Virus record (IMG/VR): IMGVR_UViG_2703719354_000002
DNA length: 13,257 bases
Source of the DNA: a virus
Lineage: Duplodnaviria > Heunggongvirae > Uroviricota > Caudoviricetes
Reading direction: 5' to 3' (one strand)
Shown here: positions 1 through 13,257 of the stretch, piece by piece
Layout of the letters: the number at the start of each line of letters is the position of its first letter
Position numbering within the stretch: the stretch's first letter is position 1
Made by a program: the position numbers and the translations under genes
The notes under the pieces: generated by a model
What the model was told of the DNA's origin: nothing
Databases searched by the model: none
What the model saw: the letters and a program-made list of their open reading frames with translations, nothing else

Positions 1-995
1 AACGCAGCCTCTGCCTTAATCAGCATCTCCTGCGCGGTATCAGGACGACCAATATCCAGCACCGCATCCCACATGGATTTGAAGGCCCGCGCAGTCCTGT
101 CTGCCCAGGTCTCCAGCGTGCCCATGTTCTCTTTCAGGCGGCGGGTCTGGTCATCAAACCCTTTCGTTGCGGCCTCGTTCGCCGCCTGCAATGCCCCGGC
201 TTCATCGCCGGAACGCTGCAACTGAGCAACATACGCAATCTGCTCCGCCGTCACGTTATGGAACTGGCGTGCCATCGCCGTCAGCCCCGACGTCGGGTCT
301 GTGGTCAGCTTCCCGAAGGCTTCAGCGACCTTGTCCACCTCCACGCCGGATGCAGAGGAGAAACGCGCCACACTCTGGCTGATGGACGCAATCTGAGCCT
401 CACCGCTTACCCCCGCCTTAACCAGTGCGCTGAGTGACTCGCTGGTCTGGTTAAACGTCAGCCCTGCCGCCTGCCCGGCTCTGGACAGGACCAGCATACG
501 ATCTGCCGTCAGTCCCGCCTGATTGCCGGAAAGGACCAGCGTTTTGTTGAAATCGGACAGGGTTGAGTTGCCCTGATACCAGGCATACGCCAGCGCACCG
601 GTCGCCACCGCCAGCGAGGTGGCCCCCACCATCGGCAGGGTGATCGCACCGGCAAGCCCCCTGAACATGGGGATCATCCCGCCGAAGGAGTCCTTCACCT
701 GCCCCCCCTGTTGCAGCAGGATCAGCCACGGACTTTGCCCGCCTGCAAGCTGCGTGGCCACGTCGGTGAACTGTGCAGGCAGCATACGCATGGCGGCTTT
801 ATACTGCCCGACGGAAATCCCCGCTTTCTGTGCAGCCAGCGCCTGTCGGCTCAGCGACTGTTCAACGACTGCCGCTGTTTTTTTCGCATCACTTTCCGTA
901 CCGGAAAAATGACGCCTGACTCTGGCCATCTGCTCGTCAAATCTGGCCGCATCCAGACTTAAATCAACGACCAGATCGCCTACCGGTTCAGCCAT
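1..995 (-). CDS. H: Tail tape measure protein gpH, N-terminal ~331 codons; rest of the gene lies beyond the window start
   Basis: Reverse complement from the ATG at 993..995 translates to MAEPVGDLVVDLSLDAARFDEQMARVRRHFSGTESDAKK..., which I recognise as the lambda gpH N-terminus. Open to the window edge; sits directly downstream of T as in lambda. Not in the ORF track because it is truncated. Confidence 0.88.
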   Translation of the reverse strand, partial: MAEPVGDLVVDLSLDAARFDEQMARVRRHFSGTESDAKKTAAVVEQSLSRQALAAQKAGISVGQYKAAMRMLPAQFTDVATQLAGGQSPWLILLQQGGQVKDSFGGMIPMFRGLAGAITLPMVGATSLAVATGALAYAWYQGNSTLSDFNKTLVLSGNQAGLTADRMLVLSRAGQAAGLTFNQTSESLSALVKAGVSGEAQIASISQSVARFSSASGVEVDKVAEAFGKLTTDPTSGLTAMARQFHNVTAEQIAYVAQLQRSGDEAGALQAANEAATKGFDDQTRRLKENMGTLETWADRTARAFKSMWDAVLDIGRPDTAQEMLIKAEAA

Positions 996-1428
996 ACCGG
1001 ACTCCTCCTGCGATCCCTTCTGATACTGTCATCAGCATTACGTCATCCTCCGTCATGTCCGCCACATCCGGGGAAGCGGGGATAACTTCATTCCCGTCCG
1101 GGCCAAAGCGGACGCCTCCGGCAAGCCCTGCCGCTTTCTGCATCAGCACATCATCTTCAGGCTCTTCGTCAGCCTCACGCCGGTTCAGCAGACTGAAATC
1201 CAGCGGATGCATATCCGGATCGCTGAAAAACAGGCTGAGCACGGTGTACGTCAGCCCGGAAAAGTGCATATCCAGCAGAACATCATGAAAATAATGGGTA
1301 CTGTAAAAGCGGTGCCAGTCGGCATACTCCGTGGATGACATCCCGGCAAGCATGGCACGCCAGTCGGGTCGCCCCGTCTCGCGCGCCAGTTTCAGGGCAA
1401 AACTCAGCTCACCGTCGAACACTTTCCC
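988..1428 (-). CDS. T: T reading frame, expressed only as the gpG-T fusion (tail assembly chaperone) after a -1 frameshift from G
   Basis: Track ORF 988..1422 (...FDGELSFALKLARETGRPDWRAMLAGM...) is in the -1 frame relative to G and begins right at the slippery heptamer. Matches lambda gpT as recalled. Confidence 0.85.
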   Translation of the reverse strand, partial: GKVFDGELSFALKLARETGRPDWRAMLAGMSSTEYADWHRFYSTHYFHDVLLDMHFSGLTYTVLSLFFSDPDMHPLDFSLLNRREADEEPEDDVLMQKAAGLAGGVRFGPDGNEVIPASPDVADMTEDDVMLMTVSEGIAGGVRYG

Positions 1429-1826
1429 GCAGAAACAGGCTCTGCAGGCCCGGCGTCCTCTGCCTGTTCAGGGGCATCATTCACCACAAACTCATACATA
1501 CCGGACAGCCGGTACACCACGTTTTCAGCATGAGAAATTGCCTCTGTGGGCCAGGTGGTAAGCACTTCCTGCTCAATCTGTTTAACGGCTTCATTCATGG
1601 AAGGCTGCTTTGTCTTCTGCGGATGGTTATGCCACAGGGACATCGCCACCACAAAAGCACCGGTTCTGATGGCGTCTTCCACTGTAAACTTCCGGTTGCT
1701 GTCTGACTCCGCCTGTTCTGCCTGCCGTTTCATCAGGGCGAGATGCTCAATACGCTGCAGGGCTGAAAGTTCAGAAAGCGTGACGGTCACGCCGTTATGT
1801 TCAAATGATTCGGTTTTCAGGAACAT
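1404..1826 (-). CDS. G: Tail assembly chaperone gpG (140 aa)
   Basis: Track ORF of 140 aa (MFLKTESFEHNGVTVTLSELSALQRIEHLALMKRQ...). Length, position between V and T, and sequence match lambda gpG. Confidence 0.9.
   Translation of the reverse strand: MFLKTESFEHNGVTVTLSELSALQRIEHLALMKRQAEQAESDSNRKFTVEDAIRTGAFVVAMSLWHNHPQKTKQPSMNEAVKQIEQEVLTTWPTEAISHAENVVYRLSGMYEFVVNDAPEQAEDAGPAEPVSAGKCSTVS
1422..1428 (-). other. Programmed -1 ribosomal frameshift slippery heptamer G GGA AAG (G to G-T)
   Basis: Plus strand ctttccc is GGGAAAG on the minus strand, in phase X XXY YYZ with the G frame (..GCG GGA AAG TGT..), 6 codons before the G stop. Shifted frame reads GKVFDGELS..., the T frame. Confidence 0.85.
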
Positions 1827-1841
1827 CGCTGACTCTCCGGA

Positions 1842-2582
1842 TTAACTGTCGGTGACAGTGATTTCTGCAACCGCAGCAAGTTCACCATTACCGGATACGA
1901 CCGGAATGTTGACCTTGCCTGCAGCAACACCTTTCACGGTGATGGTCATACCACTGACCGACACGGTGGCTTTTGTTTTATCCGCAGACACCGCACGGAA
2001 GCTCTTGTCGGTTGCGCCTTCCGGCTGAAATGCCACGGTCAGCGTGGTGCTCTGCCCTTTCACCACCGAGGTGCTGGCAGGCGTCACGGTCATGCCGGTT
2101 GCCGCTGTGACCGTGCTGCGATCTTCTGCCATCGACGGGCGTCCCACATTGGTGACCTTCACCGTGCGGGTGATCACTTCCTTCGCCGTCACTGCTTTAC
2201 CGATACTGCTGACCCAGCCACGGAACACATCGACCGTGCCGTTCGGGAAGCGGATTTTATAGGCACGGGTATCACCTTCATTAAACCACGCCAGCAGCGC
2301 CTGCTGCCCCTGCTCTCCGGGCATCCACGCCAGCGTGAAGCTGGTATCTCCGGCTGATTTCTGCCCCTGCCCGGTCGCAGTCCAGTCCGCATCTTCATCA
2401 TCGAGATAGCTGTCGTCATAGGACTCAGCGGTCAGTTCGCCGGGCGTCAGGTCTTTAACTTTTGCCAGACGCGACCAGTCAACGTCTGAAAGCGGATTCG
2501 CATAAGGGTCACCGCTCCCCTTATAAACCCACAGGGTGGTCCCGGCACCTTTCACCGGCATTACAGGATTTGGTACAGGCAT
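1842..2582 (-). CDS. V: Major tail tube protein gpV (246 aa)
   Basis: Track ORF 1842..2612; the internal start [27 protein letters not shown]... at 2580..2582 gives 246 aa, the lambda gpV length. The C-terminal region is rich in T/V/S/G, consistent with an Ig-like domain. Confidence 0.9.
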
Positions 2583-2589
2583 AGCGTCC

Positions 2590-2985
2590 TCACATTTCAT
2601 AGGTAATGACATAAGTCAGATCGGCTGAACTCCACAGGCCCGCATCATCGTCGCGTCGGTAGTCATAGCCACTGGCCACCATACTGGTGATCAACTCTGA
2701 CAGTGCCGGGATATCGCTCATCACCGGATAAATCCGGGACTCCATCCACGCATCCAGCTCTGAATCCGGCACCTGAGCAGGCAGGAAAACTTCGATATGC
2801 AGCTCCGCCTGCCAGGTATCGCTGTCCAGCTCTTCGCCCGTGTATTCAGCGCCGGTGAGATAAACGGCAACTGCCGGAAAATCCGCCTCATCAAAAACAG
2901 CGGGGCGACCATCAAAAAACGTCGCCCCGGTGTCATGCTTCTCCAGTGCATCCAGTACGGCTGCACGGAGTTCAGTATGTTTCAT
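2590..2985 (-). CDS. U: Tail terminator protein gpU (131 aa)
   Basis: Track [36 protein letters not shown]...; length and position match lambda gpU. 4-bp overlap with the Z stop. Confidence 0.9.
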
Positions 2986-3560
2986 CGCTTTATTACCATC
3001 CTCAGTTGATGCTGCAGCGCATAGCCCAGCTCTTTCGGAAGACGTTCACGCCGTATCCGCTCAATATTTTGTTTAAACGCCGTGGTCAGCGGCACCGCCA
3101 TCGGGATTTTCACCACATCAATGGGGTAACGGTTTTTCCCGGCCACACGCTGCATAACATGCCACCGGCCATTTTTCAGTTGCTGAATAAACGCGCCGGG
3201 AATACGACGGTTACCCACCACAAGCACGCTGCCGCCACCTTTCAGGGATGAACGCTGCCCCTTTTTACGACGCCTGCGGCGCGAAAGGACAACCCGCGCA
3301 TTACCCAGCTTGATTACGGGCAAATCCCCCCGGTTAACCTTGATTCTGGCCTGCGGATTTTTGACCGTGGCCCTTTTCAGCCTGGCCCTTTCCTTTACCA
3401 GTTTCCGGCGTACCTTTGTCTCACGGGCAACCTGTGACACCGACTGCGATATCGCGGATGAAGCAACGCGGTTAATGGCCATTGCGGCGGCACCGGGCAC
3501 CGCCGTTCTGCTGATACGGCTGAGGTTTTCAACGGCCTGCTCAAGACCTTTTATGGCCAT
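2982..3560 (-). CDS. Z: Tail completion protein gpZ (192 aa)
   Basis: Track ORF MAIKGLEQAVENLSRISRTAVPGAAAMAINRV...; 192 aa as in lambda gpZ. Confidence 0.9.
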   Translation of the reverse strand: MAIKGLEQAVENLSRISRTAVPGAAAMAINRVASSAISQSVSQVARETKVRRKLVKERARLKRATVKNPQARIKVNRGDLPVIKLGNARVVLSRRRRRKKGQRSSLKGGGSVLVVGNRRIPGAFIQQLKNGRWHVMQRVAGKNRYPIDVVKIPMAVPLTTAFKQNIERIRRERLPKELGYALQHQLRMVIKR

Positions 3561-3925
3561 ACATCCCCCTTCCAGCGGCGACGGTTAACGGCAGGCGGTA
3601 CGCCCCGCCCAAGCCAGAGATGACAGCTTCCGCCATCATCCGGCGAAATCCGGTCTATCCAGAAGTTTTCCTCACCGATGGTCAGCGTGTCGCCGCGCCG
3701 CAGCTGCCGCACATCATCAGTCCGGACAAACAGGGACGGGCTGGAGCCTTCAACGCGCACGCCCTGTCCGGCATAGCTGATATTTTCAGGGTCATCAAAA
3801 ACACCACGTATCACAGCACCGGACTGCTCACCGGATGTCATGGTGGCTGACGTTCCCATGTACCCGCGTATCGTTTCATCGGCGCAGGCAATGGCAGCAT
3901 CGAACAGGTTATCGAAATCAGCCAC
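3551..3925 (-). CDS. FII: Head-tail connector protein gpFII (124 aa here; C-terminus overlaps the Z start)
   Basis: Track ORF MADFDNLFDAAIACADETIRGYMGTSATMTSGEQSG... matches lambda gpFII. The ORF reads on through ...NRRRWKGDVWP and ends inside the start of Z. Confidence 0.88.
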   Translation of the reverse strand: MADFDNLFDAAIACADETIRGYMGTSATMTSGEQSGAVIRGVFDDPENISYAGQGVRVEGSSPSLFVRTDDVRQLRRGDTLTIGEENFWIDRISPDDGGSCHLWLGRGVPPAVNRRRWKGDVWP

Positions 3926-3936
3926 AGCGCCTCCCG

Positions 3937-4332
3937 TTATTGCATTCTGGCCAGGCCGCGCTCTGTCATTTCAGCTGCCACACCGGCAGAGACACGGAAC
4001 GCCGTTCCCGGCAGCACAAATGCCACAGCCTCATCCCGCGTGGCGTGAAGTGCATCAGTATGCAGCGTCACCAGTGCCACAACCGTGACCAGATCAGCCG
4101 TATCAGTCACGGTATCCGGCTGCGCTGATACAACCTCATTTTCATGTCCGGTCAGCGCATTTTCCGGGCTGACAGATGTGTCCTGACCGGCAGCGTCATC
4201 CGTGTCATCAAGCTCCTCTTCCAGCTCTGCCACACGGAGTGCCAGTTCTTCTTTCGTCCCCGTCAGGCTGACATCACGGTTCAGTTGCTCACCCAGCACC
4301 TGAAGACGGGCAATCAGTTCATCTTTCGTCAT
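3937..4332 (-). CDS. FI: Head assembly / DNA packaging accessory protein gpFI
   Basis: The internal start MTKDELIARLQVLGEQLNRDVSLTGTKEELALRVAELEEELDD... (ATG at 4330..4332) of track ORF 3937..4371 matches lambda gpFI, with an acidic linker and conserved C-terminus ...GVAAEMTERGLARMQ. Confidence 0.88.
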   Translation of the reverse strand: MTKDELIARLQVLGEQLNRDVSLTGTKEELALRVAELEEELDDTDDAAGQDTSVSPENALTGHENEVVSAQPDTVTDTADLVTVVALVTLHTDALHATRDEAVAFVLPGTAFRVSAGVAAEMTERGLARMQ

Positions 4333-4373
4333 GGACTCCTCCACAGAGAGAAAATGGCCCCGAAGGGCCATGA

Positions 4374-5399
4374 TTACGCCAGTTGTACGGACACGAACGC
4401 ATCAGGGTCAGCCAGCAGCATCAGCGGTGCTGACTGAATCATGGTGAACTCACGCGCCGGATCGCCGGTGGTCACCCAGTTTTTCGGGTAGCGGGCAGAG
4501 GCGTTAATACCTTCGCGCTGTGCGTCCGCATCCTGAATGCAGCCATAGGTGCGCAGACCGCGTGCCTGAGTGTTCCCCAGCACCATCGTGTTGTCCGGAA
4601 GGAAGTTCTTTTTGACGTCGTTTTCCACGTACTGTCCGGAATACACGACGATCGCCGTATCGCCATACATCCCCTTATAGGACACCGCTTCGCCCAGGTC
4701 TTTTACCGCTGTCTCCAGCTCGGAATGAGAGCCGCGACGGGTATCCAGCTTCTCCTTGACGGCTTTGAAGGAACGGAACAGCGCCCAGCCTTTCGGATCA
4801 AACACGATGATATTCACCACACCGCTGGCGTTCAGCGCGTAGGCTTCGATATCGTCGGTCGGGTCATACGTGGACTTGTCACGCTTGCTCCACTCCGTAC
4901 CGCCGGACTGCGTGATGTTGTTCGCCACACTGCGGCCCATATCCACTTCAACCGGATCGAAGGCTTCACCGGTCATGGTGTATTTGCCCTTAAGCACGGC
5001 AGAAACTGCCTGCATCTCTTCGACCTGAGCAATGGCCAGCTCTTCGTCTCGCATGTTCTGCAGGATGATGCGACGGCGGCGGTAAGCCGGGTCCGCCAGA
5101 TTCTGTGGATCTTCATCCGGCAGGCGACGCAGGGTCATCTGCGGATTCACTTCATGCTTGGGTTTGACATATCCCGGCGTAAATTCAGAGGTGGAGCCGC
5201 CACGGGAGCGGATAACCTCACCGGAAACAATCGGCGAAACGTACAGCGCCATGTTTACCAGTCCCGGAATTTGTGAGAGATAGACTTTCTCCGTGGTGAA
5301 GGGATAGCTCTCACGGAAAAAGAGACGCAGAAACAGCGGATCAAACTTAAATTTCTGCTCATTTGCCGCCAGCAGCTGGGCGGTTGTGTACATCGACAT
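4374..5399 (-). CDS. E: Major capsid protein gpE (341 aa)
   Basis: Track ORF 4374..5426; the start MSMYTTAQLLAANEQKFKFDPLFLRLFFRESYPFTTEKVYLSQIPGLVNMALYVSPIVSGEV... at 5397..5399 gives 341 aa, the lambda gpE length and sequence. Confidence 0.92.
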   Translation of the reverse strand: MSMYTTAQLLAANEQKFKFDPLFLRLFFRESYPFTTEKVYLSQIPGLVNMALYVSPIVSGEVIRSRGGSTSEFTPGYVKPKHEVNPQMTLRRLPDEDPQNLADPAYRRRRIILQNMRDEELAIAQVEEMQAVSAVLKGKYTMTGEAFDPVEVDMGRSVANNITQSGGTEWSKRDKSTYDPTDDIEAYALNASGVVNIIVFDPKGWALFRSFKAVKEKLDTRRGSHSELETAVKDLGEAVSYKGMYGDTAIVVYSGQYVENDVKKNFLPDNTMVLGNTQARGLRTYGCIQDADAQREGINASARYPKNWVTTGDPAREFTMIQSAPLMLLADPDAFVSVQLA

Positions 5400-5413
5400 A
5401 AAAAAATCCCGTA

Positions 5414-5435
5414 AAAAAAGCCGCACAGGCGGCCT
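5414..5435 (-). terminator. GC hairpin followed by a U7 tract in the D-E intergenic spacer (terminator-like or attenuating RNA structure)
   Basis: Minus-strand RNA would read ..GGCCGCcuguGCGGCuuuuuuu. Plus strand shows gccgc(5421-5425) acag gcggc(5430-5434) preceded by aaaaaaa (5414-5420). It lies inside a late operon, so it is unlikely to be a fully efficient terminator. Confidence 0.4.
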
Positions 5436-5454
5436 TTAGTGATGAAGGGTAAGG

Positions 5455-5787
5455 TTAAACGATGCTGATTGCCGTTCCGGCAAACGCGGTCCGTTTTTTC
5501 GTCTCATCGCTGGCAGCCTCCGGCCAGAGCACATCCTCATAACGGAACGTGCCGGACTTGTAGAACGTCAGCGTGGTGCTGGTCTGGTCAGCAGCAACCG
5601 CCAGAATGCCAACGGCAGCACCGTCGGTGGTGCCATCCCACGCAACCAGCTTACGGGTGGCGGTGTCCAGCATCAGCGGGGTCATTGCAGGCGCTTTCGC
5701 ACTCAATCCGCCGGGCGCGGTTGCGGTATGAGCCGGGTCACTGTTGCCCAGCGGCTGGTAATGGGTAAAGGTTTCTTTGCTCGTCAT
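5455..5787 (-). CDS. D: Head decoration protein gpD (110 aa)
   Basis: Track ORF 5455..5793; the start [27 protein letters not shown]... (ATG at 5785..5787) gives 110 aa as in lambda gpD. Confidence 0.92.
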
Positions 5788-5796
5788 AAACATCCC

Positions 5797-6402
5797 TTAC
5801 ACTGGTGTGTTCAGCAAATCGTTAACGGCATCAGATGCCGGGTTACCTGCAGCCAGCGGTGCCGGGGCACCCTGCATCAGACGATCCAGCGCAGTGTCAC
5901 TGCGCGCCTGTGCACTCTGTGGTGCTGCGGCCAGAATGCGGCGGGCCGTTTCCACGGTCATACCGGGGGTTTCTGCCAGCACGCGTGCCTGTTCTTCGCG
6001 TCCGTGAGCCTCCTCACAGTTGAGGATCCCCATAATGCGGCTGTTTTCTGCCGCAACCGCTGCGGTGATCTGCGCGTTCACGTCCGGCTGCGCCGCGCTG
6101 GCGTTTTCGCCCTCCGTCGCTGGCACCACGTCAGTAACGTCAGCCTGCGAAGCAGTGGCTGAAACAGTTGTTGATTGAGTCTCTTTGGTCATTCGCCCTC
6201 CTGAGAGACGGGATTTACGTGCATCCAGTGCATCACGCATGACGGTGATCGCATCGGTGCTGTTAACAAGTTCATCAGCCAGTCCGGCATCAATGGCCTC
6301 CTGACCGCTGTACACTGCAGCCTCGGTATCCAGCACAGCCTGCACGGACAGGCCGGTATATGCCGACACCTTCTGCGCAAACATCTGGCGGGTTGCGTCC
6401 AT
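5797..6402 (-). CDS. Nu3: Scaffolding protein gpNu3 (201 aa), translated in frame from an internal start within C
   Basis: In-frame ATG at 6400..6402 gives MDATRQMFAQKVSAYTGLSVQ... and 201 aa sharing the C stop. This is the known nested C/Nu3 arrangement of lambda. Confidence 0.8.
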   Translation of the reverse strand: MDATRQMFAQKVSAYTGLSVQAVLDTEAAVYSGQEAIDAGLADELVNSTDAITVMRDALDARKSRLSGGRMTKETQSTTVSATASQADVTDVVPATEGENASAAQPDVNAQITAAVAAENSRIMGILNCEEAHGREEQARVLAETPGMTVETARRILAAAPQSAQARSDTALDRLMQGAPAPLAAGNPASDAVNDLLNTPV

Positions 6403-7096
6403 CCGGTACTGCAGTGTCTCCCGGACGTCATCCGGAAGATGGCTGTAGGGGTTGCCATCCACCTTATGGCTGCCGCTGTAAATCAGCGTGATTTCCACAC
6501 CCTGTTTCTCCAGCGCAGCACCGTAATTACTGTGAGCCATCATGACGCCGATGGAGCCTGTCCGGGCGGTCTGCGTGACCAGACGCCGGGAGGCGGCACT
6601 GGCAAGCAACTGACCTGCACTGCAGTTCATGTCGTTGGCAAGCGCCCATACCGGTTTTATGTCACGCACACGGGCGATGATGTCAGCGCAGTCAAATGCC
6701 CCCGCCACCATCCCGCCGGGCGTGTCCATATCGAGCAGAATGCCGTCCACCATCGGATCGCTGGCAGCCTGTTGCAGACGGGCGATAATGCCGTTGTAAC
6801 CGGTCATCCCCGAGTACGGCTGCAGCGCCCGCGTCCGGCTGACCAGCGTGCCGGACACCGGCAGCACGGCGATGCCGTTCATGACCTGATAACTGCGGGC
6901 CTGTCGTGGTCCGTCATCATCACCGGATAATGCCAGCGTCGCGAGTGCCTCCTGGGCAGTCAGGCTGTCGCCGGACACCGCATCCGTCAGGCGGCTGATC
7001 CCAAGCTGGCCTGCAAGCGCACAAAAGAAAACCCGCGCATAGGCGGGTTCAAGCATCAGCGGCTCATTAAAAGCCATGCTGGCAATATGCGGGAGA

Positions 7097-7116
<20 letters not shown>
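5797..7116 (-). CDS. C: Head maturation protease / scaffold gpC (439 aa, GTG start)
   Basis: Track ORF 5797..7251 contains the lambda gpC sequence starting at the residue translated V in VTAELRNLPHIASMAFNEPLMLEPAYARVFF..., codon GTG at 7114..7116. This gives 439 aa and a 20-bp overlap with the B 3' end, as in lambda. ClpP/SppA-like serine protease region present. Confidence 0.88.
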
Positions 7117-10797
<3,681 letters not shown>

Positions 10798-10823
<26 letters not shown>

Positions 10824-11343
10824 TCAGCAACCCCGGTATCAGTTCATCCAGCGCGGCTGCTTTGTTCATGGCTTTGATGATATCCCGTTTCAGGAAATCA
10901 ACATGTCGGTTTTCCAGTTCCGGAAAACGCCGCTGCACCGACAGGGGGATCCCGTCGAGAATACTGGCAATTTCACCTGCGATCCGCGACAGCACGAAAG
11001 TACAGAATGCGGTTTCCACCACTTCAGCGGAGTCTCTGGCATTTTTCAGCTCCTGTGCGTCGGCCTGCGCACGCGTAAGTCGATGGCGTTCGTACTCAAT
11101 AGTCCCTGGCTGGAGATCTGTCTCGCTGGCCTGCCGCAGTTCTTCAACTTCCCGGCGCAGCTTTTCGTTCTCAATTTCAGCATCCCTTTCGGCATACCAT
11201 TTTATGGCGGCGGCAGAGTCATAAAGCACTTCATTACCCTTGCCACCACCCCGCAGAACGGGCATTCCCTGCTCCTGCCAGTTCTGAATGGTACGGATAC
11301 TCGCGCCGAAAATGTCAGCCAGCTGCTTTTTGTTGACTTCCAT
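10798..11343 (-). CDS. Nu1: Terminase small subunit gpNu1 (181 aa)
   Basis: Track ORF MEVNKKQLADIFGASIRTIQNWQEQGMPVLRGGGKGNEVLYDSAAAIKWYAERDAEIENEKLRRE... matches lambda gpNu1: N-terminal winged-HTH, C-terminal gpA-binding tail, and a cosB immediately upstream. Confidence 0.95.
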
Positions 11344-11520
11344 TGTTCATTCCACGGACAAAAACAGAGAAAGGAAACGACAGAGGCCAAAAAGCTCGTT
11401 TTCAGCACCTGTCGTTTCCTTTCTTTTCAGAGGGTGTTTTAAATAAAAACATTAAGTTACGACGAAGAAGAACGGAAACGCCTTAAACCGGAAAATTTTC
11501 ATAAATAGCGAAAACCCGCG
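11344..11520 (-). promoter_or_regulatory. cosB, lambda-type terminase small-subunit binding region (R1, R2, R3 with an AT-rich IHF-like spacer)
   Basis: Three GGAAACG-core elements at about 11371..11384 (aaggaaacgacaga), 11409..11423 (inverted, ctgtcgtttcctttc) and 11471..11482 (aacggaaacgcc), with an AT-rich segment at 11437..11465 between R3 and R2. Reverse complement matches the lambda left-end sequence with a few substitutions. Confidence 0.85.
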
Positions 11521-11532
11521 AGGTCGCCGCCC
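11521..11532 (-). other. cosN copy 1: 12-nt cohesive-end sequence (GGGCGGCGACCT on the phage strand)
   Basis: Plus strand aggtcgccgccc is the reverse complement of the lambda cohesive end GGGCGGCGACCT. Flanked by a lambda-like left end on one side and lambda-like right-end DNA on the other. Confidence 0.9.
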
Positions 11533-11731
11533 CGTAACCTGTCGGATCGCCGGAAAGGACCCGCAAAATGATAATAATTATCATCTACATGTCACAACGT
11601 GCATCTACGCCATCAAACCACGTCAAATAATCAATTATGACGCAGGTATCGTATTAATTGATCTGCGTCAACTTAACGTAAAAACAACTTCAGACAATAC
11701 AAATCAGCGACACTGAATACGGGGCAACCTC
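11533..11731 (-). other. Phage right-end (cosQ-containing) DNA adjacent to cosN, lambda-like with substitutions
   Basis: Reverse complement reads ...GAGGTTGCCCCGTATTCAGTGTCGCTGATTTGTATTGTCTGAAGTTGTTTTTACGTTAAGTTGA..GCAGATCAATTAATACGATACCTGCGTCATAATTGATTATTTGACGTGGTTTGATGG...GGTCCTTTCCGG.GATCCGACAGGTTACG, which matches the lambda right terminus as recalled with scattered mismatches. Homology to lambda stops near 11731. Confidence 0.75.
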
Positions 11732-11926
11732 ATGTCAACGAAGAACAGAACCCGCAGAACAACAACCCGCAACATCCGCTTTCCTAACCAAATGATTGAA
11801 CAAATTAACATCGCTCTTGAGCAAAAAGGGTCTGGGAATTTCTCAGCCTGGGTCATTGAAGCCTGCCGTCGGAGACTAACGTCAGAAAAGAGAGCATATA
11901 CATCAATCCAAAGTGATGATGGATGA
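11732..11926 (+). CDS. Small (64 aa) ribbon-helix-helix-like putative DNA-binding protein, copy 1
   Basis: Track ORF MSTKNRTRRTTTRNIRFPNQMIEQINIALEQKGSGNFSAWVIEACRRRLTSEKRAYTSIQSDDG: basic N-terminal arm, a short beta-strand-like NIRF, then two helices split by a KGSGN loop, typical of the Arc/MetJ/CopG fold. It may belong to the small YlcI/YnfO-like proteins found next to cos in E. coli lambdoid prophages, but that is from memory and unverified. Confidence 0.6.
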   Translation: MSTKNRTRRTTTRNIRFPNQMIEQINIALEQKGSGNFSAWVIEACRRRLTSEKRAYTSIQSDDG

Positions 11927-12074
11927 ACATCCCGGTTTCTTCCACCATCGCACCGGAAAAGCGACTATGAGGGTAACCCTGCGTCTGTCAGCACAGTAAA
12001 ACCCGGTGTGCATCGTTTTTGATTATTCCCGCACACTCACGCAGAAGGAATTCCCCGTCGGGCTACGGTCATGG

Positions 12075-12488
12075 TTAATGCGGGAATACGGCGACGATAC
12101 AGCGCAAAAACTGTCGCTGCATGGATAAAGGGATGGAATCAAGCGTACTGGATAACGCCATTGCCAGCTTACTGAGGGCAAAAATACAGAACCCGGTGTC
12201 AATAAGTTTTCCTTTTGACACCTCATTTTTTAACTGCTGTGTAACAGCCTGTTCTGCTGTCAGTTCCCATCTGGCAATAAGCAATTTCTCCTCATAGTCG
12301 TCTTCGCTATCGCCATCAGGCACATCGTTTTTACTTCTCCTCAGATACGATATGTAAAAATCGCGCCAGGCATCCAGATCCAGTTGCCCTCGCTTATTCG
12401 ATATCGGGGCACCCGGCAATTTCTGCAATCTGCGAAGCTGGCGATCGGTCAGACTTAAATGCCTGGCAACTTCAGTCTGCGTAGCCAC
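12075..12488 (-). CDS. Divergent, C-terminally truncated Nu1-like small terminase paralogue (137 aa, GTG start)
   Basis: Track ORF MATQTEVARHLSLTDRQLRRLQKLPGAPISNKRGQLDLDAWRDFYISY...DTGFCIFALSKLAMALSSTLDSIPLSMQRQFLRCIVAVFPH. Compared by eye with this window's own Nu1, the winged-HTH pattern and the central block align (ETAFCTFVLSRIAGEIASILDGIPLSVQRRF vs DTGFCIFALSKLAMALSSTLDSIPLSMQRQF), but the protein ends 9 aa after that block. GTG start at 12486..12488 preceded by GAGGTGAGGAG. Confidence 0.65.
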   Translation of the reverse strand: MATQTEVARHLSLTDRQLRRLQKLPGAPISNKRGQLDLDAWRDFYISYLRRSKNDVPDGDSEDDYEEKLLIARWELTAEQAVTQQLKNEVSKGKLIDTGFCIFALSKLAMALSSTLDSIPLSMQRQFLRCIVAVFPH

Positions 12489-12535
12489 TCCTCACCTCGC
12501 AAAAACTCTCACCTCACAATCACAACAAAACCGGT

Positions 12536-12634
12536 CATGTCCGGTTTACATGTCTGTTTTTTGTTCATGTCCGGTTCACAGAAGACCTGTTTTTATATTT
12601 TTCATATAGTTAACTTGAAGAGATACCGGACATG
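12536..12634. repeat. Three copies of the 9-bp motif CATGTCCGG (two direct, one inverted; 30 and 60 bp apart) between cosN copy 2 and the Nu1-like gene
   Basis: catgtccgg at 12536..12544 and 12566..12574 on the plus strand; ccggacatg at 12626..12634. It occupies the position where cosB sits relative to the first cos. Confidence 0.6.
12590..12620 (-). promoter_or_regulatory. Candidate sigma70-like promoter for the Nu1-like gene (weak -35 TTCAAG, 16-nt spacer, -10 TATAAA)
   Basis: Minus strand reads ttcaag-ttaactatatgaaaaa-tataaa. Judged by eye only; the -35 is a poor match. Confidence 0.25.
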
Positions 12635-12671
12635 GATCCCGGAAAATTTTCATAAATAGCGAAAACCCGCG

Positions 12672-12683
12672 AGGTCGCCGCCC
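12672..12683 (-). other. cosN copy 2, identical 12-nt cohesive-end sequence
   Basis: Second aggtcgccgccc, exactly 1151 bp from the first, inside the second repeat copy. Same right-end flank and the same 33 bp of left-end flank as copy 1. Confidence 0.85.
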
Positions 12684-12882
12684 CGTAACCTGTCGGATCG
12701 CCGGAAAGGACCCGCAAAATGATAATAATTATCATCTACATGTCACAACGTGCATCTACGCCATCAAACCACGTCAAATAATCAATTATGACGCAGGTAT
12801 CGTATTAATTGATCTGCGTCAACTTAACGTAAAAACAACTTCAGACAATACAAATCAGCGACACTGAATACGGGGCAACCTC

Positions 12883-13077
12883 ATGTCAACGAAGAACAGA
12901 ACCCGCAGAACAACAACCCGCAACATCCGCTTTCCTAACCAAATGATTGAACAAATTAACATCGCTCTTGAGCAAAAAGGGTCTGGGAATTTCTCAGCCT
13001 GGGTCATTGAAGCCTGCCGTCGGAGACTAACGTCAGAAAAGAGAGCATATACATCAATCCAAAGTGATGATGGATGA
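12883..13077 (+). CDS. Small ribbon-helix-helix-like protein, copy 2 (identical to 11732..11926)
   Basis: Track ORF with an identical 64-aa translation; lies within the second repeat copy. Confidence 0.6.
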   Translation: MSTKNRTRRTTTRNIRFPNQMIEQINIALEQKGSGNFSAWVIEACRRRLTSEKRAYTSIQSDDG

Positions 13078-13257
13078 ACATCCCGGTTTCTTCCACCATC
13101 GCACCGGAAAAGCGACTATGAGGGTAACCCTGCGTCTGTCAGCACAGTAAAACCCGGTGTGCATCGTTTTTGATTATTCCCGCACACTCACGCAGAAGGA
13201 ATTCCCCGTCGGGCTACGGTCATGGTTAATGCGGGAATACGGCGACGATACAGCGCA

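Follow-up and report, generated by a model that had tools for sequence, protein, structure and literature searches.

Organization of the packaging region

The window, that is, the whole 13,257-nt stretch of viral DNA that was analyzed (IMG/VR record IMGVR_UViG_2703719354_000002), is over positions 1-12106 an ordinary lambda-type late region, extending from H to A and through Nu1 and cosB into a cos core. This part is 99.8% identical to its nearest relative, prophage L006 of an O26 Shiga-toxin-producing Escherichia coli (STEC), from which it differs at 20 sites, 5 of them inside the 619-bp core and 0 in the preceding 2.7 kb. The remaining sequence (12107-13257) is colinear with a very common EHEC-type prophage, with 1-2 mismatches, and comprises the first 127 codons of the gene for a 169-aa small terminase (terS', product TerS'), its own cosB (cosB') and the same cos core. 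At the left end of the window, in the tape-measure gene, no natural class with a sharp boundary was seen. The packaging region contains the following features.

8898..10823, minus strand: terL, lambda gpA-type large terminase (641 aa), from the ORF list; colinear with the annotated terminase large subunit of L006 and phage Turner
10798..11343, minus strand: Nu1, lambda-type small terminase (181 aa), cognate to cos1; full-length Pfam Phage_Nu1 match, E = 5.5e-101
11368..11483: lambda-type cosB, with R1 at ~11368-11386, R2 at ~11408-11424 and R3 at ~11468-11483
11488..12106: cos core copy 1 ('R'), with I2, cosN, cosQ and ylcI/ynfO; colinear with Turner and L001, ending at a natural mosaic boundary
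11521..11532, minus strand: cosN 1, predicted 12-nt cohesive end (GGGCGGCGACCT on this strand), an exact lambda match
11556..11562, minus strand: cosQ 1 (GGGTCCT on this strand), at the phage 434 cosQ position
11732..11926, plus strand: ylcI/ynfO (DUF3950) copy 1; Pfam DUF3950 E = 2e-20, annotated as YlcI/YnfO in L001 and L006
12075..12488, minus strand: chimeric ORF (137 aa), residues 1-127 of the EHEC-type TerS' (169 aa) plus 10 residues from the cos core
12106..12107: sole novel junction, core end joined to codon 127 of terS'
12536..12634: cosB', with CATGTCCGG at 12536 and 12566, an A+T-rich spacer and the inverted CCGGACATG at 12626, 38 bp from cosN 2
12639..13257: cos core copy 2, stopped by the window end at the base homologous to 12106
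12672..12683, minus strand: cosN 2 (predicted), from the 12-mer match
12707..12713, minus strand: cosQ 2, from the heptamer match
12883..13077, plus strand: ylcI/ynfO copy 2, from the ORF list; identical to copy 1

In the lambda-type cosB, R1 and R2 together form the 26-nt inverted repeat I1, the GGAAACG/CGTTTCC cores are found at 11373, 11413 and 11474, and the positions agree with the placement of lambda R3 at bp 50-65 (PMC9026076). This stretch shows 0 mismatches to the O26 prophage. With R3/R2/R1 and a full Nu1 gene adjoining, cos1 is predicted to be served by its cognate small terminase. It shares with the cos of phage lambda (cosQ-cosN-cosB, Nu1/gpA) the 12-mer, cosQ, the lambda spacing of R3/R2/R1 and the adjoining Nu1 and A genes, and the cos1 region is ~98% identical to lambda-like phages. 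Lambda has one cos, whereas the window has a second cosQ-cosN 1151 bp upstream in the packaging direction. The only Rfam match, mir-578, reached 25.6 bits against a gathering score of 98 and corresponds to the R1/R2 inverted repeat of cosB; this match is spurious, and a structured RNA was rejected.

An exact repeat of the cos core

Comparison of the window with itself confirmed that 11488-12106 and 12639-13257 are identical, with 0 mismatches. The leftward limit of the repeat is exact (A at 11487, C at 12638) and its right side is stopped by the end of the window, making 619 bp a lower bound. What is visible amounts to 1.54 'units' (1151 + 619 bp), with the window closing inside the second unit. 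Such a repeat cannot have arisen by chance. Tandem Repeats Finder, for which the longest period is 500, was silent on the 1151-bp period. Each copy carries, as had been noted before, the 12-nt cohesive-end sequence, at 11521-11532 in copy 1 and 12672-12683 in copy 2; on the plus strand it reads AGGTCGCCGCCC, reverse-complementary to the lambda end GGGCGGCGACCT. A cosQ heptamer, AGGACCC when read on the plus strand, occurs at 11556-11562 and 12707-12713, in a placement that matches the annotated cosQ in the phage 434 record. Having the exact 12-mer and a 7-bp cosQ upstream of cosN, both sites are predicted to be lambda-like; they lie in the same orientation, 1151 bp apart, with unlike cosB flanks. 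On its left, copy 1 continues into R3/R2/R1 and Nu1 and copy 2 into a three-site array and a Nu1-family ORF, as the initial annotation had described. Its remark that two close cos sites of the same orientation are abnormal for lambda-like phages also holds, as 77 of 80 IMG/VR loci bearing this terS have exactly one cosN and 0 of 80 have two.

The core itself is a multi-copy sequence. A 1,958-bp probe (core plus flanks) had matches in 4,823 of the 5,426 complete E. coli genomes, at a median of 2 and at most 14 places in each matching genome. With the core of the other prophage type, including that of the unrelated genomes L001 and L002, both copies share 100% identity. The perfect identity of the copies had been taken to suggest a recent event or an artifact. 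Of these, the artifact stands as a possibility, and identity tells little about recency, because a collapsed repeat in a de Bruijn graph is identical by construction and because the core is shared with unrelated genomes.

In O26 relatives, an IS3-family element is present inside the core, near window position 11989.

The second packaging module and its truncated terS

The array and the Nu1-like gene next to copy 2, which the initial annotation had considered novel, represent the cosB and the first 127 terS codons of a type of prophage that is present in ~1,290 of 5,426 complete E. coli genomes. Compared with L002, the segment 12107-13257 has 1 mismatch in 1151 bp. The three-site array of cosB' is conserved in L001, L002, ML35 and PhiR12_1, and cos2 has its three CATGTCCGG sites as in natural prophages. 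Two bases mark the window copy: a T at 12624 that is private to it, with A in all 35 of the 80 IMG/VR loci that have matching flanks, and an A at 12107, the rare variant of an A/G site in natural terS'. The EHEC-type module (169-aa WP_000235436 / WP_052893166; NZ_CP031919 prophage, PhiR12_1) has the same CATGTCCGG sites, cosN, cosQ and ylcI as 12107-13257. In it the C-terminal part of terS is followed by terL, whereas the terS of the window stops early, at codon 127, and is followed by the cos core.

The resulting 137-aa ORF lacks the TerL-binding C-terminus. Its match to Pfam Phage_Nu1 covers the profile only up to position 140 of 164, and the truncation falls where the alignment of TerS' to Nu1 (residue 140) enters the C-terminal part of Nu1. 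The 10-residue tail is read from non-coding core sequence, and the last 32 nt of copy 2 repeat those with which the chimeric ORF ends in copy 1. The exact protein, with V or M as first residue, was absent from the gene-position index.

A truncated TerS' that retains DNA-binding and oligomerization parts without the TerL-binding tail might, together with cosB', divert or block the terminase of a co-resident phage, as in the packaging redirection of PICI/Rpp-type satellites. The architecture, a TerS-like DNA-binding protein without TerL-binding region adjoining a cos with a non-helper cosB, is Rpp-like, and the position of the truncation point also speaks for this reading. The cos-type PICI EcCICFT073 also has, naturally, two lambda-like cosQ/cosN sites and encodes a TerS-related DNA-binding protein without TerL part by a non-helper cosB (PMC6739421). 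However, the ORF is a Phage_Nu1-family fragment with no significant match to any PDB sequence, RppC included, and thus no Rpp homologue. The terS'/cosB' fragment is 99.8-99.9% identical at the DNA level to full-length terS and cosB of common prophages, which indicates a fresh truncation of an ordinary prophage gene and not an evolved one. In addition, the tail derives from non-coding sequence, the protein was found nowhere else in the index, and apart from lambda late genes the window contains just ylcI and the terS stub, with no PICI backbone (int, alpA, primase/replication module). We consider satellite-like redirection extremely unlikely.

A single junction without natural counterpart

The join 12106/12107 is the only one in the window that has no natural counterpart. 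It is blunt (GCGCA/AAAACTG) and shows no microhomology. On the core side, it coincides with a natural mosaic boundary: Turner/L006 and L001 diverge exactly after 12106, and at this base the natural types split into Rha-type (TAATGTG...) and iss/bor-type (GCTAAAAGG...) continuations. The window end at 13257 is homologous, to the base, to 12106. On the terS' side, the junction falls mid-gene. With a probe across the site, natural copies were continuous in 1,279 of 1,289 genomes, and no terS' match ended at the position of 12107 among the matches listed; since natural terS' runs through, 12107 was rejected as a natural mosaic or truncation point. Except for the A/G site at 12107, no polymorphism able to break a contig at 12106/12107 was found.

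Several origins of the join were discarded. Rha-type phages carry, 41 nt past the core end, a 9-nt sequence (AAAACTGTC) that matches the start of the terS' fragment, but a microhomology-mediated duplication via this sequence was rejected because a join there keeps 41 nt that the window lacks. For an IS-mediated rearrangement, no IS sequence was found within the window. BamHI and EcoRI sites near the boundaries might suggest a laboratory vector; both are natural in prophages and the region is only ~98% identical to lambda.

No sequence among 5,426 complete E. coli genomes, 50,697 phage records and 72,556 plasmids covered the junction in a search with a 241-bp probe, and a 35-mer across it had no exact match in IMG/VR, JGI metagenomes or one representative genome per GTDB species. 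The exact portal protein was found in 423 collection blocks, and the long contigs listed all have one cos and lack the junction.

The initial annotation had called the arrangement an exact 1151-bp tandem duplication. One novel end-to-start junction is present, as in a tandem duplication, but the left flanks of the two copies match different phage types and no parent has both. A duplication is therefore unproven, and what is seen are two different ordinary packaging modules, one shared core and one new junction. Nor was the 1151-bp unit found as an independent element in IMG/VR, GTDB representatives, JGI metagenomes or plasmids. This absence also bears on the idea of a true tandem array of the unit (at least 2 complete copies), or of a free cos circle or multimer threaded onto the prophage contig, from which terminase cuts would free cohesive-ended 1151-bp monomers. 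An assembly graph loop leading from the core through the terS' segment back to the core would fit an array or circle equally well, and given the 32 nt shared at the end of copy 2, a third junction could follow. On the other hand, the visible sequence stops at 13257, and the unit has no replication origin or maintenance function, the terS stub and ylcI being its only ORFs. In lambda, whether cos is cut at termination depends on the filling of the head, and an interval of 1.1 kb is thus not normally excised during packaging. An array or circle is very unlikely.

Assembly join or hybrid prophage

The feature goes back either to a join in the assembly or to a recombination event that left a one-off scar. 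We read the contig as coming from a STEC-like E. coli with several lambdoid prophages. The join 12106/12107 most likely stems from assembly or joining and not from a duplication carried by a phage; the more specific explanation, an assembly join at the end of a draft contig that runs through a collapsed multi-copy repeat, has in our estimate about an even chance of being correct. The contig end would pass twice through the collapsed 619-bp cos core (I2-cosN-cosQ-ylcI), to which two ordinary modules would attach, the lambda-type one (A, Nu1, cosB) and the EHEC-type fragment (cosB', 127 terS codons), and the apparent tandem duplication would be the path through the repeat. A contig end with a terminal-overlap artifact had already been envisaged by the initial annotation, and in form this is what is found: a repeat copy abuts the sequence end at a repeat boundary, the repeat is multi-copy in such genomes, and the window stops at the base homologous to the junction. 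Because natural prophage types diverge after 12106, this base is a branch point in any assembly graph. The core carries 5 of the 20 differences to the O26 prophage and equals that of the other type, which is how a collapsed consensus repeat would look. The same block of prophage late genes makes up a public 14,065-bp 'circular plasmid' (NZ_CP148748.1), which suggests that the region can emerge from assemblies as a free-standing repeat contig. What the data show is the anatomy, one junction that coincides with both a natural branch point and the window end, and the lack of this junction in the collections searched; that the assembly rather than a cell made the join is an inference.

Some considerations count against an assembly join. 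An assembler based on a de Bruijn graph cannot write a junction whose k-mers are missing from the reads, and for the commonest assemblers the join 12106/12107 thus implies that some DNA molecules or chimeric reads had it. Blunt joining of two contigs without N spacers is uncommon. Moreover, a path of unique sequence, core, terS' segment, core and stop at a branch would also be expected from a paired-end assembler confronted with a real structure whose core occurs elsewhere as well. The k-mer and path arguments favor a physically real hybrid prophage, which would have been formed when two lambdoid prophages in one cell were joined once without homology; a deletion between prophages of the same orientation or an unequal illegitimate exchange could be the route. 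In such a prophage, a lambda-type structural arm with cos1 would be preceded, in the packaging direction, by cos2 with the foreign cosB' and a dead terS' stub. The single junction is what one deletion or exchange leaves, and the private base at 12624 together with the rare A at 12107 indicates that the terS' fragment is of a definite lineage and not a mixture. Against a real hybrid stands that the core-side breakpoint lies, to the base, on a pre-existing mosaic boundary, a coincidence expected from a random illegitimate event at a rate of roughly one in hundreds to thousands. No second instance of the arrangement was found in any collection searched, and copy 1 of the core has the alleles of the other prophage type, so that one more crossover, within the core's first 100 bp, would be needed. 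The structure would also be lost on lytic growth. We regard a real hybrid as quite possible, though short of an even chance, and slightly favor the assembly join.

Predicted packaging and comparison with known systems

According to PMC4669245, lambda initiation requires cosN and cosB, termination requires cosQ and cosN, apparently regardless of cosB, and processivity requires all three subsites; the terminases of lambda and 21 each terminate at the cos of the other phage. If the hybrid were real, the Nu1/A terminase would by these rules initiate only at cos1, the site of its cognate cosB, and the first cos met on the concatemer (cos2) would be cut, as termination needs only cosQ and cosN. Most packaged genomes would then drop the 1151-bp segment and return to one cos, and onward processive packaging from cos2 would be poor, since cosB' is non-cognate. 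Given this predicted loss and poor processivity, the structure would persist only as a prophage. That a real junction with two differently specified tandem cos sites represents an intermediate in a switch of packaging specificity, or a decoy that captures termination or titrates the terminase of a co-resident phage, appears unlikely. If the junction is real, further recombination in the central homology between terS' and Nu1 would yield a chimeric terS like that of lambda-21 hybrids.

Lambda phages with duplicated cos, and packaging experiments with helpers or tandem prophages, have reportedly been described by Emmons in 1974 and by the Feiss laboratory. These laboratory phages likewise have two cos sites of the same orientation on one chromosome, but in them a single cos region was duplicated by engineering or selection, whereas the putative structure of the window has cosB sites of two specificities. 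For both, the outcome predicted from the lambda rules (PMC4669245) is initiation at the cos with the cognate cosB, termination at the first cosQ-cosN and loss of the intervening segment. Positions 12107-12638 plus I2 form the same kind of 'specificity cassette' (cosB and the DNA-binding 5' part of terS) as in the hybrids of that study, in which it takes the place of the corresponding cassette and continues in frame into the 3' part of the resident terS. In the window, in contrast, it has an intact Nu1 module next to it and is joined to sequence that is non-coding.

If the junction is an assembly product, caution is indicated, as cos cores common to co-resident lambdoid prophages can mimic duplicated packaging sites in draft contigs, and the 'novel' array and 'Nu1-like gene' are no discoveries, since they belong to a very common type of prophage as its cosB and terS. 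If it is real, the packaging outcome is directly predictable and testable by the known lambda cos rules and involves no new mechanism, and the window would be a rare case from nature that parallels the laboratory phages with duplicated cos, and a snapshot of cosB/terS specificity cassettes moving between lambdoid phages.

Two cos-bearing core copies with flanks from two prophage types

Self-comparison revealed 619 bp of identity between positions 11488-12106 and 12639-13257, and the initial annotation was correct in that each copy of this core bears a cos, with a cohesive-end sequence and a cosQ in both. The left limit of the repeat is abrupt (A at 11487, C at 12638) and its right limit is the window end, leaving 1.54 units visible and not two. 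By every available sequence test, both cos modules classify as members of the lambda-like cos family.

Features of the cos regions
10798-11343: Nu1, full-length Phage_Nu1 protein
11521-11532 and 12672-12683: cosN (reverse complement of the lambda cohesive end), one per core copy
11556-11562 and 12707-12713: cosQ heptamer, in the same place as the annotated cosQ of phage 434
12536, 12566 and 12626: cosB' of the EHEC-type prophage, CATGTCCGG at the first two positions, an A+T-rich spacer and an inverted copy at the third, 38 bp from cosN

The window is the minus-strand late region of a lambda-type prophage (tape measure, E, D, C, B, W, A, Nu1), with an identity of about 98% to lambda-like phages, PhiR11_1 and Turner among them; over positions 1-12106 a prophage of O26 STEC genomes matches it at 99.8%. 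Between Nu1 and cosN are R3 and the R1/R2 inverted repeat of lambda, spaced as in lambda itself (PMC9026076). Phage Turner runs colinear with segment 11300-12106, showing 5 mismatches. The sole Rfam match in this region, mir-578 (11365-11427; E = 0.08; 25.6 bits where the gathering score is 98), coincides with the R1/R2 inverted repeat and was rejected as a false positive. In several O26 STEC genomes (L008, L011, L012, L013) an IS3-family element, annotated as IS1203, interrupts the cos core at about window position 11989, in the stretch that separates ylcI from iss/bor, and the O26 STEC prophage with IS1203 also has ISCro1 (IS66-family) in the S49 peptidase (gene C) region.

Segment 12107-13257, by comparison, is colinear with a different, very common prophage type (L001 in NZ_CP031919 and L002 in NZ_CP148277; 1-2 mismatches), in which terL is followed by a 169-aa terS, the type's own cosB, cosN, ylcI/ynfO, Rha and lysis genes; a probe across part of this terS (terS') matches 1,289 of 5,426 complete E. 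coli genomes. What had been called a novel motif array is the cosB of this EHEC-type prophage, conserved in an alignment of four natural sequences, and the supposed Nu1-like gene consists of the first 127 codons of the EHEC-type terS plus ten codons from the cos core. TerS' is a Phage_Nu1-family protein whose similarity to Nu1 (47% identity) begins at residue 73; its N-terminal part is without similarity to Nu1, as would be expected given the different cosB specificity. At 12624, adjoining the cosN-proximal cosB' site (CCGGACATG at 12626), the window has a private T, the base being A in four aligned natural sequences and in 35 of 35 IMG/VR loci with matching flanks (of 80).

Because the flanks derive from two parents, the two-cos structure does not fit a simple local tandem duplication. 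The proposed exact 1151-bp tandem duplication was not upheld, and the earlier interpretation is supported in part only, its underlying observation being confirmed.

A single join without natural counterpart

Both phage types share the 619-bp core, which holds I2, cosN, cosQ and ylcI, so only one join, 12106/12107 (GCGCA/AAAACTG), is without natural counterpart. This join is blunt and lacks microhomology. Its core side is the exact natural mosaic boundary between Rha-type (L001, L002, L007, L016) and iss/bor-type (Turner, 434, O26) prophages, which are identical up to GATACAGCGCA and unrelated beyond, and the window ends at the base of copy 2 homologous to 12106. The terS' side lies mid-gene, where natural copies continue uninterrupted; of the listed matches in those 1,289 genomes, none breaks at this point. 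At 12107 the window has a rare allele, A, which three complete genomes share; the base is G in all 74 readable loci (of 80 in IMG/VR).

A 10-bp inverted repeat (TATTCCCGCA and TGCGGGAATA, spacer about 45 nt), read from the sequence at 12024-12033 and 12079-12088 and again at 13175-13184 and 13230-13239, lies about 20 nt short of the conserved core end and could bear on the recurrence of the mosaic boundary there. A 9-nt exact match (12 of 13 positions), AAAACTGTC(N)CTG, is shared by L001 7191-7203, at the Rha 3' end, 41 nt past the core boundary, and by window 12107-12119, the opening bases of the terS' fragment; on the minus strand both sites encode Q-(G/R)-Q-F. The junction in its present form is not accounted for by this match, which may be chance.

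Searches of PLSDB, the phage collection and complete E. coli genomes found no record covering a 241-bp junction probe, and exact matching of a 35-mer across the junction was negative in IMG/VR, in JGI metagenomes and in a GTDB set with one representative genome for each species. Also, the 137-aa chimeric protein is absent from the gene-position index. Of 80 IMG/VR loci with this terS, 77 have one cosN within their flanks and none has two, and among the matches listed, contigs with the window's exact portal protein carry one cos each and no junction.

Assembly product or physical join

The perfect identity of the copies had been taken to suggest a recent event or an artifact; it is not evidence of recency, as the cores of L001 and L002 are equally 100% identical to both. 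The window differs at 20 positions from its nearest lambda-type relative (O26 prophage L006), with five inside copy 1 and none in the 2.7 kb before, so copy 1 carries alleles of the other prophage type. This is compatible with the consensus of a collapsed repeat and also with a real EHEC-lineage block, though the latter would require one more crossover within the core's first 100 bp. Separately, 12 of the 20 differences cluster within about 1 kb (7811-8842) across the W/portal boundary, a small mosaic patch amid otherwise near-identical late genes, and 8843-11587 has none.

A probe of the core and its flanks hits 2 to 14 places per genome, and the position of the window end on a graph branch point is strong evidence for a draft-contig end in a genome with several lambdoid prophages. 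We see an even chance that the join is an assembly or concatenation product, which would account for a break that is blunt and mid-gene, for the coincidence of both junction and window end with the core boundary, and for the arrangement being a singleton. L016 (NZ_CP148748.1, pZ1322HEC0010-3; 14,065 bp) is listed in RefSeq/PLSDB as a non-mobilizable circular plasmid and is 98% identical to the window, its positions 235-12341 corresponding to window 1-12106. Its content is only lambda-type late genes, from a tape-measure fragment through A, Nu1, cos, ylcI, Rha, lysis protein and lysozyme, with no replication genes annotated in the whole record (1-14065). It has the look of a prophage repeat that the assembler collapsed and circularized, and suggests that the late-gene block can leave assemblies as a free repeat contig. 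Two other small plasmid records, NZ_CP069918.1 (Klebsiella oxytoca, 15,740 bp) and CP088504.1 (E. coli, 16,997 bp), match the right-hand 108-117 bp of the core at 100% and may be further phage-fragment or contaminant records.

That the join is physically real is a serious possibility, which we place slightly below even: a graph assembler can write the join only if the reads contain its k-mers, for a true structure the output of a paired-end assembler would have the same order (unique, core, segment 12107-12638, core, stop), and one junction is what would remain after two co-resident prophages underwent a single deletion or illegitimate exchange. However, it is then unexplained why a random breakpoint should hit an existing mosaic boundary to the base.

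Consequences for packaging

In lambda, initiation requires cosN and a cognate cosB, termination requires cosQ and cosN and is apparently cosB-independent, processivity requires all three subsites, and lambda and 21 terminases each terminate at the other's cos (PMC4669245). In the packaging direction the window reads cosQ2-cosN2-cosB'-terS' stub-ylcI-cosQ1-cosN1-cosB(lambda)-Nu1-A. If the join is real, the Nu1/A terminase would begin at cos1 and end at cos2 of the next unit, yielding a packaged genome without the 1151-bp segment and with a single cos restored, and, cosB' being foreign, packaging onward from cos2 would be inefficient. With the segment lost and continuation poor, the two-cos arrangement could persist only as a prophage. 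According to Feiss and Siegele, terminal cos cleavage reportedly depends on head filling, so a cut 1.1 kb past a start would not be expected. By lambda rules, the predicted two classes of termini are plausible, but the predicted release of an 1151-bp fragment is not expected as the main product.

The truncated TerS' keeps the DNA-binding and central parts and lacks the region matching the C-terminus by which lambda TerS binds TerL (PMC6739421), and from this comparison it is most simply a dead stub.

The two-cos structure is like that of laboratory cos-duplication phages, and the exchanged specificity cassettes of lambda-21 and lambda-N15 hybrids also resemble it. In contrast, the likeness to two-cos, Rpp-bearing PICIs is superficial: the TerS' fragment has no similarity to Rpp and is a near-identical copy of an ordinary terS, and no PICI backbone was found in the window. 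An array or circle and a satellite-like module together take up the small remainder of probability. The finding comes down to one of two things, a join made in assembly at a collapsed repeat or the scar of a one-off recombination, and under neither reading is it a new kind of element.

What the first reader, a model, noticed from the sequence alone, without database searches (positions are those of the whole stretch)
11732..11926. Small RHH-like gene inserted at the mosaic boundary next to cos, duplicated with the repeat
Similarity to the lambda right end stops at the start codon of this 64-aa ORF (lambda has different sequence from that point, as far as I recall). The product has the hallmarks of a ribbon-helix-helix DNA binder with a basic Arg/Thr-rich arm. 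It is convergent with the Nu1-like gene across a 148-bp spacer and is present in both repeat copies (second at 12883..13077). A DNA-binding protein beside cosQ and cosN could modulate packaging termination or regulate the adjacent gene.
Basis: partly seen in the sequence, partly recalled or inferred. Interest (0 to 1): 0.5.

Follow-up and report, generated by a model that had tools for sequence, protein, structure and literature searches.

The report
Lambda's YlcI-like small gene beside cos
The 64-codon reading frame next to the phage DNA-packaging site is a real, strongly conserved gene of the known but uncharacterised YlcI/YnfO (DUF3950) family. Phage lambda carries it too, so it is an ordinary part of lambda-like prophages, not a new insertion.

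Summary
The ORF is real: 11732..11926 (+), 64 aa, with an identical second copy at 12883..13077 inside a perfect 619-bp repeat. It is a YlcI/YnfO (DUF3950, PHROG 949) protein, a known family of unknown function.

Lambda aligns at 96% from cos through the whole ORF to 17 bp past its stop. Lambda's copy, complement(48109..48303), is simply unannotated in NC_001416. The mosaic break lies after the gene, not at its start.

It is a genuine gene. dN/dS is 0.02-0.12 against homologues in phages with an unrelated packaging module, and there homology spans only the ORF core.

Function is inferred. The most likely role is a small dimeric DNA-binding regulator encoded opposite the late operon. A packaging role is not excluded.

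The duplication is a passenger effect of a second cos block joined to a truncated small-terminase gene. That junction occurs in none of the five public collections searched, so it may be a rare rearrangement or an assembly cycle.

The parts
11732..11926 (+). ylcI-like gene, copy 1: 64 aa, DUF3950/YlcI-YnfO family, probable ribbon-helix-helix DNA-binding protein
   Evidence: ORF. Pfam PF13132 at 72.8 bits against a cut-off of 25. PHROG 949 and NCBIfam NF041551. dN/dS 0.02-0.12. Fold evidence.
12883..13077 (+). ylcI-like gene, copy 2, identical to copy 1
   Evidence: it lies inside the 100%-identical repeat.
11488..12106 (.). Repeat copy 1 (619 bp). Contains cosN, cosQ, ylcI and 180 bp downstream, including a stretch that matches lambda DNA left of lambdap78, on the bor side
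   Evidence: offset 1151, no mismatches. (alignment to lambda).
12639..13257 (.). Repeat copy 2 (619 bp). It runs to the last base of the window, so its true extent is unknown
11521..11532 (-). cosN 12-nt cohesive-end sequence GGGCGGCGACCT, copy 1
   Evidence: Identical to the lambda left end (my knowledge of lambda).
12672..12683 (-). cosN 12-nt cohesive-end sequence, copy 2
11556..11562 (-). cosQ heptamer GGGTCCT, copy 1. Corresponds to lambda 48473..48479; copy 2 is at 12707..12713
   Evidence: Sequence. Assigning this heptamer as cosQ rests on my knowledge of the lambda literature and was not tested here.
12075..12488 (-). Truncated second-type small-terminase (Nu1-family) gene. Native codons 1-127 occupy 12108..12488, followed by 10 foreign codons reading into repeat copy 1
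   Evidence: 127/127 identical to a 169-aa TerS of E. coli prophages. Pfam Phage_Nu1; junction sequence.
10798..11343 (-). Lambda-type Nu1 (small terminase), complete at 181 aa, divergent from ylcI copy 1 across the 388-bp cos region
   Evidence: Phage_Nu1, E=5.5e-101, full profile length..

Best explanation
This is the lambdoid ylcI gene. The same gene is in phage lambda at complement(48109..48303), in the K-12 DLP12 prophage as ylcI, and in Qin as the longer ynfO.

Shown:
- It encodes a real 64-aa protein under strong purifying selection.
- It belongs to DUF3950/YlcI-YnfO.
- In every lambdoid phage examined it sits between the lysis genes and the packaging genes, on the strand opposite the late operon.

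Inferred from the model and fold matches:
- Residues about 13-18 (NIRFP) form the beta-strand and residues 19-32 and 37-50 form the two helices of a ribbon-helix-helix unit.
- The unit would dimerise and put a two-stranded ribbon plus the basic Arg/Thr arm (residues 4-13) into the DNA major groove.

Inferred from context only:
- It acts as a small sequence-specific transcription regulator made from the prophage strand. It probably regulates itself, and possibly the co-oriented accessory genes downstream (ydfO/ybcV-type DUF1398 genes, or bor in this lineage). It is not a component of cos.

The second copy exists only because the gene lies inside a 619-bp cos-containing block that is present twice.
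For: Identity:
- Pfam DUF3950 E=2e-20, PHROG 949 E=2e-35, NCBIfam YlcI_YnfO_N above its cut-off.
- Phages 2G7b and ev207 annotate the same ORF as 'YlcI/YnfO family protein'.
- Lambda aligns at 96% through the ORF.
- The K-12 ylcI locus has the same 388-bp spacing to nohD.

Real gene:
- Against BP-4795 and an HK97-type prophage, DNA homology begins at the ATG and ends near codon 50, while the flanks are unrelated.
- 18-26 of 26-31 differences fall at third codon positions, giving dN/dS 0.02-0.12.
- Homologues at 33-57% identity keep I15, R16, F17, I25, F37, S38, W40, V41, A44 and C45.

RHH fold:
- The AlphaFold model has coil at 1-18 and helices at 19-32 and 37-60, with core pLDDT 73-79.
- About 45 of the 50 best Foldseek PDB hits are RHH or RHH-like: NikR, Arc, MazE9, ParD2, HicB, TacA, NikA and the TCP domain.
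- Named BFVD hits are mostly Arc/CopG/RHH.
- hhalign places IRFP on the Arc and NikR beta-strand in register.

Regulator role:
- In PICI-like satellites, DUF3950 genes sit next to int and alpA and are divergent from the replication/packaging operon, the usual place for a repressor.
- In Qin and PhiR42_1, ynfO lies 43-57 bp upstream of a co-oriented DUF1398 gene.
- In one distant locus it overlaps the start of a downstream HD-domain gene.
- K-12 ylcI appears in RNA-seq-defined convergent transcript overlaps (PMC12288877).
Against: - Only 1 of 21 family members touches a Pfam RHH model, at E=0.09. hhalign probabilities are 1-13%.
The defining beta-ribbon is therefore not seen.
- No convincing sigma-70 promoter lies between cosN and the ATG; the best candidates match 8 of 12 positions. 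The Shine-Dalgarno sequence of the lambda-type copy is weak.
- No operator, target gene or phenotype is known. YnfO is still listed as uncharacterised (PMC11551758).
- No partner gene is conserved next to it. Neighbours include bor, ybcW, a Rha-family regulator gene, ydfO and HNH.
Confidence: 0.55

Rival explanations
1. Packaging-related DNA binder. YlcI binds near the right genome end or interacts with small-terminase/cos recognition. It would tune cos cleavage or termination, or interfere with packaging by competing phages or satellites.
For: - In all lambdoid genomes examined the gene lies at the distal end of the late region, next to the packaging module, for two unrelated terminase types: lambda Nu1/A and HK97-type HNH/TerS/TerL.
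- Satellites encode natural fusions of DUF3950 to a Terminase_2 N-terminal DNA-binding domain (P0193 and P0252).
- The P0252 helix-turn-helix domain is 64% identical to the N-terminus of the adjacent helper prophage's TerS and 53% identical to the satellite's own TerS.
Against: - The ORF is on the strand antisense to the late transcript, so it is poorly placed for expression during packaging.
- It starts 200 bp from the nick site, beyond cosQ.
- In HK97-type phages the HNH gene lies between it and cos.
- Distant members sit in loci with no packaging genes.
- From my knowledge of the literature, short cos fragments lacking this ORF suffice in cis for cosmid packaging.
- The fusion may be ordinary shuffling of DNA-binding domains in satellite regulatory zones (bioRxiv 10.1101/2022.07.18.500453).
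Confidence: 0.15
2. Orphan antitoxin-like or anti-defence RHH protein. It would neutralise a toxin or defence factor encoded elsewhere, or be the remnant of a toxin-antitoxin or defence operon.
For: - Many structural neighbours are RHH antitoxins: MazE9, ParD2, VapB12, TacA, HicB, Rv0298.
- One distant member is divergent from a SymE-toxin gene and overlaps the start of an HD-domain/AEP-like gene pair.
Against: - No toxin-like gene is co-oriented with it in the window, lambda, DLP12, BP-4795 or the other phages viewed.
- There is no PADLOC hit.
- Antitoxins normally carry a C-terminal toxin-binding tail, whereas here the tail after residue about 50 is short and unconserved.
Confidence: 0.1
3. 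The conserved sequence is a non-coding cos-flanking DNA element, or the gene is on the other strand, and the ORF is incidental.
For: - The region is 96% identical to lambda, including non-coding DNA up to cos.
- NC_001416 does not annotate the ORF.
- A 50-aa antisense ORF overlaps it at 11704..11856.
Against: - Homology to HK97-type phages is confined to the ORF and begins at the ATG.
- Substitutions are overwhelmingly at third positions in this frame, with dN/dS 0.02-0.12.
- A protein family at 33-57% identity keeps a coherent hydrophobic pattern.
Confidence: 0.03

Closest known systems
E. coli K-12 YlcI (DLP12 prophage) and YnfO (Qin prophage), and the unannotated lambda ORF at complement(48109..48303)
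   Same: Same gene.
- 64 aa, identical over residues 1-58 to YlcI; only the tail differs (IQSDDG here, IKSDEE in YlcI).
- Same position, 388 bp from and divergent to the Nu1/noh gene across cos.
- Same family models hit.
   Different: - Three synonymous differences from K-12 ylcI in the first 50 codons, and a slightly different C-terminal tail.
- Here the roughly 1.1-kb ybcW/ybcV-type segment (lambdap78/79) is missing, so the gene is followed directly by DNA matching the lambda stretch left of lambdap78, on the bor side. Phages Turner and 2G7b have the same arrangement.
Arc/Mnt/CopG/NikR-type ribbon-helix-helix repressors
   Same: - Size and predicted strand-helix-turn-helix order.
- An alternating hydrophobic strand (I-R-F) preceded by a basic arm.
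- A G-x-G-N-F-S turn before helix B.
- The best structural neighbours are RHH domains.
- hhalign register matches Arc and NikR.
   Different: - No significant sequence or profile match to RHH families.
- Dimer, beta-ribbon and DNA binding are not shown.
- No operator has been identified.
Lysogenic-conversion 'moron' genes at the lambda right end (bor, lambdap78/79)
   Same: - Located between the lysis cassette and cos.
- Same orientation as bor, opposite to the late operon.
- Flanked by mosaic breakpoints.
   Different: - No strong promoter or intrinsic terminator was found flanking it.
- The product is a predicted DNA binder, not an envelope protein.
Rpp of Gram-negative PICIs (redirects helper TerS to the satellite cos; PMC6739421, PMC9026076)
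   Same: A small satellite or phage protein linked to small terminase and cos specificity. Satellites carry DUF3950 fused to a TerS DNA-binding domain.
   Different: - No solved structure, and hence none of Rpp if one is deposited, was matched by the DUF3950 profile or by P0252, beyond TerS domains.
- No evidence that YlcI binds TerS.

Membership tests
DUF3950 / YlcI-YnfO family (Pfam PF13132, NCBIfam NF041551, PHROG 949) | Score above the curated threshold of the family models | tested here: met
   Pfam 72.8 bits against a cut-off of 25. NCBIfam 37.6 bits against 30. PHROG 949 E=2.3e-35 over 60 of 61 profile positions.
DUF3950 / YlcI-YnfO family (Pfam PF13132, NCBIfam NF041551, PHROG 949) | Conserved core motif K-x-IRFP ... 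NFSAWV-x-[DE]AC | tested here: met
   Alignments A1 and A2: I15, R16, F37 and V41 are invariant; F17, I25, S38, W40, A44 and C45 are at least 90% conserved.
DUF3950 / YlcI-YnfO family (Pfam PF13132, NCBIfam NF041551, PHROG 949) | In lambdoid prophages: position between lysis genes and terminase genes, opposite strand | tested here: met
   Seen in the window, lambda, DLP12, Qin, BP-4795, WGPS8, PhiR42_1, Turner, 2G7b and two E. coli prophages.
Ribbon-helix-helix (Arc/MetJ/CopG) superfamily | N-terminal beta-strand followed by two helices joined by a tight turn | tested here: inconclusive
   The monomer model has helices 19-32 and 37-60 after an extended N-terminus at moderate confidence (mean pLDDT 68.7). 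The strand is not formed in the monomer, as expected for RHH, but that does not prove it.
Ribbon-helix-helix (Arc/MetJ/CopG) superfamily | Structural similarity to solved RHH domains | tested here: inconclusive
Ribbon-helix-helix (Arc/MetJ/CopG) superfamily | Significant sequence or profile similarity to RHH families | tested here: not met
   Pfam RHH_6 is hit by 1 of 21 members at E=0.09. No PDB sequence relative. hhalign against Arc, CopG and NikR single sequences gives probabilities of 0.7-12.8%, although the register is correct. HHpred against full profile libraries was not available.
Ribbon-helix-helix (Arc/MetJ/CopG) superfamily | Obligate homodimer with an antiparallel two-stranded ribbon that binds DNA | not testable with these tools
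No multimer prediction or binding assay is available.
Type II toxin-antitoxin RHH antitoxin | Co-transcribed adjacent toxin gene | tested here: not met
   No co-oriented toxin-like ORF follows the gene in the window, lambda, DLP12, Turner, 2G7b or BP-4795. No PADLOC hit.
Lambda cos site (cosQ-cosN-cosB) | Lies within the sequence elements needed in cis for cleavage and termination | tested here: not met
   cosN is at 11521..11532 and the cosQ heptamer at 11556..11562. The ORF starts at 11732, 200 bp from the cohesive end. The extent of cos is from my knowledge of the lambda literature.

The most novel reading that the evidence does not exclude
YlcI may be a cos-proximal DNA-binding factor working in the packaging conflict between lambdoid phages and their satellites. 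It might mark or shield the genome end, or modulate small-terminase recognition. Two observations hint at this. The gene has a fixed place beside two unrelated packaging modules. Natural satellite proteins fuse the DUF3950 domain to a copy of the helper's TerS DNA-binding domain.

Separately, if the double-cos arrangement is real, this prophage carries two complete cosQ-cosN sites 1,151 bp apart with different cosB/TerS specificities. It should then shed the inter-cos segment every time it is packaged.
Probability: 0.12. Interest if true: 0.6.

Novelty: already known. Interest (0 to 1): 0.22.

Why it matters
Even phage lambda's reference record (NC_001416) leaves this strongly constrained small gene beside cos unannotated, and its function is unknown in any system. 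Treating it as a probable ribbon-helix-helix DNA binder gives a concrete, cheap experiment: delete it, do ChIP or EMSA, and run packaging assays in lambda or K-12. For the genome scan the value is mostly corrective. The gene is not a novel insertion, and its duplication is a by-product of a repeated cos block whose authenticity is unverified.

Tried and rejected
- **Sequence search of the PDB.** The family profile found only chance hits (E >= 0.2), so there is no solved sequence relative.
- **Pfam at E <= 10 over 21 members**. No consistent second family turned up, and RHH_6 was hit only once.
- **Single-chain dimer prediction** to test the beta-ribbon.
- **AFDB fold library.** Unavailable.
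- **Promoter and terminator scans.** Neither the tool scan nor my own scan found a convincing + strand promoter upstream or a terminator downstream. The 148-bp spacer has no unusual RNA structure (z=0.5).
- **Rfam on 10700..13257.** Nothing above noise.
- **Lambda ribosome-profiling paper.** Not held in the library, so I have no direct translation evidence for lambda.
- **Literature on YlcI, YnfO and DUF3950.** Only variant tables, a y-ome list and an excludon list; no functional study.
- **Source of the duplication.** The exact 33-nt junction was absent from genome contigs, viral contigs and metagenome contigs. A 401-bp junction query found no collinear match in 5,426 complete E. coli genomes or 50,697 phage records. 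The one 100%-coverage hit, MEI003, is a normal terS-cos-ylcI locus joined non-collinearly.
- **Pasteurella phage Pmp7 hit.** Rejected because the tblastn match is on the strand opposite the annotated 'transcriptional repressor', so that name does not apply.
- **Top database hits.** Rejected as evidence of diversity. Many are error-ridden copies of lambda sequence on contigs of about 3.5 kb, probably sequencing-control DNA. A few other copies sit in assemblies labelled Staphylococcus aureus or Veillonella.

Full report
**What is there.** The minus strand of the window is the left arm of a lambda-like prophage.
- It carries a complete Nu1 at 10798..11343 (Phage_Nu1 E=5.5e-101), followed by A, W, B and further head and tail genes.
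- The 12-nt cohesive-end sequence GGGCGGCGACCT lies at 11521..11532, and the cosQ-type heptamer GGGTCCT at 11556..11562.
- On the + strand, 200 bp beyond the cohesive end, is the ORF named in the finding: 11732..11926, ATG start, 64 aa, MSTKNRTRRTTTRNIRFPNQMIEQINIALEQKGSGNFSAWVIEACRRRLTSEKRAYTSIQSDDG.
- An identical copy lies at 12883..13077.
- The two copies sit inside a perfect direct repeat, 11488..12106 = 12639..13257. It is 619 bp with no mismatch, offset 1151, and ends only because the window ends.

- The reverse complement of lambda's right end aligns without gaps at 96% (394/411) from the cohesive end through the entire ORF to window 11943, 17 bp past the stop codon.
- tblastn finds a protein about 97% identical in NC_001416 at 48115..48303 on the complementary strand. 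The reference record simply has no feature there.
- Other lambda-like phage records annotate the same ORF as 'YlcI/YnfO family protein'.
- After 11943 lambda has about 1.1 kb (lambdap78/79) that this window lacks. Similarity resumes at 11999 with the lambda stretch left of lambdap78, on the bor side.
- Phages Turner, PhiR11_1 and 2G7b have the same compact arrangement at 99.5-99.8% identity.
- The gene is therefore not an insertion at the boundary. The boundary lies just downstream of it.

**Family.**
- The product matches Pfam DUF3950 (72.8 bits against a cut-off of 25), NCBIfam YlcI_YnfO_N and PHROG 949, 'unknown function'. There is no PADLOC hit.
- In K-12 the same gene is ylcI in DLP12, in the order borD, ybcV, ybcW, ylcI, cos, nohD, with the same 388-bp spacing to the Nu1 homologue.
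- In Qin it is ynfO, followed 57 bp later by the co-oriented DUF1398 gene ydfO.
- The literature held here gives no function. YnfO is listed among uncharacterised y-ome genes (PMC11551758). ylcI appears only in a list of RNA-seq-defined convergent transcript overlaps with ybcW (PMC12288877) and in variant tables.

**It is a real, constrained gene.**
- I aligned the locus with two lambdoid prophages that use an unrelated HK97-type packaging module (HNH, Terminase_2 TerS, TerL). DNA homology starts at the ATG and ends near codon 50, and the flanks are unrelated.
- Over those 50 codons, 18-26 of 26-31 differences are at third positions, and dN/dS is 0.02-0.12.
- An exhaustive search of 1.84 billion cluster representatives found 141 clusters.
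- After discarding error-ridden lambda copies, which are mostly contigs of about 3.5 kb, 20 genuine homologues at 33-57% identity remain. They keep I15, R16, F17, I25, F37, S38, W40, V41, A44 and C45.

**Fold.**
- AlphaFold2 with this alignment gives a moderate-confidence monomer: mean pLDDT 68.7, 73-79 in the core. Residues 1-18 are extended, and helices span 19-32 and 37-60.
- About 45 of the top 50 Foldseek PDB hits are RHH or RHH-like proteins: NikR, Arc, MazE9, ParD2, HicB, TacA, NikA and TCP. All are at E of about 1.
- Named BFVD hits are mostly Arc/CopG/RHH.
- hhalign puts the IRFP segment on the beta-strand of Arc and NikR in the correct register, but at low probability.
- There is no PDB sequence relative and no consistent Pfam RHH hit.
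- A dimer could not be modelled.
- I rate RHH as likely, about 0.75-0.8, but not demonstrated.

**Context and function.**
- In all lambdoid genomes viewed, the gene lies between the lysis cassette and the packaging genes on the strand opposite the late operon. This holds whichever terminase type is present.
- In HK97-type phages an HNH gene separates it from cos.
- In PICI-like or helper-embedded satellites, DUF3950 genes sit beside int and alpA and are divergent from the replication/packaging operon. That is the position of a repressor.
- Some satellite copies are fused to a Terminase_2 N-terminal DNA-binding domain. That domain is 64% identical to the N-terminus of the adjacent helper's TerS. 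The element type is described in bioRxiv 10.1101/2022.07.18.500453.
- More distant members lie in ordinary chromosomal or island loci.
- No strong promoter, terminator or RNA element was found around the window copy.
- My best reading is a small dimeric DNA-binding regulator encoded on the prophage strand. A packaging-conflict role is a minority possibility kept alive by the TerS-domain fusions.

**The duplication.**
- Between the repeat copies lies 12107..12638. It holds a different cosB-side sequence and the first 127 codons of a 169-codon second-type small-terminase gene, 100% identical to a common E. coli prophage TerS. This fragment reads 10 further codons into repeat copy 1.
- The junction at 12106|12107 falls exactly on a recurrent mosaic breakpoint ('...ACAGCGCA').
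- The window ends at the equivalent base of copy 2.
- The junction is absent from 5,426 complete E. coli genomes, 50,697 phage records, the GTDB representative genomes, IMG/VR and the JGI metagenomes.
- It is therefore either a rare rearrangement, such as a deletion between two lambdoid prophages, or an R-U-R cycle produced by assembly.
- Either way, the second ylcI copy is a passenger of the repeated cos block.

**Verdict.** It was wrongly described as absent from lambda and as inserted at a boundary. Interest is low to modest.

Noticed in passing
window 11488..13257: Two complete cosQ-cosN sites sit in direct orientation 1,151 bp apart. The left one is joined to lambda-type cosB/Nu1 and the right one to a different cosB and a truncated second-type terS. 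The junction 12106|12107 was found in none of five public collections, and the window ends exactly at the equivalent base of copy 2. This could be a real double-cos prophage or an assembly cycle.
   Followed up: partly
window 12075..12488 (-): The small-terminase gene is truncated after codon 127 of 169 and so loses the C-terminal part. The breakpoint coincides with a recurrent lambdoid mosaic junction ('ACAGCGCA'). In other genomes that junction is followed by bor-proximal DNA or by a Rha-family regulator gene.
   Followed up: yes
window 11568..11584 (and 12719..12735): A perfect palindrome ATGATAAT-A-ATTATCAT lies just beyond cosQ. It overlaps a minus-strand promoter-like site, GTGACA-16-TATCAT, that reads toward cos and Nu1. 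From memory it resembles a Fur-box-type sequence. Lambda has GTGATAATGATTATCAT at the same place.
   Followed up: no
window 11630..11670: Nested, overlapping inverted repeats lie 60-100 bp upstream of the ylcI start codon: ATCAATTATGACG/CGTATTAATTGAT and TGACGCAG/CTGCGTCA. They are conserved in lambda, DLP12 and Qin. They are candidates for an operator or a protein-binding site, but this was not tested.
   Followed up: no
L006/L007 5001..5363 (P0252); L005 4714..5103 (P0193): Satellite-encoded proteins fuse a DUF3950 domain to a Terminase_2 N-terminal DNA-binding domain and lack the rest of TerS. The P0252 domain is 64% identical to the N-terminus of the TerS of the prophage in which the satellite is embedded, and 53% identical to the satellite's own TerS.
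   Followed up: partly
lambda NC_001416 complement(48109..48303) (locus L001): The lambda reference record has no annotated feature for this strongly constrained ORF, although other lambda-like records annotate it.
   Followed up: yes
protein hits P0001-P0120 and many of P0121-P0257: Most of the closest database 'homologues' are frameshifted or error-laden copies of the lambda sequence on contigs of about 3.5 kb, probably lambda control DNA from sequencing runs. Separately, a few copies sit in assemblies labelled Staphylococcus aureus or Veillonella, and one phage record is labelled Campylobacter. Together these inflate the apparent family diversity.
   Followed up: partly
window 11368..11424: A 26-nt inverted repeat (85% complementary) lies between the Nu1 start codon and cosN. 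From my knowledge of lambda it corresponds to the oppositely oriented Nu1-binding R elements of cosB, so it is an expected feature.
   Followed up: no

What the first reader, a model, noticed from the sequence alone, without database searches (positions are those of the whole stretch)
12075..12488. Nu1 paralogue that keeps the DNA-binding and central region but lacks the gpA-binding C-terminus
The 137-aa product aligns by eye with the resident Nu1: a different winged-HTH sequence at the N-terminus and a well conserved central block (FC.F.LS....A..LD.IPLS.QR.F), then it stops where Nu1 continues for about 40 residues. In lambda that C-terminal segment is the determinant for interaction with the large subunit gpA, and the N-terminal wHTH sets cosB specificity. 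No remnant of the missing C-terminus exists in any frame downstream, so this is replacement or truncation at a breakpoint, not a simple frameshift. Such a protein could bind its own site and possibly co-assemble with helper Nu1 without recruiting gpA, acting as a packaging redirector or inhibitor. It could equally be an inert decayed paralogue.
Basis: partly seen in the sequence, partly recalled or inferred. Interest (0 to 1): 0.75.

Follow-up and report, generated by a model that had tools for sequence, protein, structure and literature searches.

The report
Terminase gene cut by contig join
The "shortened Nu1 paralogue" is the first 127 codons of an ordinary, widespread prophage small-terminase gene that stops where two assembly fragments from different prophages appear to have been placed end to end, so it is most likely not a real gene variant.

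Summary
The 137-aa ORF (12075-12488, minus strand) exists and really is Nu1-like. It scores 43 bits against Pfam Phage_Nu1 and is 47% identical to the resident Nu1 over the central block.

Its first 127 residues are 100% identical to a common 169-aa small terminase (WP_000235436.1). That gene family occurs in about 1,700 of 5,426 complete E. coli genomes, where it is full length and followed by its own terL.

Similarity stops at a blunt junction, 12106|12107. The left side of the junction is a natural fork between Bor-type and Rha-type prophages, and the window ends at the same nucleotide of an exact 619-nt repeat. The right side is a recurrent contig end: the exact 127-aa "partial" protein is on record from 41 draft contigs. 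Window position 1 is also a recurrent contig end (a 331-aa "partial" tape-measure protein on 27 contigs).

The junction and the 137-aa product occur in none of the collections searched.

The best reading (about 0.85) is that two draft-assembly contigs, 1-12106 and 12107-13257, were abutted. A real recent recombinant carrying an inert gene fragment is the main rival (about 0.12). An Rpp-like packaging redirector is not excluded but has no support (about 0.02).

The parts
12108..12488 (-). Codons 1-127 of a 169-aa lambdoid small-terminase gene (here called terS_B; WP_000235436.1 / WP_052893166.1 type), with its native GTG start and Shine-Dalgarno sequence.
   Evidence: 100% identical in protein, and identical in DNA from 12107/12108 rightwards, to L001 and L002. 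Pfam PF07471 match.
12075..12107 (-). Ten out-of-context codons (LRCIVAVFPH) plus the stop codon. This is read-through into the end of the other sequence piece, which is the spacer that normally lies between ylcI and the Rha or Bor module.
   Evidence: Window 12040-12106 is identical to the Rha-side flank of L001/L002 and to PhiR11_1. The tail occurs in none of the proteins retrieved and read, and the whole 137-aa product is on record nowhere.
12106..12107 (.). Blunt junction with no microhomology. It is the proposed boundary between contig A (1-12106) and contig B (12107-13257).
   Evidence: Searches show the junction itself. Searches show the recurrent contig ends.
11488..12106 (.). Copy 1 of an exact 619-nt repeat. 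It holds the phage right end with cosQ and cosN, ylcI and a spacer, and ends at the natural Bor/Rha mosaic fork '...ACAGCGCA'.
12639..13257 (.). Copy 2 of the same repeat, 100% identical to copy 1. It ends at the last base of the window, which is the same fork nucleotide.
12530..12634 (.). cosB of the terS_B phage type. It has three CATGTCCGGT motifs at 12625-12634(-), 12566-12575(+) and 12536-12545(+), in the place where lambda has R3/R2/R1.
   Evidence: six matches in the window against 0.98 expected, with 0 of 200 shuffles reaching six. One search shows the alignment.
12672..12683 (-). Cohesive-end 12-mer GGGCGGCGACCT (cosN) belonging to the terS_B piece.
11521..11532 (-). Cohesive-end 12-mer (cosN) belonging to the lambda-type packaging module.
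11368..11480 (.). Lambda-type cosB, with R1 at 11368-11379(-), R2 at 11413-11424(+) and R3 at 11469-11480(-).
10798..11343 (-). Resident full-length lambda-type Nu1 (181 aa), followed by gpA at 8898-10823(-).
   Evidence: PF07471 at 335 bits over profile positions 1-164. One search gives the gpA context.
11732..11926 (+). ylcI/ynfO (DUF3950) gene inside repeat copy 1. A second copy lies at 12883-13077.

Best explanation
The truncated Nu1-like ORF is most likely not a biological gene. I read the window as two contigs of a short-read draft assembly of an E. coli strain with several lambdoid prophages, placed end to end without a spacer. Contig A (1-12106) is the late region of a lambda-like prophage: part of the tape-measure gene, the other tail and head genes, A, Nu1, lambda-type cos and ylcI. 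Contig B (12107-13257, 1,151 nt) comes from a second prophage and holds the first 381 nt of its ordinary 169-codon terS, its own cosB, cosN, cosQ and ylcI. Each contig was extended until the assembly graph forked. Both therefore run through the same identical 619-nt repeat and stop at the same fork, where Bor-type and Rha-type prophages diverge. Contig B starts at a fork inside terS, next to a P128/S128 polymorphism. Read across the join, the terS frame continues for 10 meaningless codons into the end of contig A and meets a stop, giving a 137-aa ORF that looks like a C-terminally truncated paralogue. In the real genome this terS is expected to be full length and followed by its own terL. Shown here: the identities, the forks and the absence of the junction elsewhere. 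Inferred: the act of concatenation, which I could not observe directly.
For: 1) ORF residues 1-127 are 100% identical to an intact 169-aa TerS, and DNA identity starts exactly at 12107/12108. The family is in 1,703 of 5,426 complete E. coli genomes. In the four annotated contexts that carry this allele it is next to terL.
2) The left side of the junction (12106) is a natural mosaic fork. Rha-type loci continue TAATGTG and Bor-type loci continue GCTAAAAGG after the same '...ACAGCGCA'.
3) The window ends at that same nucleotide in the second copy of the exact 619-nt repeat.
4) The right side of the junction is a recurrent contig end. The exact 127-aa product is on record as 'terminase small subunit, partial' on 41 contigs, fourth of the 15 members listed, 14 of them shorter than the 169-aa gene.
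5) Window position 1 is also a recurrent contig end. The exact 331-aa N-terminal piece of the tape-measure protein is on record as 'partial' on 27 contigs, the longest 15,362 nt.
6) The closest complete genomes hold window 1-12106 contiguously at 99.8% identity and then continue into the Bor/Iss module, not into terS.
7) The junction is blunt. It is absent from complete E. coli genomes, phages, plasmids, IMG/VR, GTDB representatives and JGI metagenomes. The 137-aa product is absent from the gene and protein indexes.
8) Ten different contexts of the identical gpA show no second Nu1-like gene upstream.
Against: I could not see the source record, its contig table or its reads, so the concatenation is inferred. 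A single real contig from a draft assembly would also end at the repeat fork. Base 12107 is the 'A' allele of the P128/S128 polymorphism. A simple SNP fork would put the contig start at 12108, so the fork in the source strain must lie one base further left than the L001/L002 difference. Contig breaks occur at many positions in this multi-copy gene, so the match at residue 127 is supportive, not unique. Real, idiosyncratic truncations of this gene are common in complete genomes, so a real junction is not implausible a priori.
Confidence: 0.85

Rival explanations
1. The junction is real. An illegitimate recombination or deletion between two lambdoid prophages joined terS_B codon 127 to the upstream end of the ylcI-cos segment of a lambda-like phage. 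The result would be a hybrid prophage with two complete cos sites 1,151 bp apart and an inert terS fragment between them. The fragment could still be transcribed by the late operon from its native ribosome-binding site. Lacking the TerL-binding tail, it would be a by-product with no role. On induction, lambda-type terminase would start at the cosB-lambda site and terminate at the first cosQ-cosN it meets, the upstream copy. The 1,151-bp segment would then be lost from virions and survive only in the prophage.
For: Independent truncations of this same gene are common in real genomes: a breakpoint at residue 121 (P0006, on a 4.7-Mb contig), a frameshift at residue 102 (P0016, on a 5.3-Mb contig), and breakpoints at residues 100 and 93. 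A real junction in a draft contig would itself create the fork at which the window ends. Both cos sites are complete. Termination needs only cosQ and cosN, while initiation needs cosB (PMC4669245).
Against: A random breakpoint would have to fall to the nucleotide on a pre-existing natural mosaic fork on one side, and on one of the most frequent contig-break positions of the gene on the other. There is no microhomology. The junction occurs in no other genome. There is no sequence divergence that would indicate age.
Confidence: 0.12
2. The junction is real and the 137-aa product is functional. It would be an Rpp-like decoy: a TerS with its own winged-HTH and oligomerisation region but no TerL-binding tail. 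It would bind the adjacent cosB_B or co-assemble with the resident Nu1, and so inhibit or redirect packaging.
For: The architecture (DNA-binding domain plus self-association region, 30-40 aa shorter than TerS, next to its own cos) resembles that of PICI Rpp proteins, which bind TerS and redirect packaging (PMC6739421; PMC9026076). The truncation point corresponds to lambda Nu1 F140|P141, the start of the roughly 40-residue TerL-binding segment (PMC9026076). The central block is 47% identical to the resident Nu1. The native start codon and ribosome-binding site are retained.
Against: It is a singleton with no conserved short form. The other short forms read here each end at a different point (residues 93, 94, 100, 102, 115, 121 and 122) and look like decay or contig ends. 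It has zero divergence from the intact allele, so there has been no time for selection. There is no sequence similarity to Rpp, and only a non-significant fold match (6hlk at rank 22, E 0.69). Rpp acts through the TerS DNA-binding domain interface, not the central block. All the evidence for an assembly artefact also applies.
Confidence: 0.02

Closest known systems
Full-length 169-aa 'terminase small subunit' of lambdoid prophages of EHEC/EPEC and other E. coli (WP_000235436.1, WP_052893166.1; Pfam Phage_Nu1)
   Same: Residues 1-127 are identical. The GTG start, the upstream cosB with three CATGTCCGGT motifs, cosN, cosQ and the ylcI neighbourhood are all the same.
   Different: The window ORF lacks residues 128-169 (PDLTPRHLDHLKTLIAKGANQCARAGDKLPDLLDEYIRATTE) and the overlapping terL. 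It carries 10 unrelated residues instead.
Lambda gpNu1 (TerS-lambda) and its engineered C-terminal deletions
   Same: [quoted passage not shown] The ORF ends at the residue equivalent to Nu1 F140. From my memory, not checked here, that matches the gpNu1-deltaP141 construct of Yang et al. 1999 (listed as reference 75 in PMC9611059). TerS-lambda lacking its last 30 residues binds TerL poorly.
   Different: Identity to Nu1 is only 37% overall. The DNA-binding domain sequence and the cosB motifs differ. The truncation here is most likely not biological.
Rpp proteins of Gram-negative cos-type PICIs (RppA 144 aa, RppC 153 aa)
   Same: They are TerS-like proteins with a winged-HTH and a dimerisation domain but no TerL-binding tail. 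They are encoded next to a cos with a different cosB, and they block and redirect helper packaging (PMC6739421; PMC9026076).
   Different: There is no detectable sequence similarity and no significant fold match. The window has no PICI context such as an integrase or replication module. Rpp is a conserved family, whereas this ORF is a singleton identical to an intact TerS.
Decayed terS and Nu1-like genes of cryptic prophages (NohA/NohD type; frameshifted or otherwise truncated terS_B copies)
   Same: It is a Nu1-family gene in an E. coli prophage context that is not a working terminase subunit as written. Many independent truncations of this very gene exist.
   Different: Those copies sit inside long contigs, up to megabases, and have their own junctions. 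This junction coincides with assembly forks on both sides and is found nowhere else.

Membership tests
Phage_Nu1 / lambda-type small terminase (PF07471) | Profile match above the curated Pfam threshold | tested here: met
   43.3 bits against a cut-off of 30, but only profile positions 62-140 of 164 are covered. The family profile against Nu1 gives 99.6% hhalign probability.
Phage_Nu1 / lambda-type small terminase (PF07471) | [quoted passage not shown] | tested here: inconclusive
   The AF2 model has mean pLDDT 70, with helices at 4-10, 15-22 and 38-54. The best Foldseek matches are MerR/excisionase-type wHTH domains, viral packaging DNA-binding domains and RppC, but all have E > 0.1. There is no PDB sequence hit.
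Phage_Nu1 / lambda-type small terminase (PF07471) | Conserved central self-association block | tested here: met
   47% identity to Nu1 over residues 73-127. Columns F100, L105, L116, D117, P120, L121 and R125 are invariant across 25 family members.
Phage_Nu1 / lambda-type small terminase (PF07471) | C-terminal TerL (gpA)-binding segment of about 40 residues | tested here: not met
   It is absent from the window ORF, which ends at F127 plus 10 unrelated residues, and no remnant exists. It is present in the identical full-length alleles elsewhere.
Phage_Nu1 / lambda-type small terminase (PF07471) | Gene immediately followed by, and overlapping, its terL | tested here: not met
   In the window the ORF is followed by the ylcI spacer and the lambda-type cos. 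In L001, L002, L014 and L015 the same gene overlaps terL.
Phage_Nu1 / lambda-type small terminase (PF07471) | Cognate cosB with repeated binding motifs between cosN and the gene start | tested here: met
   Three CATGTCCGGT motifs lie at 12536-12634, next to cosN at 12672-12683. Binding itself was not tested.
Rpp (PICI redirecting-phage-packaging protein) | Sequence or fold homology to RppA, RppB or RppC | tested here: not met
   phmmer and hmmsearch against the PDB do not recover 6HLK-type chains at E <= 10. Foldseek places 6hlk at rank 22 with E 0.69 and probability 0.25.
Rpp (PICI redirecting-phage-packaging protein) | Encoded in a phage-inducible chromosomal island lacking head and tail genes | tested here: not met
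   The window is a complete lambda-like head and tail late region.
Rpp (PICI redirecting-phage-packaging protein) | Conserved family of short (about 140-150 aa) TerS-like proteins without a TerL-binding tail | tested here: not met
   The 137-aa product is on record nowhere. The other short forms are heterogeneous truncations or contig-end partials.
Rpp (PICI redirecting-phage-packaging protein) | Forms a heterocomplex with helper TerS and switches cos specificity | not testable with these tools
   This needs pull-down, two-hybrid and packaging assays.
Contig-concatenation artefact | Both sides of the junction and both ends of the sequence coincide with recurrent contig ends or graph forks | tested here: met
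   12106 and 13257 lie at the Bor/Rha fork. For 12107/12108, the 127-aa 'partial' protein is on 41 contigs. For position 1, the 331-aa 'partial' protein is on 27 contigs.
Contig-concatenation artefact | Junction absent from independent assemblies of related genomes | tested here: met
Contig-concatenation artefact | Source record lists the two pieces as separate contigs, or no reads span the join | not testable with these tools
   The source of the window and its reads are not available.

The most novel reading that the evidence does not exclude
The join is real, and the prophage carries, upstream of its lambda-type packaging module, a second complete cos plus a freshly truncated foreign TerS that has the Rpp architecture: its own wHTH, an oligomerisation region and no TerL-binding tail. 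This would be a snapshot of how an Rpp-like packaging decoy or redirector could arise from a terS gene in one recombination step. The fragment might act as a dominant-negative partner of the resident Nu1, or occupy the upstream cosB.
Probability: 0.02. Interest if true: 0.6.

Novelty: not a real feature. Interest (0 to 1): 0.05.

Why it matters
If the ORF were real and active, it would be a natural analogue of the PICI Rpp proteins arising inside a phage. That would bear on how packaging hijackers evolve from terminase genes. As it stands, its value is cautionary. Multi-copy prophage genes are frequent contig-break points in draft E. coli assemblies. Reading across abutted contigs creates convincing-looking "domain-deleted paralogues". 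The check used here, looking up the exact contig-end "partial" proteins for both sides of a suspect junction, is a cheap way to recognise them.

Tried and rejected
1) Ancient, diverged paralogue. Rejected: residues 1-127 are 100% identical to an intact allele.
2) Frameshift, or decay with a remnant of the C-terminus. Rejected by tblastn and by DNA alignment against shuffled controls.
3) Simple tandem duplication. Rejected: the left-hand unit carries lambda-type cosB and Nu1 instead of terS_B, and only 619 nt are repeated.
4) A natural mosaic boundary inside terS at residue 127 in complete genomes. Not seen. Partial matches end at other positions, although one Logan contig protein (P0063) does diverge right after QRQF.
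5) Finding the source or a second instance of the junction. A 41-mer scan of IMG/VR, GTDB representatives and JGI metagenomes, megablast against complete E. coli genomes, phages and plasmids, and an exact protein look-up were all negative.
6) Looking up the contigs that carry the 127-aa partial protein.
7) PDB sequence searches for the DNA-binding domain. No hits to 1J9I-type or Rpp chains. The fold search gave only sub-threshold wHTH matches.
8) Checking whether window position 1 is a visible mosaic boundary by aligning three genomes. The result was only suggestive, because one of the three diverges there. The question was settled by the exact 'partial' protein look-up.

Full report
**What is in the window.** The window carries the late region of a lambda-like prophage on the minus strand. 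It starts inside the tape-measure gene, which is cut by position 1. It then runs through the tail and head genes to gpA (8898-10823) and a full-length lambda-type Nu1 (10798-11343). To the right of Nu1 lie a lambda-type cosB, with R1, R2 and R3 at 11368-11480, and the cohesive-end 12-mer at 11521-11532. Next comes a ylcI/ynfO (DUF3950) gene on the plus strand.

- BLASTP against the resident Nu1 gives 47% identity over the central block (ORF 73-127, Nu1 86-140; E 9e-16).
- Pfam Phage_Nu1 scores 43.3 bits against a cut-off of 30, covering profile positions 62-140 of 164.
- A profile of the ORF's family aligns colinearly with Nu1 over nearly the full length (99.6% probability, 37% identity).
- The ORF stops at the equivalent of Nu1 F140, and no remnant of the missing tail exists.

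**What the ORF is a piece of.** Residues 1-127 are 100% identical to a 169-aa "terminase small subunit" (WP_000235436.1, with a P128S variant WP_052893166.1). The family is found in 1,703 of 5,426 complete E. coli genomes. In the annotated loci that carry this allele (O145, a dog isolate, O157:H7, EPEC E2348/69) it is full length and overlaps its own terL. It is preceded there by the same cos region and ylcI. Its upstream region in the window has its own cohesive-end 12-mer (12672-12683). It also has three CATGTCCGGT motifs where lambda has R3, R2 and R1. The ORF is therefore not a diverged paralogue. It is the 5' 381 nt of an ordinary terS of a different lambdoid phage type, followed by 10 unrelated codons (LRCIVAVFPH) and a stop.

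**The junction.** DNA identity to the intact gene begins at 12107/12108. Identity to the spacer that normally follows ylcI ends at 12106. The join is blunt. An exact 619-nt direct repeat, 11488-12106 = 12639-13257, brackets the terS piece, and its second copy ends at the last base of the window. Three observations then point the same way.

1. **The left side of the junction is a natural fork.** After "...ACAGCGCA", Rha-type prophages continue TAATGTG and Bor/Iss-type lambda-like phages continue GCTAAAAGG. An assembly graph of any strain carrying both types forks at that nucleotide. The window also ends at the same nucleotide.
2. **The right side is a recurrent contig end.** The exact 127-aa product, ending ...MQRQF, is on record as "terminase small subunit, partial [Escherichia coli]" on 41 contigs. 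That is the fourth-highest contig count among the 15 listed members of its 583-member cluster, nearly all of them cut forms of this gene. A P128/S128 polymorphism sits at this very position.
3. **Window position 1 is a recurrent contig end too.** The exact 331-aa N-terminal piece of the tape-measure protein cut by position 1 is on record as "partial" on 27 contigs. The longest is 15,362 nt, which fits a contig of about 12 kb.

The closest complete genomes hold window 1-12106 as one block at 99.8% identity and then continue into the Bor/Iss module.

**The junction exists nowhere else.** A 311-nt probe across it finds no full-length match in 5,426 complete E. coli genomes or in PLSDB plasmids. 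No INPHARED phage covers 10700-13257 in one place. The 41-mer across the join is absent from IMG/VR, GTDB representatives and JGI metagenomes. The 137-aa product is absent from an index of 153 billion gene positions and from about 15 billion proteins. Ten different contexts of the identical gpA show no second Nu1-like gene upstream.

**Best explanation (confidence about 0.85).** The window is two draft-assembly contigs abutted without a spacer.
- Contig A (1-12106) was extended from the unique lambda-like late region. It stops leftwards at a fork in the tape-measure gene, and rightwards, after running through the shared ylcI-cos repeat, at the Bor/Rha fork.
- Contig B (12107-13257, 1,151 nt) was extended from the unique cosB/terS 5' region of a second prophage. 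It stops leftwards at a fork in terS, and rightwards after running through the same repeat to the same fork.

This accounts for the 100% identical repeat at the ends of both pieces, the blunt join, the coincidence of all three boundaries with forks, and the uniqueness of the join. Reading across it creates the apparent C-terminally truncated paralogue. The concatenation itself is inferred, because I could not see the source record or its reads. One detail does not fit neatly. Base 12107 carries the "A" allele, so the fork in the source strain must lie one base to the left of the L001/L002 difference.

**Rival 1: a real but inert fragment (about 0.12).** The junction could be a real illegitimate recombination between two prophages. 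That would give a hybrid prophage with two cos sites 1,151 bp apart and an inert terS fragment between them. Real truncations of this gene are common. Examples are a cut at residue 121 on a 4.7-Mb contig, a frameshift at residue 102, and cuts at residues 100 and 93 with unrelated read-through tails. A real event would, however, have to fall to the nucleotide on a pre-existing natural fork on one side and on a top contig-break position on the other. If it were real, established lambda biology makes a prediction. Initiation needs cosB, while termination needs only cosQ and cosN (PMC4669245). Lambda-type terminase would therefore start at the lambda-type cos and terminate at the upstream cos, dropping the 1,151-bp segment from virions.

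**Rival 2: an Rpp-like decoy (about 0.02).**
- PICI Rpp proteins are TerS-like, with a wHTH and a dimerisation domain, and are 30-40 residues shorter than TerS.
- They lack a TerL-binding tail, bind helper TerS and redirect packaging to a different cosB (PMC6739421; PMC9026076).
- The truncation point here matches the start of the roughly 40-residue TerL-binding segment of TerS-lambda.

The ORF fails the membership tests, however. It has no sequence or significant fold similarity to Rpp. It has no PICI context and no conserved short form. It shows zero divergence from the intact allele.

**N-terminal domain.** The AF2 model has mean pLDDT 70, with helices at 4-10, 15-22 and 38-54. Sub-threshold Foldseek matches to MerR/excisionase-type wHTH domains, to small-terminase DNA-binding domains and to RppC are compatible with a Nu1-like wHTH. 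They do not establish it.

**Verdict.** The feature is most likely not a real biological entity, and interest is low.

Noticed in passing
12530-12634: The cosB of the 169-aa TerS family has three CATGTCCGGT motifs at 12625-12634(-), 12566-12575(+) and 12536-12545(+), plus a one-mismatch palindromic partner at 12530-12539(-). They occupy the place of lambda R3/R2/R1, but both distal motifs are inverted relative to the cosN-proximal one, unlike in lambda. They are candidate TerS binding sites. I did not check whether they are described in the literature.
   Followed up: partly
L017 (NC_013364.1, 1724-2230); P0056, P0063, P0067: Natural DNA-binding-domain swapping occurs within this TerS family. 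Some alleles carry a completely different N-terminal ~70 aa (MAFLLNKSDMASSIGISVQAFDKWGVPP...) on the same central and C-terminal parts. This is consistent with modular exchange of cosB specificity.
   Followed up: no
12106 and 13257 (equivalent positions in L001 9150 and L003 4407): There is a sharp natural mosaic boundary. The conserved ylcI-cos right-end segment is joined at the same nucleotide either to a Rha-regulator and lysis module or to a Bor/Iss module in different lambdoid prophages.
   Followed up: partly
NZ_CP148748.1 (L021) and NZ_CP069918.1 (L022): Two deposited 'plasmids' consist only of a lambda-like prophage late region, from tape measure through Nu1 to ylcI. One is a 14,065-bp circular E. 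coli record and the other a 15,740-bp 'Klebsiella oxytoca plasmid unnamed7'. They look like assembly leftovers or contamination rather than plasmids.
   Followed up: no
P0006, P0009, P0012, P0016, P0018, P0025, P0027 (homologues): There are many independent disruptions of this terS: a frameshift at residue 102 and breakpoints at residues 93, 94, 100, 115, 121 and 122. P0006, P0016 and P0018 lie on megabase-scale contigs, while the others are known only from contigs of 1 to 116 kb. This shows frequent decay of the packaging module.
   Followed up: partly
11732-11926 and 12883-13077 (+): The ylcI/ynfO (DUF3950) gene sits antisense to the late operon, immediately upstream of cosQ, in both repeat copies. 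sigma-70-like promoter matches occur on the minus strand at 11595-11568 and 12746-12719. The function of this conserved small gene next to cos is unknown.
   Followed up: no

Follow-up and report, generated by a model that had tools for sequence, protein, structure and literature searches.

Features of the second cos

The window (the whole stretch of 13,257 nucleotides analysed in this study) contains two cos sites, and their features are collected in Table 1. The first cos belongs to an ordinary lambda-type cos/Nu1/A head module. Its cosB carries the three GGAAACG cores, one of them inverted, that the preliminary description had reported; we found them at 11374, 11414 and 11474. Counted from the cohesive end, the cores occupy bp 53-59, 113-119 and 153-159, and I1 occupies bp 74-86. 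A look-up of the gpA sequence gave ten contexts, all of the ordinary lambda type. A block of 619 bp that contains this cosN (block R, 11488-12106) is repeated with 100% identity at 12639-13257, reaching the last base of the window. A second cosN is indeed present, at 12672-12683, and cos copy 2 is identical to copy 1 (11488-11532). Each copy is accompanied by a GGGTCCT heptamer, which we take to be cosQ-like on the model of lambda cosQ. The 1151-bp tail of the window (12107-13257) consists of a terS' fragment, a different cosB (cosB'), cosN and a phage right end.

Table 1. Features of the two cos regions in the window (bp values are counted from the cohesive end)
Feature	Position	Strand	Remarks
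Lambda-type cosB of cos copy 1	11344..11487	-	followed by Nu1 (10798-11343) and gene A (8898-10823)
Block R, copy 1	11488..12106		cosN, cosQ and phage right end with the ylcI/ynfO (DUF3950) ORF
Truncated terS' ORF	12075..12488	-	codons 1-127 of a 169-aa small terminase (12108-12488) plus 10 codons of the right-end block
Novel joint	12106..12107		end of block R copy 1 meets the interior of terS'
R1' site	12536..12546	+	CATGTCCGGTT (AACCGGACATG in the terS' sense); bp 138-148; overlapped by an imperfect inverted copy at 12531-12539
R2' site	12566..12576	+	CATGTCCGGTT; bp 108-118; inverted relative to R3'
Candidate IHF site I1'	12600..12612	+	TTTCATATAGTTA; bp 72-84; 2 mismatches to WATCAANNNNTTR
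R3' site	12624..12634	-	CATGTCCGGTA; bp 50-60
Cos copy 2	12639..12683	-	12-nt cohesive-end sequence (12672-12683) and the bp 13-45 spacer common to lambda
GGGTCCT heptamer, cos copy 2	12707..12713	-	read directly from the sequence; copy 1 at 11556-11562

Between terS' and cos copy 2, three exact copies of the 9-mer CATGTCCGG lie within 99 bp, at 12536-12544 and 12566-12574 on the plus strand and at 12626-12634 on the minus strand. The start-to-start distances are 30 and 60 bp, so the two direct copies and one inverted copy of the preliminary description are present exactly as described. The full repeat unit is longer than nine nucleotides, TCATGTCCGGTT(T/C), and was detected as a 16-nt direct repeat (D10) of 94% identity. 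An inverted copy with one mismatch, CATGACCGG (12531-12539, minus strand), overlaps the first site and creates the palindrome AACCGGTCATGTCCGGTT. Counted from the cohesive end, the cores of R3', R2' and R1' are at bp 54-59, 109-114 and 139-144, and terS' starts at bp 196. R3' in the forward and R2' in the reverse direction, 60 bp apart, flank the IHF-like site, which is located in an A+T-rich (75%) spacer. R3' departs from the consensus of its relatives (CATGTCCGGTT) by a T-to-A substitution within the core, at 12624, that is unique to the window. An Rfam search of the window gave no match, and a literature search for the motif yielded nothing but unrelated papers on p53 and on primers.

The ORF beside the array had been described as a Nu1 paralogue. 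It does match the Pfam family Phage_Nu1 (residues 49-127 only), but it is incomplete, comprising 127 of 169 codons plus 10 unrelated ones. The 42 missing C-terminal residues are those that align with the end of lambda Nu1 at which TerL binds. The loss includes predicted helices 132-154 and 156-168, and the TerS' portion ends just after predicted helix 98-126. The exact 137-aa product was absent from a collection of 15 billion proteins. A terL gene is present 3' of terS' in all natural relatives, whereas the window has no cognate terL. Because TerS' has lost this C-terminal end and is not accompanied by a cognate terL, the copy in the window is unlikely to form a functional packaging module, and the array itself is probably inactive in cis in this element because the cognate protein is truncated locally.

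Full-length TerS' is 47% identical to lambda Nu1 over residues 73-164 and 40% identical to phage 21 gp1 over residues 64-166, while its first 60 or so residues had no BLASTP similarity to either protein. The alignment with the N15 TerS extends only over residues 59-127, and NCBIfam has no model for TerS'. The N-domain, which begins MATQxEVAxHLxLTDRQLRRLQK, was modelled by AlphaFold with pLDDT values of 80-86 and helices at residues 4-10, 15-22 and 38-54. The best Foldseek matches of the model were MerR-type winged helix-turn-helix proteins and the RppC/lambda-TerS structure 6hn7, all of them non-significant (E>0.3), and phmmer found no match with E<0.7 among all PDB chains, RppC entries included. 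The model is thus weakly suggestive of a winged helix-turn-helix fold.

Conservation of the array among relatives

Intact relatives carry the array between cosN and a gene for the 169-aa TerS', which is followed by the terL and portal genes. This arrangement was found in E. coli O145 prophages, in the plaque-forming phages PhiR12_1 to PhiR12_5 and at 80 IMG/VR loci. The module is present in 1167 of 5426 complete E. coli genomes (~21%), O157:H7 and O145 prophages among them. When 24 distinct E. coli cosB' variants were compared, only 3 of the 33 columns within the sites were polymorphic in at least two sequences, as opposed to 24 of the 72 other columns (Fisher p=0.008, an approximate value because the sequences are related). 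The R sites are conserved islands among these variants. R1' is invariant but for one flanking base. The palindrome half is lost in two variants (L016 and L020) and mutated in two others (L039 and L061).

The core of the motif can be followed much further. The preliminary description had proposed motif searches near the cos sites of related prophages, and these turned up the core beside terS in enteric, Aeromonas and Pseudomonas-type phages. All diverged family members that we examined have TCCGGTT upstream of terS, and its distance to cosN is constant wherever the cohesive end was located (the enterics and Aeromonas), the four in which this end was not located being Pseudomonas phage Y8 and three related metagenomic contigs. 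The TCCGGTT core of R3' occupies bp 54-60 in E. coli, Salmonella and Citrobacter, bp 55-61 in Klebsiella and bp 56-62 in Aeromonas phage PhAER-1; the core of R2' occupies bp 109-114 in the first three of these and bp 110-115 in Klebsiella. A comparable placement of R3' ahead of terS is seen in PhiR12_1, Klebsiella, Citrobacter, Salmonella and PhAER-1. The terS start moves from bp 159-196 in the enterics to bp 79 in Aeromonas, while the R3' core stays at bp 54-62. The DNA around the core is otherwise unalignable among the diverged members.

The number of sites differs among these phages. Klebsiella has three, the third oriented as in E. coli, whereas Citrobacter and Salmonella have two each, at identical positions; since these two genera manage with two sites, the third may have an accessory role. 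The equivalent of I1' is a perfect consensus site in Klebsiella (0 mismatches) and has one mismatch in Salmonella and Citrobacter. In PhAER-1, a tandem TCCGGTTCCGGTT occupies bp 56-68, and phage Y8 has a tandem of the TCCGGTTCCGGTT type about 10 nt before terS. Among the three metagenomic contigs related to Y8, the tandem is complete in one, and its second copy is degraded (TCCGGTTCCGGCT) in the other two.

Two simpler explanations of the repeats can be weighed against these data. That the three 9-mers arose by chance or slippage and have no function is scarcely credible. The motif is short, and one more exact copy, isolated within the head-gene region at the unrelated positions 4143-4151, needs nothing beyond chance. 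However, the window holds four exact copies on its two strands, whereas 200 dinucleotide-preserving shuffles of the whole window gave a mean of 0.14, a maximum of 2 and in no case 4; moreover, the sites are kept while the spacers vary, and the core recurs at the same position in other genera. Very improbable, too, is the possibility that the repeats are operators at the terS' promoter, either for autoregulation by TerS' or for another regulator, rather than packaging sites. The sites are 50-145 bp upstream of the terS' start, and the R1' palindrome, which is capable of forming a hairpin, is followed by a T-rich tract. Yet R3' keeps its place with respect to the cohesive end while its distance to the terS start varies, the palindrome half is lost or mutated in the variants mentioned above, and late genes of lambda-type phages are transcribed by read-through from pR'. 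The preliminary description had also placed a candidate promoter over the array, with an autoregulatory operator as its alternative; our promoter scan detected no sigma-70-like match overlapping the array and gave that alternative no support.

Comparison with known packaging systems

The cosB' region follows the lambda plan, with the order cosN, R3, I1, R2, R1, terS and terL, a distance of 60 bp between R3 and R2, and a cosN and first 45 bp of the left end that are identical to those of lambda. In lambda, R3 is at bp 53-59, I1 at bp 74-86 (AAACATTAAGTTA), R2 at bp 113-119 and R1 at bp 153-159, with Nu1 starting at about bp 190. The sites themselves differ, being CGTTTCC(G/T)TTCT in lambda and CATGTCCGGTT(T/C) here, as does the sequence of the DNA-binding domain (Nu1 versus the TerS' N-domain). 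In addition, R1 of lambda has the orientation opposite to that of R1', and R2 and R1 are 40 bp apart in lambda but 30 bp here. The lambda combination of a CGTTTCC core and the Nu1 domain is absent from the array and was found separately, at cos copy 1. As the lambda-type cos has TCCGGTT at bp 41-47, this 7-mer alone is not unique to the TerS' class.

Phage 21, whose sequence was located by means of gp1, is another close counterpart. Its annotation gives R3 at bp 50-65, I1 at bp 74-86, R2 at bp 107-122 and R1 at bp 150-166. The cosN/cosQ logic is the same in both, and both have R3 at about bp 50-65, IHF at about bp 72-86 and R2, in inverted orientation, at about bp 107-122. The preliminary description had called the 9-mer unrelated. 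It is not wholly so, the R core of phage 21 being one base away (TCATGTCGG versus TCATGTCCGG here); the core in the window has an extra C and lies 3 bp nearer to cosN. The downstream half-site also differs (GGnCCTT in phage 21, GGTT(T/C) here), as do the cross-genus core TCCGGTT and the orientation of R1, which is opposite to that of R1'. The phage 21 form TCATGTCGGnCCTT (R3 TCGTGTCGGTACTT) was absent at the annotated positions; the window has TCATGTCCGGTT(T/C). TerS' is homologous to gp1 in the C-terminal two-thirds, whereas the N-terminal 60 residues have no detectable similarity; the N-domains did not align, and TerS' could not be identified as a gp1. Two K-12 prophages, DLP12 and Qin, had been considered as phage 21-type controls, and both turned out to be lambda-type.

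The candidate IHF site I1' agrees in position and strand with I1 of lambda and phage 21, both at bp 74-86. Two details of the E. coli array run counter to a cosB assignment: the IHF-like site is two mismatches off consensus, and R1' is oriented opposite to R1 of both phages.

In N15/Monarch, the cos plan is common with lambda-like phages while R3 and the recognition helix of TerS differ (Feiss et al., PMC4669245). N15 illustrates that the number of R sites can fall to one (PMC4669245), which may be compared with the Aeromonas and Pseudomonas relatives that have only cosN-proximal sites and with the natural variant L081, in which R2' and R1' are fused. The R3 of N15, GAGGTTGTTGTT at bp 48-59 (PMC4669245), is unrelated to TCCGGTT, and bp 48-59 in the window read TCCATGTCCGGT.

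A further likeness is to the Rpp-cos modules of PICIs such as EcCICFT073, with their lambda-type cosQ/cosN, foreign cosB and adjacent short TerS-like gene. Rpp proteins have 135-153 aa, contain a winged HTH and an oligomerisation domain, and are without the 30-40 C-terminal residues that bind TerL; their genes adjoin a cos in which a foreign cosB accompanies lambda-like cosQ/cosN (PMC9026076, PMC6739421). The 137-aa ORF, which adjoins cosB' and cosN copy 2, has a similar content, i.e., a predicted winged HTH and oligomerisation region and no TerL-binding C-terminus. However, Rpp is a conserved gene, whereas the short protein here is a unique truncation of a bona fide terS, and the PICI module has a lone R3, whereas the window has three R sites, an IHF site and no PICI backbone. 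TerS' was not recognised as an Rpp homologue, 6hn7 appearing only as a non-significant fold match.

Most likely, to judge from these comparisons, the CATGTCCGG repeats are the cosB of a common, unstudied group of lambda-like E. coli prophages. Our main reading, to which we give a probability of about 0.8, is that the array represents the cosB subsite belonging to a separate class of packaging specificity among lambda-like cos phages, and that in the window it is an inert relic or an artefact. R3', R2' and R1' would be putative TerS' binding sites with the consensus TCATGTCCGGTT and the core TCCGGTT, R3' and R2' facing in opposite directions on either side of an IHF-type bend site. If the system works as in lambda and phage 21, the R sites would be bound by the winged helix-turn-helix N-domain of their cognate TerS', IHF would bend the spacer, and the C-terminal domain of TerS' would place TerL on the adjacent lambda-identical cosN, leading to nicking and the start of packaging.

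A packaging-specificity swap of the lambda/21 kind, as the preliminary description had proposed, is strongly supported at the level of sequence comparison, for the following reasons: the N-domain is unrelated in sequence to those of Nu1 and gp1 while the remainder of the protein is homologous (40-47%); the array stands between cosN and terS'-terL in viable phages and in about 21% of complete E. coli genomes; its geometry is that of R3-I1-R2; the sites are conserved islands; and TCCGGTT co-occurs with the N-domain across genera. The proposal appears to hold for the class and probably not for the local copy, with its truncated terS' and missing terL.

Origin of the local copy

The module in the window is incomplete: terS' is cut, terL is missing, R3' carries a substitution, and the 1151-bp segment is joined to the right-end block of a lambda-type module. 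For these reasons, it is most likely either the inert remains of an illegitimate recombination event that involved two lambdoid prophages of one host, or an artefact assembled from two such prophages. Use of the local cos would require a TerS'-type helper prophage that supplied terminase in trans. A second cos had been noted in the preliminary description, and its sequence is present, but the junction on which its reality depends was found in no other public sequence searched. The 34-nt string spanning 12106/12107 had no match in IMG/VR, GTDB (one genome per species) or JGI metagenomes; a 301-bp junction query was nowhere covered on both sides in the 5426 complete E. coli genomes; and the junction was likewise absent from phage records and PLSDB. 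A BLAST overlap had suggested 9 bp of microhomology at the joint, but direct inspection revealed an A-run of 1-3 nt at most. As the junction is unique among the public sequences searched and the window ends at a repeat boundary, the duplicated segment could have arisen during assembly; if it did not, the "second cos" is a relic of recombination.

The chance is a little under even that the second cos is not real and that 12107-13257 comes from a separate, intact TerS'-type prophage, attached by the assembler after the shared 619-bp repeat. The array would then be a working cosB elsewhere in the genome, and the 137-aa ORF would not exist. The uniqueness of the junction and of the 137-aa product in all collections searched speaks for an artefact, as do the perfect identity of the repeat copies, the single base by which the segment differs from an O145 prophage, and the common presence of both prophage types in one strain. 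Moreover, position 13257, at which the window stops, corresponds within the repeat to 12106, where copy 1 joins terS'; a stop at this base is expected of a contig ending at an unresolved repeat. However, a real A-R-Y-R-Z structure would likewise end a short-read contig exactly at the end of R, and a de Bruijn assembler needs reads over the joint between R and terS', where homology is only 1-3 nt. Furthermore, nucleotide 381 of terS' is not a common mosaic or variability boundary: no variability step was seen at codon 127 among 42 terS' alleles, which leaves a simple concatenation of two contigs at standard breakpoints unsupported.

It is also conceivable, albeit improbable, that the structure exists and has a function, the truncated TerS' and its own cos acting in the manner of the Rpp-cos modules of PICIs or providing a second entry site, so that a heterodimer with Nu1, or a TerS'-type helper terminase, would redirect or broaden packaging of the prophage. 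The resemblance to Rpp proteins in size, domains and cos setting (PMC9026076, PMC6739421) fits this idea, and the 127 TerS' residues end just past a predicted helix, with residues 73-127 being 47% identical to Nu1. On the other hand, neither the junction nor the fusion protein was found outside the window in the collections searched, the ORF finishes in 10 adventitious codons, R3' has its unique core substitution, and TerS' has no sequence similarity to Rpp chains in the PDB; the flanks of the second cos are a lambda-type head module and a phage right end, with no PICI genes near.

Tandem cos sites 1.15 kb apart would also be expected to disappear during lytic growth. To judge from the genetics of cos duplications in lambda, packaging would begin at cos1 and end at the first cos met, cos2, leaving a single-cos genome. 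We consider it just as improbable that the tandem is real and selected, a lambda-type prophage having captured a foreign cosB' cos and a TerS' fragment as an Rpp-like module at its birth. If so, the prophage could be packaged by common TerS'-type helper terminases besides its own; alternatively, the TerS' fragment might poison or redirect heterologous terminases through mixed oligomers. Under our main reading, that of an inert relic or artefact, the duplicated copy is mainly a caution, being possibly an artefact and at best a recombination scar.

To our knowledge, genetic dissection of lambda-like packaging specificities has been confined to lambda, 21 and N15. The TerS'/cosB' pair would be a further class, as predicted from sequence comparison, and a very common one (about one-fifth of complete E. 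coli genomes), often residing beside lambda-type prophages with identical cosN and cosQ. A swapped DNA-binding domain together with an R site one base from that of phage 21 would make a natural test case for TerS-cosB co-evolution, with a TCCGGTT core traceable from enteric phages to those of Aeromonas and Pseudomonas. Which resident prophages can and cannot package one another's DNA would bear on forecasts of how Stx and other prophages, as well as cos satellites, are mobilised in polylysogenic pathogens. Lambda-type and TerS'-type prophages were often found together in the same strain, with up to 14 matching places per genome.

Organization and conservation of the array in E. coli

Exact copies of the 9-mer CATGTCCGG adjoin cosN of the second cos copy at positions 12536-12544 (+), 12566-12574 (+) and 12626-12634 (-), here termed R1', R2' and R3', confirming the spacings of 30 and 60 bp noticed in the preliminary description. 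Both strands of the window together carry four exact copies; dinucleotide-preserving shuffles average 0.14 and reach two at most, so the motif does not occur at chance frequency. The fourth copy (4143-4151, +) lies isolated in the head-gene region with no neighbouring copies, and it is probably due to chance. The true repeat unit is longer than the 9-mer, reading TCATGTCCGGTT(T/C) (repeat family D10), and an inverted copy with one mismatch at 12531-12539 places the first site within a palindrome, AACCGGTCATGTCCGGTT. On the minus strand, this R1' palindrome (AAACCGGACATGACCGGTTT followed by TGTTGTGATT, 12528-12547) has a weak intrinsic-terminator-like hairpin score just upstream of the small terminase gene terS'; the second arm of the hairpin is not kept in all variants.

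We compared 24 distinct cosB' sequences (the three sites plus a candidate IHF site, I1') from E. coli loci over bp 46-150, counted from the cohesive end. The three 11-mers form invariant islands among variable spacers, and columns polymorphic in at least two sequences amount to 3 of 33 in the sites versus 24 of 72 elsewhere (Fisher p=0.008, which is indicative only, as the sequences are related). The forward half of the R1' palindrome is lost in loci L016 and L020, where unrelated sequence replaces the DNA between R1' and terS', and is mutated in L039, L049 and L061. In the window, R3' reads CATGTCCGGTA, with A in place of T at 12624, where the core TCCGGTT ends; all 23 other variants and phage PhiR12_1 have CATGTCCGGTT at R3', and none carries this change. 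Upstream of terS' in the IMG/VR locus L081, a 30-bp deletion between direct repeats has merged R2' and R1' into a single site; by the proposal of Feiss, the simple N15 cosB arose through unequal exchange of this kind (PMC4669245).

Window positions 12107-13257 are colinear with the E. coli O145 prophages L001 and L002 (one mismatch in 1151 bp), in which the order is terL, terS' (169 aa), the array, cosN, the right end with ylcI, and then Rha and lysis genes. The same order is found in phages PhiR12_1 to PhiR12_5, whose propagation on K-12 or E. coli C shows that they are viable, and the same arrangement is found in 80 IMG/VR loci. The 5' end of terS' and the array were found together in 1167 of the 5426 complete E. 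coli genomes, O157:H7 included, with at most four copies per genome. Thus, in a lambdoid packaging module that is very common, this array is what normally fills the cosB position. Several E. coli genomes, complete chromosomes among them, have frameshifted terS' alleles (126-130 aa), and decayed terS' copies are therefore common; alleles P0003, P0008, P0010, P0013, P0020 and P0024 share the out-of-frame tail ...SWQWRYPVRLIPSLYPCSDSFLI, and none of them contains the junction at which terS' is cut in the window.

The sites in other genera

Homologues of the terS' product, TerS', with 63-69% identity were traced to contigs of Klebsiella, Citrobacter and Salmonella, and more distant ones (about 42-48% identity) to Pseudomonas phage Y8, Aeromonas PhAER-1 and phiARM81ld, and three metagenomic contigs. 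The cohesive-end region is recognisable in the enteric relatives, where TCCGGTT stands at bp 54-60 (55-61 in Klebsiella) and recurs in inverted orientation at bp 109-114 (110-115 in Klebsiella); Klebsiella has a third site, in reverse orientation, at bp 152-157. The 5' flank drifts (CATG in E. coli, GATG in Salmonella and Citrobacter, CATT in Klebsiella) while the core stays constant. At bp 72-85, Klebsiella carries a perfect IHF consensus (AATCAATTGGTTA), and Salmonella and Citrobacter carry sites with one mismatch. PhAER-1, whose record begins at the cohesive end, has a tandem TCCGGTTCCGGTT at bp 56-68 and a terS start at bp 79. TCCGGTTCCGGTT is also present about 10 nt before terS in Y8 and metagenomic contig L093, and its second tandem copy is degraded (TCCGGTTCCGGCT) in L094 and L095, all four being placed relative to the gene and not to the cohesive end. 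The surrounding DNA of the Aeromonas/Pseudomonas-type loci is otherwise not alignable. All eight loci that we counted outside E. coli, representing about seven independent lineages, have one to three TCCGGTT copies within 150 nt before terS; by our own calculation, a random 7-mer would turn up there about 0.02 times, both strands considered. The search near cos sites of related prophages, suggested in the preliminary description, recovered the core across genera, at a cosN-fixed position in the enterics and Aeromonas. A chance repeat is excluded by the shuffle expectation, the conservation of the sites and the cross-genus position of the core.

Wherever the cohesive end could be located, the site keeps a fixed distance from cosN, not from the start of terS, and it accompanies one TerS N-domain, as expected of a terminase recognition site and not of an operator. 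The alternative that the array is an operator or promoter, raised earlier in the form of an autoregulatory operator overlapping a promoter, is unsupported: besides the sites tracking cosN, our promoter scan gave no sigma-70-like match over the array, the only such matches being in the right-end block.

TerS' and its cosB compared with lambda and phage 21

TerS' aligns with lambda Nu1 only at residues 73-164 (47% identity) and with phage 21 gp1 at residues 64-166 (40% identity), and the Pfam Phage_Nu1 match of the window ORF is confined to residues 49-127. In PHROGs, the protein falls into two families, phrog_7289 (residues 2-90, unknown function) and phrog_1790 (terminase small subunit); NCBIfam has no model for it. 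The N-terminal 60 residues (MATQxEVAxHLxLTDRQLRRLQKLPGAP...) are conserved family-wide, R16, Q17 and R19 being invariant or nearly so. An AlphaFold model from a 14-sequence alignment (mean pLDDT 71; 80-86 over residues 1-50) predicted helices at 4-10, 15-22 and 38-54, followed by two long helices (64-91 and 98-126) and a C-terminal pair (132-154 and 156-168). Foldseek returned no significant match to this model (best E 0.34); the top, non-significant entries were MerR-type winged-HTH domains, excisionases and RppC/lambda-TerS 6hn7 (58 columns, rmsd 2.5 Å), a list that offers weak evidence of a predicted fold in the class known for the Nu1 DNA-binding domain. Overall, TerS' has kept a conserved body, its predicted DNA-binding head has been exchanged, and the exchange is matched in cosB.

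Site positions counted from the cohesive end (phage 21 positions from the annotation of OL657228)
Site	Array (cos copy 2)	Lambda type (cos copy 1)	Phage 21
R3	CATGTCCGGT, bp 50-59	bp 53-59	bp 50-65
I1 (IHF)	TTTCATATAGTTA, bp 72-84	AAACATTAAGTTA, bp 74-86	bp 74-86
R2	bp 108-118, inverted	bp 113-119	bp 107-122, inverted
R1	bp 138-148	bp 153-159	bp 150-166
terS start	bp 196	about bp 190	bp 189

R3 and R2 stand 60 bp from each other in lambda, as in the array; however, R1 is oriented as R3 in lambda and phage 21, whereas R1' is oriented as R2'. The motif had been considered unrelated to known R sites. This holds for lambda (core CGTTTCC) and for N15 (R3 GAGGTTGTTGTT, PMC4669245), but TCATGTCCGGTT is one base away from the R cores annotated in phage 21 (TTTCATGTCGGACCTT, TTTTCATGTCGGGCCTT and AATCGTGTCGGTACTT). 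Compared with the latter, the array string is 3 bp closer to cosN and has a different 3' half, and phage 21 shares CATGTC with the array motif but not TCCGGTT, the part conserved across genera. Because the DNA-binding domains of TerS' and gp1 do not align, we filed cosB'/TerS' as a putative specificity class separate from the 21 type.

As far as sequence comparison can indicate, the best explanation for the array is a cosB belonging to a widespread lambda-like packaging specificity, which would be a further example of the cosB specificity plan already known for lambda-like phages. No published description of it was found in the library searched, either for the motif or for packaging specificity and cosB in lambdoid prophages. 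The proposed specificity swap was essentially right, but the copy of the array and terS' in the window is itself a truncated relic or an artefact.

The junction and the truncated copy

The lambda-type head module is on the minus strand of the window, and it is 99.7% identical to prophages of many E. coli genomes.

Layout of the cos-proximal part of the window
Feature	Position	Strand	Remarks
Nu1	10798-11343	-	full-length Pfam Phage_Nu1 match, E 5e-101
Gene A, then W, portal gene and further head genes	8898-10823 (gene A)	-	
Lambda-type cosB	11344-11487		
Repeated block R, copy 1	11488-12106		619 bp; left-end bp 1-45, cosN, cosQ, phage right end with ylcI/ynfO (DUF3950) ORF
Interval separating the R copies	12107-12638		532 bp; array and first 127 codons of a different small-terminase gene
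Block R, copy 2	12639-13257		100% identical to copy 1; reaches the last window base

TCCGGTT is also present in the lambda-type cos, in the spacer between cosN and R3 and 13 bp nearer cosN than R3' (11486-11492, bp 41-47 of copy 1; also DLP12 and Qin, L003 and L096). The cosB' type has TCCGGGA there, and the homology of the two cos types stops exactly at this place, at bp 45.

The Nu1 paralogue described beside the array is indeed a different small terminase in the relatives, but here only its first 127 codons are present, in a fusion. The terS' homology begins at 12107/12108 (codon 127) and that of the right-end block stops at 12106, the two sides overlapping by an A-run of 1-3 nt at most. 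In the fusion ORF, ...SMQRQF is followed by LRCIVAVFPH and a stop. The ORF lacks the final 42 residues, a part that aligns with the C-terminal, TerL-binding end of lambda Nu1 (PMC9026076). The junction is absent from the 5426 complete E. coli genomes, phage records, PLSDB, IMG/VR, GTDB species genomes and JGI metagenomes, and the fusion protein from a 15-billion-protein collection. The final base of the window is the exact equivalent of the junction base in block R, and the ending of copy 2 with the window suggests that the contig stopped at an unresolved repeat.

A single illegitimate recombination of a lambda-type with a TerS'-type lambdoid genome would yield exactly the observed order, and we give such a real joint slightly better than even odds. 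An assembler requires reads crossing the joint, and nucleotide 381 of terS' is not a usual variability boundary, both of which argue against an assembly artefact made from two co-resident prophages. However, the complete uniqueness of the junction in the collections searched and the end of the window at the junction-equivalent base speak for such an artefact, to which we assign not quite an even chance. With a real joint, a short-read contig would also stop at the end of copy 2, since block R is common to several prophages. It is quite improbable that the fragment and the second cos form an Rpp-like module. The Rpp proteins of PICIs (135-153 aa) are TerS-like without the TerL-binding end, and their genes lie beside a cos with a foreign cosB (PMC9026076, PMC6739421). 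The window's fragment has the same domain content; however, it shows no sequence similarity to the Rpp chains in the PDB and no island context, and no second occurrence was found in the collections searched.

The behaviour of a cos duplication can be predicted from lambda genetics. If the joint is real, the resident Nu1/A terminase would start packaging at cos copy 1 and end it at the first cosQ-cosN of the next unit, copy 2, so that the first chromosome of each series would shed the 1151-bp segment. The duplication would then be stable only as a prophage, and the array could act only with terminase supplied by a TerS'-type helper.

Both copies of block R carry the palindrome AATGATAATAATTATCAT (11564-11585 and 12715-12736), located in the right end of the phage some 35-50 bp from cosN. 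It agrees with the Fur-box consensus GATAATGATAATCATTATC in 16 of 19 positions, where chance would give 0.01 matches of this quality, and overlaps a sigma-70-like match, GTGACA-16-TATCAT (-), directed to cos and Nu1.

Follow-up and report, generated by a model that had tools for sequence, protein, structure and literature searches.

Results

Two cos sites at one end of a lambda-type prophage sequence

The window, by which we mean the whole 13,257-nucleotide stretch of Caudoviricetes DNA that was analysed (IMG/VR record IMGVR_UViG_2703719354_000002), follows the lambda map order on its minus strand, with the tail and head genes, the large terminase gene and Nu1 reversed across positions 1-11343. 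From 1 to 12106 it is collinear with natural lambda-type prophages (99.8%), and those prophages continue from there into Iss/Bor. The lambda cohesive-end sequence, GGGCGGCGACCT, is present twice on the minus strand, at 11521-11532 (copy 1) and at 12672-12683 (copy 2), and both occurrences are exact in the sequence comparison. In lambda numbering, bp n corresponds to window position 11533-n for copy 1 and 12684-n for copy 2. The features of the region are:

10798..11343, minus strand: lambda-type small terminase Nu1, 181 aa, the cognate of cos copy 1 (full-length match to Pfam Phage_Nu1, E 5.5e-101)
11368..11483, minus strand: lambda-type cosB of copy 1 (R1 11368-11383, R2 11409-11424, I1 11442-11454, R3 11468-11483)
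11488..12106, minus strand: repeat R, copy 1 (flank 11488-11520, cosN overhang 11521-11532, cosQ heptamer 11556-11562)
11732-11926, plus strand: DUF3950/YlcI gene in repeat R copy 1
12075..12488, minus strand: terS' remnant, 137 aa (BLASTP 127/127 to WP_000235436; Pfam Phage_Nu1 E 3.8e-11)
12106..12108, no strand: unique junction between the end of R, an extra A (12107) and codon 127 of terS', located by sequence comparison
12531..12634, minus strand: cosB' of copy 2 (R1' 12536-12544, R2' 12566-12574, AT-rich spacer, R3' 12626-12634)
12634..12639, no strand: GGATCC hexamer at the edge of the conserved flank, native to this type of cos (L001, L005 and 13 natural variants)
12639..13257, minus strand: repeat R, copy 2 (flank 12639-12671, cosN overhang 12672-12683, cosQ heptamer 12707-12713)
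12883-13077, plus strand: DUF3950/YlcI gene in repeat R copy 2

An earlier note on this DNA described copy 2 as a hybrid cos that keeps cosN and 33 bp of lambda-type flank and then switches abruptly to novel sequence. All of its coordinates are correct, including that of GGATCC (12634-12639), and the two copies do share exactly 33 bp on the cosB side (11488-11520 and 12639-12671, lambda bp 13-45), with no extension at the left. The shared stretch is not confined to cosN and these 33 bp, however, since identity runs 586 bp further on the cosQ side. The full repeat, R, occupies 11488-12106 and 12639-13257 (619 bp, 100% identity, period 1151), and it stops at 13257 because the window ends there. 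Copy 1 of R is also 100% identical to positions 6532-7150 of L001, a prophage of E. coli O145. The note was silent on the 1151-bp tandem unit with its shortened terS' and on the tandem junction that is unique to this window.

The heptamer GGGTCCT at 12707-12713, which we take to be cosQ, has the same spacing in copy 2 as in copy 1, as expected of a lambda-like cosQ, and records of phage 434 annotate cosQ under the matching stretch. The DUF3950/YlcI gene (phrog_949) adjoins cosQ inside the conserved repeat and moves with cosQ-cosN in both types of phage.

To the left of the shared flank the two copies are unrelated. Copy 1 continues into lambda cosB and Nu1, with R3 at lambda bp 50-65 and an IHF site, I1 (11442-11454), that is one mismatch from the IHF consensus. 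Copy 2 continues into GGATCC and a set of CATGTCCGG boxes. The sequence comparison bears out the view that copy 2 has cosQ and cosN and is without lambda-type Nu1 sites, the switch falling before lambda R3: the two sequences are unrelated beyond bp 45, and copy 2 has none of the R boxes of lambda specificity, CGTTTCC(G/T)TTCTT.

Boxes of cosB' in copy 2

Three exact copies of CATGTCCGG are present next to copy 2, at 12536 (+), 12566 (+) and 12626 (-). A copy with one mismatch, at 12531-12539, overlaps R1' and forms a near-palindrome. Over the whole window, CATGTCCGG has 12 matches with at most one mismatch against 4.25 expected, a number reached in 0 of 200 shuffles. In lambda-equivalent positions R3' is at bp 50-58, R2' at bp 110-118 and R1' at bp 140-148, so that R3' lies inside the span of lambda R3 (bp 50-65) and the boxes are placed where R3, R2 and R1 are in lambda. 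R2' and R1' are approximately 60 and 90 bp past R3' and inverted relative to it, across an AT-rich spacer. Copy 2 therefore has the three related R boxes, with R3 near bp 50-65, that characterize a lambda-like cos, in an orientation pattern that is unlike that of lambda.

The three boxes are constant in 13 distinct natural variants, in which the flanking spacers vary. The spacer between R3' and R2' is conserved and AT-rich with A-tracts. A scan for the IHF consensus WATCAANNNNTTR with up to one mismatch found no site in cosB' between R3' and R2', and the same scan finds lambda I1 in copy 1. A literature search for the box sequence returned only unrelated p53 papers.

The small terminase gene next to cosB'

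Residues 1-127 of the terS' remnant are those of a natural 169-aa small terminase (WP_000235436), and after them come 10 foreign residues encoded by R. The natural protein's last 42 residues (128-169) are missing. Both forms belong to the Nu1 family (Pfam PF07471, cutoff 30), with 43.3 bits for the remnant and 67.9 bits for the natural protein, and the latter also has a full-length match to phrog_57 (terminase small subunit; E 1.7e-55). TerS' and Nu1 are 47% identical over residues 73-164 only; their N-terminal regions are unrelated in sequence. The C-terminus of natural TerS' aligns with the tail of Nu1, and in lambda the C-terminal ~40 residues of TerS bind TerL (PMC9026076).

In 18 of 18 natural sites with a terS ORF, B-type cosB' (the type with CATGTCCGG boxes) is directly followed by the gene for its cognate small terminase, which begins MATQTEVARHL..., and this type of TerS is found behind no other cosB. 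The gene is truncated at residue 127 in the window. In related phages, the N-terminal ~68 residues of TerS' and cosB are replaced together, and the C-terminal part and the large terminase are kept. A recurrent mosaic boundary is found within the small-terminase gene at ~6176 of L001 (TerS' residue ~68; also L010, L031, L088, L091 and L104), and the retained C-terminal part and large terminase are ~92% identical.

A single-sequence structure model of TerS' has a mean pLDDT of 59.5 (blocks reach 72-80 in residues 1-50 alone) and places helices at residues 4-10, 15-22 and 38-52. The modeled N-terminal helices resemble the lambda layout and are at most suggestive of a winged helix-turn-helix. The best fold matches of this weak model are MerR-type regulators (E 0.08 or worse) and RppC (E 1.2), none of them reaching E 0.001, and a sequence search of solved structures with TerS' gave nothing significant.

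Copy 2 in natural prophages and phages

Contrary to the earlier note, the sequence that begins beyond the 33 bp is not novel. Window positions 12108-13257 match positions 6001-7150 of L001 at 99.9% identity, the copy-2 junction, CCGGACATGGATCCCGGAAAATTTTC, is native in that prophage, and the sequence is common in E. coli: a query spanning the copy-2 region is covered to at least 80% in 268 of the 5,426 complete E. coli genomes. The temperate phages PhiR12_1 to PhiR12_5, which have been isolated, match at 97.0% over a 538-bp query and at 95.9% over a wider local alignment of 628 bp. The natural gene order is head genes, large terminase, 169-aa TerS', cosB', cosN, cosQ and DUF3950/YlcI. The PhiR12 phages and the prophages of E. 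coli O145, O103 and relatives (L001, L002, L005) resemble the window in cos, cosB' and terS' (96-99.9%), and differ from it in having one cos only, a full-length terS' (169 aa), and large-terminase and head genes of their own.

These comparisons establish the identity of the site, its natural distribution, the architecture of its boxes and the pairing of the boxes with one type of TerS. Copy 2 is also not a lambda cos stripped of cosB; its cosB is complete and belongs to a different lambda-like packaging specificity, equipped with R boxes and a terS of its own. By sequence, copy 2 is the ordinary packaging site of a second, widespread family of lambda-like E. coli phages. It is thus not the result of cloning, nor does it represent a new kind of element. 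This B-type cos is common in databases, and in the literature searched we found neither a description of it nor an experimental test of its specificity.

GGATCC is part of the natural site

The position of GGATCC, a BamHI site, exactly at the breakpoint could indicate that copy 2 is an engineered or cosmid-derived cos joined to the lambda-type sequence through that site. We consider this extremely improbable. GGATCC is unchanged in 13 of 13 natural variants, which come from prophages, isolated phages and satellites. Prophage genes flank the site on both sides, and there is no cloning vector among the plasmid-collection matches listed over the B-type part, which are large E. coli records with a terminase small subunit. 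Vector-derived DNA in the flanks, the finding that the earlier note had said would count against its reading, was not found. Because there is no vector sequence and the junction is native in natural prophages and phages, we discarded a cloning-vector origin and regard GGATCC as part of the natural site.

Plasmid records of Bacillus, Paenibacillus, Alicyclobacillus, Stenotrophomonas and other genera are also among the matches. In the one listed, HM037272 (Bacillus thuringiensis), the match is limited to 62 bp around cosN (100%). Such matches outside E. coli look like vector or lambda contamination of the records.

The breakpoint is a recurrent module boundary

The earlier note had suggested asking whether the breakpoint recurs in related phages. 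It does, and the exact copy-2 junction, with GGATCC, is native to prophages and to isolated phages. In a set of 120 public viral contigs with the cosN core, five or more unrelated types of cosB adjoin one and the same conserved flank: 61 loci have the lambda type, 25 the CATGTCCGG B-type and 17 a CATGTCGG type, and two further types are rarer. Further cosB types in these contigs retain only about half of the conserved flank. Since at least five types of cosB adjoin the same flank, the breakpoint is a recurrent natural module boundary. In lambda, R3 spans bp 50-65 and the spacing from cosN to R3, and thus to cosB, is critical (PMC9026076), which accounts for every type of cosB beginning at the same base.

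Comparison with lambda, 21 and N15

The lambda cos consists of cosQ, cosN and a cosB with R3-I1-R2-R1, bound by Nu1. Copy 2 has the same 12-nt cohesive end, the same cosQ heptamer and spacing, and the same 33-bp segment between cosN and R3 as lambda. Sites of its type also have three repeated boxes, the first at bp 50, and a small-terminase gene that starts ~195 bp from the end. They differ from lambda in the box itself (CATGTCCGG rather than CGTTTCC(G/T)TTCTT), in its orientation (R3' faces one way and R2' and R1' the other; in lambda, R2 alone is opposite to R3 and R1), in that no IHF consensus was found in cosB', and in a TerS whose N-terminal region is unrelated in sequence.

In the loci collected here, CATGTCGG-type cosB pairs with another TerS N-terminus and not with B-type TerS. 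The TerS behind CATGTCGG-type cosB is presumably 21-like. Judged by its boxes copy 2 is not lambda-specific, and judged by its TerS it is not of the CATGTCGG type.

Packaging starts at cosN and cosB and ends at cosQ and cosN (PMC4669245). Phages 21 and N15 have cosQ and cosN as in lambda, and their specificity resides in cosB and in the recognition helix of TerS; lambda and 21, with identical cosQ and cosN, discriminate more than 1000-fold through cosB and TerS (PMC4669245). The B-type resembles 21 and N15 in that cosB and the DNA-binding domain of TerS are exchanged as a module (PMC4669245), and it is unlike them in having a different box and a different TerS N-terminus. Copy 2 thus looks best filed as a further lambda-like packaging specificity beside lambda, 21 and N15.

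The tandem junction

The arrangement of the two cos copies in the window is another matter. A 101-bp query across the junction at 12106..12108 was covered to at least 80% in none of the 5,426 complete E. coli genomes. The junction 33-mer had no exact match in viral, genome or metagenome contigs, and a junction 19-mer had only chance matches in unrelated taxa, without extended homology. The fused 137-aa protein is not on record (protein look-up), and the tandem was not seen at the places with the exact portal protein in long NCBI contigs (protein in 423 blocks). As the junction is known nowhere else, the arrangement may exist in no cell. We see the balance between a biological junction and an assembly join as close to even.

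The junction falls on the last base of R, which ends in GATACAGCGCA, and in copy 2 that base is also where the window ends. At this base, the GCGCA boundary, natural lambda-type, O145-type/B-type and PhiR12 genomes part ways, with Iss/Bor, Rha and Rz contexts beyond it. Mosaic joints recur at the right edge of R (window 12106 and 13257; L001 7150; L004 16106; L005 ~4815), and the unique junction of the window is a fourth continuation after it, beside at least three natural ones. Around the other side of the junction, position 6001 of L001, where terS' breaks, there is no mosaic boundary in 30 related loci, the recurrent ones being at ~6176 and ~6145. The left end of the window has no common mosaic boundary and is therefore uninformative.

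A single cause, namely sequences stopping at the edge of a repeat, would explain why both the junction and the end of the window fall on the edge of R. The tandem would then be an artefact of assembly or concatenation, in which two prophages with the 619-bp R in common, one lambda-type and one B-type, were misjoined or the repeat was wrongly resolved; no cell would have two cos sites 1151 bp apart, and copy 2 would still be a real B-type cos elsewhere in the same genome. We give this reading slightly less than an even chance. The coincidence of the junction with the base at which the natural genomes diverge speaks for it, as do the complete identity of the two R copies, the absence of the junction from the 5,426 genomes and three contig collections and of the fused protein from the record, and the abundance of R in E. 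coli, where an 801-bp query spanning R (window 11900-12700) is found at a median of 2 places per genome, and at 11 at most. However, the end of R and terS' position 6001 share no k-mer that could give a false edge in an assembly graph, position 6001 is not a mosaic boundary in the 30 related loci, and the extra A is left unexplained.

The tandem could instead be real, left behind as a passive relic when two resident lambda-like prophages recombined, and with no function of its own. Such a relic could have arisen by deletion between tandem prophages, or by integration of a circularized B-type fragment through homology in R. Both parental modules occur at 99.8-99.9% in natural E. coli, and such strains hold many lambda-like prophages. 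The GCGCA boundary already has at least three natural right-hand partners, so novel joints do survive there; EDL933 has a differently truncated copy of the terS' region (only 80% of the query covered), and a shortened terS' is what a random joint would be expected to leave. Against this, an illegitimate joint would have to hit the exact base of an existing mosaic boundary, the contig would have to end on that base too, and there is no second example in any collection searched. A relic is a serious possibility, although we hold it to be somewhat short of even odds.

Two further features of the region were noted. An imperfect 8-bp inverted repeat (ATACAGCG ... CGCTGCAT, 7 of 8 positions) brackets the junction at 12097-12122, and could be due to chance or be tied to the origin of the joint. 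An IS3-family element is present in R, between the DUF3950 gene and the right edge, in L138, L141, L142 and L143 (5442-6655 in locus coordinates), which are the closest complete-genome relatives of the lambda-type part; the window is without this insertion. We rejected an IS element at the edge of R as the cause of the contig break, as the IS in close relatives is inside R, ~160 bp from its end.

Satellites with two cos sites

Two inverted cosN, 521-864 bp apart, are present in 6 of the 120 viral contigs. These are EcCICFT073-type islands and carry an integrase, a primase, a lambda-E-like capsid gene and a decoration gene. We rejected the idea that these double-cos satellites are the published capsid-forming islands, which package via HNH-TerS-TerL. 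In CFT073 (L126, NC_004431, 7040-7800), cos1 is followed by rppA and then by an inverted cos2 with a complete B-type cosB'. Like copy 2, EcCICFT073 cos2 (minus strand at 7790) has GGATCC, R3', the spacer, R2' and R1'. Unlike copy 2, it is not followed by terS', and its position is downstream of rppA, in the opposite orientation to cos1. Satellites L007, L014, L041 and L074 also have a B-type cosB' at cos2. In L029 (2363-3243) and L017 (3796-4676) the second, inverted cos has a CATGTCGG-type cosB, and a Nu1-family protein of 180-184 aa is encoded between the two cos sites. With CATGTCGG-type cosB in some islands and B-type cosB in others, the second cos of the islands varies in step with known phage cosB types.

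EcCICFT073 cos2 has been shown experimentally to be a functional cos; no phage cosB had been recognized in either cos of the island, and the reason for two cos sites was raised as a question (PMC6092414, PMC6739421). We suggest that cos2 may be a helper-type cos for B-type (PhiR12-like) phages, used without Rpp.

Satellites of this kind, with two cos sites that differ in cosB and one of them B-type (PMC6739421), raise the possibility that the tandem in the window is both real and functional, with a co-resident B-type terminase also packaging the lambda-type prophage or the tail-less TerS' redirecting packaging in an Rpp-like manner. We find this very improbable. The arrangement is conserved nowhere, the last 10 residues of the 137-aa protein are out of context, the product of a random joint, and the protein has no significant similarity to RppA (E 0.057). 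In addition, the cos pairs of satellites are inverted and not direct, and a direct tandem would be lost at the first lytic cycle. It is, if anything, more doubtful still that a real tandem is a phage counterpart of the EcCICFT073 two-cos strategy, providing a second, B-type initiation site, with a TerS' remnant that might interfere as Rpp does. We had also considered the remnant as an Rpp protein in its own right and rejected this on similarity (BLASTP against CFT073 RppA aligned only 29 residues, at E 0.057) and on location, as it lies in a lambda-type prophage context and not in an island between cos1 and cos2.

Discussion

Overall, the observations are best explained if cos copy 2 is the complete, native cos of a second class of lambda-like packaging specificity, the B-type, and we think it likely that it is. 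B-type phages would keep the parts of cos that are read by the large subunit, that is cosQ, cosN and the 33-bp spacer that sets the distance between cosN and R3, as lambda, 21 and N15 do, and would replace cosB, the part read by the small subunit. The packaging behavior of copy 2 is inferred throughout. By analogy with Nu1, the N-terminal domain of TerS' would bind the CATGTCCGG boxes and position the large subunit to nick cosN.

Of such a phage, the window carries just a 1,151-bp fragment. It consists of a single extra base, 127 terS' codons, cosB', cos and the DUF3950 gene, and is attached head-to-tail at the cos region of a lambda-type prophage that is ordinary in other respects. The B-type large terminase is absent from the window. 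Because of this, and because the tail of terS' (42 residues) is lost, copy 2 would be unable to start packaging here alone. Should the tandem be real, the published rules for cos (PMC4669245) predict that lambda-type terminase would initiate at copy 1 alone and terminate at copy 2, where it would first encounter cosQ-cosN. The 1.15-kb unit would thus be lost from virions, which would have a single cos, and would be kept in the prophage only.

The unique junction is a warning that double-cos structures in draft assemblies need support at the level of reads. The site is one more illustration of how lambda-like phages retain cosQ and cosN while exchanging cosB along with the DNA-binding domain of TerS, and in itself this finding matters little. 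The CATGTCCGG cosB and its TerS are nevertheless common in prophages of pathogenic E. coli and are available in the culturable PhiR12 phages. If EcCICFT073 cos2 is indeed a helper-type cos for B-type phages, this would provide a simple answer to the question of why some EcCICFT073-type islands have two cos sites.
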